Both the position numbers and the translations under genes were made by a program. Positions 1-64,000 of a DNA stretch of 64,000 bases are shown here, piece by piece. This stretch comes from Alphaproteobacteria bacterium. GTDB taxonomy: Bacteria; Pseudomonadota; Alphaproteobacteria; UBA828. Numbering within the stretch: position 1 is the first letter of the stretch; every line of letters starts with the position of its first letter. The stretch spans positions 704,001 through 768,000 of the forward strand of contig CBDCRW010000006.1 in NCBI GenBank assembly GCA_965221125.1, given 5' to 3'. A model generated the notes under the pieces. It had not been told where the DNA came from, searched no databases, and worked only from the letters and a program-made list of their open reading frames with translations.

Positions 1-640
1 CAGAATATCGAACGGTGTGTGTTGACACTTGCAAGCGGACCATAAGGACAACAGGTCGTATCTTTTGAAGCGATTGAGGAAATTCGCGCAACCCCTTTAC
101 CGCCGTACGAATCCCAAGTGCGGTTGCAGGCGACATGGCGGCAGGCTCGGGCATCCTCATCGCCGCTCCAGCAAAGATGTGCCACTTCGTAACCGTGCTG
201 GATTTGGGCTCGATTGCTCCGACCAATGCGGGGCAACTGCAGTCCAGTCGAATTCGGCCGGTCCAGAAATGAGCAGCAAGAGAGAACAAGCGACGACTCG
301 CTCGCAGCGAACCTTATGAGAGCAGATTCTGGGTTGAACAAAAATGTGATTAGCACCCTCTTCGCAGGGCTGCTAAACTTTGTTGGCGGTGGTATGAAGC
401 GCATCGTGCACTACGCCACGTCAAATCGATGACACCACAATAGCCCGGCACACGTCGGTAAAGTAGTGACGGGCGCTCCCGCCGAACGCGGTTGCAGGGA
501 CTCCGAAACGACCGGTCGGCCTCCACATCACCGTGCACCCGACTCGGACGCCGGGCGCGGCGGATTGTCGTCAGGCTGCCGGAGGCGAGGAGGCAGGCTC
601 CCGCCGGGTCAGCGCGGATGAGCGGCCCGAAGCGGTGCGC

Positions 641-1066
641 TCAGCTCGGCGAGGCGCCGTGGATGCGGCCCAGCAGCGGGCTCTGATGCCAGCAGACCTG
701 CCGCCAGACCCCGTCGCCGTGGTACCAGGTCTGGGTAAAGCCCATGAAGCGCTGACGGAAGCCCGAGTCGCGCGGCTTGCCGCGAAAGGTCGAGAAGCCG
801 CTGACATGGCCGGTGGTTCCCCACACTCTGACGTTGAGTTCCCGCGGGATCCACTTGAAATGCTCCCACAGCCCGTCGCCACCCGCGTGGAAGTCGATAT
901 GATCCTTGAACTCCCCCAGCGTCATCCGCCAGGGATAGTCCTCGTCGAGGATTTCGGCGCCGTCGTCGAAGGCGCTCCAGAAGGCGTCGAGGTCGCCCTC
1001 GTTGAGCCCGCGCGCCCAAGCGTGAAAGGCAGCCTCCAATCCCTCCGGCGTGGCATCCTGCGTCAT
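641..1066 (-). CDS. NTF2-like/SnoaL-like (DUF4440-type) small protein
   Basis: 141 aa; N-terminal helix (AFHAWARGLNEGDLDAF), alternating beta strands, C-terminal W...WHQS typical of the NTF2/SnoaL fold; GGAGGAG RBS upstream. Confidence 0.75.
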   Translation of the reverse strand: MTQDATPEGLEAAFHAWARGLNEGDLDAFWSAFDDGAEILDEDYPWRMTLGEFKDHIDFHAGGDGLWEHFKWIPRELNVRVWGTTGHVSGFSTFRGKPRDSGFRQRFMGFTQTWYHGDGVWRQVCWHQSPLLGRIHGASPS

Positions 1067-1201
1067 CGTTCCCCTCCTCCGGCCGTGTGGCGTCCGTGTC
1101 CGTTCACCGCATCATATCCCCTGGAGAAGCGCCATCGCACGGGCGATCATCACCCTTCCCGCCCTCTGCGGCGGTCCGCAGCCTGACGACGGCGTGTCCT
1201 C

Positions 1202-1810
1202 ATGACCAGGGAAAAACGGGTCGTCTTCACCGTCGGGCACTCCAACCATTCGCTGGAGACCTTCCTGGCGCTGCTGCTGCAACACGGCGTCACCGCGCTC
1301 GCCGACGTGCGCTCGGCCCCCTATAGCCGCTTCAATCCGCAGTTCAACCGCAAGGCCCTCGACGCGAGCCTGGAGGCGGTCGGCATCAGGTACGTGTTCA
1401 TGGGGCGTGCGCTCGGCGGACGACCGGACGATCCCTCCTGCTACGAGGACGGACGCGTTCGCTACGACCGCCTGGCCGGGACGCCCCTCTTTCGCGAGGG
1501 CCTCGAGCGGATCGTGGACGGCGCGGGACGCGAGCGCATCGCGCTGATGTGCGCGGAGAAGGAGCCGCTGGACTGCCACCGCACGATCCTGGTCGGCCGC
1601 AGCCTGGCGGAGCGTGGCGTTGCCGTGGCGCACATCCTCGCCGACGGCGCGCTCGAGCCGCACGACGAGACGATGGGCCGGCTGCTGGACTCGGCGGGAC
1701 TGCCCCGGCAGGACCTCCTGCAATCGCGCGAGCAACTGATCGAGGACGCCCTCGCCCACCGGGAGAGGCGGATCGCCCACGCCGGCAAGCCCGCCACGCC
1801 GCGTCGATGA
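1202..1810 (+). CDS. DUF488 family protein
   Basis: Motifs FTVGHSN, LADVRSAPYSR, ALGGRP, LMCAEKEPLDCHR. Confidence 0.9.
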   Translation: MTREKRVVFTVGHSNHSLETFLALLLQHGVTALADVRSAPYSRFNPQFNRKALDASLEAVGIRYVFMGRALGGRPDDPSCYEDGRVRYDRLAGTPLFREGLERIVDGAGRERIALMCAEKEPLDCHRTILVGRSLAERGVAVAHILADGALEPHDETMGRLLDSAGLPRQDLLQSREQLIEDALAHRERRIAHAGKPATPRR

Positions 1811-1849
1811 CGGCGGGACGATGCTTTTCCGGCTCGGCGGCCGGGGCGC

Positions 1850-1878
1850 TTGCAGGGCGCAGTGCACACTCCTATTGT
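1850..1878 (+). promoter_or_regulatory. Sigma70-like promoter for tRNA-Gly
   Basis: TTGCAG-N17-TATTGT ending 10 nt before the tRNA. Confidence 0.6.
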
Positions 1879-1888
1879 TTTCGTGTGA

Positions 1889-1962
1889 GCGGGTGTAGCT
1901 CAATGGCAGAGCAGAAGCTTCCCAAGCTTACGACGAGGGTTCGATTCCCTTCACCCGCTCCA
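1889..1962 (+). tRNA. tRNA-Gly (CCC)
   Basis: GCGGGTG/CACCCGC acceptor stem, D-loop AGCTCAATGG, anticodon loop TT-CCC-AA, GGTTCGATT T-loop, encoded CCA. Confidence 0.97.
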
Positions 1963-2010
1963 TGCCGCGCCCGGCCTGCGTAGCCAGCCCGCCCAGCGGC
2001 TGAGGACGCG

Positions 2011-3216
2011 ATGTCCGACCGCTCCCGCATTCTCTTCATCAACGTCGGGCACGGCCTCGACCACCTCTTCCTGCTGCTCTACCCCACGGTGGTGCTCACC
2101 CTCGAAGGGGTGTTCGGCCGCTCCTACGGCGAGCTTCTCTCGCTCGCGGTCCCCGGCTTCATCGCCTTTGCCGCGGGCACGCTGCCGGCCGGCTGGCTGG
2201 GCGATCGCTGGAGCCGGCCCGGGATGCTCGCGATCTTCTTCGTCGGCATCGGTGCTTCGGCCATCCTCACTGGCTTCGCCCGCACGCCGTTCGAGCTTGC
2301 GGTCGGTCTCACCTTGATCGGCCTGTTCGCGTCGATCTATCACCCGGTCGGCATCGCCATGCTGGTCGAGGGGCGCAGCAAGGTGGGCAAGCTGCTCGGC
2401 GTCAACGGCGTGGCCGGGAACCTCGGCCTCGCGGCGGCGGCGATCGTCGCGGCGTCGCTCAGCGATGCGATCAGCTGGCGCGCGGCGTTCATCGTGCCGG
2501 GCGCGTTCACGCTGATGATCGGCATCTGGTTCATCGCGGCCTGCCGGCAATGGCACAACAGCGGGGCGGAATCGACCCGGCCCTCGCTCGGCAGGAGCTG
2601 GGGGCGGCCGTCCGGCACCCTTCTGCGTCTGGTGCTCGTGATCGGCGTGGCGACGGCGCTCACCGGGCTCACCTTCCAGACCACGACCATCGCGCTGCCG
2701 AAACTGTTCGACGACGGGCTGGCCGGAATCGCCGACGGCGCGCTCGGCGTCGGCGCGCTGGTCTCCCTGGTCATCGCCATCGCCGCCTTCGCCCAAATCG
2801 GAGTCGGCTGGCTGATCGACCGCTACCCGGCGAAGCCGGTCTGGATCGCCGTGCTCTTCGCCCAGGCGCCGCTGATCGCCGCCGCCGGCGTGCTGGCGGG
2901 CCACGGGCTGATCGTCGTGGCACTCGCCATGATGATGGTCGTGGTCGGCGAGATCCCGATTCAGGACGCGCTCGTCACGCGGTACACGGCCGAGAAGTGG
3001 CGCGCGCGAATCTTCGGCATCAAGTTCCTGCTGGGCCTTGGCGCGAGCGCCGTGGCAGCACCGCTGGTGGCGGGCCTGCACGGCATCTCCGGCGGCTTCC
3101 TCTGGCTCTTCGTCGGGCTCGGCGGCTCGGCGGCGCTGGTCGGCATCATCGCCTTCTGGCTGCCGGGAAGCGCGGCCGGCGCGCCGCAGCAGGCGGCGGC
3201 CAAGGTCGGGGCCTGA
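2011..3216 (+). CDS. MFS transporter
   Basis: 401 aa, about 12 hydrophobic segments, motif A GWLGDRWSR, repeated as GWLIDRY. Confidence 0.9.
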   Translation: MSDRSRILFINVGHGLDHLFLLLYPTVVLTLEGVFGRSYGELLSLAVPGFIAFAAGTLPAGWLGDRWSRPGMLAIFFVGIGASAILTGFARTPFELAVGLTLIGLFASIYHPVGIAMLVEGRSKVGKLLGVNGVAGNLGLAAAAIVAASLSDAISWRAAFIVPGAFTLMIGIWFIAACRQWHNSGAESTRPSLGRSWGRPSGTLLRLVLVIGVATALTGLTFQTTTIALPKLFDDGLAGIADGALGVGALVSLVIAIAAFAQIGVGWLIDRYPAKPVWIAVLFAQAPLIAAAGVLAGHGLIVVALAMMMVVVGEIPIQDALVTRYTAEKWRARIFGIKFLLGLGASAVAAPLVAGLHGISGGFLWLFVGLGGSAALVGIIAFWLPGSAAGAPQQAAAKVGA

Positions 3217-3366
3217 AGCGGCGGAATTCATGTCCGCTTTGCTGTTGCGTTCCGTGCGCTGCCCTATGCTAAGCTCGCATCCACGACGTACACATGCGGC
3301 CGGCGCGGCTCCCCGCCCGCCGGAAGCAGGACGGCCCTCGAACCAAACGCAATGGGAGGCGGCTCG

Positions 3367-4767
3367 ATGGAGTGGTTTCACAAGAGGAAGCAGACGAAGA
3401 AGCAGAAGTTCGACGAGGAGATGAAGGCCAAGGGGGGTATCGTCGACCCGTTGAACCCGTCGCGGCGCGGCTTCATGTCGATGGCCGGCACCGCCGCCAT
3501 CGGCGCGATGGGCGTGGCCGGAGCCAACACCCTGGTCGCGCTCAACAACGGCGCCAAGGCCGACGGCGAGCCGATCCCGGTGGGTGCAATGCTGCCCTTC
3601 ACCGGTTGGGGCGCGGACGATGCGCGGAACTTCGAGGCCGCCATCACGCTCGCGGTCGAGGAGATCAACGAATACGGCGGCGTCCTGGGCCGGCCTATCG
3701 AGGTCCACTACGAGGACACCAAGGAGATCACCGCCGAGACCGTGACCTCGGCGGCGCGGCGCCTGATCGACCGGCACGAGGTGCATGCCATCGTCAACGG
3801 CTACAACACGCTGTCGGTCCGGGCCGAGTACGACACCATTGCGGATGCAGGGATTCCCTACATCCACGACAACACCCAGTACGGTCACCAGTTCGCGGTC
3901 AAGGACAACTTCGACCGCTACTATTGCATCTTCCAGGACGACCCGTCCGAGTACTACTACGGCTCGGGCCTGATCTACTTCCTGGACGAGCTCGAGAAGC
4001 GCGGCAAGTGGAAGCGGCCCAACAACAGGTTTGTGCTCTTCTCGGGCAGCATCGACTACGCGACCACCATCGCGGCCGCCGTGCGCGACACGGCCCCGCA
4101 GTTCGGCTGGGAGCTCGCGATCGACGACGTCGTGACCCAGCCCGTCGATGACTGGGGCCCGGCCCTGGTGCGCGCGCGCGAGGCCGACCCCGCCATCATT
4201 GCGGCGACCCACGGCTTCCCGAGCGATCAGACCGGCCTGGTGACGGGCTTCGCCGAGAACCCGACCAACAGCCTGCTCTACGTGCAGTACGCGCTGCAGC
4301 TGCGGGCCTTCCTCGACATCGTCAAGGAGACCGGCGAGGGCGTGTTCTGCTCGACCACGATCGGCACCCTGCAGGACGAGATCGGCAACGCCTTTACCAA
4401 GAAGATCCGCGATCGCTGGGGTCAGGACATGAGCCCGTCGGTCGGCGGACAGGTCTACGACTCGTACTACCTGTGGGCGATCGCGGCCGCCCGTGCCGGC
4501 GGCACAGGCGTGCCCTACGACGGCATCGAGCAGAACAGGAAGGTGTGTCACTTCCTCCGCGAATCGATCTATCGCGGCGTGGTGGGCACCATCCGGTTCA
4601 TGTGGGGTCAGGCGGCAACGCCTTATCCGGCGGAGACCAACGATCCGTCGCTAGGCATGCCCACGATCATGATGCAGTGTCAGGACTGGACCAAGGACGT
4701 GGTCTACGTCGGGCCGTCGCCCTACGACACGGCGGACTGGCTGAACCCGCCGTGGCTCACCAGCTAG
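3367..4767 (+). CDS. ABC transporter substrate-binding protein (LivK/HAAT type), Tat signal
   Basis: SRRGFM twin-arginine motif; IPVGAMLPFTG; AVEEINEYGGVLGRPIE; GGAGG RBS before ATG 3367. Confidence 0.9.
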   Translation: MEWFHKRKQTKKQKFDEEMKAKGGIVDPLNPSRRGFMSMAGTAAIGAMGVAGANTLVALNNGAKADGEPIPVGAMLPFTGWGADDARNFEAAITLAVEEINEYGGVLGRPIEVHYEDTKEITAETVTSAARRLIDRHEVHAIVNGYNTLSVRAEYDTIADAGIPYIHDNTQYGHQFAVKDNFDRYYCIFQDDPSEYYYGSGLIYFLDELEKRGKWKRPNNRFVLFSGSIDYATTIAAAVRDTAPQFGWELAIDDVVTQPVDDWGPALVRAREADPAIIAATHGFPSDQTGLVTGFAENPTNSLLYVQYALQLRAFLDIVKETGEGVFCSTTIGTLQDEIGNAFTKKIRDRWGQDMSPSVGGQVYDSYYLWAIAAARAGGTGVPYDGIEQNRKVCHFLRESIYRGVVGTIRFMWGQAATPYPAETNDPSLGMPTIMMQCQDWTKDVVYVGPSPYDTADWLNPPWLTS

Positions 4768-4805
4768 GAACGGTCACCCCGAATACATAGAACACGGTTC
4801 AGGCA

Positions 4806-5612
4806 ATGGATTCGGGGGAACATGCACCGCTGCTGGCGTGCCGGAATGTCTTCAAGTATTTCGGCGCGCTGGCAGCGGTAAACGACTTCGATCTCGACGT
4901 TTACGCGGGGGACGTGGTCGGCATCGGCGGCCCGAACGGCGCCGGCAAGACCACCTTCCTCGACGTCATTTCCGGCATCAACTCCGCGACCAGCGGCGAG
5001 ATCAATCTGGAGGGGCGGGACATCTCGCGGGTTCGCCCCGATCTCATCTGCCATCGGGGCATGGCGCGGACCTTTCAGCTCAACGCCGGCTTTGATTCGC
5101 TCACGATCCGCGAGAACGTGCTGATCGGCTCGGCCTTCGGGCTCGGCGATCATGGCGTTCCGGCGGTGACCTTCTCGCGGGCCATGCGGGAGCGCGTGGA
5201 CCGTGCGCTTGAGCTGTGCCGGCTAACAGACCGCGCGCATGCGGTGGCCCGCGACGTGCCCGTGCTCGAGCGCAAGCTGCTGATGCTGGCAAGCGCAGTC
5301 GCGACCGAGCCCACGCTCCTCCTCATCGACGAGCCAGTGGGCGGACTCAACCCGCACGAGGTCGACGACGTGATGGAGATCGTCCTCGGCCTCGCCGCCG
5401 AGGGCATGACGATCATCCTGATCGAGCACGTGATGCGTTTCCTGCTGCAGGTCTCGACGCGGGTCGTCATCATGCACCACGGCGAGAAGATCTATGAGGG
5501 CGACACGCAGGGGCTGCTGAGCGATCGGCGCGTCGTCGAGGTCTACCTCGGCGAAGGCACGGCAGATCGCCTGCAGCACATGCTGGCGGATCGGGCGGGC
5601 GCCAATGGCTGA
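4806..5612 (+). CDS. ABC transporter ATP-binding protein (LivG-like)
   Basis: Walker A GPNGAGKTT, ARTFQ, LLLIDEP, IEHVM, EVYLG. Confidence 0.92.
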   Translation: MDSGEHAPLLACRNVFKYFGALAAVNDFDLDVYAGDVVGIGGPNGAGKTTFLDVISGINSATSGEINLEGRDISRVRPDLICHRGMARTFQLNAGFDSLTIRENVLIGSAFGLGDHGVPAVTFSRAMRERVDRALELCRLTDRAHAVARDVPVLERKLLMLASAVATEPTLLLIDEPVGGLNPHEVDDVMEIVLGLAAEGMTIILIEHVMRFLLQVSTRVVIMHHGEKIYEGDTQGLLSDRRVVEVYLGEGTADRLQHMLADRAGANG

Positions 5613-6321
5613 GGCGCTCCTCTCCGTTCAGAACCTGTACGCGGGGTACGAGGGACAGAGCGTCCTCAGGGACGTCTCCTTCGATGTGCCCGAAGGCGGG
5701 CTCATCACGATGCTCGGCCCCAACGGGCACGGCAAGACCACGCTGCTGCGCTGCATCGCCGGACTGCTCCGGCCGAGTGGCGGCCAGATCGAGTTCGCGG
5801 GACGGCGGATCGAAGGCGCCGAGGCGGAGACGGTGGTCGGGCTCGGCGTCGTCCTGATCCCCCAGGGCGACATGCTGTTCCCCGACATGAGCGTCTACGA
5901 CAACCTCAAGATGGGCGCCTACCTGCCCCGGGTGCGCAGGACCTTCGAGCAGGAGGTCGAGAGAATCTACGAAATCCTGCCCCGGCTGAAGGAGCGCACG
6001 ACGCAGCTCGCGCGCACGCTTTCCGGCGGCGAGCGCCGCATGCTGGCCATCGGCCGCGGCCTGCTGGCGGGCGGGCGCATCCTGATGATCGACGAGCCCT
6101 CGCTTGGCCTCGCGCCCATCGTCATCGACCAGATCTACGAGATCATCACGGACCTCAAGGAATCGGGCCGCACGATCCTGCTGGTGGAGGAGAACGCCAG
6201 CCGGATCATCGACCTCGCCGACCGCATCCACCTTCTCGATACCGGCCAGATCGTCTGGGCCGGCGACGGGGAGGAGCTTCACAATAACCAGCAGATCCTC
6301 GAGACCTATCTCGGCGGCTGA
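5605..6321 (+). CDS. ABC transporter ATP-binding protein (LivF-like)
   Basis: GPNGHGKTT, LSGGE, DEPSLGLAP, ends YLGG. Confidence 0.92.
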   Translation: MAEALLSVQNLYAGYEGQSVLRDVSFDVPEGGLITMLGPNGHGKTTLLRCIAGLLRPSGGQIEFAGRRIEGAEAETVVGLGVVLIPQGDMLFPDMSVYDNLKMGAYLPRVRRTFEQEVERIYEILPRLKERTTQLARTLSGGERRMLAIGRGLLAGGRILMIDEPSLGLAPIVIDQIYEIITDLKESGRTILLVEENASRIIDLADRIHLLDTGQIVWAGDGEELHNNQQILETYLGG

Positions 6322-6339
6322 CGGTATCGGGTACGCACA

Positions 6340-7233
6340 GTGAACTTCTTCGTCCAGATCATCGTCAGCGGACTGACCTTCGGCGCCATGTATGCGCTGG
6401 CGGCCGTGGGGCTCGCGCTCGTCTGGGGCGCGTTCAACATGCTCAACATGGCCCACGGCATCATCATGACGCTCGGCGCCTATTTCGTGCTCGTCTGGGC
6501 CGAAGGCTGGGGATTGCCGCTCTGGTTCGCGGGCCCCTTTGCCTTCCTCGCAGGCGGCCTGTTCGGCGCCGGGGTCTACTTCGTCTCCGCCCACTGGATG
6601 CTGCGGCAGAGGAACTTCGAGGTCACGATCATCATCGCGACCTTCGGCCTCGGCATGGCGCTGGAGGCCGGCTTGATGAAGATCCTGCGCGAGTGGTTCC
6701 ACGCCTCGCCCTACGCGCAGCCGCTCTCCATGGGCGCCGATTCGTTCCTCATCGGCGATGTCCCGGTCAGCTACCAGCGCCTCATCATCTGGGCCGTCGC
6801 TGTGGTGCTGATCGTCCTCGTCGCGCTCTTCCTCACGCGCACGACCATGGGCCGCGCCATCCGGGCGACAGCGCAGAACCGCGACGCCGCAAGGCTCATG
6901 GGCGTGAAGGTGAAGCGCGTCTACGTCATCGTGCTGGCGCTCGCCAGCGCGCTGGCGGGCGTCGCCGGCATCATGCTGAGCTCGTTCCGGGACGTCGTGC
7001 CGCTCATGGGCCAGACGCCCATGCTGAAGGCGTTCATCGTGATCGTGCTGGCGGGCCTCGGCAACATGACCGGCGCGCTCTATGCCGCGCTTCTGATCGG
7101 CATGGTGGAAGCGGCGGTGAAGGTGCTTGTGGCCGACAAGTGGGGCTTCCTCGCCATGCTCGTCGTGGTGGTGATCGCGATCATCTGGCGCCCGGCCGGC
7201 CTCTTCGGCAAGCACCAGATCGCGCGGCAGTGA
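6340..7233 (+). CDS. Branched-chain amino acid-type ABC permease (LivH-like)
   Basis: YALAAVGLALVWG..NMAHG, GRAIRATAQN, RPAGLFG. Confidence 0.9.
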   Translation: MNFFVQIIVSGLTFGAMYALAAVGLALVWGAFNMLNMAHGIIMTLGAYFVLVWAEGWGLPLWFAGPFAFLAGGLFGAGVYFVSAHWMLRQRNFEVTIIIATFGLGMALEAGLMKILREWFHASPYAQPLSMGADSFLIGDVPVSYQRLIIWAVAVVLIVLVALFLTRTTMGRAIRATAQNRDAARLMGVKVKRVYVIVLALASALAGVAGIMLSSFRDVVPLMGQTPMLKAFIVIVLAGLGNMTGALYAALLIGMVEAAVKVLVADKWGFLAMLVVVVIAIIWRPAGLFGKHQIARQ

Positions 7234-7243
7234 AGGCGACGAG

Positions 7244-8302
7244 ATGAAGACCCGCGATTACGTCATCTTCGCCATTCTGCTGGCGGTGGCTGCGGCATTC
7301 CCCTTCATGGGGGTGCCGCGCTACATCATCGCGAGCACGTTGCTGCTCTTCTGCTACGCGACCGTGGTCAGCCAGTGGAACCTGGTGTTCGGCATCGCCG
7401 GCATCTTCTCGCTGGCGCAGCTTGCGATCTTCGCCTTCGGCGCCTACTCGACGGCATTGATGGGCCGCTACCTGGACTGGAGCCTGTGGCCCACGTTCCC
7501 CATTGCGGGCGCCGCGGGCGTCATTTTCAGCATCTTCATCGGCCTCGCGTGCTTGCGGATGCGCGGCATCTACGTGGCCCTGCTGACACTGGCCATCTCG
7601 CAGACCATGTTCGTGCTGATCCAGACCGATTCAGACTGCAGCGAGCTGAACAAGGCGATCAACCCGTCGACCTGCGTGGCCTTCACCGGCGGCCCGCAGG
7701 GGCTTGGCGACTTCGGCACTTTCGGCTGGCGCGAGGTGCTGGGCGGGCGCAACTGGATGATGGGCGACTACTACACGATGCTGGGCCTCCTTATCGTGGC
7801 GCTGGTCTTCACGGTGGCGATGACGCAGAGCCGCATCGGCCTCGCCTTCAAGGCGCTCCGCGACAACGAGGAGCTTGCCACCTCGCGCGGGGTCAGCGTC
7901 TTCAAGTACCAGCTCATCGTCTTCGCGGCCTCGGCCTTCCTGACCTCCATGGCCGGCGCCTTCTACGCCGCCCACTTCGGCTCGGTCGGCACGAACCTCG
8001 TCTCCTTCCCGCTGCTGCTCTTCCTGATCTCGATGCTGGTCGTCGGCGGTATCGGACGCACCTGGGGGCCGCTGCTCGGCGCCGGATTGCTGATGGTGGC
8101 GGACGAGTTCTTCAAGGAGTTCTCCGACCTGCGCAATATCGGCCTTGGGCTGGTGGTCCTGCTCTTCATGATCTTCCTGCCCGAGGGCGTCGCCGGCGCG
8201 ATCGAATCGGTCTGCAAGCGCATCCAGCGAATCGCCTTGGTCCAACGCATCGAACGGCAGTTGGCCGGGGCGCTTAGACGAGACTCGGCCGCGCCCAAAT
8301 AG
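7244..8302 (+). CDS. Branched-chain amino acid-type ABC permease (LivM-like)
   Basis: WNLVFGIAGIFSLAQ, RMRGIYVALLT, KALRDNE, LPEG. Confidence 0.9.
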   Translation: MKTRDYVIFAILLAVAAAFPFMGVPRYIIASTLLLFCYATVVSQWNLVFGIAGIFSLAQLAIFAFGAYSTALMGRYLDWSLWPTFPIAGAAGVIFSIFIGLACLRMRGIYVALLTLAISQTMFVLIQTDSDCSELNKAINPSTCVAFTGGPQGLGDFGTFGWREVLGGRNWMMGDYYTMLGLLIVALVFTVAMTQSRIGLAFKALRDNEELATSRGVSVFKYQLIVFAASAFLTSMAGAFYAAHFGSVGTNLVSFPLLLFLISMLVVGGIGRTWGPLLGAGLLMVADEFFKEFSDLRNIGLGLVVLLFMIFLPEGVAGAIESVCKRIQRIALVQRIERQLAGALRRDSAAPK

Positions 8303-8323
8303 CCTCGCCGCGGAACGGACGCG

Positions 8324-10000
8324 ATGACGCGCCGACCACACCGCGCACACACCGCCGTCAGCATTCTGGCCTCGCTCCTATGGGCCGGCGGCCTCGCCGC
8401 CGCCGGGAGCGCCGGCGCGGACGATCCGCAAGCGCCGCGCTTCGTCGATGTCGCCGTCGAAGCAGGCGTGGAGCACGCATACACCGGCGATTGGATCCAC
8501 TATGTGGGCGGCGGTGTCGCCGCCTTCGATTGCGACGCGGACGGCGATCCCGACCTCTTCCTCGCGGGCGGCGCGTCGCCGTCCACGCTCCATCGCAACG
8601 AGAGCCAGCCGGGTACGCCCCGCTTCTCCGCAGTGGAAGGCAGCGCGCTCGCCGAGACCGGCGCGACCGGCGCCTATCCGCTGGATGTCGACGGCGATGG
8701 CGTGATGGACCTCGCCGTGCTGCGGCAAGGCGCGAACAGGCTCTACCGCGGGCTCGGCGACTGCCGCTTCGCCGATGCCGGCGCGGCCTGGGGCGTGGAC
8801 GGCGGCGACGGCTGGACCACCGCCTTCAGCGCCGCCTGGGAAGGCGGCAACTGGCTGCCGACGCTCGCCTTCGGCAACTACGTCGACCGCGACATGTGGA
8901 ACGCCATGCACCTGCCCTTCGGCGACTCGGCCACCGGCGCTGGGCCGACGGCGGCGTGTCCGGACAACGTCCTGTTCCGCCCGGCCGGCCCGGATGCGGC
9001 GACCTACGCGCCCGCGATCGTGCTCAGCCCCGGCCACTGCCCGCTCTCGATGCTGTTCACCGACTGGAGCCGCGCAGGCCGGCCAGATCTACTGGTCAGC
9101 AACGACCGCTTCTATCACGAGGACACGGGCGAGGAGCAGCTCTGGCACCTCGGCGCCGAGCACCTGGGCGCCCGGCCCAGGCTCTACGGGCGCGCCGACG
9201 GGTGGCAGCGCCTTCGCATCTGGGGCATGGGGATCGCCAGCCACGACGTCACTGGCGACGGGCTGCCGGACTACTTCCTCTCGAACATGGGAGCGAACCG
9301 GCTGCGCACGCTGGCGCCCGGCAGCACCGGCAAGCCCGACTTCCGCGAGGTCGCCTTCGACCACGGCGTCGAGGCCACGCGCCCCCATGCGGGCGATGAC
9401 GAGCGGCCGTCCACGGCGTGGCATTCGCAGTTCGCCGACGTGAACAACGACGGCTGGATCGACCTCTTCGTCGCCAAGGGCAACGTGGAGGAGATGGAGG
9501 AGGCCGCGGCGGACGATCCGAACAACCTGCTGCTGGGCGGCCCCGGCGGGCGGTTTCGCGAAGCCTCGGTGGAGGCGGGCGCGGCCAGCATGCGCCGCAG
9601 CCGGGGCGGCGCGGTAGTCGACCTCGATCTCGATGGCCTGCTCGACATCGTCGTCGTGAACCGCGTGGCCAATGTCGAGATCCTGCACAACCGGAGCCGC
9701 GACATGGGCCACTGGCTCCAGCTCAAGCTGCGGCAGGAGGGCGCCAACCGGAACGCCGTCGGCGCCTGGATCGAGGTGCGCGCCCGAGGCCGCGTCCAGC
9801 GCCACGAGGTCGTGGTGGGCGGCGGCCACGTGAGCGGACAGGCGGGATGGATTCACGTGGGCCTGGGGCCGGCCGAGAGCGCCCAGGTTCGCGTGCAATG
9901 GCCGGACGGCGCCTGGAGCCCGTGGCAGCCGAGCGCCGCCAATCGCTTCCTGCTGATCGAGCGCGGGCGTACACTGGCCGCCGTGAGCCCGACCGGGTAG
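8324..10000 (+). CDS. CRTAC1-like secreted protein (FG-GAP/VCBS repeats + ASPIC/UnbV domain)
   Basis: Signal peptide; repeated DxDxDGxxDL Ca-binding motifs; C-terminal NRNAVGAWIEV...HVGLG...VQWPDG. Confidence 0.88.
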   Translation: MTRRPHRAHTAVSILASLLWAGGLAAAGSAGADDPQAPRFVDVAVEAGVEHAYTGDWIHYVGGGVAAFDCDADGDPDLFLAGGASPSTLHRNESQPGTPRFSAVEGSALAETGATGAYPLDVDGDGVMDLAVLRQGANRLYRGLGDCRFADAGAAWGVDGGDGWTTAFSAAWEGGNWLPTLAFGNYVDRDMWNAMHLPFGDSATGAGPTAACPDNVLFRPAGPDAATYAPAIVLSPGHCPLSMLFTDWSRAGRPDLLVSNDRFYHEDTGEEQLWHLGAEHLGARPRLYGRADGWQRLRIWGMGIASHDVTGDGLPDYFLSNMGANRLRTLAPGSTGKPDFREVAFDHGVEATRPHAGDDERPSTAWHSQFADVNNDGWIDLFVAKGNVEEMEEAAADDPNNLLLGGPGGRFREASVEAGAASMRRSRGGAVVDLDLDGLLDIVVVNRVANVEILHNRSRDMGHWLQLKLRQEGANRNAVGAWIEVRARGRVQRHEVVVGGGHVSGQAGWIHVGLGPAESAQVRVQWPDGAWSPWQPSAANRFLLIERGRTLAAVSPTG

Positions 10001-10004
10001 CGGC

Positions 10005-10970
10005 ATGGACGACTGGATCGCGCGCAAGGACCTGATCGAGGCGCCGCGCCTCAAGGCGCTGTCGCGGCGCTCCGACCTCCTGGGCTGGCTCCAGACGCTG
10101 AGCCAGCTCGGCGCGGCGGGGCTCACGGGCTACGCGATCCACGCGCTCTGGGGCAGCTGGTGGGCAGCGCCGGTGTTCGTGGCCCACGGCATCATCCTCT
10201 GGGGCTTCTGCTACGCGGGCCAGCACGAGCTCGGGCATTGGACGGTCTTCCGCAGCCGGGCGCTCAACGACGCCTTCGGCCATATCGCGAGCTTTCCGCG
10301 CTTCTATGCCCACAACTATCAGCGCTTCTTCCATTTTGCTCATCACCGGCACACCAAGGTGGCCGGGCGAGACCCCGAACTGCTGGTGCAGAAGCCGTGG
10401 ACGCTCGTGGGCTATCTCAGCTTCGTGGCCGGCCCGGCACTCTGGATCGCCCAGGTCCGCAATGTCGTGGAGCACGCCGTCGGCCACGCGCCCGAGCCCT
10501 TCCTCCGGGAAAAGGAGCGGCGCATCGTGATCCGCGAGGCGCGGCTCTACCTGCTGGGCTATGCGGCCGTCGTGGCCCTCTCGGTCTATTTCGAAAGCTG
10601 GATTGCGCTCATCTGCATCTGGGGGCCGATGGTGCTGACGACGGCCTTCTACCGCCTCTACGTCGCGGCCGAGCACCACGGGCTCCCCAACGGTCGCGGC
10701 GTGATCGGGAGCACGCGCACGACCCGTGCCGGGCCGCTCCTGCGCTGGCTGATGTGGCAGATGCCCTACCACACCGAGCACCATCTCTTCCCCGGCGTGC
10801 CCTTTCACAAGCTGGGCGCGCTGAACCGGGAGCTGCGCGAGCGCACCGATTCCAAGCTCGCCGGAGTCAACGAGGTGGCACCCGGCTACATCGCCGTGAA
10901 CCTCGCGCTCCTCGCCATGCTGCGCCGTGGCGAAGACCCCACCGACCTCGCCGAGGCGGCGCGGGCGTAG
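10005..10970 (+). CDS. Fatty acid desaturase-family membrane di-iron enzyme
   Basis: Three His boxes: HELGH, HFAHHRH, HTEHH. Confidence 0.9.
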   Translation: MDDWIARKDLIEAPRLKALSRRSDLLGWLQTLSQLGAAGLTGYAIHALWGSWWAAPVFVAHGIILWGFCYAGQHELGHWTVFRSRALNDAFGHIASFPRFYAHNYQRFFHFAHHRHTKVAGRDPELLVQKPWTLVGYLSFVAGPALWIAQVRNVVEHAVGHAPEPFLREKERRIVIREARLYLLGYAAVVALSVYFESWIALICIWGPMVLTTAFYRLYVAAEHHGLPNGRGVIGSTRTTRAGPLLRWLMWQMPYHTEHHLFPGVPFHKLGALNRELRERTDSKLAGVNEVAPGYIAVNLALLAMLRRGEDPTDLAEAARA

Positions 10971-11169
10971 GAACCATAGATGACCTTACTCGTTGCCGCG
11001 CCTGGAAGGACAAGATTCGACGCCGACGGGCATGTGGAATGGCGGTGCCAAATTGTTGTTGCCCAACGCGAGTGCTTCGGAACGCGTGGCCGAACAGCCA
11101 CAGTGAGACTGAGCGCGAAGCCGCCTATGTCCTGGAACCAACGACCATCGTGATCGCGGAGAAGATGCG

Positions 11170-12003
11170 TTGAGTTCCAAGATACGCCTGCATAGGTGCT
11201 GCCCCAGCTGCGACACCAACAATTCAGGCGAGCCTGTACTCTCGTACTCGTGGCGCGATTGGGTGCTGCGCCGCTGCAGAAATTGCCGGTTGGTTTACTT
11301 GGAGAATCCCCCGGATTATTCGGCTCTTGAAACGGATTTTGCATGGGAGAAGAATTTTAGAGAGCGCGAAGTCCGCATGCGCAAGGAGTATCCCGTCGCG
11401 CTGGGCGTGTCGCGCCTTTGGAAGACGATTCGCCGCCACCTCCTGCCCAAGCCGGACAAGCTGACAGCACGCTTGCAAAACCTGGTGCCGCCCGGTCGGG
11501 TAATCGACGTCGGCTGCGGCGATGGCGGCCGGGTATCTGCCCTGCCACGGCAGTATGAGGTCATCGGCATCGAGATTTCGCTGGCGCTCGCGCGAGAGGC
11601 CGGAGCGCGACTCGCCAGCCGCAAGGGTAAGGTCGTCAACATGCCGGCAGTCGAGGGCCTCGCCAGCATCGAGCCGGGGACGGCGTCCGGTATCATCATG
11701 CGTTCGTTTCTCGAACACGAGCACCAGCCTGGGGCGCTCTTGGCTGAGGTGGCGCGCGTCCTGCGGCATGACGGCGTGGCCATCATAAAGGTGCCAAATT
11801 ACGCGAGCGTGAATCGGCGGATCATGGGCTCTCGCTGGTGTGGGTTTCGCTTTCCCGGCCACGTGAACTACTTTACGCCCGCAAGTCTGAAAGCGATGGT
11901 CGAAGCAGGCGGATTGACAACGGTCAGTTTTGGATTGTTCGATCGTTTTCCATTGAGCGACAATATGTGGATGGCGGTGCGTAAGAGCAGGACGGCTGGA
12001 TAG
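11170..12003 (+). CDS. Class I SAM-dependent methyltransferase with N-terminal Cys4 Zn ribbon
   Basis: CPSC...CRNC; VIDVGCGDG; LEH; KVPN; HVNYFTPASL; visibly lower GC than neighbours; TTG start uncertain. Confidence 0.85.
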   Translation: MSSKIRLHRCCPSCDTNNSGEPVLSYSWRDWVLRRCRNCRLVYLENPPDYSALETDFAWEKNFREREVRMRKEYPVALGVSRLWKTIRRHLLPKPDKLTARLQNLVPPGRVIDVGCGDGGRVSALPRQYEVIGIEISLALAREAGARLASRKGKVVNMPAVEGLASIEPGTASGIIMRSFLEHEHQPGALLAEVARVLRHDGVAIIKVPNYASVNRRIMGSRWCGFRFPGHVNYFTPASLKAMVEAGGLTTVSFGLFDRFPLSDNMWMAVRKSRTAG

Positions 12004-12130
12004 TCGTGCGGTCTCCTTTGTTCGCGATTGCTGGTCGACAGAGCCGCGCAAAGCGGACCGGACCGAACGGATGCGAATTGACGACTCGCCGGGCCGCAGA
12101 AGACTGTCTTGGCGGCAGGGAGAGAGGCCG

Positions 12131-13903
12131 ATGGACGGCGTCCAGCTCGCGATCCTGAACAAGCGCTTCGAGGCCATCTGCCGCAAGATGGCCAACACGC
12201 TGTTCCGCACCGGGCGCTCCGGCGTGCTCAACACGGCGCGCGACTTCTCCTGCTGCATCGTCACCGCCGACTGCGACCTGCTGGCGACCGCCGAAAGCCT
12301 GCCGATCCACGTGCTGAGCGGGCCCGACCTGATGGCGGCCTCGATGAAGGCGTTCCACCCCGAGCTCGCGCGAGGCGACGCCTATCTCCACAACTCGCCC
12401 TATCACGGCTGCTCGCACCCGGCCGATCACACGATCCTGGTGCCGGTGATCGACGACGGCGGCCGGCACCGCTTCACCGTCGTCGCCAAGGCGCACCAGG
12501 CCGATTGCGGCAACTCCATCGCCACCACCTATCACGGCTCCGCGCGCGACGTGTACGAGGAGGGCGCGCTGATCTTCCCCGCCGTGCAGGTGCAACGGGG
12601 CTACGAGACCATCGAGGATATCGTCCGCATGTGCCGCATGCGCATCCGCGTGCCGGATCAGTGGTGGGGCGATTTTCTCGCCATGCTGGGCGCGGCGCGG
12701 GTGGGCGAGCGGGAGCTTCTGGCGCTCGCCGGAGAGACGGGCTGGGAGACGCTGGACCGCTTCGCGGCCGAGTGGTTCGACTACAGCGAGCGGCGCATGA
12801 TCGACGCGCTCGAAGGCCTGCCCGCCGGCAGCCTTACGGTCGCCAGCACCCACGACCCGATTCCGGGCGCGCCGGATGGCGTGACGGTGAAGGTCGCCGT
12901 GCGCGTCGACCCGGCAGACGCGCGGATCGAGGTCGACCTGCGGGACAATCCCGATTCCCTTCCCTTCGGCCTCAACATGAGCGAGGCCTGCGCGCGCACG
13001 TCGGCGATGGTCGGCATCTTCAACGCGCTGCCCCACACCGTGCCGCCCAACGCCGGCGCCTTCCGCCGCATCGGCGTGAAGCTCCGGCGGGGCTGCGTCG
13101 TCGGCATCCCGGAGCACCCGACGTCGTGCTCGGTCGCGACCACCAACGTCGCCGACCACATCGCCAACGGCGTGCAGCGCGCGATCGCGGAGCTCGGCGA
13201 CGGCCACGGCATGGCTGAAGTCGGCGGCGTGATCCCGCCGAGCTGCGGCGTGATATCCGGCACAGACCCGCGCAGCGGCGAGCGCTTCGTGAACCAGATA
13301 TTTCTGGGCTTCGGCGCGGGCGCGGCGGCGCCCGAAACCGACGCCTGGATCACCATCGCCCACGTCGGCAACGCCGGCCTCTGCTACCAGGATTCCATCG
13401 AGGTCGACGAGATGGTCTTCCCCATCACCGTGAAGGGGCGGCACTTCATCACCGACAGCGGCGGCGCCGGGCGCCAGCGGGGCGGGGCCGGCGCCTTCGT
13501 CGAGTTCGGGCCGGTCGACGGCTGCGAACTGGAGGTGGGCTACGTCAGCAATGGCGCGGTCAACCCGGCCAACGGCGCGCGCGGCGGCGGCACGGGCGCG
13601 CTCGCCCGCCAGTACCGGCGCAAGCACAATGGGGAGCTGGAAGCGCTTGCCGCCTGCGCCCAGGTGACGGTGGCGCCGGGCGAGACCATGGTCTCCATCT
13701 CCGCAGGCGGGGGCGGCTACGCGGAGCCTCGCGCCCGCGCGCCGGAGCGCGTGGCCCACGACGTGCGCGAGCGCTGGGTCTCGCCGGAGGTTGCCCGCGA
13801 TGTCTTCCGCGTGGCCCTCGACGGGGACGGCAACGTGGACGAGGCCGGGACACACCGGCTGAGGGGCGCTGCCGCTCCCCCGGCACGGGACGCGGCGGAA
13901 TGA
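12131..13903 (+). CDS. Hydantoinase B/oxoprolinase family protein (stand-alone B subunit)
   Basis: ARDFSC, HNSPYHGCSHPAD, AHQADCG, EEGAL, DSGGAGRQRGG, GGGGY. Confidence 0.9.
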   Translation: MDGVQLAILNKRFEAICRKMANTLFRTGRSGVLNTARDFSCCIVTADCDLLATAESLPIHVLSGPDLMAASMKAFHPELARGDAYLHNSPYHGCSHPADHTILVPVIDDGGRHRFTVVAKAHQADCGNSIATTYHGSARDVYEEGALIFPAVQVQRGYETIEDIVRMCRMRIRVPDQWWGDFLAMLGAARVGERELLALAGETGWETLDRFAAEWFDYSERRMIDALEGLPAGSLTVASTHDPIPGAPDGVTVKVAVRVDPADARIEVDLRDNPDSLPFGLNMSEACARTSAMVGIFNALPHTVPPNAGAFRRIGVKLRRGCVVGIPEHPTSCSVATTNVADHIANGVQRAIAELGDGHGMAEVGGVIPPSCGVISGTDPRSGERFVNQIFLGFGAGAAAPETDAWITIAHVGNAGLCYQDSIEVDEMVFPITVKGRHFITDSGGAGRQRGGAGAFVEFGPVDGCELEVGYVSNGAVNPANGARGGGTGALARQYRRKHNGELEALAACAQVTVAPGETMVSISAGGGGYAEPRARAPERVAHDVRERWVSPEVARDVFRVALDGDGNVDEAGTHRLRGAAAPPARDAAE

Positions 13904-13931
13904 GCCGGATTTCAGGAACGGGAGGTCGAGG

Positions 13932-14336
13932 ATGAAGGTGGAGGGCGCCTGCTTCTGCGGGCAGATCACCTACGAGGCGGATCTCGATACCGACCGCATC
14001 GTCATCTGCAACTGCACGGACTGCCAGTCGCTCTCGGGCTCGGCCTTCCGCACGGTCGCGTTCACGAAGGAGGACGCCTTCACCCTGCTCTCGGGCGAGA
14101 TGAAGGTCTACGTGAAGATCGCGGATAGCGGCAACCGGCGCCAGCAGGGCTTTTGCGGGACCTGCGGCTCACCCATCTACGCGACCTCGGACCCGGCGGG
14201 GCCGTTCTATGGCATCCGTGTGGGCACTATCAAGCAGCGCGACGAGCTGGTGCCGAAGGTCCACATCTACAACCGCTCGAAGCAGCACTGGCTTGACCGG
14301 ATCCCCTCGCTCCCCACCATCGAGGAGATGCCTTAG
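13932..14336 (+). CDS. GFA family Zn-binding protein
   Basis: GACFCG, CNCTDCQ, FCGTCGSPI. Confidence 0.9.
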   Translation: MKVEGACFCGQITYEADLDTDRIVICNCTDCQSLSGSAFRTVAFTKEDAFTLLSGEMKVYVKIADSGNRRQQGFCGTCGSPIYATSDPAGPFYGIRVGTIKQRDELVPKVHIYNRSKQHWLDRIPSLPTIEEMP

Positions 14337-14346
14337 CCCGGAGCCC

Positions 14347-15723
14347 TTAGCCGAGGAATCGCTCGTCGACCACCGTGAGCGCGGCGTCGAGCGCGTCCGT
14401 GGCGGTGTCGATCTCGTCGTGTGTGATGGTGAAGGGCGGGCCGAGCTTGATCGTGTTGGGCGAGAAGCCGCCCATGAAGACGCCGCGCTTCGCGTTCTCG
14501 GCCGCGACGATGGCGTTGGGATGCTGGCCGAGATCGCCGGTGAAGGGGGAGTAGCGGTCCTCCGGCACGATGGGCGCGCCGTTCCCGTTCACCAGATCGA
14601 CCGTGTAGAAGAGCCCACGTCCGGACACGCGCCCGACCGACGGGTGCTTCTCCTTCAGCCCGTCGAGCCGGTCCTTCAGGTAGGCGCCGCGCTGGCGCAC
14701 CTGCTGCATGATGTCGTGGGCCAGCAGGTACTCGAGGTTGCCGACGACGGTGGCGCAGACCAGGGGGTGGCCGTCCCACGTGCTGCCGGTCCACCATCTG
14801 GCTTTCTCGAAGTAATCGGCGATCGGCGCGCTCGCGATCACGGCGCCGACCGGCAGCGCCGAGCCGTTGATGCCCTTGCCCGCAGCCATCAGGTCGGGCT
14901 TGACCCCCGGCCAGTGCATGTAGCCGAACCACTCGCCGAGGCGCCCGAAGCCGGTGATCACCTCGTCGGCGATCCAGAGGAAGCCGTACTTGTCGCAGAG
15001 CGCGCGCAGGCCCGGCATGTAGTCCGCATGGGGGAAGGTCCCGCCCGCGCCCAGCATGGGCTCGGCGATGACCGCGGCGACGTTCTCGGCGCCGATGGCG
15101 CGCACGATGTGCTCCGTCGCCTCAAGCGAGGGGAGCCGCCCCTCCCCCGCCCAGTCTTCGTGCTCGGGCGGCGGGATCGGGATGTAGCCGTGCGGCGGGT
15201 AGCCCGGCACGTCGGCCACGTCGCCGAAGCCGGTATCGGTCGAGATGTTGTTGCGGTAGCCCCGCATCATGGTGGAGCCCACGGTCATGCCGTGGAAGGA
15301 GTGGGCCTGGCTCAGGATGACGCTGCGGCCCGTGTAGAGCCGCGCCATCATGATGCAGCTCTCCACCGCCTCGGTGCCCGACGGCAGGATGCGGAGGCGG
15401 CCCGCCCAGCCCTCGTTGCCGAGGATGTCCGCGATCACCAGCTTCGCGGCGCGGGCGCGGTACTCGTTCGCCATCGTGTAGGTGACGTGGCCGTAGCGCT
15501 CCATCGCCTCGGTGAGCGCGCCGTGGATCGCCGGGTGCCGGTGGCCCAGGTTGTCGGAGATCAGCTGGCTCATGAAGTCGAGCAGACGCGTGCCGTCGGC
15601 GAGCACGAGGTAGTTGCCCTCGGTGGCGTCGACGCCGGTGAAGCTGTGCTCGTCCTCCGCCTGCAGCCCGTGCAGGTAGTAGGCGCGGTCCCAGCGTTCC
15701 AGCTCGTCCCAGTCGCGTGTCAT
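14347..15723 (-). CDS. Class III PLP aminotransferase
   Basis: SGTEAVE, SFHG, IADEVITGFGRLG, PDLMAAGKG (PLP lysine). Confidence 0.92.
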   Translation of the reverse strand: MTRDWDELERWDRAYYLHGLQAEDEHSFTGVDATEGNYLVLADGTRLLDFMSQLISDNLGHRHPAIHGALTEAMERYGHVTYTMANEYRARAAKLVIADILGNEGWAGRLRILPSGTEAVESCIMMARLYTGRSVILSQAHSFHGMTVGSTMMRGYRNNISTDTGFGDVADVPGYPPHGYIPIPPPEHEDWAGEGRLPSLEATEHIVRAIGAENVAAVIAEPMLGAGGTFPHADYMPGLRALCDKYGFLWIADEVITGFGRLGEWFGYMHWPGVKPDLMAAGKGINGSALPVGAVIASAPIADYFEKARWWTGSTWDGHPLVCATVVGNLEYLLAHDIMQQVRQRGAYLKDRLDGLKEKHPSVGRVSGRGLFYTVDLVNGNGAPIVPEDRYSPFTGDLGQHPNAIVAAENAKRGVFMGGFSPNTIKLGPPFTITHDEIDTATDALDAALTVVDERFLG

Positions 15724-15916
15724 GGCGCCCTCCCCCGGCCGGTCGCGCAACGGTGCCAGATTACCCGACCGGGCGGGATCGCCCTACACGGCTGCCGGGC
15801 ATTGGCCGGAATTGATCCTGGGATCGGGTTATTCAATATATCATTGGCGCGGGTTCATCGTCGGCCGAGACGCCGGCGCCGCGACAGGTTCCACCGCGTA
15901 CCGTCAGGTGACGTCC

Positions 15917-18109
15917 GTGATTCGAAATCTTGCCGCCGAGCTTCGCGCGGACATCCTGTCGGGGAAGGTCACGCCGGCGCTGTCGGCGGGTTTCACCTCG
16001 GGCCTCGGGCTGCTGGCCGCCCAGGTCGCCTTCGGAACCTTCATCTTCTCCGGCCCGCTGGCTCCCTACACGTCGCAGGGCGTGGGCCTGGTGCTGTTCG
16101 GAAACTTCGCCGCCTGTCTGCTCATCGCGCTTTCGAGCGGCTTTCGCGGCGCGATTTCAGGTCTGTCGCCCGCGCTCGTGATCGGGATGGCCGTCATCGG
16201 CTCCACCATGGCGGCCGAAGGCGAGGCGCTGTTCGTCACCACCGCGGCCGCGCTGATCATCGCCGCAGTCGCCACGGGCGCGTTCTGCCTCATGATCGGC
16301 CAGTTTCGTCTCGCCAACGTGGTGCGCTTCATTCCCTACCCCGTTGCGGGCGGGTTCGTCGCGGGAATCGGCGGCGCCGTCTGCATCGCGGCGCTCTCCA
16401 TGATGGGGGTCGATCCGCACTGGGCGGCGGTTCCGTCGTACTTCGACCCCGACGAGCTGTGGAAGTGGGCGCCGGGCACGGCCTACGGGCTGGCCCTCTA
16501 CCTGTCGATGAGGCGCTGGCGGCATCCGCTGATCCTGCCGGTGAGCGTCGTGGTCTTCGTCGGCGCGAGCCATCTCGCACTCTTCGCCCTCGGCATCAGC
16601 GGCGAGGAGGCGAGAGCTGCGGGGCTGCTGTTCACGAGCACGGTGGAGGACAGCCTGTGGCCGGCCCTATCGCCGGCCGACCTCGCGCACGTGGACTGGT
16701 CGGCGATGGCCGGGCGGGTCCCCGACATGCTGACGCTGATCCTGGTCGCCCTCATCTGCGTCGTCATGAACATCGCGGGCCTGGAGCTTGCGGTGAACAG
16801 CGAGTTCGACTGGGACCGGGAGTTCAGGGCCAAGGGCTTCGCGACCGTGATCTCCGGCCTGGGCGGCGGCACGGTGTCGACCCTGGTTGTGCCCGCCTCG
16901 CTGCGCAGCAAGCTGTTCGGCGCGACGACGCGGCTTACCGGCGTGATCGCCGCCCTCGTCATCGGCATCGCTCTGCTCCTGGGCGACGGGATGCTGGAGC
17001 TGGTGCCGGCGCCGCTCGTCGGCGGCATGCTGGTCTTTGCCGGCGCCGGCATGCTGGACGAAGGGCTGGTGAAGAGCTGGAAGCGCCTGCCCCGGCAGGA
17101 GTACGGCATCATCCTGCTGATCTTCGCGATCATCATAGGGCTCGGGCTGCTCGAGGGCGTAGCCGCCGGCATCGCGGCGACGCTCGTGCTCTTCGTCGTG
17201 CGCCTCGGCCGCGTGGACTCGGTCGAGGCGCGGTTCACCCTGCGCGAGCGCCAGAGCAACAAGGCACGGCCTGTCACCGATCACGCCATCCTGCTGGCGG
17301 AGGGTGACCGGGTGCTGGCCTATCGGCTGCGCGGCTACATCTTCTTCGGCAGCGTCGTCCCGCTGGCCAACCAGCTGCGCCAGACGCTGAGCGGTTCCTC
17401 GCCGCCGGCCTGCCTGATGCTGGACTTCGGCGGTGTCTCCGGCTTCGACTTCTCTGCGGTGAGCGTGCTCGGCCGGTTCCTGCAACGGGCCGACGCTGCC
17501 GGCGTTCGAGTGGTTCTGTGCGGAGTCTCCGAGCCGCTGCGGATGGGACTTGAGCGGACCCTGCCGTCAGCCGCGTTCTCCGAATTGCTGATGGAGCCCA
17601 ACGCGGATCGCGCGCTCGAGCGCTGCGAGGACATCGTCATCGCGGCCTGGAGAGCGGACGTGGACGCGGCGGGAGAGCGGCGCAAGGAAATACTGGAGCA
17701 CGCCGGCGAAGACATCGAGCGCTACCTGGACCGGCAGATCCAATTTGAGGACCTGATTGCGGACTTGCGAGAGTGGCTGCATCCGCGCGACTACGCCGCG
17801 GGCCAGCCCCTCGCCGGGCAGGATGCGCCGGACGAAGGCCTGCAGCTGCTGCTTTCCGGCCGGGCCTCGGCGTTCGACGATGCGGGCGCCAGGCTCTATC
17901 AGCTCGGGCCGGGCGATGCGGTGTGGCCGGCGGACGCGCTCGATTCGAACGCGAGCAGCGTGGTTGCCGACCGGCCCTGCCGGACCCTGGCGCTGGCGCC
18001 CGACACCCGGCGCTGGCTGGAATCGCAGCAAGAACAGCTCGCGTTCCGGCTCTATCGCTACCTGCTCTCCAGGCGCTTCGAGGCCGAGCCCGAAGATCGC
18101 TCCCTGTGA
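15917..18109 (+). CDS. SulP family anion transporter with STAS and degenerate cNMP-binding domains
   Basis: RFIPYPVAGGFVAGIG; STAS LRGYIFFG..LDFGGVSGFDFSA; C-terminal cNMP-like region; start uncertain (GTG 15917 has an AGGTG RBS). Confidence 0.85.
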   Translation: MIRNLAAELRADILSGKVTPALSAGFTSGLGLLAAQVAFGTFIFSGPLAPYTSQGVGLVLFGNFAACLLIALSSGFRGAISGLSPALVIGMAVIGSTMAAEGEALFVTTAAALIIAAVATGAFCLMIGQFRLANVVRFIPYPVAGGFVAGIGGAVCIAALSMMGVDPHWAAVPSYFDPDELWKWAPGTAYGLALYLSMRRWRHPLILPVSVVVFVGASHLALFALGISGEEARAAGLLFTSTVEDSLWPALSPADLAHVDWSAMAGRVPDMLTLILVALICVVMNIAGLELAVNSEFDWDREFRAKGFATVISGLGGGTVSTLVVPASLRSKLFGATTRLTGVIAALVIGIALLLGDGMLELVPAPLVGGMLVFAGAGMLDEGLVKSWKRLPRQEYGIILLIFAIIIGLGLLEGVAAGIAATLVLFVVRLGRVDSVEARFTLRERQSNKARPVTDHAILLAEGDRVLAYRLRGYIFFGSVVPLANQLRQTLSGSSPPACLMLDFGGVSGFDFSAVSVLGRFLQRADAAGVRVVLCGVSEPLRMGLERTLPSAAFSELLMEPNADRALERCEDIVIAAWRADVDAAGERRKEILEHAGEDIERYLDRQIQFEDLIADLREWLHPRDYAAGQPLAGQDAPDEGLQLLLSGRASAFDDAGARLYQLGPGDAVWPADALDSNASSVVADRPCRTLALAPDTRRWLESQQEQLAFRLYRYLLSRRFEAEPEDRSL

Positions 18110-18126
18110 CCACCGGCCGGCACCAG

Positions 18127-18143
18127 GCTTTCAACTGCACGTC
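18127..18143. repeat. Putative attL (GC core + half-site GCTTTCAACTGCACGTC)
   Basis: Matches the reverse complement of the right end (GCTTCATACTACACCTC) at 12/17 positions. Confidence 0.65.
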
Positions 18144-18169
18144 GTTCATGCGTTGAGCAGCAACGCTTT

Positions 18170-18478
18170 GTGGTGACGCACCCGTTTCATCCTCTTCTCG
18201 GACGTGAGTTCGAACTGATCGAGACCACGTCGATGCTTGGGGTGGGGCTGGTCCATTACACGGCTGACGACGGGACGCTGCGCACGATTCGTCAGGCTTT
18301 TACCAGCGTTGCAGCGGTGGATCCGTTTGCGCGGGTAGCGGCGGGCCGGTCGGCGTTCCGTGTCTCGGATCTGCTGACGTTGTCGGCGTTGCTGGATGGC
18401 TTGGGCGGCGGCGAGAGGGTTGGAAAGGAGGCGGCCGGCGGCGCGAGCGGTGTCAAGGAGATTTTGCCGCATGTGTAA
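18170..18478 (+). CDS. DUF5372 (Y4bD/Y4pK-like) protein; lacks a good start when integrated
   Basis: VTHPFHPLLGREFEL...DPF...AGRSAFRVSDLL.L; frame open back to the sulP stop at 18107-18109 with no ATG or RBS. Confidence 0.75.
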   Translation: MVTHPFHPLLGREFELIETTSMLGVGLVHYTADDGTLRTIRQAFTSVAAVDPFARVAAGRSAFRVSDLLTLSALLDGLGGGERVGKEAAGGASGVKEILPHV

Positions 18479-18660
18479 GAGCGTTTTTGTCCATACCTGG
18501 CGGTCGGAGGTTGTCGTATGGACTGGAAGGGCGGTCATGATCGACCAATATACACGGTATTTCGGCCTGTTTTCGTCGATATGGGGCAAGAAAGGGTTTG
18601 ATGCGATGCCAGGGGTGTGCATAAATATACTTACATTCCTCCGCCGCCGGAGCCCACGCA

Positions 18661-19122
18661 ATGGCCAGACGCCCCGCCGACGCCAAGACCCGCTCCCTCA
18701 AGGAGCACGGCTGCCTCAACCCGAACGCGGAGACGGTGCGCGACGAGCTGTTCCTGTCCAACGCGTTCTTCGACCCGCGCGACCTGGTCCAGGTCAGGTA
18801 CGAGATGCTGCGCCGTGTGCGCGAGGACGGCGTGCCGGTGAGCCACGCCGCGGCCAGCTTCGGCGTCTCGCGGCCCACCTGGTACCAGGCGCAGCGCGCC
18901 TACGATGCGGGCGGGCTGCCGGGCCTGCTGCCGGAGAAGCCGGGACCCCGCCGACGCCACAAGCTCAGCGACGAGGTGGTCGAGGCGCTGCTCGCGGCGA
19001 AGAGCGAACAGCCGGAGTTGACCGCCGCCGCGCTGGTCGATCTGGTGCGCGCGCGCTTTGGCATCACCATCCATCGCCGCAGCATCGGCCGCATGCTCGC
19101 GCAGGTAAAAAAAAGCCGATGA
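18661..19122 (+). CDS. Helix-turn-helix DNA-binding protein
   Basis: FFDPRDLVQVRYEMLR; HTH AAASFGVSRPTWYQ..GGLPGLLP; second HTH RFGITIHRRSIGR; GGAG RBS. Confidence 0.85.
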   Translation: MARRPADAKTRSLKEHGCLNPNAETVRDELFLSNAFFDPRDLVQVRYEMLRRVREDGVPVSHAAASFGVSRPTWYQAQRAYDAGGLPGLLPEKPGPRRRHKLSDEVVEALLAAKSEQPELTAAALVDLVRARFGITIHRRSIGRMLAQVKKSR

Positions 19123-19421
19123 AGTGCCGGCCGCCGCTCGCCGGGCTGCTCCCGCTGGAACATTCCGCCTATGGGGACGGCTACGAGCGGCTGCGCCGTC
19201 ATGCGGTCGAGCCCGGCACAGAGCACAACCGTCACGGGCTTGCCGTGGTGGCGTTGCGCGGCGTCGCGGCCTGGCTGCACGCCGTGGCCGAGTTGCCCGC
19301 CCCGCCGGCCGCCGTTTGCGCCGGCGCCTCGACCGAGCCGCTGCCCGGCGGGGTCGAGAAGTCGCTGATCGACATTCTTCTCGCGATGCTCAAGGGCCAT
19401 ATGGAAGGAGAGTTGGCATGA
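19119..19421 (+). CDS. Small hypothetical protein of the recombinase element (100 aa)
   Basis: YERLR...GLAVVALRGVAAWL; ATGA overlaps with both the HTH stop and the recombinase start. Confidence 0.7.
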   Translation: MKCRPPLAGLLPLEHSAYGDGYERLRRHAVEPGTEHNRHGLAVVALRGVAAWLHAVAELPAPPAAVCAGASTEPLPGGVEKSLIDILLAMLKGHMEGELA

Positions 19422-21493
19422 GCACTGCCTATCAGAAGGTGAGCGCGAACCACCTGAGCCGCGATGCTTACCTGTACGTGCGTCAGTCCACCGTGCGCCA
19501 GGTGTTCGAACATGGCGAGAGCACGCGCCGCCAGTACGCGCTGCGCGAGCGGGCCGTGGCCCTGGGCTGGCCGACCGAGAACGTCGTCGTGATCGATTGC
19601 GATCAGGGCCTGTCCGGCGCCGACAAGGACCGCGAAGGCTTCCAGCGTCTGGTCGCCGACGTCAGCTTGGGCCGGGCCGGGATCGTGCTCGGGCTCGAGG
19701 TGTCAAGGCTCGCGCGCAATTCCACCGAGTGGCATCGGCTGGTCGAGATCTGTGACCTGAGCGAGACGCTGATCCTCGACGAGGACGGCCTCTACAATCC
19801 AGGAGACTTCAACGACAGGCTCCTGCTCGGGCTCAAAGGGACCATGTCGGAAGCGGAGCTGCACATGATGCGCGCCCGGCTGCGCGGTGGGACGCTGAAC
19901 GCGGCCAAGCGTGGGGAGTTGAAGTTGCCGCTGCCGGTGGGACTGGTCTATGACCCGCTCGGCAACGTGGTGCTCGACCCCGACGAACAAGTGCAGCATA
20001 GCCTGCGCCTGTTCTTCGATACCTTCACCCGGCTCGGCTCGGCTAATGCCACGGTCAAGTATTTCAGGGCCGAGAACCTGCTTTTCCCCTACCGTCCTCT
20101 CCACGGGCCGCACAAGGGCGAGCTGCATTGGAAGCCGCTGAGGTTCGCGCGGGCACTGCGAGTGCTGCGCAATCCGCGATACGCCGGCGCTTACGCGTAC
20201 GGGCGCAGCCGCAGCCGGCGGCGTCCCGGCGGCGGTGTCGAGACCCAACGTCTGCCACGTGAGGAATGGATGGTGGAGCTGCGCGATGCGCACCCGGGCT
20301 ACATCACCTGGGAGCGGTTCGAACAGAACGAGAGCCAGCTTCGCGACAACAATGCTGCCCGAGCGCGCGGCGCGGAGCGCCGCCCTCCCCCACGCGAGGG
20401 GCCGGCACTGCTGCAGGGACTGGCTGTCTGCGGCGTGTGCGGCCGGAGCATGGGGGTGCGCTACTACAAGCAAAAATCAAAGGAGCTGCACCCCTACTAC
20501 CTGTGCAGCCATGAAGGTGCGCAGACGGCGAGCGCCTGGTGTCAGAGCATCCCCGGCGCTGCCATCGACCGCGCGGTCGGCGAGTTGCTGGTGGAGCTGA
20601 TGACGCCGTTGACGCTGGAGGTGGCGTTGCAGGTGCAGGACGAACTCACCGCGCGCGCCGAGGAGGCCGATCTGTGGCGCGCTCAGCGAGTGCAGCGCGC
20701 CCGCGAGGAAGCGGACCTGGCGCGGCAGAGGTTCATGCAGACCCATCCCGACAACCGGATAGTAGCCGACGTGCTGGAGGCGGAGTGGAACGCGAAGCTT
20801 CGGACGCTGGACGAGGCGCAGCGAGAGCTCGAGCGCAGCCGCGCGGATCCGGGCCAGGGGTTGGACGAAGGGCAACGCAAGCGAATCCTCGCGCTGGCCA
20901 GCGACTTCCCCCGCCTGTGGAACGATCCTGCGACGCCGCACCGCGAGCGCAAGCGGATGGCGCGGCTGCTGATCGAGGACGTGACGCTGACCAGGGCCAC
21001 GCGGAGCCTGGGGGTGCGTCTGCGCGGCGGCGCGACCCGCCAGCTCACCTGGGCGCCGGATCCTCTCGGATGTGAGACCTTCAAGACCAAGGCCGAGATC
21101 GTCGCCGAGGTCGACAGCCTGTTGAACGACCACAACTATGGCGAGATCGCCAAAATCCTCAACGAGCGCGGATACCGAAGCGGTTACGGCCACGCCTTTA
21201 CCCCGAAGTTGGTGGGGGTGCTGCGAGCGAACTACGCTCTCAAGCCACGCTATGAACGGCTGCGCGATCGCGGGCTGTTGACGGTCAACGAGGCCGCCGA
21301 GCGCCTCGCGGTCTCCGTCGGCACAGTCAACCAATGGCGCAAGGCCGGGCTCTTGCGCGGACACGCCTACACCGGCGGATCCGACTACTTGTACGAGATT
21401 CCCGACCCTCCGCCGACCAAACAACCGGGGCGAAAGCTGTCTCTGCGCAAACCGAGCTGCAACCTTGCCCCCACAGGAATAGATGAGGTGTAG
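19418..21493 (+). CDS. Large serine recombinase (691 aa) with C-terminal excisionase-like HTH
   Basis: Catalytic YVRQST, EVSRLARN, recombinase domain LRNPRYAG, Zn ribbon CGVCG..YLC..WC, coiled coil, terminal LLTVNEAAERLAVSVGTVNQWRKAG; GAAGGAG RBS. Confidence 0.95.
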   Translation: MSTAYQKVSANHLSRDAYLYVRQSTVRQVFEHGESTRRQYALRERAVALGWPTENVVVIDCDQGLSGADKDREGFQRLVADVSLGRAGIVLGLEVSRLARNSTEWHRLVEICDLSETLILDEDGLYNPGDFNDRLLLGLKGTMSEAELHMMRARLRGGTLNAAKRGELKLPLPVGLVYDPLGNVVLDPDEQVQHSLRLFFDTFTRLGSANATVKYFRAENLLFPYRPLHGPHKGELHWKPLRFARALRVLRNPRYAGAYAYGRSRSRRRPGGGVETQRLPREEWMVELRDAHPGYITWERFEQNESQLRDNNAARARGAERRPPPREGPALLQGLAVCGVCGRSMGVRYYKQKSKELHPYYLCSHEGAQTASAWCQSIPGAAIDRAVGELLVELMTPLTLEVALQVQDELTARAEEADLWRAQRVQRAREEADLARQRFMQTHPDNRIVADVLEAEWNAKLRTLDEAQRELERSRADPGQGLDEGQRKRILALASDFPRLWNDPATPHRERKRMARLLIEDVTLTRATRSLGVRLRGGATRQLTWAPDPLGCETFKTKAEIVAEVDSLLNDHNYGEIAKILNERGYRSGYGHAFTPKLVGVLRANYALKPRYERLRDRGLLTVNEAAERLAVSVGTVNQWRKAGLLRGHAYTGGSDYLYEIPDPPPTKQPGRKLSLRKPSCNLAPTGIDEV

Positions 21494-21501
21494 TATGAAG
21501 C
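21485..21501. repeat. Putative attR (half-site GAGGTGTAGTATGAA + GC core), containing the recombinase stop, an SD and an outward-facing ATG
   Basis: Inverted match to the left end; GAGGTG followed by ATG at 21495. Confidence 0.65.
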
Positions 21502-21537
21502 GTACTCTCGGTTCCCGAGCGGATATTCCGTCACGGT

Positions 21538-21565
21538 TTGACCGCCGGGGCCGGCTGCCTATCAT
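21538..21565 (+). promoter_or_regulatory. Sigma70-like promoter for the SDR gene
   Basis: TTGACC-N16-TATCAT. Confidence 0.55.
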
Positions 21566-21614
21566 GCGCGCCGTCCGGGCGCAGCCCGCGGCAGAGCAAT
21601 GAGGAGATCAGGGA

Positions 21615-22670
21615 ATGGCGAAGGGTAAGGCGGTCGTCGTCGGCGGCCTCGGTATGATCGGGCGCAACATCATCCAGGCACTCGAGGCCGAAGGCGGGTG
21701 GGACATCGTCGGGCTGTCGCGCAGGCCGGCGAACTTCGAGACCGGGGCCACCTTCATCTCCGTCGACCTGCTGGACGAGGGCCAAGCGAGGGAGAAGCTC
21801 GCGAGCCTCACCGACGTCACCCACATCTTCTATGCCGGCCTCTCCGGCGGCGTCGAGGCCGAGAACGTCGAGGGCAACCTCGCGCTCGTGGTCAACTCCG
21901 TCGGCGTGATCGAGCCCGTCTCGCCCACGCTGGAGCGCGTGATCCTGGTGCAGGGCGGCAAGTACTACGGCGTCCACCTGGGCCCGCACAAGACGCCGTC
22001 GAAGGAGACCGACCCGCGCCACCTGCCGCCCAACTTCTATTACAACCAGCAGGATTTCATCACCGACCTGCAGCAGGGCAAGTCCTGGCACTACACCATG
22101 CTGCGGCCCGAGGCCGTGGTCGGCTTCGCCGAGGGTATCCCGCTCAACACCGCCTCGCTCGTCGCGGTCTATGCCTCCGTGTGCAAGGAGATGGACGTGC
22201 CGCTGAACTATCCGGGGCCGGAGGCGGCGTTCACGGCCTTCAACAAGTTCGTCGACGCCAGGCTGCTCGGCCGCTGCGCCGCCTGGGCGGCGCAGAACCC
22301 CGCCTGCGCCGGCGAGGCCTTCAACGTGACCAACGCGTCAGGCATGCGCTGGTGCAACCTGTGGCCGCTCTTCACCGCGTATTTCGGCTGCCGGCCGGGG
22401 GTGCTGGTGCCGATGAAGCTCGCGGACTTCATGGCCGACAAGGGCCCGGTGTGGGACGAGATCGCGCGCAAGCACCAGCTCAAGGGCATGGCGTTCTCGG
22501 ACCTCGGCGACTGGGGCTTCGCCGACTGGAACTTCGGCCGAACCTGGGACACCATCCTGGAGGACACCAAGCGGCTCCAGTACGGCTTCACCGAAGCCAT
22601 CGACACCGACCAGAACTTCATCGAGATTTTCGACGACATGCGCGCCGCCCGGGTCATCCCGGCGGGCTGA
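21615..22670 (+). CDS. SDR oxidoreductase, PRISE (progesterone 5-beta-reductase/iridoid synthase-like) type
   Basis: VVVGGLGMIG, GLSRR, THIFY, QGGKYYG, PNFYYNQ, MLRP. Confidence 0.85.
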   Translation: MAKGKAVVVGGLGMIGRNIIQALEAEGGWDIVGLSRRPANFETGATFISVDLLDEGQAREKLASLTDVTHIFYAGLSGGVEAENVEGNLALVVNSVGVIEPVSPTLERVILVQGGKYYGVHLGPHKTPSKETDPRHLPPNFYYNQQDFITDLQQGKSWHYTMLRPEAVVGFAEGIPLNTASLVAVYASVCKEMDVPLNYPGPEAAFTAFNKFVDARLLGRCAAWAAQNPACAGEAFNVTNASGMRWCNLWPLFTAYFGCRPGVLVPMKLADFMADKGPVWDEIARKHQLKGMAFSDLGDWGFADWNFGRTWDTILEDTKRLQYGFTEAIDTDQNFIEIFDDMRAARVIPAG

Positions 22671-22697
22671 GCTGTAAGGCCAGCGCCGGCGTCACCG

Positions 22698-22807
22698 CCC
22701 CCACCTCACCCCGGCCCTCTCCTCCCCAGGGAGGAGAGGGAGAACGGGTGGCGCCGCTTGCGTTCCCCCTCCGCCCTCCGGGGGGAGGGGGACAGGGGGA
22801 GGTGGGG
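22698..22807. repeat. REP/CIR-like composite palindrome between convergent genes (possible bidirectional terminator)
   Basis: Terminal IR CCCCACCTC/GAGGTGGGG enclosing hairpins CCCTCTCCTCCC/GGGAGGAGAGGG and CCCCCTCC/GGAGGGGG. Confidence 0.75.
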
Positions 22808-23686
22808 TCAGCCCTTGAAGCGGGGCTCCGGCAAGCCGGTGCAGCCCGTGCCGGTGACGGCGAATATGCTGCCGGCCTGCTCCTGGCCCGCGAGCGCCTC
22901 CTCGCTCAGGTTGAATGAGGCGCCGGTGACGTAGAGCACGTCGAGGTCCGCCCCGCCGAACATCGGGCAGGTCACCTGCTGGAAGGGCATGTCCACCGTG
23001 CGGTCGAGCGTGCCGTCCGGCGCGAAGCGGGCGACGCACCAGCCGTTCCAGCGGGCGTTCCAGACATAGCCTTCCGAGTCCACGGTGGAGCCGTCGGGGA
23101 TGCCGGGCGCGCTGCCGGGGCCCGCGAAGACGCGCTTGTTGGAGATCGCGCCGCTGGCGGTGTCGAGGTCGTAGGCCCAGATCACGTCCTGGTCGAGATC
23201 GGCGAAGTACATGGTGCCGCCGTCGGGGCTGAAGGCGATGGAGTTGGAGACGACGATGCCGGTCTCCTGCTTGTGCAGGCTGAGGTCGTGGTCGAGCCGG
23301 TAGAGCGAGCCGAGCGGGCGGCCCACCATGCCGTCGTCCATGCTGCCGGCCCAGAAGCGGCCTTGCCGGTCGCAGCGGCCGTCGTTCATGCGGCTGTCCG
23401 GCGTGTCCTGCTCGACCTCGTGGATGGTCTTGACCGCGCCGGTCTCGGGATCGAAGAAGCGGAAGCCGCCGTAGAAGGCGACCACCATGCCGCCCCCTTC
23501 GCGCAGCACCAGCGAGCCCGGCTGTTCGTCCACCGGCACCTGCTTGTACTCGCCGGTCTGCGGCGCGAGCCAGCTGATCGACTGGCCCTTGATGTCGAGC
23601 CAGTAGAGCCGCTGGTCGACGGGGCACCAGACCGGGCTCTCGCCGAGCTGGTCCCGGCAATCGAGCACGCACGCGACCTCTGCCAT
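22808..23686 (-). CDS. SMP-30/gluconolactonase family protein
   Basis: LGESPVW, RMNDGRCD..GRFW, SNSIAFSPD, PDGSTVDSEG. Confidence 0.93.
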   Translation of the reverse strand: MAEVACVLDCRDQLGESPVWCPVDQRLYWLDIKGQSISWLAPQTGEYKQVPVDEQPGSLVLREGGGMVVAFYGGFRFFDPETGAVKTIHEVEQDTPDSRMNDGRCDRQGRFWAGSMDDGMVGRPLGSLYRLDHDLSLHKQETGIVVSNSIAFSPDGGTMYFADLDQDVIWAYDLDTASGAISNKRVFAGPGSAPGIPDGSTVDSEGYVWNARWNGWCVARFAPDGTLDRTVDMPFQQVTCPMFGGADLDVLYVTGASFNLSEEALAGQEQAGSIFAVTGTGCTGLPEPRFKG

Positions 23687-23714
23687 GACGTTCGCTCCCG
23701 CTGGGCTGCCGGGC

Positions 23715-23789
23715 TGGTGGGCGCTGCTGGATTTGAACCAGCGACCCCCGCCGTGTGAAGACGGTGCTCTCCCGCTGAGCTAAGCGCCC
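23715..23789 (-). tRNA. tRNA-Val (CAC)
   Basis: Minus strand GGGCGCTTAGCTCAGCGGGAGAGCACCGTCTT-CAC-ACGGCGGGGGTCGCTGGTTCAAATCCAGCAGCGCCCACCA. Confidence 0.97.
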
Positions 23790-23801
23790 GCCCGGCAGGC
23801 G

Positions 23802-23830
23802 ATTAGAAGAATCGCGCCGGCCGCTGTCAA
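23802..23830 (-). promoter_or_regulatory. Sigma70-like promoter for tRNA-Val
   Basis: TTGACA-N17-TCTAAT on the minus strand. Confidence 0.65.
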
Positions 23831-23912
23831 GGCGCGAGACTACCCTTGGCCGGCGTTTCCCGATATTGAAGGCGCCGTGCCACGAACACCGTGCAGCACC
23901 AGGGAAGACGCA

Positions 23913-26612
23913 ATGGACGATCGATTCGATTTCGACCGGGTGGCCCGCGTGCCGGCGGAGGCCGACAACGTCGCCATCGCGACGCGGCGGCTGGAGGCCG
24001 GCACCCGCGTTGCCGACGGCGGTGGCGAATTCCGCCTGCCCCACACGGTCCTCGAAGGGCATCGCTTCGTCCGCGTGCCGACTCGCGAGGGCGCGCAGCT
24101 CACCTCCTGGGGTCTGCCCTTCGGCATCGCGACCCGCGCGCTCAAGCCGGGCGAGTACGTCTGCAACGAGAGAATCCTCGCCGCGCTCGGGGCACGCGAC
24201 ATCGACTTCGCTCTGCCGGAGAGCGCCAACTTCGTGGACACCATCGAGAGGTACACGCTGGACGACGCGACGTACACGCCCGGCGCGCAGGTCGCGCCTG
24301 CCGCCAACGCGGCGACCTTCGACGGCTTCCGCCGCCCCGGCGGGCGCGGCGTCGGCACCCGGAACTTCGTGGTGGTGATCGCCACCACCTCGCGCGCCAA
24401 CGGCTTCGTCCGCGCGGTGGCGGAGCGCGCCGCAGCCAAGGCGCCTGCCGGGATCGACGGCGTGGTGGCGGTGACCCATACCGAGGGCGGCGGCAGCGGG
24501 CGGCCCAACAATCTCGGCCACGTGATGCGCGTGCTCGCGGGATTCGTCGTGCACCCCAACGTGGGCGCGGTGCTCGCGGCCGACGACGGCACGGGCGCCT
24601 ACGGCAACGACGACCTGCGGCGGTTCATGGCCGAGCGCGGCGACCCGCTCGACCACGTGCCACACGCCTTCTTCCGCATCGGGCGCGGGTTCGAGGACGA
24701 GGTCGCGCGCGCGAGCGCGCTGATCGAGGGCTGGCTGCCCGAGGTCGCCGCCGCCCGGCGCACGTCGGAGCCGGCCGGCGAACTCCGCCTCGCGCTGCAG
24801 TGCGGCGGCTCGGACGCGTTCTCCGGCGTCTCCGGCAACGCGCTCGCCGGCTGGGTGGCGAAGGAGGTGATCCGCCACGGCGGCGCCGCGAACCTGGCCG
24901 AGACCGACGAGCTCATCGGCGCCGAGCCCTACGTGCTGGAGAACGTGCGCGATGCCGCGACCGCCCGCGCCTTCCTGGACAAGATCGAGAACTTCAAGCG
25001 CTACGCCGCGCACCACGGCGCCACGGCGGAGGGCAACCCCACGGGCGGGAACAACTTTCGCGGGCTCTACAACATCGCGCTCAAGTCGCTGGGGGCCGCG
25101 CGCAAGAAGGCGCCGGAGGTCCGGCTCGACCACGTCATCGACTACGGCGCGCCCATGCGCGAGCCCGGCTACTACTTCATGGACAGCCCCGGCAACGACC
25201 TGGAGAGCATCGCGGGCCAGGTGGCGGCGGGCTCCAACCTCATCCTGTTCATCACGGGCAACGGCTCGATCACCAACTTCCCCTTCGTGCCGACGCTCAA
25301 GTTCGTGACCACCACCGGCCGCTTCGAGCTGCTGGCGAACGAGATGGACGTGAACGCCGGCCGCTACAACGACGGCATGGAGATGGATGCGCTCGGCGCC
25401 GAGACCTTCGAGCTGGCCCTCGACATCGCGTCGGGCCAGCGCAGCAAGGGCGAGCTTGCGGGCCACGCCCAGGTCTCGGTCTGGCGCGACTGGCCGCGCA
25501 CGGGCGCGGACGGGCTGGAGGAGATTGCGCGCCGGCCAGCGCCCAAAGGCAGCCCGCTGCCGGTGCGGGACGCCCCGCCGCTCGACCTCGCCTTCGATGC
25601 GCTGGTCACCGGCGACGGCGTCGCGGCGGATCAGGTCGCCCTGGTGATGCCGACGAGTCTTTGCTCGGGCCAGGTCGCGCGCCTGATCGCGGACGAGCTT
25701 GATGCGAACCCGCCGCCCTGGAGCGACGTTTCGCGCTTCGTGGCCCTGGTGCACACCGAGGGCTGCGGCTCCGCCAACGGCGCCGGGCTCTACCTCGACA
25801 CGCTTACCGGCCACCTAGCGCACCGCAGCGTGCGCCACGCGGTGCTGCTGGAGCACGGCTGCGAGATGACCCACAACGACGCGGTCCGCAACCACCTCGC
25901 GGCGCGGGGCGTCGCGGCGGAGCGCTTCGGCTGGGCGAGCGTGCAGCTCGATGGCGGAATCGCCAGCGTGCAGGCCAAGGTGACGCGGCAGCTCGAAGAG
26001 ATGGCGGCGGACCGTGCCGCGGCGGAACCTGAGAGGCGGCGCGTCGGCGCTGACGAGCTGCGCCTCGCCCTCGTCGCCGATGGCTCGCTGGCGCGCGCGG
26101 TGGGAGAGGCTCTAGGCCGGCTGGCAACGGGCCTCGTCGCGGCCGGCGCCACCGTGGTCGTGCCCGACAGCGGGGGGCTGTTGGGCAACGACGGGTTCCG
26201 GCACGCGGTCTTTGCGGGCGGCACGGTGCCCCGCGCCTCGCTTGCCTTCGGCCACCCGGCGGCGCACGCGGGCTTTCACGTCATGGAGACCCCGACGGAG
26301 AACGCCGTGGAAGCGTTCGCCGGGCTGGGGGCGACCGGCGCGGACCTGATGCTCTGCCATATCGGGAACACTCCGCTGCAGGGGCACCCGATGCTGCCGC
26401 TGGTGCAGGTGACGGCCGACGCCGATGTCGCCGGCGTGTACGGAGACGATCTCGACCGGGTCGTTGCGCTGGAGCGCGGCATCGACGCGACCGTGGCCGA
26501 TCTCGCGGCGCTCGTGGCGGACGTGGCCTCCGGCCGCTACCGGCCGGCGCTCTGGTCGCGCGGGGTCACCGAGTTCCAGCTCACCCGCGGCCGCCTCGGC
26601 CTCTCGATGTAG
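23913..26612 (+). CDS. UxaA/altronate-galactarate dehydratase family protein with SAF domain and internal duplication
   Basis: DNVAIA..GHRF; GVGTRN; HPNVGAVL; LQCGGSDAFSG; ETDELIGAE; GNPTGGN; second degenerate copy (MPTSLCS..HTEGCG..LEHGCE). Confidence 0.88.
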   Translation: MDDRFDFDRVARVPAEADNVAIATRRLEAGTRVADGGGEFRLPHTVLEGHRFVRVPTREGAQLTSWGLPFGIATRALKPGEYVCNERILAALGARDIDFALPESANFVDTIERYTLDDATYTPGAQVAPAANAATFDGFRRPGGRGVGTRNFVVVIATTSRANGFVRAVAERAAAKAPAGIDGVVAVTHTEGGGSGRPNNLGHVMRVLAGFVVHPNVGAVLAADDGTGAYGNDDLRRFMAERGDPLDHVPHAFFRIGRGFEDEVARASALIEGWLPEVAAARRTSEPAGELRLALQCGGSDAFSGVSGNALAGWVAKEVIRHGGAANLAETDELIGAEPYVLENVRDAATARAFLDKIENFKRYAAHHGATAEGNPTGGNNFRGLYNIALKSLGAARKKAPEVRLDHVIDYGAPMREPGYYFMDSPGNDLESIAGQVAAGSNLILFITGNGSITNFPFVPTLKFVTTTGRFELLANEMDVNAGRYNDGMEMDALGAETFELALDIASGQRSKGELAGHAQVSVWRDWPRTGADGLEEIARRPAPKGSPLPVRDAPPLDLAFDALVTGDGVAADQVALVMPTSLCSGQVARLIADELDANPPPWSDVSRFVALVHTEGCGSANGAGLYLDTLTGHLAHRSVRHAVLLEHGCEMTHNDAVRNHLAARGVAAERFGWASVQLDGGIASVQAKVTRQLEEMAADRAAAEPERRRVGADELRLALVADGSLARAVGEALGRLATGLVAAGATVVVPDSGGLLGNDGFRHAVFAGGTVPRASLAFGHPAAHAGFHVMETPTENAVEAFAGLGATGADLMLCHIGNTPLQGHPMLPLVQVTADADVAGVYGDDLDRVVALERGIDATVADLAALVADVASGRYRPALWSRGVTEFQLTRGRLGLSM

Positions 26613-26631
26613 CGGCCGGGGGAGGACGCGG

Positions 26632-28242
26632 ATGCCGGACCCCGCGCCGCTCGAAGGCCGCTACGACTACATCGTCGTGGGCGCGGGCACCGCCGGCTGC
26701 GTGCTCGCGAACCGCCTCACCGAAGACCCCGGAACCCGCGTCCTCCTGCTGGAGGCCGGCCGCAGCGACAACTACCACTGGGTGCACATCCCGGTGGGCT
26801 ATCTCTACTGCATCGGCAACCCCCGCACCGACTGGATGATGAAGACGGCGCCGGAGGCGGGCCTCAACGGACGCAGCCTCGTCTACCCGCGCGGCAAGGT
26901 GCTGGGCGGGTGCACGGCGGTCAACGGCATGATCTACATGCGGGGCCAGGCGGCGGACTACGATCACTGGCGCCAGCTCGGCAACCTTGGCTGGGGCTGG
27001 GACGACGTGCTGCCCTACTTCCTGAAGTCCGAGGACCACTACGCCGGGGCGACGCCGATGCACGGCACCGGCGGCGGCTGGAAGGTGACCACGCAGCGGC
27101 TGCGCTGGGAGATCCTGGAAGCCGTGCAGGAGGCCGCGAAGGAGTTCGGCATCCAACCCCGCGTGGACTTCAACGACGGCAACAACGAGGGCTCGGGCTT
27201 CTTCGAGGTGAACCAGCGCAAGGGCGTGCGCTGGACCACGGCGAGCGGGTTCCTGAAGCCCGCGATGAAGCGGCCCAACCTGCGCGTGATCCTGGAGGCC
27301 GAGACCGAGCGGCTGATCCTCGAAGGGCGCGCGGTGAAGGGACTGGTCTATCGCCGCAAGGGGGCGCGGCACGAGGCGCGCGCCGACGGCGAGGTGCTGC
27401 TGGCCGCAGGCGCGATCAACTCACCCAAAATCCTGGAGCTTTCCGGCATCGGCCAGCCCGCGCGGCTCGCCGGCCTCGGCATCGCGGTGGCGCACGAAAG
27501 CCCCGGCGTCGGCGAGAACCTGATGGACCACCTGCAGATCCGCACGGTCTTCGGCGTGCGGAACGCGCGGACGCTCAACACGCTCGCGAACAGTTTCTGG
27601 GGCAAGGCCGGCATCGTCCTCGAATACGCGCTCAGGCGGAGCGGGCCGATGTCCATGGCGCCGAGCCAGTTCGGCATGTTCACGAAGTCGGATCCGGCGC
27701 TCGCCACGCCTGACCTGGAGTACCACGTGCAGCCGCTCTCCACCGACCGGCTGGGCGATCCGCTCCACCCCTACCCCGCCATCACGATGTCGGTCTGCAA
27801 CCTGCGCCCCGAGAGCCGGGGGAGCTGCCACGTGACCACCACGGACCTCGACGCGCAGCCCGAGATCAAGCCGAACTACCTCTCCACGGCGCACGACCGC
27901 CGCATCGCCGTCGAGTCCGTGCACCAGGTCCGCCGCATCATGACGGCGGAGGCCCTGAAGCCCTACGCGCCAACGGAGCTGCTGCCCGGCCCGGAGGTTC
28001 GTTCCGACGACGAGCTGGTCAAAGAAGTCGGCAACATCGCGACGACGATCTTTCACCCGACGGGGACATGCAAGATGGGCCAGGACCCGGACGCCGTGGT
28101 GGATGCAGCGCTGCGCGTGCACGGGCTGAAGGGGCTCAGGGTCGTCGACGCCTCGGTCATGCCCCGGATCACGTCGGGCAACACCGCGTCCCCCGTCATC
28201 ATGATCGCGGAGAAGGCCGCGGACATGATCCGCGGGCGGTAG
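26632..28242 (+). CDS. GMC oxidoreductase (choline dehydrogenase-like)
   Basis: DYIVVGAGTAGCVLANRL, RGKVLGG, GENLMDH, FHPTGTCKMG, GNTASPVIMIAEK. Confidence 0.93.
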   Translation: MPDPAPLEGRYDYIVVGAGTAGCVLANRLTEDPGTRVLLLEAGRSDNYHWVHIPVGYLYCIGNPRTDWMMKTAPEAGLNGRSLVYPRGKVLGGCTAVNGMIYMRGQAADYDHWRQLGNLGWGWDDVLPYFLKSEDHYAGATPMHGTGGGWKVTTQRLRWEILEAVQEAAKEFGIQPRVDFNDGNNEGSGFFEVNQRKGVRWTTASGFLKPAMKRPNLRVILEAETERLILEGRAVKGLVYRRKGARHEARADGEVLLAAGAINSPKILELSGIGQPARLAGLGIAVAHESPGVGENLMDHLQIRTVFGVRNARTLNTLANSFWGKAGIVLEYALRRSGPMSMAPSQFGMFTKSDPALATPDLEYHVQPLSTDRLGDPLHPYPAITMSVCNLRPESRGSCHVTTTDLDAQPEIKPNYLSTAHDRRIAVESVHQVRRIMTAEALKPYAPTELLPGPEVRSDDELVKEVGNIATTIFHPTGTCKMGQDPDAVVDAALRVHGLKGLRVVDASVMPRITSGNTASPVIMIAEKAADMIRGR

Positions 28243-28462
28243 AGTCTGGAGCTGGCGGAGGGCCGCCGATGCCGCCGCCTGCGATAAGCACGCGCACCGC
28301 CTGCGTCCGCTCACCGGACGTCGGCGCGGACTGGCCGTTTTCCGTCGCAATTCCGATAGTGCGGCCGATCCCGCGTGCGACCCTTGCCCCCGGAACGTGC
28401 GGCCGGGGACAAACGGCGATAGATTCCGAGCCGGACGGCAGGGGTCAGACGGCAGCGAGACC

Positions 28463-29998
28463 ATGACGAAGCGAAGCGGACGCCGGGGCGGCGGGCGCGC
28501 GGCACGGCGTGCGGAGCGGACCGGTGGCAAGATCGAGCACCTGCGCTACATCACGCGTGACATCCCCGCGGTCGACCTGCTCAGCGAGGAGGGACTGGCG
28601 CTGGTCGAGGAGAACGCGGACACGATCCTCGAGGAGATCGGGATCGATTTTCGCGAGGACGAGGAGTCGCTGGTGCTCTTCAGGGAGGCCGGCGCGGACA
28701 TCGACAGCGAGCGGGTGCGCTTCCCGCGCGGGCTCGCGCGCCACCTGGTCTCGACCGCACCAGCGTCCTTCACCCAGATCGCGCGCAACCCTGAGCGCTC
28801 GGTGGAGATGGGCGGGCGCAACCTCGTCTTCGCGCCGGTCTACGGGCCCCCCTTCATCTACGACATCGAGAAGGGCCGCCGCTACGCCCAGCTCGAAGAC
28901 TTCGAGAACATCGTCAAGCTCGCCTACATGACGCCGTCGATGCACCACTCGGGCGGCACGGTGTGCGAGCCGGTGGACGTGCCGGTGAACAAGCGCCACC
29001 TCGACATGGTCTACGCGCACATGCGCTATTCCGACAAGCCGTTCATGGGCTCGGTCACGCATCCCGAGCGCGCGGCGGACTCGGTCGAGATGGCGAAGAT
29101 CCTCTTCGGCGCGGACGTCGTCGACACCCAGGCGGTGATGGTGAGCCTGATCAACGCCAACTCGCCGATGACCTTTGACGCCACCATGCTGGGCGCGCTC
29201 AAGGTCTACGCGCGCGCGAACCAGGGCCTGCTGGTCACGCCCTTCATCCTGGCTGGCGCGATGGCGCCAGTCTCGCTGGCCGGCACGATGGCGCAGACGC
29301 TGGCGGAGGCCATGGCGGGCATGGCGCTGGTGCAGCTCTGCCGGCCGGGGGCGCCGGTGATCTTCGGCAGCTTCCTGAGTTCGATGTCGATGCAGACCGG
29401 CGCGCCCACCTTCGGCACGCCGGAGGCGACGCTCGCCATCTTCGGCCTTGCCGCGCTGGCGCGCAGGCTCGGCGTCCCCTTCCGCAGCGGCGGGTCGCTC
29501 ACGGCGTCGAAGCTGCCCGACGCGCAGGCGGCTTACGAGAGCGCCCAGACCCTGCTGCCGACCGTCCTCGCCGGCACCAACTTCGTGCTGCATGGCGCGG
29601 GCTGGCTGGAAGGCGGACTCGCCAGCGGCTACGAGAAGTTCATTCTGGACGCCGACCAGATGGGCATGATGCAGGTGCTGGCGGCCGGCTACGACCTTTC
29701 CGCCAACGGCCAGGCGATGGACGCGATCCGCGAAGTGGGGCCCGGCAGCCACTACCTCGGCTGCGCGCATACGCAGGCGAACTTCGAGACCGCCTTCTAC
29801 CGCTCCGCGGTCGCCGACAATTCGAGCTACGAGCAGTGGCAGGCCGACGGCTCCAAGGACGCGACGCAGCGGGCGCACGACCTCTACAAGTCGATGCTGG
29901 CCGAGTACGAGGCGCCGCCCATCGACCCCGGCATCGACGAGGCGCTCAGGGAGTTCATCGCGAAGAAGAAGGCGTCAATGCCCGACGCCTTCGCGTGA
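28463..29998 (+). CDS. Trimethylamine methyltransferase (MttB) superfamily, non-pyrrolysine
   Basis: ARNPERSV, YGPPF, GGTVCEP, NANSPM, GAPTFGTPE, SKLPDAQAAYE, HGAGWLEGG; no in-frame TAG. Confidence 0.92.
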   Translation: MTKRSGRRGGGRAARRAERTGGKIEHLRYITRDIPAVDLLSEEGLALVEENADTILEEIGIDFREDEESLVLFREAGADIDSERVRFPRGLARHLVSTAPASFTQIARNPERSVEMGGRNLVFAPVYGPPFIYDIEKGRRYAQLEDFENIVKLAYMTPSMHHSGGTVCEPVDVPVNKRHLDMVYAHMRYSDKPFMGSVTHPERAADSVEMAKILFGADVVDTQAVMVSLINANSPMTFDATMLGALKVYARANQGLLVTPFILAGAMAPVSLAGTMAQTLAEAMAGMALVQLCRPGAPVIFGSFLSSMSMQTGAPTFGTPEATLAIFGLAALARRLGVPFRSGGSLTASKLPDAQAAYESAQTLLPTVLAGTNFVLHGAGWLEGGLASGYEKFILDADQMGMMQVLAAGYDLSANGQAMDAIREVGPGSHYLGCAHTQANFETAFYRSAVADNSSYEQWQADGSKDATQRAHDLYKSMLAEYEAPPIDPGIDEALREFIAKKKASMPDAFA

Positions 29999-29999
29999 G

Positions 30000-31991
30000 T
30001 TAGCGGCGTCTCCGCCGCCTGCTCTGCCGGCGGGCGGCCGATGCGTCCTCCGCGGCGGGGAGCGTGACGTGCTGCGGCAGGTGGACGTAGTCCGCCGTGC
30101 CGTGGGGGATCGCCATGGCGTCGACGAAGTGGCGCTGGAAGGCGGGCTCGACGGCGGTCTCCACCTTCTCGATGCCGCGCACCACGGTCTCGATCTCCTC
30201 GCGCGCCGCGCTGTCGAGCAGCGCGATCAGCGCGCCAGTGCCGGCGGCGTTGCCCGCCGCACTCACCTTGTCGAGCGGGCAATCCGGGATCATGCCGAGG
30301 ACCATGGCGTAGAGCGGGTCGATATGGCTGCCGAAGGCGCCGGTCAGCACGACGCGGTCGACGCTCGCGATCTCGAAGCGGTCCATAAGCAGGCGCGCGC
30401 CCGCCATGAGCGCCGCCTTGGCCAGCTGGATCGCGCGCACGTCGTTCTGGTGGATGCAGATCTCGGGCGCGCCGGGATGGAGCACGTAGCGGAAGGTCCG
30501 TCCCTCCTCCACGACGCGCGCGGTCCTGGCCCGGGCGGCGCCGGCGATGGTGCCATCGGCGAGCAGGATGCCGGCGAGGTACATCTCGGCCAGCGCCTCG
30601 ATGATGCCCGAGCCGCAGATGCCGGTGGCGGCGGTCGCCTCGGCAAAGCCCTCCTCGTCGGACCAGAGGTCGCAGCCGATGACCCTGACCCTGGCCTCCA
30701 GCGTGTCTGGGTCGATGCGGACGCGCTCGATGGCGCCGGGTGCCGCACGCTGGCCCGCCACGATCTGCGCGCCCTCGAAGGCCGGGCCGGTGGGCGAGGA
30801 CGCGGCCAGCAGGCGCTCCCCGTTGCCGAGCACGATCTCGGCATTGGTGCCGACGTCGACGATCAGCACCGTTTCGTCCGAGCGGTGCGGCGCTTCGGAG
30901 AGCACGACGCCGGCCGCGTCCGCCCCCACGTGGCCCGCCACGCAGGGCAGCGCGTAGACCCGGCCGCCGGGGTTGATGTCGAGGTCGAGATCGCTGGCCC
31001 GCAGGTTGAGCCCGTCCGACCGCGCGAGGGCAAAGGGGGCGCCGCCCAGCTCGGTCGGGTCGATGCCGAGCAGCAGGTGGTGCATGATGGGGTTGCCGAC
31101 GAAGGCGGCGTCGAGAATGTCGCCACGCTCGATGCCCGCCTCGCCCGCGACCGCGCCGATCAGCGCGTTCACCGCGCCGCGCACGGCCTCGGTCAGCTCC
31201 GCCTCGCCGCCGGGGTTCATCATGACGTAGGAGACCCGGCTCATCAGGTCCTCGCCGAAGCGGATCTGCGGGTTCATGCGGCCCGCCGAGGCGACCACCG
31301 CGCCGCTCGAAAGCGCCGCCAGGTGGCAGGCGATGGTGGTGGAGCCGACGTCGAAGGCGGCGCCGAAAGCCCGGTCGCGGAAGCCGGGCCAGACGGCGAC
31401 GATGCGTGCGGCCCCGTGGACGGCGACCGTCACCGACCATTCGCCCGCGCGGAGCGCGCGCTGCAGGCCCTGCAGGACGTGCAGGTCGCACGCGAGGTCG
31501 CCCAGCCCCCACTGCTCGCCAAGCGCATCCGCGAGGCGTTCGAAGTCGCCGCGCGGGTTGTGCATGTCGGGCTCGGCGACCTCGACGTAGTGGAGCCGGA
31601 TCGCGGGGTCGGTGGTGTAGTCCCGCGCCTCGGCACGCTTGCGCACGACCTGCTTGTGGACCTGGCTCTCGGGCGGCACGTCGATGACGAGATCGCCCTG
31701 GATCAGCGCCGAGCAGCCGAGCCGGCGGCCCTCGGCGAGCGTGCGGCGGGCGGCGTAGCGCGCCTCCCTCTCGCCTGCCGGGCTCAGATGCTCGGGCGCG
31801 CTCTCGATCCCGAACTTGGCGAAGTGGCCCGCGCCGGCCTCCACCTGGCAGCGGCCGCAGAGGCCCCGCCCCCCGCACACCGAATCGAGATCGACATCGA
31901 GCTGCCGCGCGGCATCGAGGACCGAGGTGCCGGTGGGGAACCGCCCGCGCTTGCCGGACGGGGTGAAGACGACGAAGGCGGCGTCGCTCAT
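30000..31991 (-). CDS. ASKHA-type reductive activator of corrinoid proteins (RACo/DUF4445) with N-terminal 2Fe-2S domain
   Basis: CGGRGLCGRC..RLGC; DVGSTT; DVGTNAE; GPAFEG; GICGSG; GAFGS. Confidence 0.92.
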   Translation of the reverse strand: MSDAAFVVFTPSGKRGRFPTGTSVLDAARQLDVDLDSVCGGRGLCGRCQVEAGAGHFAKFGIESAPEHLSPAGEREARYAARRTLAEGRRLGCSALIQGDLVIDVPPESQVHKQVVRKRAEARDYTTDPAIRLHYVEVAEPDMHNPRGDFERLADALGEQWGLGDLACDLHVLQGLQRALRAGEWSVTVAVHGAARIVAVWPGFRDRAFGAAFDVGSTTIACHLAALSSGAVVASAGRMNPQIRFGEDLMSRVSYVMMNPGGEAELTEAVRGAVNALIGAVAGEAGIERGDILDAAFVGNPIMHHLLLGIDPTELGGAPFALARSDGLNLRASDLDLDINPGGRVYALPCVAGHVGADAAGVVLSEAPHRSDETVLIVDVGTNAEIVLGNGERLLAASSPTGPAFEGAQIVAGQRAAPGAIERVRIDPDTLEARVRVIGCDLWSDEEGFAEATAATGICGSGIIEALAEMYLAGILLADGTIAGAARARTARVVEEGRTFRYVLHPGAPEICIHQNDVRAIQLAKAALMAGARLLMDRFEIASVDRVVLTGAFGSHIDPLYAMVLGMIPDCPLDKVSAAGNAAGTGALIALLDSAAREEIETVVRGIEKVETAVEPAFQRHFVDAMAIPHGTADYVHLPQHVTLPAAEDASAARRQSRRRRRR

Positions 31992-31995
31992 GCCG

Positions 31996-32922
31996 TCACG
32001 CGCTGACGGCGGCGCCCTCCCGCCGGCGCCGGCGGCCTTCGCGCCGGCCGCGCCTGCCCTCGCCCGCCCCCTCGGGCGCCGGCTCGCGGAAGCGGCGGAG
32101 CCAGCGCGCGCAGTCGGGGTCGTTGCCGTTCATCATGTCGGCGGCCATGACAGCGGCGACCTCGGCCTCGTGCAGCGGGTTCATGATGGCCGACGTGAGG
32201 CCGGAGCGCGCAGCCATGCTGAGGAACGCCGCGTTCACGCTCGGCCGGTTGGGCAGGCCGAAGCCGATGTTGGACGCGCCGCAGGTGGAGTTGACGCCGA
32301 GCTCCTCCTTCAGGCGGCGCATGATGGCGAAGGCCTGCACGCCCGCCTTGTTGATGGCGCCGATGGGCATGACCAGCGGGTCGACCACCACGTCCTCCTT
32401 GGGGATGCCGTGGTCCATGGCGCGCTCGACGATCTTCTTGGCGATGGCGAAGCGCTCGTCCGGGTCTTCGGAGATGCCGCTCTCGTCGTTGGAGATGGCG
32501 ACGACGGCGCAGCCGTACTTCTTCACCAGGGGCAGCACGGATTCGAGCCGCTCCTCCTCGCCGGTGACCGAGTTGAGCAGCGGCTTGCCCTGATAGACCT
32601 CGAGGCCGGCTTCCAGCGCGGCCACGATGGAGCTGTCGATGGAGAGCGGAACGTCGGTCAGCGACTGCATGAGCCGGATGCAGTCGGCCAGGATCTTCGG
32701 CTCGTCGGCGAGCGGCACGCCCGCGTTCACGTCAAGCATGTGCGCGCCGGCCGCGACCTGGGCCAGCGCGTCCCGCTCCACCCGCGAGTAGTCGCCCGCA
32801 GCCATCTCCGCCATCAGCAGCTTGCGGCCGGTGGGGTTGATGCGCTCGCCGATGATGCAGAAGGGCTCGTCGAAGCCGATCACGACTTCCCTGGTGGCGG
32901 AACTGACGATGGTGCGTGTCAT
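31996..32922 (-). CDS. Methyltetrahydrofolate:corrinoid methyltransferase (pterin-binding MetH module)
   Basis: IIGERINPTGRK, LDVNAG, SIDSS, NSVTGEE, GASNIGFGLP. Confidence 0.9.
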   Translation of the reverse strand: MTRTIVSSATREVVIGFDEPFCIIGERINPTGRKLLMAEMAAGDYSRVERDALAQVAAGAHMLDVNAGVPLADEPKILADCIRLMQSLTDVPLSIDSSIVAALEAGLEVYQGKPLLNSVTGEEERLESVLPLVKKYGCAVVAISNDESGISEDPDERFAIAKKIVERAMDHGIPKEDVVVDPLVMPIGAINKAGVQAFAIMRRLKEELGVNSTCGASNIGFGLPNRPSVNAAFLSMAARSGLTSAIMNPLHEAEVAAVMAADMMNGNDPDCARWLRRFREPAPEGAGEGRRGRREGRRRRREGAAVSA

Positions 32923-33620
32923 GGCGCTCCTGCTTCCTCGCCGGCCGCCGCCGCCGCTTGCACGAAATCCGCAAGCTCGCCGTAGCCGACGTGGCGGTGG
33001 ACGTAGCCGAGCCCGAGCCGCTCGGCCGCCACGCGGGCCTTGGCTTCGAGATCGGCGTCCCGGACCTGGGAGATGTAGACGCAGTTGGTGTAGTTGCCGA
33101 AGTAATCGTCGCGCAGCTCGGGCCAGCGGTCGAGGCCAAGGCCCGCGATGATAAGCTGGTCGAATTGGCGCACCATGTAGTCGGTCAGGAAGAACTGGGT
33201 GGGGTCGTCGTCGGTGATGGCCGCGAACGCGTCCTGGCCCGTGTAGAAGGCGTAGCAGTGCGGCCCCTCGATGCGCTCGACGCCTTCCTCCGCGATCACC
33301 TTGTCGAGCAGGCCGCCGGTGCCGCAGTCGCCGTAGGCCACGAAGATCGCGCGGTAGCGGGCCTTGTTGGCCTGGATCTTCGTGCGCACCGCCTCGGGAA
33401 TGAGGTGGGGCCGGTTGTGCAGCTTGGCCGGCAGGCAGGTGATGTCCAGGTGCTCGAAGCCGTTGGCGGCCCGGAAATCCACGATCTCGCGGGCGAGCGC
33501 GCCGCAGGCGATGACCAGGGCACGGGCCGGGCCCGCGCTCGCGAATGCCGCCTCGTCGTCGACCGAGAGGTCGGCATGGGCCGGCACCGCCATCGCGGGC
33601 GGCGTGTGCGCCGCCGTCAC
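32919..33620 (-). CDS. DUF1638 domain protein
   Basis: IACGALAREI, LPAKLHNRP, YGDCGTGG, GPHCY, FFLTDY. Confidence 0.85.
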   Translation of the reverse strand: MTAAHTPPAMAVPAHADLSVDDEAAFASAGPARALVIACGALAREIVDFRAANGFEHLDITCLPAKLHNRPHLIPEAVRTKIQANKARYRAIFVAYGDCGTGGLLDKVIAEEGVERIEGPHCYAFYTGQDAFAAITDDDPTQFFLTDYMVRQFDQLIIAGLGLDRWPELRDDYFGNYTNCVYISQVRDADLEAKARVAAERLGLGYVHRHVGYGELADFVQAAAAAGEEAGAP

Positions 33621-34327
33621 GCGGTGCCCGCCGCGGCGGCATCAATGTTATGCCGACGCTTCATCAGCTCCTTGGCGGTCTCGACCGTGATCGCGGCGTC
33701 GGCGCAATAGGCATCGGCGCCGACCGCCATGGCAAAATCCTCGTTCAGCGGCGCGCCGCCCACCATCACCAGGTAATCGTCGCGGATGCCCTTCTCCTTC
33801 ATCGTCTCGATGACGACCTTCATGTAGGGCATGGTGGTGGTTAGCAGGGCCGACATGCCGAGGATGTCGGGCTCGTGCTCCTCGAGCGCGGCGAGGTAGT
33901 TCTCGACCGGGTTGTTGATGCCGAGGTCGATCACCTCGAAGCCGGCACCCTCCATCATCATGGTGACGAGGTTCTTGCCGATGTCGTGGATGTCGCCCTT
34001 CACGGTGCCGATGACCATCTTGCCCGCGCGCGGCGCGCCGGTCTCCGCCAGCAGGGGGCGGAGGATGGCCATGCCGCCCTTCATGGCGTTGGCGGACTTG
34101 AGCACCTCGGGCACGAACAGGATGCCGTCGCGGAAGTCGATGCCGACGATGCGCATGCCCTCGACCAGCGCGTCGGTCAGGATCGTGTAGGGCAGCCAGT
34201 CGCGGCTCAGCAGGATGTTGACGCCCTCCTCGATCTCCTCCTTGAGGCCGTCGTAGAGGTCGTCGTGCATCTGCTCGACGAGGTCGGCGTCGCTCAGCGA
34301 TTTCAGATCGAGGTCGTCGTCCGCCAT
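33617..34327 (-). CDS. Stand-alone cobalamin-binding (corrinoid) protein
   Basis: Cap domain FVPEVL; GTVKGDIHDIGKNLV; MSALLTTT; GGAP. Confidence 0.93.
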   Translation of the reverse strand: MADDDLDLKSLSDADLVEQMHDDLYDGLKEEIEEGVNILLSRDWLPYTILTDALVEGMRIVGIDFRDGILFVPEVLKSANAMKGGMAILRPLLAETGAPRAGKMVIGTVKGDIHDIGKNLVTMMMEGAGFEVIDLGINNPVENYLAALEEHEPDILGMSALLTTTMPYMKVVIETMKEKGIRDDYLVMVGGAPLNEDFAMAVGADAYCADAAITVETAKELMKRRHNIDAAAAGTA

Positions 34328-34454
34328 GGATCCAGTCCCGCTCATGCCTGCACAGGGGTGGCAAGAATCGCGCGCTCGCCCCGGACGCAGCCGTCCTCCC
34401 AGGGTTCCGACCCTGCGCCCGAACCCAGTACGTATTCAATTACAGACGGGGTGC

Positions 34455-34496
34455 AAGACTGTTCCAGACTCGACGATGGCTTGCCGGTTCACGACA
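34455..34496 (-). promoter_or_regulatory. Putative AraC/GATR-family operator upstream of the corrinoid operon
   Basis: Minus strand TGTCGT-N8-AA-N5 followed by CGTCGA-N8-CA-N5 (21-bp period), adjoining a TTGCAC -35-like box. Confidence 0.5.
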
Positions 34497-34557
34497 AAGC
34501 GCGCGCCGCCGCCGGGATCGGTCCGACCACACAGATCGGGACCTGAGCGAAGGCGCG

Positions 34558-35562
34558 TCACGGGGCGGGCAGCGCGTCGTCCATTGCCCAGGCATGCCGT
34601 GCCGCGCCGGTCAAGCGCTTGGTCTCCCGCGGGGCGTGGCCGAAGTGCTGGCGGTACGACTTGGAGAAGTGGGAGGCGGAGACGAACCCGGTCGCCAGCG
34701 CCACGTTCGTCACCGACATGCAGGTCTGCTGCAGCAGCGCGCGCGCCCGGTTGAGCCGCATCTCAAGGTAGTAGCGGCTCGGCGTGCAATTCAGGTATTT
34801 CAGGAACAGGCGTTCGAGCTGGCGGGTCGAGAGGCCGATCTCGCTCGCCAGCTCGGTCTGGCTGAGCGGCGCCTCGATGTTGTCCGACATGATGTTGATG
34901 CCGGAGAGCAGCTTGGGCTGGCTCACGGCAAGGCGCAGGCGCAGCGCCATTCTCTGGTGGTCCTCCTCGCCCCTGATGCGCTCGGCGATGAGCCCTTCGG
35001 AGACCGCCGCGGCCAGCTCGTAGCCGTGGTGGCGGTTGATGAAGCTCAGCATCATGTCGGACGCCGCCATGCCGCCCGCGCAGGTGTAGCGGTTGCGGTC
35101 GATGACGAAGATGTCCTCCTTGACCTCGATGTCGGGGAAGTCCTCGACGAAGCCCGGCAGGTTCTCCCAGTGGATGGTGCAGCGGTAGCCGTCCAGCAGC
35201 CCGAGCCGCGCGAGGACGTGGCTGCCGGTGCACAGCGAGCCGATGCTGGTGCCGCGGCGCTCGATCTGCCTGAGCCAGTTGGCGAGCCGCTTGTCCTCGA
35301 ACAGGTGGGTCTCGATGCCGCCGCAGACGAAGACGGTGGACAGCCGCTCGCTCGATTCGAGGGAGAGGTCGGCGGTGACGCTGACGCCTGCCGACGAGGC
35401 CACCGCGCCGCCGTCGAGGGAGACGGTGCGCCACTCGTAGAGCGTCTCGCCGCTGACGTAGTTCGCGAGCCGGAGCGGCTCGATCGCGCTCGAGAACGCC
35501 CCGAGCGAGAACTTCGGGACCATCAGGAAGCCGAACTGGCAACCGGGGTCGGTGGTGCGCAT
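34558..35562 (-). CDS. GlxA/GbdR-like AraC regulator with DJ-1/GATase domain
   Basis: IEPLRLAN, CTGS..LARLGLLDGYRCTIHWE, TCAGG, STRQLERLF, GFVSASHFSKSY. Confidence 0.93.
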   Translation of the reverse strand: MRTTDPGCQFGFLMVPKFSLGAFSSAIEPLRLANYVSGETLYEWRTVSLDGGAVASSAGVSVTADLSLESSERLSTVFVCGGIETHLFEDKRLANWLRQIERRGTSIGSLCTGSHVLARLGLLDGYRCTIHWENLPGFVEDFPDIEVKEDIFVIDRNRYTCAGGMAASDMMLSFINRHHGYELAAAVSEGLIAERIRGEEDHQRMALRLRLAVSQPKLLSGINIMSDNIEAPLSQTELASEIGLSTRQLERLFLKYLNCTPSRYYLEMRLNRARALLQQTCMSVTNVALATGFVSASHFSKSYRQHFGHAPRETKRLTGAARHAWAMDDALPAP

Positions 35563-35617
35563 CGCGTCACCGTCGGTCTGGCGTCTCCCTACAGCTTGTC
35601 CCGCCGCGCCGCGCAGA

Positions 35618-36949
35618 TCAAATCGGCTGGCGGCTGGCGACCTTCTCGCCCCTGACGTAGACCGCCCCCACGGCGCGGTCGTCGCCCAGCATCATCAGCG
35701 AGAACAGCACGTCCTCCAGGGTCTCCGACAGCTCCTGGCGGGCGGCCAGCACCGGCGTCGCCTGCGGGTCGAGGACGACGACATCGGCCCAGCGGCCGGC
35801 ATCGAGCGTGCCAATCTCGCCATCGAGGCGGAGGCCGCGCGCGTTGCCGAGCGTGGCGAGGTAGAAGCCGTCGAAGGCGCTGAAGCGACAGCCCTTGAGC
35901 CGGGCGATCTTGTAGGCCTCGGCGAGGGTCTGGAGCAGGGAGTAGCTGGTGCCGCCGCCAACGTCCGTGGAGACGCCGACCCTGACCGGGCGCCGGGCCG
36001 CATACAGATGCTCGATGTCGAACAGGCCCGAGCCCAGGAACGCGTTCGACGTGGGGCAGTGGACGACCATCGAGCCCGCCTCGTGCAGGGCCCGGCATTC
36101 GCGCTCCGAGAGGTAGGTGCCGTGGGCGAAGACGGAGGTCTCGCCGACGAGGCCGAAGCGCGCGTAGACGTCGGTGTAATCCCTGGACCAGGGGAAGAGC
36201 CGCTGCACCATCTCGATCTCCGCCACGCTCTCCGAGAGGTGCGTGTGGAGGATGCAGTCGGGATGGTCCGCGAGCAGCGCGCCAGCGAGCCTGAGTTGCT
36301 CCTCGCTCGACGTGATGGCGAAGCGCACCGTGAGCGCGTAGCGCAGGCGGTCCACCCCGTGCCAGGACGCGATGAGTTCCGCGCTCTCCCGCGCGCTCTC
36401 TTCCGCCTCCTGGGTCACGGCGGCAGGCGCGTTCCGGTCCATCATGGTCGCCCCGGTCGCGAGGCAAAGGCCGCGCCGCCGAGCGGCGCGAAAGAGGCAG
36501 TCGGCCGCCTGCCCGTGCACCGACGAGAAGACCAGGGCGCTGGTGGTGCCGTGGCTCACCAGCTTGTCGAGGAAGCGCTCGGCGGCGGCGGCGGCGTGGT
36601 CCTCGGCGGCATAGCGCGCCTCCTCGGGGAAGGCGAAGCGATCCAGCCATTCGAGCAGGTCGTGCGCGGGCGCCGCCAGCATGCGGTGCTGCGGGAAGTG
36701 AACGTGCGCGTCGATGAAGCCGGGCAGGATGACCGCGTCGCCGTAGCGCTCGCAGGGTGCTGCGGCATGCGCCTGCGGCAGGTCGGCGAAGGCGCCGTGC
36801 CAGAGGATGCGGCCCTCCGAGCCCACGACCACCGCACCGTCGTCGTGGCTGCACACTGCCTGCTCGGGACCGACGGCGCGGGGGTCGTCCCCAAAGCTCA
36901 CCGTGCGGCCGCGCAGCACCCGCGCTGCAGAGGTGGCGCCTGCCGTCAT
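35618..36949 (-). CDS. guaD: Guanine deaminase
   Basis: PGFIDAHVHFPQ, FPEE, RFAITS, HTHLSES, HCPTSNAFLGSG, TDVGGGTS, LGDDR. Confidence 0.93.
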   Translation of the reverse strand: MTAGATSAARVLRGRTVSFGDDPRAVGPEQAVCSHDDGAVVVGSEGRILWHGAFADLPQAHAAAPCERYGDAVILPGFIDAHVHFPQHRMLAAPAHDLLEWLDRFAFPEEARYAAEDHAAAAAERFLDKLVSHGTTSALVFSSVHGQAADCLFRAARRRGLCLATGATMMDRNAPAAVTQEAEESARESAELIASWHGVDRLRYALTVRFAITSSEEQLRLAGALLADHPDCILHTHLSESVAEIEMVQRLFPWSRDYTDVYARFGLVGETSVFAHGTYLSERECRALHEAGSMVVHCPTSNAFLGSGLFDIEHLYAARRPVRVGVSTDVGGGTSYSLLQTLAEAYKIARLKGCRFSAFDGFYLATLGNARGLRLDGEIGTLDAGRWADVVVLDPQATPVLAARQELSETLEDVLFSLMMLGDDRAVGAVYVRGEKVASRQPI

Positions 36950-37479
36950 CCCGCCACCCGATCCTCGATGCGGAAGCGCATGATGCGACAGACGTTCTCG
37001 ATCGCGGTCCCGATCTCGGCCTCCGCCCCGTTGGCGCTGCGCTCCTCGAAGGCAGCAAGGATCATGTCCTTGGTGGCACCCTTGACCGCGAAGATGAAGG
37101 GGATGCCGAAGCGTTCCCTGTAAGCGGCGTTGAACGCGGTGAAGCGCGCGTATTCCTCGGGAGTCAGCCGGTCGAGGCCGGCGCCCGCCTGCTCCCGGCG
37201 GGAATCCTCGGTCAGGTCGCCCGCGATCGCCGCCCGGCCGGCGAGGTCCGGATGCGCGCGCAGCACGGCGAGTTGCTCGTCCCGCGCAGCCCCGCGCAGG
37301 GCGGCGGCGAATGCCTCGGCAACCGCCTCACGGCCGGCGAAGGGACGGGCTGCGGCGGCACGCTCGGCGACCCAAGGCGAATGCTCCGCCACGTCGCCGA
37401 ATGCGGCGACGAAGTCGGCGACCGCCATGCGGTTGAGGTCGTCGGTGGAGAGGCGTGTGTCGGCCGCGCTGGCGCCCAT
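36946..37479 (-). CDS. uraD: OHCU decarboxylase
   Basis: EHSPWVA, AHPDLAG, SRREQAGAGL, YRERFGIPFIFAV. Confidence 0.93.
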   Translation of the reverse strand: MGASAADTRLSTDDLNRMAVADFVAAFGDVAEHSPWVAERAAAARPFAGREAVAEAFAAALRGAARDEQLAVLRAHPDLAGRAAIAGDLTEDSRREQAGAGLDRLTPEEYARFTAFNAAYRERFGIPFIFAVKGATKDMILAAFEERSANGAEAEIGTAIENVCRIMRFRIEDRVAG

Positions 37480-37483
37480 GGTC

Positions 37484-38662
37484 CTACCTGTTGTCGATCC
37501 AGGCGCCGAGCTGCTGGCGCTCCTCGTCCGTCATCTCGGTCTCGTTGCCGAGCGGCATGGTGCGGGTCTGGACCGTGAACTTGTCCACCAGCTCTGCATG
37601 CCGGTGCAGGTCGTCGATGCTCTCCAGCACCATGTCCTTGGGCGGCGTGTCGAAGCTCTCATGCGTGGGGCTCGCCGCGTGGCAGGAGACGCAGTGCTTG
37701 TCCACGATGGCCATGATCTCGACGTCCGAGACATCGAGGTCCGCCGTCTCCCGCTGCTGGGGCGAGGTCATCCACACGGCCGCGGCGAGGGCGACCAGCA
37801 TGACCGGCAGGGTCCAGGCGAATTTCGCGAACGGATCGCCCGCCTCGTGGCGGATGAAGGCGTGGCGCAGGCCGGCGCCGCCCACGATGACGAAGGCGAC
37901 GATCAGCCAGGCTTGCGGATGGGCGGAGAGCATCGGGTAATGCCCGCCCACCATGGTGACCAGCACCGGCAGCGTGAGATAGGTGTTGTGCACCGAGCGT
38001 TGCTTGCCGATGGCGCCGAATTTCGCGTCCGGCTCCCGCCCTTCGATCAGAGCCTTGGTGATCTTCTTCTGGTTGGGAATGATCACCGCGAACACGTTGG
38101 CCGCCATGAGGGTGCCGATGAAGGCGCCGACATGGATCATCGCGGCGCGGCCCGCGAACACGTTGGTGTAGACATAGGCCGCCAGGAGAATCCAGATGAA
38201 TGTTGCGATGGCGAGCAGCGTGGGCCGCTTGCCGATGGGCGAGCGGCAGAGGCCGTCGTAGACGAACCAGCCGACGGCGAGGCTGCCTGCCGAGATGCCG
38301 ACCGCGTGCAGGGGCTCGATGTCCAGCACCGCGGGATCGATCATCCAGGTGCCGGCGCTGAGGTAGAACTGGACGATCAGCAGCAGGAAGCCGGTGAACC
38401 AGGTGAGATACGCTTCCCACTTGAACCAGACCAGGTCGCCGGGCAGCTCCTTCGGCGCCACGGTGAACTTCTCGACGTGGTAGAAGCCGCCGCCGTGGAC
38501 CTGCCACGCGGTGCCGAGCACGCCCTCCTTCATCCTCTCGCGCTTCTTCAGCGCGACGTCGAGGGCGATGAAATAGAACGACGTGCCGATCCAGCCGATG
38601 CCGGCGATCATGTGCGCCCAGCGGATCAGGAGATTGAGCCAGTCGAGGGCGAAGGCGGCCAA
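37484..38662 (-). CDS. puuD: Membrane urate hydroxylase with C-terminal cytochrome c
   Basis: RWAHMIAGIGWIGTSFYF, VHGGGFY, WFKWEAY, RSVHNTY, heme motif CVSCH; TTG start with GAGGAG. Confidence 0.92.
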   Translation of the reverse strand: MAAFALDWLNLLIRWAHMIAGIGWIGTSFYFIALDVALKKRERMKEGVLGTAWQVHGGGFYHVEKFTVAPKELPGDLVWFKWEAYLTWFTGFLLLIVQFYLSAGTWMIDPAVLDIEPLHAVGISAGSLAVGWFVYDGLCRSPIGKRPTLLAIATFIWILLAAYVYTNVFAGRAAMIHVGAFIGTLMAANVFAVIIPNQKKITKALIEGREPDAKFGAIGKQRSVHNTYLTLPVLVTMVGGHYPMLSAHPQAWLIVAFVIVGGAGLRHAFIRHEAGDPFAKFAWTLPVMLVALAAAVWMTSPQQRETADLDVSDVEIMAIVDKHCVSCHAASPTHESFDTPPKDMVLESIDDLHRHAELVDKFTVQTRTMPLGNETEMTDEERQQLGAWIDNR

Positions 38663-38748
38663 GCGCGTCTCTCCTCGCGCTTACGTCAGCCGGCGCACCG
38701 CGCCTGCATCGCAGTAGGAACGGTACGCCGGCCGGTAACGGTAACGGA

Positions 38749-39819
38749 CTACTCAGGCAACGTGTCGTCGACGCCCTGGACGTACCAGTTGATGCCCGCC
38801 AGCGTGCCGTCGTCCATGACCTCGCCTTCGGCCACGGCCAGCGTGCCGTCCTGCTTGTAGACGGGGCCGGCGAAGGGGTTGAGCTCGCCCGAAGCGATCT
38901 TGGCCGCCGTATCAGCAGCCATCGCCGCCACGTCATCGGGCATGTTGGTGTAGGGCGCCATCACCACGGTGCCCGCGGCCATCCCGGTCCACGAATTCGC
39001 CGACTCCCAGGTCCCGTCGAGCACCGCCTGGGCACGCTCGACGTAGTAGGGGCCCCACTCGTCGATGATCGCCGTCAACTGCGCCTTGGGCGCGAAGTGG
39101 ATCATGTCAGAGGCCTGACCGAAGCCGAGCACGCCTTCTTCTTCGGCGATCTGCAGCGGCGCCGTCGAATCGGTGTGCTGGGTGATGATGTCCGCACCCT
39201 GGCCGATCAGCACCTTCGCGGCATCGGCTTCCTTGCCCGGGTCGAACCAGGTGTTGACCCAGACCACCTTGAGCTTGAAGTCCGGGTTGATGGTCTGCGC
39301 GCCCAGGATGAACGCGTTGATGCCCATCACGACCTCGGGAATCGGGAAGGACGCGATGTAGCCGGCGATCCCCGACTCCGACATCTGCGCGGCGATCTGG
39401 CCGATGACGTAGCGGCCTTCATGGAAGCGCGCGTTGTAGGACGCAACGTTCTCGGACTGCTTGTAGCCGGTCGCGTGCTCGAATTTCACGTCGGGAAAGC
39501 GCTTGGCGACCTTGATGGTCGGGTCCATGTAGCCGAAGGACGTGGTGAAGATCAGCCCCACACCCTGGCGCGCCAGCCGCTCGATGGCGCGCTCGGCATC
39601 CGGCCCCTCCGGCACGTTCTCGACGTACACGGTCTCCACCTTGTCGCCCAGCGCCGCGTCGATCGCGAGGCGGCCCTGGTCGTGGGCGTAGGTCCAGCCG
39701 TGATCGCCGATGGGTCCGATGTAGATGAACCCGACCTTGAGCTTGTCTTCAGCGGTCGCGGCACCCGCGGCGAACGTCATCGCCAACGCAAGCGCGACCA
39801 TTCCAATGAGCTTCTTCAT
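38749..39819 (-). CDS. BMP family purine ABC transporter substrate-binding protein
   Basis: Signal peptide; GPIGDHGWTYAH, TTSFGYM, WFDPGKE, QHTDS. Confidence 0.92.
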   Translation of the reverse strand: MKKLIGMVALALAMTFAAGAATAEDKLKVGFIYIGPIGDHGWTYAHDQGRLAIDAALGDKVETVYVENVPEGPDAERAIERLARQGVGLIFTTSFGYMDPTIKVAKRFPDVKFEHATGYKQSENVASYNARFHEGRYVIGQIAAQMSESGIAGYIASFPIPEVVMGINAFILGAQTINPDFKLKVVWVNTWFDPGKEADAAKVLIGQGADIITQHTDSTAPLQIAEEEGVLGFGQASDMIHFAPKAQLTAIIDEWGPYYVERAQAVLDGTWESANSWTGMAAGTVVMAPYTNMPDDVAAMAADTAAKIASGELNPFAGPVYKQDGTLAVAEGEVMDDGTLAGINWYVQGVDDTLPE

Positions 39820-39911
39820 GATGCCTCCTTTCACTTGAGCAAGTGTCCGTGCGGTGCAACGTGTCACGCCGCCAACGCCCACCGTAACGCGGCGGCGGCG
39901 TTACTCCCCAG

Positions 39912-40832
39912 CTACCTCTCGGGCGCGAAGGGCTGCCCGATCATTGCGGGCGTGTTCACCCGGATCAACGACCTGTTCCCTGAAATGATGACCAGCACCG
40001 CTATCGTGACGAGGTAGGGGAGCGACGACAATAGCTGCGACGGGATTCCGACGCCCAGACCCTGGACGTAGAGGCCCATGATCCAGACCGTGCCGAAGAG
40101 ATAGGCCCCGATCAGCAGACGCCCCGGTAGCCAGGTGGCGAAGACGACCAGCGCGAGCGCGATCCAGCCGCGGCCTGCGCTCATGTTCTCGATCCACTGC
40201 GTGGTGTAGGCAAGCGAGAGGTACGCGCCGGCCAGCCCCGAGCAGGCGCCGCCGAAGGCGATGCAGGCGTAGCGCACCCTGATCACGCCGTAGCCGAGCG
40301 CGTGGGCGGAATGGTGGTTGTTGCCCACCGCGTTGATGACGAGGCCGATCCGGGTGCGGAACAGCACGTAGCTCGTGGCCGCGACCAGCGCGAGCGAGAC
40401 GTAGACCAGGATGTCCTGGCCGAACAGGATCGGCCCGATGAAGGGGATGTCGGTGAGTAGCGGAATGTGGATCGACTCGAGCTTCTCCCCGGGCAGCCCG
40501 GTGAACCCCTCGCCGATCAGGCCGGAGAGCCCGAGCCCCAGCAGGGTGAGCGAGAGCCCGGTCGCGACCTGCGAGGTCATCAGGGTCTGGGTCAGGAAGG
40601 CGAAGAGCAGCGACGTGGCGATGCCCGCGTAGAGCCCGACCAGAATGCCGAGCAGCGGCGAGCCGGTCGTGTAGGCCGCGGCGAAGCTGCACACCGCGCC
40701 CATGATCATCATGCCCTCGACACCCAGGTTGAGGACGCCCGAGCGCTCCGTGACGAGCTCTCCGGTCGCCGCCAGCAGCAAAGGCGTGGACGCCGTGATG
40801 ATCGTCAGGATGACGGCTTCGAGGGCTTCCAT
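39912..40832 (-). CDS. Purine/nucleoside ABC permease
   Basis: GELVTERSGVLNLGVEGMM, AGRGWIALA, LPY. Confidence 0.9.
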   Translation of the reverse strand: MEALEAVILTIITASTPLLLAATGELVTERSGVLNLGVEGMMIMGAVCSFAAAYTTGSPLLGILVGLYAGIATSLLFAFLTQTLMTSQVATGLSLTLLGLGLSGLIGEGFTGLPGEKLESIHIPLLTDIPFIGPILFGQDILVYVSLALVAATSYVLFRTRIGLVINAVGNNHHSAHALGYGVIRVRYACIAFGGACSGLAGAYLSLAYTTQWIENMSAGRGWIALALVVFATWLPGRLLIGAYLFGTVWIMGLYVQGLGVGIPSQLLSSLPYLVTIAVLVIISGNRSLIRVNTPAMIGQPFAPER

Positions 40833-40863
40833 GGGTCGCTGCCTAGACCTCCCCGGCCATCGT

Positions 40864-41918
40864 CTAGTTGCGGACGAGCCTGATGCGGTAGCGGATCAGC
40901 GTGTCGCAGGCCAGGATCAGGAACAGCAGCATGCCCTGGAACACTTGCGTCGTCTTGTCGGAGATGCCGAGGATGACCTGCACCCCCTCTCCGCCCATGT
41001 AGCTGATCGCGAGCAGGACCCCCGCGAAGAACACGCCGATCGGGTTCAGGCGGCCGAGAAAGGCGACGATGATCGCGGTAAAGCCGTAGCCGGGCGAGAC
41101 GTGCGGCTGCAGTTGCCCGCTGGGCCCCGCGACCTCGCAGATGCCGGCCAGCCCCGCAAGCGCGCCGGACAGCATGAAGCAGAAGAGCACCACCCGCTTG
41201 CCCTTGAAGCCGGCGAAGGAGCCCGCACGCGGCGAGGTGCCGACGACGCGGATCTCGAACCCGCGCAGCGTCCGCCCCATCATGAAGGCGACGATGATGA
41301 CGGCGGCGATGGCGAAGAGGGCGCCGATGTGCACCCGTCCCTCGCCGAGAAGCGGCACGAGCTGCCAGCCCTCGAACAATATGGACTGCGGGAAGTTGTA
41401 GCCGTCGGGGTCGCGCCACGGCCCGCGCACCAGCCAGTCCAGCAGAAGCTGGGCAACGTAGACGAGCATCAGGCTGGTGAGGATCTCGTTGGTGGAGAAA
41501 CGGTTCTTCAGGAACGCGGGGATGGCGGCGAAGAGCGCGCCGCCCGCGATGCCGAGCAGCAGCATGAGGAGCAGGACCAGCGGCGATTGCCAGTCGGGAA
41601 AATAGATCGGGACGGAGGCGCCGAGCAGGGCGCCGACGGTGAGCTGGCCCTCCGCGCCGATGTTCCAGACGTTGGCTGTGTAGCAGACCGCGAGGCCGAC
41701 GCCGATGAGGATGAGAGGCGCGGCCTTGACGATCACCTCCTCGATCGACCAAGCGCTGGTCAGGGGATCGATGAAGTAGATGTAGAGCGCTTCGCCGGGA
41801 TCGAAGCCGAGGGCCACGAACATGATGGCGCCGAGGGCGACCGTGACGGCGATCGCCAGCACGGGCGAGAGGAACGCCATCAGCGTCGACCGCTGGCTGC
41901 GCTTCTCCAGCCTGAGGA

Positions 41919-41922
<4 letters not shown>
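40864..41922 (-). CDS. Purine/nucleoside ABC permease
   Basis: WNIGAEGQ, NEILTSLML, GYGFTAIIVAFLGRLNP. Confidence 0.9.
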
Positions 41923-43508
<1,586 letters not shown>

Positions 43509-43527
43509 TCGTCCCGACCGGCGCCGG

Positions 43528-44520
43528 TCACGGGGACGCGGCTTCCGCGCTCTCGGCCGCGAGCGCCATCGCGTCCCGGCGCCGCAGCAGGTCCGCAACC
43601 GTCGACGCGGCGATGACCGACGGCTGCTTCGCTTCGATGCCGTCGATGCCGATGGGGCAGACCAGCTTCCCGATATCGTCCTCCCCCAGGCCCGCCTGGC
43701 GCATGCGGCTGACGAAGCGGGCCTTCTTCGACGCAGACCCGATGAGGCCCACATAGGCGAAGCGCCGTGCCCTGAGCGCGGCGAGGACGACGTCGAAGTC
43801 GAGCGCGTGGCTGTGCGACATCACCAGCACGAACGCGCCATCAGGCACCGCGTCGAGCTCCGCTGCCGGCGCCGGCGCCACCACGACGCGCACGTCGCCC
43901 GGCACGATGGAGGGGAAGGCGTCGTCGCGCGGGTCGATCCAGACCACGCTGAAGTCGAGCGGTGCCAGCGCCACGATCATGGCGCGCCCGACGTGGCCGG
44001 CGCCGATGAGCGCCAGAACCTGCTTTTGGGCCCCGAAGCGCTCCAGCAAGCGGCCGTCGGCCGCGAGCGTGCTCTCTTCGCCGCCTTCCGGCGCGCGATC
44101 CAGAATGGTGCGCGCCACCTGCCGCTCGGCGATGCGGCCCTCGGTGGCGAAGGGGCCTGCGCTCTCGGCCTCGGCGAGCGCCTGCACCTCGGCGGATCGT
44201 CCGGGCGTGAACACTTCCAGGAGGATGCGCACGGAGCCGCCGCAGCACTGGCCGAGGTCGGGGCCGAGCGCCATTCGCTCAAGGCCCACCGGCGCAGGCT
44301 CCCCGTCCGCCCCGCCCTTCGCCAGCGCGTCCCGGGCGCGCGCGATCGCCTGCCACTCCAGCGTGCCGCCGCCGATGGTGCCGGCGAACGAGCCGTCCTC
44401 CAGCACGACCATGCGCGCGCCGGGCTCGCGCGGCGCCGAGCCCCTGGCCTCGACGATGCTGACCAGGGCGCAGCGCTGCTCGCTCTGGAGCGCTCGGCCG
44501 ATGGTCGCCCAGGTCTTCAT
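43528..44520 (-). CDS. xdhC: Xanthine dehydrogenase accessory protein
   Basis: GSAPREPGARM, TIGGGTLE, LGQCCGG, GAGHVG, GLIGSASK, CPIG. Confidence 0.93.
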   Translation of the reverse strand: MKTWATIGRALQSEQRCALVSIVEARGSAPREPGARMVVLEDGSFAGTIGGGTLEWQAIARARDALAKGGADGEPAPVGLERMALGPDLGQCCGGSVRILLEVFTPGRSAEVQALAEAESAGPFATEGRIAERQVARTILDRAPEGGEESTLAADGRLLERFGAQKQVLALIGAGHVGRAMIVALAPLDFSVVWIDPRDDAFPSIVPGDVRVVVAPAPAAELDAVPDGAFVLVMSHSHALDFDVVLAALRARRFAYVGLIGSASKKARFVSRMRQAGLGEDDIGKLVCPIGIDGIEAKQPSVIAASTVADLLRRRDAMALAAESAEAASP

Positions 44521-44529
44521 CGCTTCCCC

Positions 44530-46863
44530 TCACGCGTCCCGCATGGAGCGGATCGCGCGGACGATCGCTTCCGGCGTCGCCGGCGCATCCAGTGCCGGTA
44601 CCCGCCCGGGATTGAGGCCGGCGATGGCGTTCACGATCGCCGAGAACACCGATATCGCCAGCATCAGGGGCGGCTCGCCCACCGCCTTCGAGCGGTAGAT
44701 GGTCGCTTCCCTGTTGCCCTTGGACTTCCAGAGCGCGACGTGGAAGTCCGCGGGCACGTCGCTCGCGACGGGTATCTTATAGGTGGACGGCGCGTGAGTC
44801 GTGAGCCGGCCCTTCGCATCGAACACCAGCTCTTCGGTAGTGAGCCAGCCCATGCCCTGCACGAAGCCGCCCTCGATCTGGCCGATGTCGATGGCGGGAT
44901 TGAGCGAGTTGCCGACGTCGTGCAGGAGGTCGACGCGGTCCACCCGCATCTCGCCGGTGAGCGTGTCGATCGTCACCTCGGAACAGGCGGCGCCGCAGGC
45001 GAAGTAGAGGAAGGGCCGACCGCTCGCCGAGGCGCGGTCCCAGGTGAGCTTCGGCGTCGCGAAGAAGCCGGTGGACGACAGCGAGACCCGCTCGAGGAAG
45101 CAGGTTTTCGCCAGCTCGGCGAAGGGGATCTCCCGGCTGCCAACCGTGACCATGCCGCCGGCGAAGCGGACCTGCGCTTGCGGCACCTGATGGAGCCGGC
45201 CGGCGAGCGCGGCCATGCGCCCCTTGATCGTGGCGGCTGCGCGCTTCGCCGCCATGCCGTTGAGGTCGGAGCCGGAGGACGCGGCGGTGGGCGTGGTGTT
45301 GGGCACCATGTCGGTCTTGGTCGCGGTGATCCTCACCTGCTCGAAGCCGATGCCGAACTCCTCAGCCACCACCTGCGCGACCTTGGTGTGGAGCCCCTGC
45401 CCCATCTCGGTGCCGCCGTGGTTCACCAGCACGGAACCGTCGGTATAGACGTGGACCAGCGCGCCCGCCTGGTTGAGGTGCTTCAGCGTGAACGCGATTC
45501 CAAACTTGACGGGGGTGAGCGACATCCCCTTGCGGAGGAAGCGGTTGCTCTGGTTGAAGGCGGCGATCCCCTTGCGGCGCGCCTGGTAGTCGCTGGTCTT
45601 CTCCAGCTGGCTCACCAGCCGCTGGAGAATGCTCTCGCCGACCTTCATGCCGTAGGGCGTGACGTCCCGCCCGCGGCCGTAGAGATTGCGCTTGCGGACG
45701 TCCAGCGGGTCGAGGCCGAGGCGGCAGGCGATGTCGTCCATCATCCGCTCGGCGAGCATCATGCCCTGCGGGCCGCCGAACCCCCGGAACGCCGTGTTGG
45801 AGACGGTATCAGTCTTCACCCGCCGCGAGAGGATTCGCACGCTCGGGTAGTAGTAGGCATTGTCGGCGTGGAACATGGACCGATCGCAGACGGCCATGGA
45901 GAGATCGGCGGAATAGCCGCAGCGCGCGCTGAGCGTGCCGTCGACCGCGAGCATCCTGCCGCTCTCGTCGCAGCCGTAACTGTAGTCGACGCGGAAGTCG
46001 TGGCGCTTGCCGGTCATGATCATGTCGTCGTCGCGGTCGAGGCGGAGCTTGGCGGCCGCACCGGTCACGCTCGCGGCCAGCGCGGCGAGGCAGGCCCATT
46101 GCGCGGCCTGGCTCTCCTTGCCGCCGAAGGCGCCGCCCATGCGCCGGCACTCACACACCACCTCCGAATCCGGCTTGCCCAGCATGGCGGCCACGAGGTG
46201 CTGGATTTCCGTGGGATGCTGCGTCGACGAGAGGACGTGCATCGCCCCGCCCTCGCCGGGGAGCGCGAGGGCGACCTGCCCCTCCAGGTAGAAGTGCTCC
46301 TGCCCGCCCACGTGGAGCGAGCCAGAGGCGGAATGCGGGGCCCGCTTTATCTCCGCGCCGGGCTCGCCACGCAGGAACTGGTAATCGGGCAGGATCGTCT
46401 CGCCCGAGGCGAGGCCGGCCTCGACCGAGACTCGCGGCGCCTCCTCCTCCACCTCGATGCGCGCGAGGCGGGAGGCGCGGCGCGCCTCGTCCCGGCTGCG
46501 CGCCGCCACCGCGAAGACCACCTGGCCGTGGAATTGGATGCGGCCGTCGGCGAGGATCGGGTCGTCGCCGAAGACCGGGCTGCAATCGTTCGATCCGGGG
46601 ATGTCGGCGGCGGTGAGCACCGCCTCGACGCCCGGCGCGGCGCGCACCGCATCGAGGTCGAGCGTGGCGATGCGGCCGCGGGCGCCGTGCGGGGCGTAGC
46701 CGGGTGCCACGTGCACCAGCGCCGCGGGCTCCGGAACGTCGTCGACGAAGCGCGCCGTGCCCTGCACGTGCCGGGCCGCGCTGTCGTGGGCGAGCGCCAG
46801 CCCGACCGCGCTGCGGTCGTCGCCGGGCGCGGCCCGGTCCGTTTGAACGGCGTCAGGCGGCAC
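44530..46863 (-). CDS. xdhB: Xanthine dehydrogenase molybdopterin subunit
   Basis: HDSA..HVQG, QEHFYLEG, RMGGAFGGKE, AFRGFGGPQG, SKAVGEPP; GTG start with GAGGAGG overlapping the xdhA end. Confidence 0.95.
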   Translation of the reverse strand: MPPDAVQTDRAAPGDDRSAVGLALAHDSAARHVQGTARFVDDVPEPAALVHVAPGYAPHGARGRIATLDLDAVRAAPGVEAVLTAADIPGSNDCSPVFGDDPILADGRIQFHGQVVFAVAARSRDEARRASRLARIEVEEEAPRVSVEAGLASGETILPDYQFLRGEPGAEIKRAPHSASGSLHVGGQEHFYLEGQVALALPGEGGAMHVLSSTQHPTEIQHLVAAMLGKPDSEVVCECRRMGGAFGGKESQAAQWACLAALAASVTGAAAKLRLDRDDDMIMTGKRHDFRVDYSYGCDESGRMLAVDGTLSARCGYSADLSMAVCDRSMFHADNAYYYPSVRILSRRVKTDTVSNTAFRGFGGPQGMMLAERMMDDIACRLGLDPLDVRKRNLYGRGRDVTPYGMKVGESILQRLVSQLEKTSDYQARRKGIAAFNQSNRFLRKGMSLTPVKFGIAFTLKHLNQAGALVHVYTDGSVLVNHGGTEMGQGLHTKVAQVVAEEFGIGFEQVRITATKTDMVPNTTPTAASSGSDLNGMAAKRAAATIKGRMAALAGRLHQVPQAQVRFAGGMVTVGSREIPFAELAKTCFLERVSLSSTGFFATPKLTWDRASASGRPFLYFACGAACSEVTIDTLTGEMRVDRVDLLHDVGNSLNPAIDIGQIEGGFVQGMGWLTTEELVFDAKGRLTTHAPSTYKIPVASDVPADFHVALWKSKGNREATIYRSKAVGEPPLMLAISVFSAIVNAIAGLNPGRVPALDAPATPEAIVRAIRSMRDA

Positions 46864-48340
46864 GCTCGGCCTCCTCAGGCCGCAGGCCCAGGAGCCGGGT
46901 CGCGGCGCTCGCCTCGCCGGATGCCTCGTGCAGCGCCTTGCGAAGCAGCGCCTGCGCCGTCTCCAGTCGATAGCGCGCGCTCGCCCGCATGTCGTCGATG
47001 GGCCGAAAATCCGACGCAAGGGCCTCGCAGGCGGCGTCCCAGCTATGCGGGTCGTCGAGCGGCAGGTCTGCGAGGGCGGCTTCCGTGGCGGTGGCCCGCT
47101 TCGGGGTGGCCGCCATGCCGCCGAAGGCGACGCGCGCGCCGGCGACGCGGCGGCTCTCCACCGTGAACCTGAAGGCGCCGAGGAGAGCCGAGATGTCCTG
47201 GTCGAAGCGCTTTGAGATCTTGTAGCAGCGGAAGACCTCGCCGGCCCCAAGGCGCGGCACGTCGATGCCGGTGACGAACTCGCCCGGCGCCCGGTCCTGC
47301 CTGCCGTAGTCGATGAAGAAGTCTTCGAGCGGCAGCGACCGCGTCGCCTCGCCCCGGCGCAGGTGCAGCGTCGTGCCGAGGGCGATCAGGGCGGGCATGG
47401 TGTCGCCGATGGGGGAGCCGTTGGCGATGTTGCCGCCAATGGTCCCCACCGCGCGGATCTGCCTGCCGCCGATGCGGCGGAACAGCTCGACGAGGTCGGG
47501 GTCGATCGCCGCCATGGCGCCCTCGGCCTGCGCGTAGGTGACGGTGGCGCCGATGTGGAAGCCCCGCTCGCTCTCGCGCAGGTCCGCAAGGTCGGCCACT
47601 CTTCCCAGGAGGATGATCTTGGGCAGGGTCCGCAATTGCTTGGTGATCCAGAGCCCGACGTCCGTCGCGCCGGCGACCAGCGTGGCCTCCGGGTGGCGGG
47701 CGTAGAGGCCGGCCAGGGCATCGACGGAAGCCGGCGCCGCGAGGAAACCCGATGCCTCGTCGCCGATGAAGAGGTCTTCGCCGTCGTCGAGCGCCGCCAG
47801 CCGCTCGGCGGTGGCCTCACGGCGCTTCGCGTAGGCGTCGCACGGCGGCCCGTCGCAGGCCTCCAGCGCGGCATCGACGATCGGCCGGTACCCGGTGCAG
47901 CGGCACAAGTTGCCGGCGAGGGTGTCGTTCACCGCCTGCCGGTCGGGGCACCCACCAGCGTGGTAGAGCGTGAAGAGGCTCATCACGATGCCGGGCGTGC
48001 AGAAGCCGCACTGGCTGCCGTGGTGCCTCAGCATCGCGTCCTGCACGGGATGCAGCGCGCCGCCCGGCCCGGCCAGGTCGTCGACGGCGACCAGCTCCTT
48101 GCCGTCGATCATGCCGAGCAGGCAGATGCAGGCGTTGACCGGCTCGTATTCCAGCCTGCCGCCCCGAAGCGTGCCGAGCGCCACGGTGCACGCGCCGCAG
48201 TCGCCCTCGGCGCAGCCCTCCTTGGTGCCGCAGGCGTAGCGGCGCAGCCGGAGATAGTCGAGCAGGGTCTCGCCCGGCGCCACGTCGCGGAGCGAGACGA
48301 CCTCGCCCTGGTGGAGAAACCGGACCGACGCGCGCGTCAT
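46853..48340 (-). CDS. xdhA: Xanthine dehydrogenase FeS/FAD subunit
   Basis: GTKEGCAEGDCGACT, SQCGFCTPG, NLCRCTGY, YKISKRFDQDIS. Confidence 0.95.
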   Translation of the reverse strand: MTRASVRFLHQGEVVSLRDVAPGETLLDYLRLRRYACGTKEGCAEGDCGACTVALGTLRGGRLEYEPVNACICLLGMIDGKELVAVDDLAGPGGALHPVQDAMLRHHGSQCGFCTPGIVMSLFTLYHAGGCPDRQAVNDTLAGNLCRCTGYRPIVDAALEACDGPPCDAYAKRREATAERLAALDDGEDLFIGDEASGFLAAPASVDALAGLYARHPEATLVAGATDVGLWITKQLRTLPKIILLGRVADLADLRESERGFHIGATVTYAQAEGAMAAIDPDLVELFRRIGGRQIRAVGTIGGNIANGSPIGDTMPALIALGTTLHLRRGEATRSLPLEDFFIDYGRQDRAPGEFVTGIDVPRLGAGEVFRCYKISKRFDQDISALLGAFRFTVESRRVAGARVAFGGMAATPKRATATEAALADLPLDDPHSWDAACEALASDFRPIDDMRASARYRLETAQALLRKALHEASGEASAATRLLGLRPEEAERAA

Positions 48341-48342
48341 GC

Positions 48343-48696
48343 TCAGCTGCCGCGATAGGTGGAATAGCCGTAGGCCGAGAGCAGCAGCGGCACGTGGTAG
48401 TGGCCTTGCGGATCAGCCACGCCGAAGCGCACCGGCACCACGCCGAGGAACGGCGGCTCGGGATGCGCCCCGCCAGTGCTCCGGCGGTAGTCGCCCGCCA
48501 TGAAGCGCAGCTCGTAGGTGCCGGCGGCGAACGCGTCCCCTTCCAGCAAGGCGTCCTCGACCCGGCCGTCGTCGTTCGTCACGACGGTCTTGAGCCGTTC
48601 CGGCGCCGCGCCGTCCACGCGCCACAGCTCGATCGCCAATCCCCGTGCCGGCGTGCCCGCCGTCAGGTCAAGCACGTGTGTCGTCAACCGCCCGAT
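48343..48696 (-). CDS. uraH: 5-hydroxyisourate hydrolase
   Basis: LTTHVLD, TNDDGR, HYHVPLLLS..YSTYRGS; start ambiguous (ATC 48696 with an SD, or TTG 48741). Confidence 0.92.
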   Translation of the reverse strand: MGRLTTHVLDLTAGTPARGLAIELWRVDGAAPERLKTVVTNDDGRVEDALLEGDAFAAGTYELRFMAGDYRRSTGGAHPEPPFLGVVPVRFGVADPQGHYHVPLLLSAYGYSTYRGS

Positions 48697-48841
48697 GGGT
48701 CTCGCTCCCCGGCTGCCTGCGCCGCGTTCCCGTTTCGTCAAGGCGACCGGGGATTGTCCACGAATTCAGTGGATCGCAAAAGAACCCTGTTTGGGGGACT
48801 GGTATGCGACCGGGGTCATTTCCCGGCGCCGGTGCCTGGTT

Positions 48842-49345
48842 CTACCGCTGCCAGGTGCAGTCGGCGATCATGGCGACCCAGTTGTCGGGCAGGTAGTCGA
48901 CTTCGTAGGTGCAGGTTCCGCCGATGCCTGCATAGACGCCGGTGCCGCCCTGGATTTCCATGGTGCCGGGGCCGCCGCCGCCCGCCTCGATAGTGCCCGC
49001 GCGCCGTTTCGAGTGGGTGTACCACGTGTCGCCCGAGGCAGCGGTCATCGTGCAGGGGGCGTCAAGATCGATGCCCGCCTCCGTGCTCTTGGCGTAGACC
49101 ACGCACGTGATCCGCTCGTGCGTGCCCGCGACGAAGGGGGCGCCGCTGCTCTCCATGACGGTGACCGTGCCCTGCAGCGGCCCGCCGGTGACGCTGCCGC
49201 CGGCATGGTCGATGGTGACGTAGTCCTGCACGTAGGTGCGGACGATGCGGAAGCTGCCGCTCTCCTCCGCCGCTGCGGTGTGCGCCCCGCACAGGGTCGC
49301 CGCCCCGGCGATCAGCGCCGCGGCCAAGGTCCTCGCAGAAGTCAT
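48842..49345 (-). CDS. Secreted hypothetical beta-rich protein
   Basis: Signal peptide; four Cys in the mature part; GGTGVYAG motif reminiscent of allene-oxide-cyclase/dirigent-like barrels. Confidence 0.65.
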   Translation of the reverse strand: MTSARTLAAALIAGAATLCGAHTAAAEESGSFRIVRTYVQDYVTIDHAGGSVTGGPLQGTVTVMESSGAPFVAGTHERITCVVYAKSTEAGIDLDAPCTMTAASGDTWYTHSKRRAGTIEAGGGGPGTMEIQGGTGVYAGIGGTCTYEVDYLPDNWVAMIADCTWQR

Positions 49346-49427
49346 ACTGGTCCTCGCCTGTCGGATAATGGATGGCGGGATGTTAGCCCGGATTTTCGGC
49401 CGCGGTCACGGTCGGCGCAGCGGAGCC

Positions 49428-50045
49428 TCAGTCGTCGCCGTCCTTGCGGCCCTGCCCGCTGAGCGCGTCGAGCTGGGCCTGCATCCGGTCGAGCCGGTCG
49501 AGCACGGCGCCAACGTCGGGCGACTCGTCCTCGCCGTCGCCGTCGGGCTTCGGCTCCTCCCGCCGCTGGCTGGCCGGCATGCCCGCGAACACCTCCATGG
49601 TGCGCTGCATCATCGCCATGTTGCGCTCGGCCATGGCCTGGAACTCGTCCACCGGGAACATGCCGCCGAAGCTCTCGTTCATGCGCTCGCGGATGTCGCC
49701 CCGGTTGCGGGAGAAGGTGTCCATGGTGAGCTCGAGATAACGGGGCACGAAGGCCTGGACGTTGTCGCCGTAGAGCTGGATGAGCTGACGCAGGAAGCTG
49801 AGCGGCAGCATGTTCTGCCCCTTGGCCTCCTGCTCGACGATGATCTGGGTGAGCACCTGGCGGGTGATGTCCTCGCCGCTCCGCGCGTCGCGGACGACGA
49901 AGTCCTCGCCGTTCCGCACCATGTCGCAGAGGTTGTCGAGGGTCACGTAGCTGCTGGTGGCGGTGTTGTAGAGCCTGCGGTTGGCGTACTTCTTGATGGT
50001 GACGGTGGCTCGGTCGGCCTCGTCGGCCCGCTCGGTCGAGGCCAT
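49428..50045 (-). CDS. phaR: Polyhydroxyalkanoate synthesis repressor
   Basis: IKKYANRRLYNTATSSYVTL, GEDITRQVLTQII, FLRQLI. Confidence 0.93.
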   Translation of the reverse strand: MASTERADEADRATVTIKKYANRRLYNTATSSYVTLDNLCDMVRNGEDFVVRDARSGEDITRQVLTQIIVEQEAKGQNMLPLSFLRQLIQLYGDNVQAFVPRYLELTMDTFSRNRGDIRERMNESFGGMFPVDEFQAMAERNMAMMQRTMEVFAGMPASQRREEPKPDGDGEDESPDVGAVLDRLDRMQAQLDALSGQGRKDGDD

Positions 50046-50064
50046 CTCCCCGGCCTCCGCCGGT

Positions 50065-51804
50065 CTATTCTGCAGCCTCCGGCAGCGGCTCGTCCTCGCC
50101 GTAGCGCGCGACCCAGCTCGGCTCGAAGCCGTAGTCCTCGGCCGCGGCCTCGGCGCTGACGTAGCCCTCCAGCACATCCTCCACGACGGCACGCGGGTCG
50201 CGCTCACGCGGCTCGCCGTAGCCGCCGCCGCCCGGCGCCTTCACCGATACCCGCTCGCCGGGGCGGATGGGCACGTTGGAGTACTTGCTGCTGGAGATCT
50301 TGCCGAAGGCCTCGCTGATGGTGGACCAGCGGTTGCCGCCTTCCTGCTGGTAGAGCGTTGCGCCTGCGATGCCGGAGCCGCCGCCGCTGAGCCCCCAGGC
50401 GACCTTCTTGTGCTTGTTGGTCATCTGGCTGATCATCACGTCGCCGGTGCACAGCATGGTCTTGGAGATGCTCAAGCCGCCGCGATGGGCGCCGGCCCCG
50501 GCCGAATCCTGGCGCAGCGCGTATTCCTCCACGATCCACGGGAAGCGCGTCTCGAACACCTCGGTCGGCGTGTTGGCGCAGTTGCCGTTGATCGAATCGG
50601 TGGCGTCGTTGCCATCGGCGAAGCTGCGCCCGCCATAGCCGACGTAAGAGAAGTCGAAGGCGCCGATGGGCTCGTCGTTGCGTGCATCGTAGCCGCCGAA
50701 GACGAAGCAGCCGTGGGTGGTGCCCTCGGACGCCATCACGCGGTCGGGCGCCGCCGGCGCCATGGCGCCCAGGATGATGGCGACGATGAGCGGATGGGTC
50801 TCGGTGTTGCCGCCGACCTCCGAGCCCGGATAGTCGACGTTCATGATCGAGCCGGCCGGGGCGATGACCCGGATCGGGCGGAAGCAGCCCGAGTTCTTCG
50901 GGATCGTCTGGTCGGTGAGATGCAGCATGGCGTTGTAGGAGGCCGACCAGGCGACGCCCAAGGTGGCGTTGATCGGGCCGAGCGCCTGCGGCGAGGAGCC
51001 GGTGTAATCGATCACCACCTCGTCGCCCTGCACGTGGACGGCGCAGCGGATGGTGAACTCCTTTTCCTCGATGCCGTCATCCTCCATCCCGTCCTCGAAG
51101 CGGTAGCAGCCATCGGGGAAGGCGGAAATCTCGGCCCGCATGCGGGCTTCGGAATAGTCCATGAGATCGGTGACGGTGCGGCGGAAGGTCTCGCGCCCGT
51201 ACTTCGCGATCAGCTCCTTCAACCGGGACTCGCCGAGATCGACGGCGGAGATCAGAGCGCGGATGTCGCCGTAATTCTGGCGGGGCGTGCGGACGTTGGC
51301 GAGCATCAGCTTCCAGACCTCGACCACGTCCTCGCCCTGCTTCTTGATCTTGACCGGGGGCACGCGCAGCCCCTCGTGGAAGATCTCGGTGGCTTCGCCG
51401 GGGAAGCCGCCCGGCACCATGCCGCCGGTCTCGACGAAGTGGCCGATGGCGACGGCAAAGCCCATCAGCTCGCCATCGACGAAGATCGGCTTGAACATGG
51501 TGTGCTCGGGCGTGTGCAGGCCGCCCCGATACGGGTCGTTGTGGACGATCACGTCGCCCTCGTGAATCTCGGAGAGCGTGATCTCCTTCACCATCGAGCG
51601 CACGAGCAGCGGCACGCCGCCGATCTGGGCCGGGCAGAACTCGCCCACGGCGATCATCTCGCCTTCGGCGTTGGCGAGCGCGCAGGTGAAGTCCTCGGCT
51701 TCGGAAAAGATGGTGGAATAGGCGGTCTTCTGCACGTTGACGCCCATCTCGCGGCAAATCGCGACGATGGCGGATTCGATGATATTCATCGTGACCATGT
51801 CCAT
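50065..51804 (-). CDS. Hydantoinase B/oxoprolinase family protein
   Basis: TAYSTIFSEAEDF, NDPYRGGLH, EIFHEGL, DSAGAGAHRGG, PGGGGYG. Confidence 0.92.
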   Translation of the reverse strand: MDMVTMNIIESAIVAICREMGVNVQKTAYSTIFSEAEDFTCALANAEGEMIAVGEFCPAQIGGVPLLVRSMVKEITLSEIHEGDVIVHNDPYRGGLHTPEHTMFKPIFVDGELMGFAVAIGHFVETGGMVPGGFPGEATEIFHEGLRVPPVKIKKQGEDVVEVWKLMLANVRTPRQNYGDIRALISAVDLGESRLKELIAKYGRETFRRTVTDLMDYSEARMRAEISAFPDGCYRFEDGMEDDGIEEKEFTIRCAVHVQGDEVVIDYTGSSPQALGPINATLGVAWSASYNAMLHLTDQTIPKNSGCFRPIRVIAPAGSIMNVDYPGSEVGGNTETHPLIVAIILGAMAPAAPDRVMASEGTTHGCFVFGGYDARNDEPIGAFDFSYVGYGGRSFADGNDATDSINGNCANTPTEVFETRFPWIVEEYALRQDSAGAGAHRGGLSISKTMLCTGDVMISQMTNKHKKVAWGLSGGGSGIAGATLYQQEGGNRWSTISEAFGKISSSKYSNVPIRPGERVSVKAPGGGGYGEPRERDPRAVVEDVLEGYVSAEAAAEDYGFEPSWVARYGEDEPLPEAAE

Positions 51805-51846
51805 GACGGCTTCCTTTCCCTCCCGCGCGCGGAACCGACTTGGCGG

Positions 51847-53886
51847 TCAGTTCTGGCGCGCGATCTCGCCGATCAGAATATTGCCGTAACGGTCGATCCG
51901 CACCGGCTGGCCAGGGCGGATGACGGTGACCGAGGCAGGTTCCTCGATCAGCGCGGGGCCCTCGAAGACGTGCCCCTCCCGCAGCGCGGCGCGGTCGTGG
52001 ACCGGTGTCTCCGCCCAGCCCTCCTCGAAGAGCACCCGGCGCGTCACCGCCGGCGCCGGCGCGCCCCCGGCCCGGCCGACCTCGGCGAGCGCGGGCTTGT
52101 CGGTCACCGAGACCGCCGTCACCTTGACCGAGGTCATCTCGATCTTCTCGCCCGGAATGTCGAAATTGAAGCGCTCGCGATGGGCCCGGTGGAAGGCCTC
52201 CCACAGCCCCGGCAGCGTGGTCTCGTCGAAGCGGTCGAAGGCGATGGGCACGTCGAGCTCGTGGTTCTGCCCGAGGTAGCGCATCTCCAGCGAGCGCAGG
52301 ATCTCGATGTTCTCGGTGTAGCCCTGCTCCTCAAGCAGGGCGACGCCTTCGCGGATCAGGTCCGAGAGCACGCGGTTGGCATGGTCTTCGTCGAAGGCGG
52401 CAGAGGTCATCTGCGCCGTCCGCTCCAGGTCCACACGCGCGTCCGTCATCAGGAAGCCGAAGGCCGAGAACTGGCCCGGATGGTTGGGCACGATGCCGCT
52501 CGGGATGTTGGCATGGACCATGAGGTCGGCCACGTGCACGGGGCCCGCACCGCCGAATGCCAGCAGGGTGAAGTCGCGGGGGTCGAGGCCGCGCTCGGTC
52601 AGCACCGAGCGGAGCGCGCCGATCATGTTGTTGTTGGCGATTTGCACCATGGCGAGCGCGGTCTCCTCGACCGGCTTGTCGATGGCGCCTGCGACCTGGG
52701 CGATGGCCTTCGCGGCCGCATCGGGGTCGAGCGCCATGGCGCCGCCCAGGAAATTCGCCGGGTTGATGCGGCCGAGCGCGAGGTTGGCGTCGGTCGCGGT
52801 CGCCTGCGTGCCGCCGAGGCCGTAGCAGGCGGGCCCCGGATTGGCGCCCGCGCTCTCCGGACCCATGCGCAGCATGCCGCCCTTGTCGATCCACGCGAGC
52901 GAGCCGCCGCCCGCGCCCATGGTGCGGATGTCGATCATGGGGATCTGGATGGGCAGGCCGAACTCGATCTCGAAGCTGGTGGTGAAGCTCTCGTGCCCAC
53001 CGACCACGGTGGAGACGTCGGTGGACGTGCCGCCCATGTCGAGGGTGACGAGGTGGTCCACGCCGACGCTCCGCGCGATCTGCTTGGCGCCGACCACGCC
53101 GCCAGTCGGGCCCGAGAGGGTCATCTGGATGGGGTGGCGCGCGGCCTCCTCCAGGGTCATCTCGCCGCCGTTGGACTTGATCGCGGCGACCTGGCGCGTG
53201 ATGCCCTTGCCGTCGAGCCGCTCCCGCATGGCGCCGAGATGGTTGCCCACGACGGGCTTGATGTAGGCGTCCGTGATGGTGGTGGACGAGCGCTCGAACT
53301 CCTTCCACTTGGGCAGCACTTCGTAGGAGATGCTGACGGGGATGTCCGGGCACTCCTCGGCGAAGACCTCGCGCGCCGTGCGCTCGTGGTCCGGCGTCAC
53401 GAAGGAGAAGAGGAAGTTGATGGCGACCGCCTCGATCCAGCCCAGGGTCTTGATCTCGCGCGCGATGGCGCGGACGCGCTCGATATCCAGCGGGTGGTAG
53501 ACCTCGCCCCGCGCCAGGATGCGCTCGTCCACCTCGTAGCAGTGGCGGCGCTTCACCAGCGGCTTCGCCTTGACCCAGGTGATGTCGTAGTGGCTCTTGC
53601 GCTTGCCCCGCTGGATGAAGGGGACGTCGCGGAAGCCGGTCGTGGTGAGATAGGCGACCGTGGCGCCCTTCCGCTCGAGGATCGCGTTGGTCGCGATGGT
53701 GGTGCCGAAGCGGATGTTGCCGATGGCGCCGGTGTTGCCGGAACGGTCGAGCCCGTCGATGATCCCGTCGATGGGGTCGGCCGGGGTGGAGAGTGTCTTC
53801 CAGACGTCGACGGCCTGGGTCGCCGGATCGTAGCGGACGAAATCCGTGAAGGTTCCGCCCACGTCGATCCCAACCAGATCGCTCAT
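51847..53886 (-). CDS. Hydantoinase A/oxoprolinase family protein (ATP-binding)
   Basis: GIDVGGTFTD, TTIATNA, LSGP, DMGGTSTD, GAGGGS, GPESAG. Confidence 0.92.
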   Translation of the reverse strand: MSDLVGIDVGGTFTDFVRYDPATQAVDVWKTLSTPADPIDGIIDGLDRSGNTGAIGNIRFGTTIATNAILERKGATVAYLTTTGFRDVPFIQRGKRKSHYDITWVKAKPLVKRRHCYEVDERILARGEVYHPLDIERVRAIAREIKTLGWIEAVAINFLFSFVTPDHERTAREVFAEECPDIPVSISYEVLPKWKEFERSSTTITDAYIKPVVGNHLGAMRERLDGKGITRQVAAIKSNGGEMTLEEAARHPIQMTLSGPTGGVVGAKQIARSVGVDHLVTLDMGGTSTDVSTVVGGHESFTTSFEIEFGLPIQIPMIDIRTMGAGGGSLAWIDKGGMLRMGPESAGANPGPACYGLGGTQATATDANLALGRINPANFLGGAMALDPDAAAKAIAQVAGAIDKPVEETALAMVQIANNNMIGALRSVLTERGLDPRDFTLLAFGGAGPVHVADLMVHANIPSGIVPNHPGQFSAFGFLMTDARVDLERTAQMTSAAFDEDHANRVLSDLIREGVALLEEQGYTENIEILRSLEMRYLGQNHELDVPIAFDRFDETTLPGLWEAFHRAHRERFNFDIPGEKIEMTSVKVTAVSVTDKPALAEVGRAGGAPAPAVTRRVLFEEGWAETPVHDRAALREGHVFEGPALIEEPASVTVIRPGQPVRIDRYGNILIGEIARQN

Positions 53887-53943
53887 GGTGCTCCGCGCCT
53901 GCGCTGGGTGGGATGAATGGATGCGTCGAGCGGCGGCGCGCGC

Positions 53944-54159
53944 TCAGCCGGTCTCGTGGATGCCCTGCTTCGGCAGCGGGATGCGCGGCTGCTCGATGCC
54001 GTCGGCCCGCGCGGTGAACCACTGGACGCACCAGTCGGAGCAGAAGAGCTGATCCTTGCCCTTCACGGTGGCGGAGATGCCCTCGTCGTAAATGAGCACG
54101 CCGCAGTTGTCGCACTTCACGTAGCGCTCGATGTAGTAACCGTTGTCGGAAAAGCGCAT
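53944..54159 (-). CDS. Small TRASH/YHS-like Cys4 metal-binding protein (71 aa)
   Basis: CDNC-x20-CSDWC; GGGAGGGAG RBS; first gene of the hyuA-hyuB unit. Confidence 0.7.
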   Translation of the reverse strand: MRFSDNGYYIERYVKCDNCGVLIYDEGISATVKGKDQLFCSDWCVQWFTARADGIEQPRIPLPKQGIHETG

Positions 54160-54212
54160 GCCGTCTCCCTCCCGCGTCCGGCTCTGGCCGCCGGCCCTCA
54201 GCAAGCGGCGCG

Positions 54213-54241
54213 AGTCTGGAGAGGAAGGCCGTGCGAGTCAA
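54213..54241 (-). promoter_or_regulatory. Sigma70-like promoter for the Cys4 protein-hyuA-hyuB unit
   Basis: TTGACT-N17-CAGACT on the minus strand. Confidence 0.5.
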
Positions 54242-54263
54242 TGTTGTGCAGCGCAGCAGGACC

Positions 54264-57200
54264 CTACTCCGCCGCTTCGTCCGCGCCCGGATCGTAGCCG
54301 TAGTCGCGCGCGGCCTCCGCCTCGGTGAGGTAGCCGCGGCTGAGGTCGGCGGCGACGCGGGCGCGGGCGCGGGCGCGCGGATCGCCCAGGCCGCCGCCGC
54401 CGGGCGTGCGCACCTGCACCGTGTCCCCCGGCGCCAGGCGATAACCCTCGCCCTTGGAGAGATGCGGCGGCTCCTCGACCTGGTTGCCGCGGCGCACCTC
54501 GATGCGGTTGCAGGCGCCGGGCAGGCCGCCCGCGAGGCCGTGCGGGCCGGTGCGGCCGTGGTCCATCATGAAGGACGCCTTGGCCTCGCCCCGGAGCAGG
54601 CGGACGCGGTAGCTCACGCCGAAGCCGCCCCGGTGGCGGCCGGCGCCGCCCGAGCCCTCGCGCAGCGCGTACTCCTCGAACAGGATGGGGTAGTGCTGCT
54701 CCAGGATCTCTGCCGGCTGGGTCTTGGAGATGCCGACCGACGAGCAGCCGTTGGTGAGGCCGTCATCCGCCCACCAGCCGCCGTAGCCGCCGCCGGAGAA
54801 GATGTACATGACGTAGCGGCGGCCCTCGGCCGGATCGTCGCCGCCCAGGCTGAAGTTGCCGCTGGTGCCGGCGGGGGCAGCGAACATGCGCTCCGGCATG
54901 GCCTGGCCCAAAGCGCCGAACACCGCCTCCATGATGCGCTGCGCCGTCTCGGCCGCGCAGCCGGAGACGGGCCTCGGATACTCCGCGTAGAGGAAGGTAT
55001 CGTGGGGCGGCTCCACAGCGATGGGGCGGAAGCAGCCGGCGTTGATCGGCACGTCCGGGAAGGTGTGCTTGATCGCGCAGTAGACCGAGGCGAGCGTCGT
55101 CGCCCAGACCGAGTTGACCGGCCCGCGGCAGGGCGGGCTGGAGCCTCCGAAATCCACGGCGAGGTCGCTGCCGTCCACGACGACGCGCGCCCGGACCTCC
55201 AGCGGCGCGTCGTCCACGCCGTCGGAATCCATGTAGCTGGAGAAGACGTACGCGCCGTCGGGCACGGAGGCGATGTGGGCGCGCATGCGGCGTTCCGAGC
55301 GCTCCTTGAGCGCCTCGATGGCGGCGTTGACCGTAGCCTCCCCGTGCTTGTCGAGGAGCTGGGTCAGCCGCCGCTCGCCCACCGAAAGCGCGCCGATCTG
55401 GGCGCGGATGTCGCCGATCCGCTCCTCCGGCACACGGATGTTGGCGAGCACAATCTGCAGGATGTCGTCGTCGAGCTCACCGCGCCTGTGCAGCTTGACC
55501 GGCGGCAGCCTTAGCCCCTCCTGCTGGATCTCGGTCGCCTGCGAGGGGAAGCCGCCCGGCACCATGCCGCCGGTATCGGGCCAGTGGCCGGTGTTGGAGA
55601 GGCAGGCCCAGAGCCTGCCCTTGTAGAAAAACGGCCGCACCATCTTGACGTCCATCAGGTGGGTGCCGCCGAAATAGGGGTCGTTGACCAGCACGATGTC
55701 GCCGGGCTCCAGGTCGTCGCGCGCCTCGATCACGGCCTGCGTGGTGGACTGCATGACACCGAGAAAGATCGGCAGCCCAAGCTCGCCCTGCGCGATGATC
55801 TGGCCGGTCTCGGGATCGTAGATGCCGTTGGAGCGGTCGTAGGCCTCCGAGATCACCGGCGAGAACGAGGTGCGCTGGTGCACCAGGTCCATCTCGCTCG
55901 CGACCTGCTGGAGGCCGCTCTCGATCACCGCGAGCGTGACCGGATCGAGCGCATCGGCGGTGCCGTCGCTGGCCTCCGCCGCCGCCTGCGGCACGGTGAG
56001 CACGAGGTTGCCGAGGGCATCGGCGCGGGCTTCGGAGCCGGGCTCCACCAGGATCGTGGTGTCGAGCTGCTGGACGATGGCGGGACCCTGGATCGCGGCA
56101 TCGCCGGGCAGGGCGTCGCGCCGGTATATCGGCGTCTCCACCCAGGCGCCGTCGAAATGCACCGGCCGGGTCTCGATCAGCGCCGAGGCCAGCGTCGCCC
56201 CGCCGTCCTCGCTCGCGAGCGTGAGGTCGAGGGTCGGGCGGATGCCGCAGACGGTGGTGCGCAGGTTGACCAGGATCGGCTGCATCTCCGGCAGCACGAT
56301 ATCGAAGCGCTCGCGGTAGAGCGCGGCGAAGGCGTCGCGGACTGCTGCCCCGTCGAAGCCGCCCTCCCCCACCGGCACGCGGAAGACGTGACTCTGGCCG
56401 CGGTAGAAGAGGTCGGCCTCGTGCTCGACCTCGACGGCGGTGACGGTGCCTCCCTCCTCCGCCAGCAGCGCCCGGCCCTCCACCGCCTGGTCCGCCAGGA
56501 TGCGGTCGGCCTCCGCCGCGTCCACGTCTTCGAGCGGCTGGTGCAGGGTGCGGACGAAGTCGTGGCGCACGTCGGCCAGCACGCAGCCGAGCGCCGAGGT
56601 GATGCCGGGGTAGCGCGGCACCAGCACATGGGGCACGCCGAGCTCGCGGGCGATCGCGGTCGCGTGCATCGGCCCCGCGCCGCCGAAGGCGAAGAGGGCG
56701 AAGTCGCGCGGGTCGTGCCCCTTGTCCACCGAGACCAGCCGGGCCGCGCCCGCCATCTGGTGGTCCACGACCTTGAGGATTGCGGCGGCGGCCTCCGTCT
56801 CGTCGAGCCCTAAGGGCTCGCCGATCTTCTCACGGACGATGCGGCGCACCGCGTCGATGTCGGGCGGGCTCTCGAGGCCGCCGATGGCGCCGGCGTCGAT
56901 GCGGCCGAGCAGCAGGTTGGCGTCGGTCACTGTGGGCTCGCGCCCGCCCCGGCCGTAGCAGATGGGCCCCGGCGCCGCGCCAGCGCTCTCGGGGCCTACG
57001 CGCAGGATGCCGCCCTCGTCCACCCGCGCGATACTGCCGCCGCCCGCGCCGATGGTCTGGATGTCCACCATGGGCACGCGGAGCGGCATGCCGTAGGCGA
57101 TGTCCTTCTCCGTCGTCGTGGCCGGCACGCCGCCCCGCACGATGGCGATGTCGAAGCTGGTGCCGCCCATGTCGCAGCTGATGAGGTTGGGGAAGCCGGC

Positions 57201-58031
57201 GGCGGCGCCCAGGCGCGCGGCCGCGATGACGCCGGCAGCCGGCCCGGACATGACCGTCTGCACCGCCTTCTCGCCCGCGATGCCGGCGGTCATCATGCCG
57301 CCGTTGCCCTGCATCACCAGCAGCTCGGACTCGACCGCGCCGGCCTTGAGCCGGGCCGCGATGCGGTCGAGATAGCGGGTCATGATGGGCTGGATGTAGC
57401 CGTTGAGCGCCGCCGTGCTGCCACGCTCGAACTCGCGCACCTCGCGCAGGATGTCGGAGCCGAGCGTGATCGGCACGTCGGGCCAGACCTCGCGCGCGAT
57501 CTCGCCGGCGCGGCGCTCGTGGTCGGGATTGAGGTAGGCGTGGATGAAGTGGATGACGAGCGCCTCGGCGCCCGCCGTCCGCGCCGCTTCGACTGCCTCC
57601 CTCACCTCGTCTTCGTCGAGTGCTGTCACCACCGCGCCCGAAGCATCGATCCGCCCCGTCACCTCGAAGCGGCGCTCGCGCGGCACGATGGGCTCGAAGC
57701 TGCCGAACATGCCCCACGGGTTGGGCCGGGTGCGCCGGCCAAGCTCCAGCGTGTCGCGAAAACCCCGGGTGGTGACGAGGGCGCAGCGCACGCCCTTGCG
57801 CTCCAGCACCGCGTTGGTGCCGACCGTGGTGCCGTGGACGACCGTCTCGAAGCCGTCCGCCGCCTCGCCGAGCGCGGCCAGGCCCGCCATGAAGCCGTCC
57901 GACTGGTCGGCGGGCGTCGACGGCACCTTGGCGATGCGCATGCCGCCGGAGGCCTGATCCACCAGCAGCAGGTCGGTGAACGTACCGCCGACGTCGACAC
58001 CGAGGCGGCTTCGGGCCGGCGCCTCGCTCAT
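54264..58031 (-). CDS. Fused hydantoinase A+B / ATP-dependent 5-oxoprolinase-like protein
   Basis: 1255 aa; A part (DVGGTFTD, DMGGTS) fused to B part (DPVTLAV, NDPYFGGTH, QQEG, PGGGG). Confidence 0.92.
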   Translation of the reverse strand: MSEAPARSRLGVDVGGTFTDLLLVDQASGGMRIAKVPSTPADQSDGFMAGLAALGEAADGFETVVHGTTVGTNAVLERKGVRCALVTTRGFRDTLELGRRTRPNPWGMFGSFEPIVPRERRFEVTGRIDASGAVVTALDEDEVREAVEAARTAGAEALVIHFIHAYLNPDHERRAGEIAREVWPDVPITLGSDILREVREFERGSTAALNGYIQPIMTRYLDRIAARLKAGAVESELLVMQGNGGMMTAGIAGEKAVQTVMSGPAAGVIAAARLGAAAGFPNLISCDMGGTSFDIAIVRGGVPATTTEKDIAYGMPLRVPMVDIQTIGAGGGSIARVDEGGILRVGPESAGAAPGPICYGRGGREPTVTDANLLLGRIDAGAIGGLESPPDIDAVRRIVREKIGEPLGLDETEAAAAILKVVDHQMAGAARLVSVDKGHDPRDFALFAFGGAGPMHATAIARELGVPHVLVPRYPGITSALGCVLADVRHDFVRTLHQPLEDVDAAEADRILADQAVEGRALLAEEGGTVTAVEVEHEADLFYRGQSHVFRVPVGEGGFDGAAVRDAFAALYRERFDIVLPEMQPILVNLRTTVCGIRPTLDLTLASEDGGATLASALIETRPVHFDGAWVETPIYRRDALPGDAAIQGPAIVQQLDTTILVEPGSEARADALGNLVLTVPQAAAEASDGTADALDPVTLAVIESGLQQVASEMDLVHQRTSFSPVISEAYDRSNGIYDPETGQIIAQGELGLPIFLGVMQSTTQAVIEARDDLEPGDIVLVNDPYFGGTHLMDVKMVRPFFYKGRLWACLSNTGHWPDTGGMVPGGFPSQATEIQQEGLRLPPVKLHRRGELDDDILQIVLANIRVPEERIGDIRAQIGALSVGERRLTQLLDKHGEATVNAAIEALKERSERRMRAHIASVPDGAYVFSSYMDSDGVDDAPLEVRARVVVDGSDLAVDFGGSSPPCRGPVNSVWATTLASVYCAIKHTFPDVPINAGCFRPIAVEPPHDTFLYAEYPRPVSGCAAETAQRIMEAVFGALGQAMPERMFAAPAGTSGNFSLGGDDPAEGRRYVMYIFSGGGYGGWWADDGLTNGCSSVGISKTQPAEILEQHYPILFEEYALREGSGGAGRHRGGFGVSYRVRLLRGEAKASFMMDHGRTGPHGLAGGLPGACNRIEVRRGNQVEEPPHLSKGEGYRLAPGDTVQVRTPGGGGLGDPRARARARVAADLSRGYLTEAEAARDYGYDPGADEAAE

Positions 58032-58996
58032 GCGCCGCCGCCTGCGTCGCTGTCCGCGCCGTCGCCGGGCGCGGGCAGTCCCAGGCCCTCCAGCGCATCC
58101 CGCATCAGCTCCAGCGCCATCCGCAGCAGGCGGTAGGAGGCCTCGGCGGTCATGAAGGCGGCGTGGGGCGTGATCGTCACGTTCTCCAGCGCCGCCAGGG
58201 GATGAGAGCCGTCGATGGGCTCGTCGGCGAAGACGTCGAGGCCGGCGGCGCGGATCTTGCCGGCCCGCAGGACCTCGATTAGCGCCGCCTCGTCGATGAC
58301 CGCGCCGCGCGCGGTGTTGATAAGCATGGCGCCGGGGCGCAGCAGGGCGAGGCGGCGCGCGTCGATCATGCCCCTGGTCTCGTCGTTGAGGCCAAGGTGG
58401 AGCGAGACCACGTGGGCTTCGCTCAGCAGCGCATCGAGGCTTTCAGCCGCCGTGCAGGCGAGGTCGGACGGCACGCCGCTCCGGTTCCAGGCAATGACGT
58501 TCATGCCGATCCCGGCGCCGAGGCGCACCATCTCGCGCCCGACGCCGCCGGTGCCGACCACACCGAGCGTCTTGCCCGCGAACTCGACGCCATCCAGCGT
58601 CTGCCAGGAGCCGTTGCGGAGCGCACGGTCCATCCGCGCGGTCTGGCGGCCGCAGTCGAACATCAGCGCCAGCGCGTGCTCGGCGACCGTGACGTCGCCA
58701 TAGCCCTTGATGGTGCGCACCTCGATGCCGAGTTTTTGCGCCGCCGCCACGTCGATGTAGCTCGACGCGCCCGTGCCCATGAAGACGATGACCTTGAGCG
58801 CGCGGCAGGCGGCGAGCACCTCCTCCGTCATGTAGGTGTGGTCGTTGATGACGCCGACGGCATCGCCGACGTAGGCCGCAATGTCGTTGCCCGGCACGTC
58901 GTCGATGGTCATGGCGAGGTCGGGGACGATGGCCCGGAGCTCGTCGTCGTAGAGATCGGCCAGGAAGGAAGGACAGTCGAAGAAGATTGCGCGCAC
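58028..58996 (-). CDS. D-2-hydroxyacid dehydrogenase family protein
   Basis: VAEHALAL, GVVGTGGVG, LINTARG, LDVF..EP, TPHAA. Confidence 0.92.
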   Translation of the reverse strand: MRAIFFDCPSFLADLYDDELRAIVPDLAMTIDDVPGNDIAAYVGDAVGVINDHTYMTEEVLAACRALKVIVFMGTGASSYIDVAAAQKLGIEVRTIKGYGDVTVAEHALALMFDCGRQTARMDRALRNGSWQTLDGVEFAGKTLGVVGTGGVGREMVRLGAGIGMNVIAWNRSGVPSDLACTAAESLDALLSEAHVVSLHLGLNDETRGMIDARRLALLRPGAMLINTARGAVIDEAALIEVLRAGKIRAAGLDVFADEPIDGSHPLAALENVTITPHAAFMTAEASYRLLRMALELMRDALEGLGLPAPGDGADSDAGGGA

Positions 58997-59064
58997 CGCT
59001 CGCCTCCAGGATCGCTATGGGCGGCCGATTGTAGCAGGCGCCGCCGCCGGCGCCTTGGCGGGGC

Positions 59065-60054
59065 TCACGACGGCGCGGCCTTGACCGTACGCCGCCGGGC
59101 GCCGGTGTTGACCAGCCAGAGGCCCACCACCATGCACGCGAGCGCCGCCCACACCCAGAGCCCGAGGGTCTCGTCGAAGATGATCAGCGCCCAGAAGATG
59201 CCGGCGGCCACCACCAGGTAGTTGAACTGCGCGAAGAAGACCGCACCGGCGCGCTGCGTCACCTCCTGGAAGCAGTAGAAGGTGACGCAGTGGATCGCCG
59301 CGGCCCAGGCCATGCCGGCGATGCCGTGCCAGCCTGCGTGCGTGAAGAGGAAGGGGCCGTCCGCCACCAGCATCACCGGCAGCATCACCGCTGCGGCGGC
59401 GAGCAGGATGCCGCAGGCGAGCGCGAGCGAGCGCGTCTGCGGCGGCCGGTAGGCGGCAGCGACGACGTTGGAGCCCGCAGCCGCGACCGCCGCGATCAGC
59501 GCCACCAGCATCCACACCCAGGCGCCGGCCTCGGGCAGGCCCTGGTCGGGCAGCACGATCAGCAGCACCCCGCCCGCGCCGAGCGCGAGACCTGCGAGGC
59601 TCAGCGCCTCGAAGCGCTCCAGCCGCATGGCGAAGGACATCAGGTACGTGAGCCCCGGCACCAGGGTGAGCACCAGGGTGATGACGCCGGCGGGCAGCTC
59701 GCGCGCGGCGAAGGCGGTCGCCAGCACCGGCAGCATCACCGCGAGCAGGGCGAGGCGGAGGTACTGCAGCAGGTGCGCGCGGCTCACCGGCGGCAGATTG
59801 CCGCTCAAGGCGCCCACGATCAGGAGCGCAAGGCCGGCGAAGAGCGCGATCCAGAAGGTGTAGGCGAAGACGGGGAACGAGACCCCGGCCGCGAGCTTGT
59901 TGGCCGAGAAGATGCCGCCGTAGGAGATGCCGCCCAGCAGCAGGAGCAGCGTCGGCACGATGAGCGCGCGCCCGCGCAGGCGCCCGGCGTCCCCCGTGCC
60001 GTCATCCGGCCCGCCGCCTTGTGGAGCGTTCTTATCTGGCGGCGCTGCCGACAT
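59065..60054 (-). CDS. DMT/EamA family transporter
   Basis: About 10 hydrophobic segments; GAVFFAQFNYL..IFDE. Confidence 0.85.
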   Translation of the reverse strand: MSAAPPDKNAPQGGGPDDGTGDAGRLRGRALIVPTLLLLLGGISYGGIFSANKLAAGVSFPVFAYTFWIALFAGLALLIVGALSGNLPPVSRAHLLQYLRLALLAVMLPVLATAFAARELPAGVITLVLTLVPGLTYLMSFAMRLERFEALSLAGLALGAGGVLLIVLPDQGLPEAGAWVWMLVALIAAVAAAGSNVVAAAYRPPQTRSLALACGILLAAAAVMLPVMLVADGPFLFTHAGWHGIAGMAWAAAIHCVTFYCFQEVTQRAGAVFFAQFNYLVVAAGIFWALIIFDETLGLWVWAALACMVVGLWLVNTGARRRTVKAAPS

Positions 60055-60131
60055 CGCCGCCACGGTAGCGGCGGGAGGCGTGCGAGGTCCAGGGCGGCTG
60101 CGGGCCAGCGCCCAGACAGACTATCGACGCG

Positions 60132-61277
60132 CTAGAAACACGCCTCCAGCAGCGCTCGCGTGTTCTCCGCCGTCATGGGGACCGGGTTGCCGCCGGCGGT
60201 GGGGTCGTCGAGGGCCATGGCGGTGAGGTCGTCGAGGCGGTCGGCGGTCACACCCATGGCGCTTAGCGTCTTGGGGGTGCGCAAGGTCTCGCGCAGCTCC
60301 AGCACGCGCTCGTGGAAGGCCGCGTAGCCGCCCGCGATCCCGAGATAGGCGGCGGCGTGGGTGAGGCGCTCCTCCACCGCAGGGCGGTTCATGTCGAGCA
60401 CGTAGGGCATGACGCAGGCGTTGGTGGTGCCGTGGTGGGTGTCGAACACCGCGCCCACCGGGTGGCTCAGCGCGTGGATCGCGCCGAGGCCCTTCTGGAA
60501 CGCCGTGGCGCCCATGGAGGCTGCGGCCATCATGTGGCCGCGCGCCTCGATATCGCCGCCGTCGGCGTAGGCGCGGCAGAGGTTCTCGTGCACGAGGCGC
60601 ATCCCCTCCAGCGCGATGCCCTGGCCCATGGGGTGGTAGAAGGGCGAGCAGTAGGCCTCCAGGCAGTGGGCGAAGGCGTCCATCCCCGTGCCGGCCGTGA
60701 TCGGCTTCGGCATGCCGACGGTGAGCTCCGGGTCGGCGATCACCACCACGGGCAGCACCCTGGGGTGGAAGATGATCTTCTTCACGTGCGTCGCGGAGTT
60801 GGTGATGACGCTGGCGCGGCCTACCTCCGACCCCGTGCCGGCGGTGGTGGGGACGGCGACCGTCGGCGCGATGGCGTCGGCATCGGCGCGGGTCCACCAG
60901 TCGCCCACGTCCTCAAAATCCCAGACCGGGCGGGTCTGGCCGGCCATGAAGGCGACCATCTTGCCGAGGTCGAGCGCGGACCCGCCGCCGAAGGCGACGA
61001 CGCCGTCATGCTCGCCCGCGCGAAAGGCGGCGACGCCGGCATCGAGGTTCTTCTCGGTGGGATTGGCGTCGACGCCGGAGAAGACCGCGCGGCCGAGCCC
61101 GCTCGCCTCCAGGATATCGAGCGCGGCCTGCGTCATCGGCAGCGAGGCCAGGCCCCGGTCGGTCACGAAGAGCGGTCTCTCGATGCCGGCCTCGGCGCAG
61201 GCGGCCGGCAGCTCGGTGACGCGGCCTGCGCCGAAGCGGATGGCGGTGGGATAGGACCAGTTGGCGGTGAGCGTCAT
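60132..61277 (-). CDS. Iron-containing alcohol dehydrogenase
   Basis: NWSYPT, GGGSALD, PTTAGTGSE, DAFAHCLE, HALSH, HHG. Confidence 0.93.
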   Translation of the reverse strand: MTLTANWSYPTAIRFGAGRVTELPAACAEAGIERPLFVTDRGLASLPMTQAALDILEASGLGRAVFSGVDANPTEKNLDAGVAAFRAGEHDGVVAFGGGSALDLGKMVAFMAGQTRPVWDFEDVGDWWTRADADAIAPTVAVPTTAGTGSEVGRASVITNSATHVKKIIFHPRVLPVVVIADPELTVGMPKPITAGTGMDAFAHCLEAYCSPFYHPMGQGIALEGMRLVHENLCRAYADGGDIEARGHMMAAASMGATAFQKGLGAIHALSHPVGAVFDTHHGTTNACVMPYVLDMNRPAVEERLTHAAAYLGIAGGYAAFHERVLELRETLRTPKTLSAMGVTADRLDDLTAMALDDPTAGGNPVPMTAENTRALLEACF

Positions 61278-61324
61278 GGCGCGGCCTTCCGGATGTGAAG
61301 GGTCTCGGGCCGGACGCGCGCGGA

Positions 61325-61855
61325 TCATCCGGCGCCCGGCGAAGACCCTCCATACAGTGCCCCGGCGATGACGGCGAGGGGAAGCACGAGCTTGAGCGGA
61401 TCGTCCACGAGCGGCACGGCGCCGAAGCGCTCATACCAGCGAACGGCGTTCCGGTCCTTCGCGTCGATGGCGAGCGCGACGCCGCCCACTTCATCCGCGA
61501 CGGCAAGAGCGCGCGCGCCGGTCGCCAGCAACAGATCGCCGCCGAGCCCCTTGCGCTGCACGGATCGATCGACCGCCAGACGACCCAACCGGAAAACCGG
61601 CACGTCGTAGCGGCCGAGGCTCCGCGTTACGGTCTCCGGCACATCGGCGAAGGCGATGGCGCCGGGGCTGATCGTGTAGAAGCCGAGAATGCGGGCCGGT
61701 TCGGTCTCGGACACGGCAACGAACGTCTTGGCCCCGCCGGAGGCATGGTTCTGCCGGGCGTAGCGGCGGAGATAACTGTTGAGGTTCTCAACCCCGCAAT
61801 CGAAGTTTTTGCGGTCGTGATGGCGGCCGATGGGCTCTTCCCGCCAGTCCGGCAA
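61325..61855 (-). CDS. GNAT acetyltransferase toxin (AtaT/TacT-like)
   Basis: HDRKNFDCG..LN.YL, LGRLAVD, QRKGLGGDLL, IDAKD, WYERFG. Confidence 0.9.
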   Translation of the reverse strand: MPDWREEPIGRHHDRKNFDCGVENLNSYLRRYARQNHASGGAKTFVAVSETEPARILGFYTISPGAIAFADVPETVTRSLGRYDVPVFRLGRLAVDRSVQRKGLGGDLLLATGARALAVADEVGGVALAIDAKDRNAVRWYERFGAVPLVDDPLKLVLPLAVIAGALYGGSSPGAG

Positions 61856-61860
61856 CGGGC

Positions 61861-62139
61861 CTAGCCGCGTGCAGCGCGCCGGCGTGCCGCTTCCATCAGG
61901 GCAGGCGTTGGCTCGGGCGGAGTCTCCAGCAGCGCCAGCACGCGCTCGCTGTCGCGCCGGGAGAGCACGATGCGCTCGGCCCGATCCATAACCTCCCGTG
62001 CGGCAGGCAGTGCGTTGCGCATGATGAAACTGGTCAGGTCCAACCTCTCGTGAGCAGCGGCGGCAGTCAGCAGCCGCTTCTCATCGCTGGTGGCCCGCAA
62101 CTCGATTCGCTCCTCGCGCGGCGCGGCGGTCGCCGGCAT
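61861..62139 (-). CDS. DUF1778 RHH antitoxin (AtaR/TacA-like)
   Basis: ERIELR..EKRLL..AA..LTSFI; IVLS..LLETPPEPTPAL; immediately upstream of the GNAT gene. Confidence 0.9.
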   Translation of the reverse strand: MPATAAPREERIELRATSDEKRLLTAAAAHERLDLTSFIMRNALPAAREVMDRAERIVLSRRDSERVLALLETPPEPTPALMEAARRRAARG

Positions 62140-62162
62140 GGCGCCCTCCCCGTTTCGACTAA

Positions 62163-62199
62163 TGTACGGATTACATACGGACAGATCCGCGTCCGTCAA
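62163..62199 (-). promoter_or_regulatory. TA promoter/operator
   Basis: Minus strand TTGACG -35 followed by the imperfect palindrome TGTCCG..CGTACA over the -10 region. Confidence 0.55.
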
Positions 62200-62966
62200 G
62201 GCCCGTCCGTGCTCGCCATTTGTGCACGCGCGTTCAGCCCAGGCTCACCGAGCGGCGCTTGCGGCCCCAGTCGCCCGGCGGGCCGCCGTCGCGGCCTGTC
62301 GCGCGTCCGTCAAAGTCGGACGCGCTGTAGCGGCGGTTCCCACAAATCAGGGACGACCGCCTCCGCTCGCTGGAGGCAGCCGTCCCCCCTCGCTGGGCCC
62401 GCGTACCGGTCGGGGCCCGGTCTTTCGTTTGTGTCTACCCCCGGAGAACGAAGTCTTCCGTTACGTGACGGGACGACGTGAACTCCTGTCGTGCGATGGT
62501 GCCCCTGGCTTACGAAGCGAGGCGGGTCACGGCATTATCCGCTTGCCCTACCCCTGGCCCCGACTTGCTGGCGGGGGACCCATCACGAGAAATCCTTTCT
62601 GCTCCACCTCCTTTGCCGGGCCGTGTTCTTCGACGGCGCTCAGCCATGCAGGGGAAGGTGCCTGACCGCTTTGATCCGGTCCAATACCGAATTCTCATGA
62701 CCCGCATAAGCGCCTCTTATGCAGAGATGGCATGGAAGCCGGGAGAGGAATACGTGGGGCATTGGCCGCCACTTTCATGGGCGGAGCGGGCGCCACAGCA
62801 GGTACTGACCCTCAACAGGAGTTATTCGACACAGCCGGGGCCGAAAGGCGCGGCCGTCGTCTACAATCACCGTGACGGAGGGCTCACCCTCGAGCCGCCG
62901 GCCGCGCCGCTCACTCCTGGCGCATGGAGCGGTACAAGAAGTCCGTCACCGGCTTGACCAGGACGC

Positions 62967-63677
62967 TCATGACTTACGGCATCCCGTAAGCAAGAGGAGC
63001 CGGATGACGGCGACCTGAAGGGGGTGCCGGCCTGCAAGGACCGACAGCCTTGAAGACAGGCGGCGGAGTTCGTCGTCGGTGAGAAAGCGCTTGCGCCCCT
63101 TGCGGCGATAGCGCCGGATGCCCCTGCAGGGGTTGGAATCCTTGGGCCGCAGGCCCATTCGTTCCGCTTCCCGCATGATGACGGACAGCACCGGCATGGA
63201 CCGGTCCGCCGCGACCGGCGTCGCGCCGAGCGAGGCGAACCAGATACGCACGTCCTCCGGTTCGATGTCGGCGATCCGGCGCCCCGCGAAATGCGGCAGG
63301 AGCTGTTTCCGCAGATAGCTCCGGTTCACGGCGAAGGTCCGGGCTTTCCAGATCCGCTCGTAACGGATGAACACGGTCTCGGCTATCGTCTCGAAGAGTG
63401 TTTCTTCGGGCGCGACAGGCAGGCCTTCGCCCCGCCGGATCGCGATAAGCATCTCGCCGGCGCGCAAGCGCGCCTCGCCGACGGTCATCGGTCCGGCGCT
63501 GCCGATGACCTTCCAGATGCGTTCCCCCGCATACTGGCAGTGGATGAAGAAACGCTTCTTGCCCGAGGGCAGAACCCGGACGCCGAAACCCCTGAGCTTG
63601 CCGTCGCGAACGTCGCGAGCGGTCTTGCGGGGCTTGAGCATTCTGACACGGGCTTCGGTAAGGGATTTCTTCCGCAT
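62967..63677 (-). pseudogene. Truncated tyrosine integrase (arm-binding + core-binding domains, catalytic domain cut)
   Basis: RDGKLRGFGVRV..GKKRF; NPCRGI; ends at LLLLTGCRKS* right after the first catalytic Arg; no HxxR or Tyr. Confidence 0.85.
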
Positions 63678-64000
63678 GGTTCTTTCTCCAGGTTTCGGGA
63701 ACAGCCGGGTCGGCGGGCATTGCGTCGGCCACCGCCCGCCGGAGGAGTTCTGGAGAAAGACGAGCGCCAAACCAGTCGGCAGAGGACCGGGTATTTCCCC
63801 GGGAGGGCTGTCTTTCGGTGTCGCCGGCCAACCGCCCGGACGCCTCGCATGAAACGCCGATCGGGCGGACGCGCCCGGGCCGATGTGATTGCAGCCAGCG
63901 CGGACTCCTCCCAGGATGGCGCGCATGAAGGCGCTTGAGAGTATTCTGGTGGAGTGCCCCGGGTGCGACCGGCAGGCGACCATCGACGCGGCTATGCTGG

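Follow-up and report, generated by a model that had tools for sequence, protein, structure and literature searches.

The DNA analyzed here, a window of 64,000 nt from an Alphaproteobacteria bacterium of the UBA828 lineage (GCA_965221125.1, contig CBDCRW010000006.1, positions 704,001–768,000 of the forward strand; all coordinates below refer to the window), carries an IS-like element that is mobilized by a large serine recombinase and occurs in three identical copies in the genome. The putative start signals of one of its genes, DUF5372, lie at the right end of the element, and the body of this gene lies at the left end. In our opinion, the attachment site probably spans this gene, which would be completed when the ends are joined on an excised circle, and its product would serve as a recombinase-binding cofactor of the excised state. 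A split-gene layout of this kind, in which joining of the ends completes an accessory gene, seems to be new to the literature; our literature search found no paper that names DUF5372.

The element and its crossover dinucleotide

The features of the element, from left to right, are as follows.

18118..18119, + strand: attL core, the left copy of the 2-bp crossover CG (first base pairs common to the three copies; empty sites; contig breaks)
18120..18172, + strand: left arm, with the half-site (TCA and ACTGCAC, 18131–18140) and codons 6–23 of the joined DUF5372 frame (core spacing; open frame)
18173..18478, + strand: DUF5372 domain, body of the putative split gene, from V-THPFHP to the TAA at 18476–18478 (Pfam PF17342, E 6.1e-21)
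18661..19122, + strand: helix-turn-helix protein (153 aa) whose gene opens the operon (Pfam HTH_32, HTH_23, HTH_28)
19119..19421, + strand: small ORF of 100 aa, with ATGA overlaps with both neighboring genes, as read from the sequence
19418..21493, + strand: large serine recombinase of 691 aa with a C-terminal excisionase-type HTH (Pfam Resolvase, Recombinase, Zn_ribbon_recom, HTH_17)
21485..21494, + strand: GAGG Shine-Dalgarno sequence (21485–21488), overlapping the right half-site core GTGTAGT (21488–21494; GAG conserved on the right arm only)
21495..21508, + strand: outward ATG, encoding MKRT and two bases of the fifth codon, L (start at this position across loci)
21509..21510, + strand: attR core, the right copy of the crossover CG (last base pairs common to the three copies; empty sites agree)

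Comparison of the copies within the source genome defines the ends. The exact stretch common to the three copies, which are 100% identical, is 18118–21510; it has CG at both ends (18118–18119 and 21509–21510), and the flanking sequence is different at every insertion. The empty sites of relatives, which cover two of the three copies, consist of the left flank, one CG, and the right flank. Contig breaks in three metagenome runs fall at 18118 and at 21507/21510 as well. Because of the shared limits of the copies and the single CG of the empty sites, the length of the element is 3391 bp (counted between, or including one, CG). Thus, the same dinucleotide occurs at both junctions and once in the empty site, with no longer target duplication, which is the pattern of strand exchange at a 2-bp core; the two ends likewise have equal dinucleotides in the genome set (42 of 44 loci) and the metagenome set (24 of 26). 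We infer the mobility of the element from its three copies at unrelated sites together with the empty sites.

The sequence-only reading, which correctly recognized a mobile element of the serine-recombinase type with inverted half-sites (Pfam domains, and a half-site core in 38/38 end pairs), had placed the crossover further inside. The strings on which it relied are indeed present, GCTTTCAACTGCACGTC at 18127–18143 after cag and GAGGTGTAGTATGAAGC at 21485–21501 before gta, and the reverse complement of the left string agrees with the right one at 12 of 17 positions by manual count. It took the GC shared by AAGC and GCTT (18127–18128 and 21500–21501) for the crossover, from which a 3373-bp circle and a DUF5372 protein of 118 aa would follow. 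We consider this literal version to have a negligible chance of being right, since the copies share 8 further bases on the left and 10 on the right that are absent from the empty sites, while AAGC and GCTT lie inside the half-sites, where C24 is partly conserved in both arms (30/38 and 29/38). The circle and empty-site sequences it predicted are accordingly wrong, the latter containing element sequence, and the empty-site boundaries, which it had named as a check on itself, differ from those expected, so that in this literal form the reading fails.

Among the four ORFs of the element there is no replication gene. DUF5372 scores 74.7 bits against the family profile PF17342 (gathering cut-off 25), covering profile positions 1–77 of 78, and the match starts at codon 18173 (E 6e-21). 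Its AlphaFold model (mean pLDDT 82.5) gave 0 Foldseek matches in the PDB at E ≤ 0.001. The helix-turn-helix protein is similar, below the family cut-offs, to the DNA-binding N-termini of IS630 and IS481 transposases, and the small ORF at 19119–19421 has no Pfam or NCBIfam family match. The recombinase has the domain series of large serine recombinases, with an N-terminal resolvase catalytic domain (PF00239, E 2.6e-20) followed by a recombinase domain (PF07508, E 1.1e-14) and a zinc ribbon (PF13408, E 1.5e-09); residues 620–654 match TIGR01764 just under the cut-off; searches against PDB sequences gave weak matches to the SPbeta integrase YokA. Its AlphaFold2 model (mean pLDDT 76.5) has antiparallel helices at 397–441 and 447–475, which follow the zinc-ribbon strands at 336–379, i.e., a predicted coiled-coil insert in the second DNA-binding domain (DBD2), a feature of the large serine recombinase class.

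A gene probably completed by joining of the ends

The right end carries a GAGG Shine-Dalgarno sequence, an ATG at 21495, and five codons, which are in frame with DUF5372 once the ends join at CG. The joined ORF runs from ATG 21495 to 21509, continues through a codon made of 21510 and 18120–18121, and then extends from 18122 to 18475, where 118 full codons of the gene lie at the left end, giving 124 aa. Its start lies 1 nt past the recombinase stop codon TAG at 21491–21493. Thus, with start signals on the right and body on the left, the 124-codon gene is complete only when the ends are joined, as they would be in an excised circle. The proposal, made from the misplaced ends, that joining gives DUF5372 an in-frame start with a Shine-Dalgarno sequence directly behind the recombinase stop holds with the CG ends as well, because the 18 nt omitted (10 on the right, 8 on the left) amount to six codons.

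In the integrated state, the frame that begins at ATG 21495 is only 35 codons long and terminates in the flank at TGA 21600–21602. Such an ORF might suggest that the outward start is translated into host DNA or makes a short peptide, with DUF5372 left as a decaying remnant, which we regard as most improbable. The flanks differ at each insertion, DUF5372 is under strong purifying selection across phyla and has homologues in 1241 cluster representatives (HMMER, E ≤ 0.001), and its invariant motifs make up the predicted recombinase interface described below.

The DUF5372 frame, in turn, is open back to the sulP stop TGA at 18107–18109 and has no in-frame ATG over that stretch, as had been noted from the sequence; GTG first occurs in it at 18170 and 18173. 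These GTGs make an integrated-state start possible for the copy in the window. An ordinary gene, translated while integrated from GTG 18170/18173 or from a non-canonical start, with the end features reflecting half-site needs only, would be the main alternative to a gene split by the attachment site. Database entries are mostly called from that codon, as MTHPFHP, and it is GTG in the window and in 41 of 61 genome loci, where a start in the integrated state is equally possible; moreover, the Shine-Dalgarno sequence and the start at the right end overlap the half-site core. No Shine-Dalgarno sequence was seen in the ~10 nt that precede the GTG of the window, and the comparative data described in the following section lead us to judge the ordinary gene unlikely.

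It should be noted that joined-end DNA was not seen in the assembled contigs, metagenome runs included, and that assembled contigs drop rare forms. The right-end motif was at the expected place upstream of DUF5372 in 0 of 80 metagenome loci, the element was not found in any RNA run searched, and a sigma-70 scan of the integrated element gave no promoter-like site inside it. The same ORF would be rebuilt by any joining of the ends, and the comparative data fit a circle and a tandem dimer alike. A complete gene that arises mainly in head-to-tail tandems or in a replicating plasmid-like form, rather than in a transient circle, is nevertheless improbable in our view, given that no tandems occur in the three genomic copies, in the genome loci, or in the 80 metagenome loci and that a replication gene is missing from the four ORFs.

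Conservation across genome and metagenome loci

The genome set comprised 62 loci and four same-genus families, with the left end located in 61 loci, and yielded 38 different end pairs and 35 different joined peptides. The metagenome set comprised 80 loci, 28 of them with a complete recombinase; two of these lacked the anchor, which left 26. Starts were counted in loci with a complete recombinase only, and the anchor used for the genome set did not fix where the start falls. By this count, the start position is ATG in 38 and GTG in 7 of the genome loci (45/45) and ATG in 25/26 metagenome loci, the exception being a locus (L145) with CGC and a poor anchor. Joining gives an open frame in phase with DUF5372 in 42/42 genome and 26/26 metagenome loci, 68 in total. 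The expectation of the sequence-only reading that homologous junctions would be in frame beyond chance is thus borne out by both start codon and geometry. The four same-genus families have the same layout and identical spacing, with the dinucleotides CG, AC, TT, and CG.

Not all of this agreement is independent. The half-site core GTGCAGT (its reverse complement on the left) lies 14 nt from the crossover in 38/38 distinct end pairs, and the V codon that precedes THPFHP mostly follows the motif at a distance of 42 nt, with 39, 45, or 48 nt found in a small number of lineages. Since one att geometry is common to the loci, the in-frame spacing across them does not count as independent evidence; there are only about three length changes (39, 45, and 48 nt). 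An out-of-frame spacing of 41 nt occurs in 3 of 76 metagenome loci and in one genome locus (L077), whose frame contains a stop. The left-arm frame is free of stops in 60/61 loci, but so, mostly, is the alternative frame f2 of this arm, as an ordinary gene would allow; openness of the frame alone therefore proves little.

The two arms are not conserved alike. Only the right arm has a conserved GAG ahead of the core, a conserved RTG, and a conserved AA behind RTG; the position entropies of GAG are 0.56/0.63/0.30 on the right arm vs 1.56/1.09/1.50 on the left, where the mirror of the start is TCA or TCG, a serine codon, in 35/38. Conservation of the right arm alone is therefore not explained by the shared half-site GTGCAGT, which speaks against an ordinary gene with half-site constraints at its ends. 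Conservation of the start signals could partly reflect asymmetric DNA recognition, because the recombinase binds at the very site in which these signals lie. In 22/38 distinct right ends, the stop codon of the recombinase and the joined start share bases (RTGA), an arrangement that an ordinary gene likewise leaves unaccounted for; among the other right ends the recombinase stop lies 8 nt past the start in six cases and ends 1 nt before it in three. In the window, the two upstream gene junctions are likewise ATGA overlaps.

At the left end, the codon before THPFHP is GTA, GTC, GTT, ATC, ATA, or ATT in 20/61 genome and 55/76 metagenome loci, a pattern that would fit an internal Val/Ile and not the start of an ordinary gene. 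Analogously, 17/60 genome and 52/73 metagenome elements have no in-frame ATG, GTG, or TTG at or before the V codon, and in these elements the next in-frame start is at least seven codons past it. These counts agree with the earlier claim of a conserved DUF5372 N-terminus that lacks a proper start inside the element. Other in-frame ATG, GTG, or TTG codons are found upstream in 19/61 genome loci, and gene callers use some of them (MEKQRF...). The second base two codons before V is an invariant T, which always specifies a hydrophobic residue; the coding region therefore reaches upstream of V, where an ordinary gene would begin. DUF5372 displays clear third-codon-position variation from THPFHP on in the genome set, which marks THPFHP as coding. 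The peptide between the half-site and THPFHP has only weak codon periodicity (entropy 1.30, 1.26, 1.42), a point against the split gene.

Many bacterial phyla share the putative split layout, among them Proteobacteria, Actinomycetota, and Acidobacteriota, and this comparison makes a far stronger argument for a split gene than would a single sequence. More distant families (G009b, G005, and G013) showed no clear ends, and tblastn gave no DUF5372 match in G005 and G013.

Predicted binding of DUF5372 to the recombinase and its possible role

Complex prediction for DUF5372 with the recombinase gave ipSAE values of 0.73, 0.73, and 0.71, compared with 0.00 for the best of three controls. The prediction exceeds the mark used for this score, which is reached by 58/80 solved complexes and 2/110 mismatched pairs, counts that are approximate, with our own alignments used. 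The runs share at least 84% of contacts, and the partner pLDDT is at least 67. On the recombinase side, the predicted interface is made of residues 337–344, 394–413, and 482–540, i.e., the zinc-ribbon domain and the base of the helices at 397–441 and 447–475; on the DUF5372 side, it consists of the invariant HPFHP and GRSAFR..DLL motifs. According to the model, DUF5372 would most likely bind the recombinase at the DBD2/coiled-coil junction, where directionality factors bind, and this gives a lead to the earlier suggestion that it may be a directionality switch.

Large serine integrases have recombination directionality factors (RDFs), such as SprB/YotN of SPbeta, gp47 of Bxb1, and gp3 of phiC31. 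The known RDFs are, like DUF5372, small and element-encoded, and DUF5372 is predicted on DBD2 at or near the coiled-coil junction, as they are (PMC12286644; 10.1101/2025.01.03.631226); DUF5372 has no fold or sequence similarity to a known RDF (Foldseek, 0 PDB matches). The known RDFs are made in the integrated state and trigger excision, whereas DUF5372 could be made only after excision. A canonical RDF, which switches the enzyme from attP x attB to attL x attR, is hard to fit to the usual logic of excision if it is made only at that stage.

We favor the following scheme. The attP site, with its crossover CG, would fall within the first codons of DUF5372, so that integration splits the gene again. 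On the circle, DUF5372 would become the fourth, translationally coupled gene of the operon that encodes the HTH protein, the small ORF, and the recombinase. Its product, a cofactor confined to the excised state, would signal to the recombinase that the element has left the chromosome. Both the formation of the circle and the restriction of translation to it are parts of this proposal, as is the effect of the cofactor, which would presumably favor re-insertion over excision; re-insertion is the direction we prefer, either being possible.

A more specific version of the scheme, which we offer tentatively and regard as rather doubtful, makes DUF5372 a "reverse" directionality factor. Its gene would act as a topological sensor, translated only from the attP-bearing circle and 1:1 with the recombinase. 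The protein, bound at the DBD2/coiled-coil junction, would license insertion into new targets or block the back reaction, the DUF5372-free recombinase made by integrated copies would only excise, and each integration would destroy the gene and so reset the system. If true, serine-recombinase transposons of phyla ranging from Proteobacteria to Actinomycetota and Acidobacteriota would carry a complete direction control of their own, with no need for outside factors.

Comparison with known systems

An element of the same four-gene kind is found on pNGR234a of Sinorhizobium fredii NGR234, where y4bA-y4bD and y4pH-y4pK agree with the window element in gene content and order (DUF5372, HTH, a small ORF that is annotated as "transposase", and the recombinase). 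The small gene is likened to that of the window by size and position only. This set has the same end geometry, with TT at the crossover and GTG followed by ATG at the start position, and joining again yields an open, in-phase frame. Identity in the DUF5372 match is only ~45%; RefSeq, which names the gene "DUF5372 family protein" and "Y4bD/Y4pK family protein", starts it at an internal GTG, a point against the split gene. Our literature search found no paper analyzing these pNGR234a genes.

Attachment sites inside an element gene that is broken by integration and restored by excision are known from archaeal integrases of the SSV1/pTN3 type. There, a tyrosine recombinase is used and the integrase itself is split, whereas in the window element the serine recombinase is whole in both states and only the small accessory DUF5372 is split, near its start; the element thus does not belong to that type.

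Circles of IS911, IS30, and IS110-family elements have junction promoters, and Lyras and Rood are said to have described one for Tn4451 in 2000. Among excised elements, junction promoters are further documented for Tn4451/Tn4453, which encode the large resolvase TnpX, and for ICEclc (Pcirc) and ICEKp1 (P3'end), the latter two in PMC13023037. In these systems, too, joining of the ends makes expression dependent on the state of the element, and Tn4451 is likewise moved by a large serine recombinase. In those cases, the promoter is built or placed upstream of an intact gene, whereas in the window element the ribosome-binding site, the start, and five codons are separated from the body of the gene.

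The position of an att site also decides which signals adjoin a gene in sib retroregulation of phage lambda int, which works via mRNA decay, and in the integron site attI1, whose ORF-11 supplies a translation start to incoming cassettes without their own. Unlike the window element, attI serves cassettes rather than a split gene of its own.

The element and its ends

Four forward-strand open reading frames follow the 3' end of a SulP/STAS gene, whose stop is at 18107-18109, and precede an epimerase-like gene that begins at 21615:

DUF5372 frame: Pfam match from codon 18173, stop 18476-18478, + strand
18661-19122, + strand: helix-turn-helix (HTH) protein (Pfam)
19119-19421, + strand: 100-aa ORF (ORF reading)
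19418-21493, + strand: large serine recombinase of 691 aa, with resolvase, recombinase and zinc-ribbon domains and a C-terminal excisionase-type HTH

The HTH, 100-aa ORF and recombinase genes are joined by ATGA overlaps. A terminator-like hairpin at 18150-18166 was rejected, being one of 4 found against 2.3 expected and, by eye, absent from relatives.

The genome carries three copies of the element, which are 100% identical. When the copies are aligned from their interiors, 18118..21510 is common to all three, with CG at both ends and divergence directly outside. As no orthologous empty site was found for the window copy, the other two copies were used. The copy at locus L003 has them in L118 (99%-identical flanks), L119 and L120, and the copy at L002 in a relative, L123; in each case the empty site reads left flank, CG, right flank. 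In addition, contigs from three metagenome runs with near-identical elements elsewhere break at 18118 and 21507/21510. This is the trace expected from a serine recombinase with a 2-bp CG crossover, and the element is 3391 bp long. For the window copy itself, no orthologous empty site was found in nine same-genus relatives, whose neighbourhood differs: right-flank homology begins only at 21534, and the SulP/STAS/cNMP-binding gene does not adjoin the epimerase-like gene. The stretch to the left of the element (17700-18117; compare 21511-21533) may itself be an insertion or rearrangement.

An earlier, sequence-only reading had put the crossover at a GC dinucleotide. The two end strings on which it relied are present where it placed them, and their 12/17 inverted match is real. 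The GC, however, belongs to the half-sites and is 8 to 10 bp away from the actual ends, so that the circle sequence, empty-site sequence, circle size (3373 bp) and protein length (118 aa) derived from it are wrong.

A reading frame completed across the joined ends

The recombinase stop TAG is followed, 1 nt further on, by an ATG at 21495, which also lies 6 nt past GAGG. With the ends joined at CG, the frame opened by this ATG runs from 21495 to 21509, through a codon made of 21510 and 18120-18121, and then from 18122 onward, with no stop through V-THPFHP to 18475. The product is 124 aa long. In the integrated element the DUF5372 frame can be followed upstream to the SulP stop without interruption and contains no ATG, as had been noted, its first GTG codons being 18170 and 18173. 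The earlier proposal that end joining supplies the start thus rests on a real observation with wrong crossover coordinates; its ends omit 18 nt, and the frame survives because these are six whole codons. Completion of the DUF5372 gene by end joining is, in our opinion, strongly supported by the comparison of junction sequences.

When the element is integrated, a 35-codon ORF runs from the outward-facing SD-ATG into the flank (21495-21602). Within this ORF lies the region's single sigma-70-like site (21538-21565), which precedes the epimerase-like gene.

Conservation of the layout

A recombinase search of 60 relatives identified multi-copy families within the genus. Three of them, G008, G009 and G011 (recombinases 84%, 76% and 72% identical to that of the window), have the same end geometry as the window element. 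Their right end consists of an SD-like GAGGTG, four bases, ATG, eleven bases and a dinucleotide; the left end consists of the same dinucleotide, eleven bases and then TCAACTGCAC. The dinucleotide varies by family (AC, CG, TT) and is identical at both ends of each element.

Scanning a genome collection with the DUF5372 alignment gave 62 loci in Alpha-, Gamma- and Betaproteobacteria, Chloroflexota, Acidobacteriota, Gemmatimonadota, Actinomycetota, Planctomycetota and others, with the recombinase start about 1.2 kb downstream of DUF5372 in every locus on a sufficiently long contig. Five loci were left out of the counts, three for want of a full N-terminal match (L065, L101, L105) and two for want of a left motif (L092, L099). 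With an anchor that leaves the start position free, a start codon occurs there in every one of the 45 loci whose recombinase is complete, ATG in 38 and GTG in 7; 41 of these loci belong to the 62, and the other 4 are same-genus loci. The dinucleotide 14 nt downstream of the start position matches the predicted left-end dinucleotide in 42/44. With duplicates merged, these genome loci leave 38 end pairs and 35 junction peptides. Two contigs, L068 (3333 bp) and L102 (3325 bp), start and finish with TT and are each a bare element. Metagenome contigs, scanned independently as a second set, yielded 80 loci. A complete recombinase is present in 28 of them, 2 of which had no anchor; the start position is ATG in 25 of the 26 anchored loci (L145 has CGC, behind a poor anchor), and the end dinucleotides are equal in 24/26. 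The earlier reading had suggested checking whether the joined ends of relatives consistently give a start in frame with THPFHP. The joined frame is open and in phase in all 42 genome loci caught by the first, stricter pattern and in 26/26 metagenome loci.

Unequal dinucleotides within one copy were seen in L053 and L055 (one genome, six copies) and in L135, as TT/CG, CT/CG and AC/GC (left/right), respectively; exchange between different copies would fit this pattern.

The genus contains further multi-copy families of large serine recombinases, with up to about 10 copies. In G009b (L030-L032; recombinase 46% identical) DUF5372 is present with 48-nt spacing and the right end could not be defined, while tblastn gave no DUF5372 match in G005 (L040-L042; 36%) or G013 (L037-L039; 38%), whose ends did not show a common dinucleotide. 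As the ends of these three families are not clear, which counts against the split-gene reading, the junction layout is established only down to about 52% recombinase identity with the window element. An upstream ORF of G005 has a THPFHP-like 'WHPW' motif. No DUF5372 relative was found in viral contigs, and the match of P0122, a 2691-aa ankyrin-repeat protein (E 3e-34 to the DUF5372 profile over 15 matched stretches), was rejected as spurious and looks repeat-driven.

Where DUF5372 starts

Against a split gene stand the GTG codons that the window copy has ahead of THPFHP and the internal in-frame starts of some relatives. Codons from THPFHP on differ between loci at the third position but not at the first two, which indicates that this motif is translated. 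The codon before it, GTG in the window, is GTA, GTC, GTT, ATC, ATA or ATT in 20/61 genome and 55/76 metagenome loci; as judged from these substitutions, it behaves as an internal Val/Ile. Between the left end and this codon there is no in-frame ATG, GTG or TTG in 42/61 genome and 73/76 metagenome loci, and 17/60 genome and 52/73 metagenome elements have no canonical start up to and including the codon itself. In the latter elements the next in-frame start lies at least 7 codons further on, beyond the invariant motif. Nearly all loci have 42 nt between the left half-site and the V codon, and three lineages have 39, 45 or 48 nt; a 41-nt spacing was found in 3/76 metagenome loci and in L077, whose frame also contains a stop. 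Upstream of THPFHP codon periodicity is weak, with little of it in the variable N-terminal peptide, which likewise speaks against a split gene; it was counted as coding evidence for the last four codons alone.

Gene callers cannot read across the ends of an element. The window's own gene call (P0010) is an 81-aa fragment from an internal ATG, and among this and four other database proteins (P0001, P0004, P0011, P0013) the annotated starts are an internal Met (81 aa), the V codon (101 aa) or a position in the host flank (up to 175 aa). Many database entries begin MTHPFHP. This patchwork of starts is probably a family-wide annotation artefact.

Recombinase site and translation signals

The start signals overlap a protein-binding site, which also counts against the split-gene reading. 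The core GTGCAGT occurs in both arms, equidistant from the crossover, so some of the arm conservation reflects the recombinase site. Nevertheless, a comparison of entropies with the left mirror positions reveals three features that only the right arm conserves.

Entropy of right-arm features and of their left mirror positions
GAG before the core: right 0.56 / 0.63 / 0.30; left mirror 1.56 / 1.09 / 1.50
RTG: right 0.63 / 0 / 0; left mirror is TCA or TCG (serine codon) in 35/38
AA after the start: right 0.59 / 0.47; left mirror 1.69 / 1.86

Recombinase coding does not explain these features, because 6 of the 38 distinct right ends keep the motif although their recombinase ORF stops 20 to 72 nt upstream. 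In 22/38 the start codon and the recombinase TGA share bases as RTGA, coupled in the way seen between the upstream genes.

DUF5372 and the recombinase

The AlphaFold2 model of DUF5372 (79 sequences; pLDDT 82.5) is a small beta-barrel followed by helices. Foldseek gave 0 PDB hits at E <= 0.001; its best match, ribosomal protein eS4 (E 3e-3, TM 0.36), was rejected as uninformative. The modelled complex of DUF5372 with the recombinase scored ipSAE 0.73, 0.73 and 0.71, against 0.00 for the best of three controls. It thereby passes a mark reached by 58/80 solved complexes and 2/110 mismatched pairs, counts that apply only approximately, since alignments made for this analysis were used. At least 84% of contacts are shared between the runs, and partner pLDDT is at least 67. 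On the DUF5372 side the predicted interface comprises the invariant motifs HPFHP and GRSAFR..DLL; on the recombinase side it comprises residues 337-344, 394-413 and 482-540, which in the recombinase model map to the zinc-ribbon domain and to the base of the coiled coil formed by helices 397-441 and 447-475. Solved complexes of integrases with recombination directionality factors (RDFs) exist, and part of the score could therefore reflect memory of the site; DUF5372 resembles none of the RDFs in these complexes. Structurally unrelated directionality factors are predicted to bind the same recombinase region (PMC12286644; 10.1101/2025.01.03.631226).

The joined ends (attP) lie inside the 5' end of the DUF5372 gene. 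Excision driven by the recombinase would join the ends; an operon transcript would then run from the recombinase gene across attP into DUF5372, which would be translated by coupling, 1:1 with the recombinase, until integration splits the gene again. A classical excision factor is disfavoured, since DUF5372 could be made only after excision. In our view, the likeliest role of DUF5372 is that of an excised-state cofactor, proposed from the complex model, which would promote re-insertion or block the back reaction. Excision itself may depend on the HTH protein or the 100-aa ORF, both putative candidates.

Also counting against the split-gene reading, no RNA run carrying the element was found among the 24 sequencing runs listed. 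In assembled contigs of four runs (X1, X5, X6, X7), breaks occur at the element ends, and there is neither a joined-end (go-back) joint nor a skip of the element; the 8 joints found in them are internal and look like repeat artefacts. Among metagenome contigs, a search for the joined form gave a weak motif match upstream of DUF5372 in 2/80 loci, neither at the expected place.

Relation to known systems and significance

The y4bD-y4bA and y4pK-y4pH gene sets of pNGR234a, from Sinorhizobium fredii NGR234, represent the same kind of element as that of the window. Their joined frame is likewise open, beginning GTG-ATG, and the RefSeq start is an internal GTG. In the literature searched (main texts), we found no paper on DUF5372, nothing relevant on y4bA, y4pH, y4bD or y4pK, and no report of a junction that supplies the start codon and ribosome-binding site for an accessory gene of a serine-recombinase element. 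State-dependent devices of other kinds are described: Tn4451, ICEclc and ICEKp1 assemble or reposition promoters (PMC13023037), and in archaeal elements of the pTN3/SSV1 type the integrase gene is split at attP (PMC5495485). We regard the split DUF5372 gene as a further form of such state-sensing devices.

If the proposed cofactor role, which draws on the complex model, is true, the element would have a simple means of sensing whether it sits in the chromosome or outside it: the cofactor gene would exist only in the excised form, and no regulator would be needed. This would give a candidate function to DUF5372, a family of 1241 cluster representatives for which we found no published function, and many of whose database starts may be artefacts. 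Large serine recombinases, like their directionality factors, serve as tools of genome engineering, and the present system could provide a new recombinase of the multi-target type together with a stoichiometric cofactor.

Insertion targets

In at least nine loci (L082, L087, L091, L093, L094, L095, L096, L098, L104), from Actinomycetota-like and Burkholderia-like records, the rebuilt target site encodes D-N-A-x-x-E on the opposite strand, with the crossover at the AA of the Asn codon. The preceding residue is variable (Y, W, F or L), and L087 has D-K-G instead. In 4/4 loci tested, the flanking ORF is a transposase with rve (integrase core) and HTH_21 domains. Elements at these sites seem to home, in antisense orientation, into the most conserved motif of IS3-like transposase genes. 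Many elements of this kind seem to insert in the most conserved motif of other IS transposase genes, which would make them parasites of other mobile elements.

Sponge-associated alphaproteobacterial genomes (L025-L027, L033-L035, L053-L055, L075; run X6 at 21507) have several copies inside paralogues of another repeated gene, and these copies share similar flanks, with ...GCCGGCGG.. on one side and ..CTCGGCGTA.. on the other.
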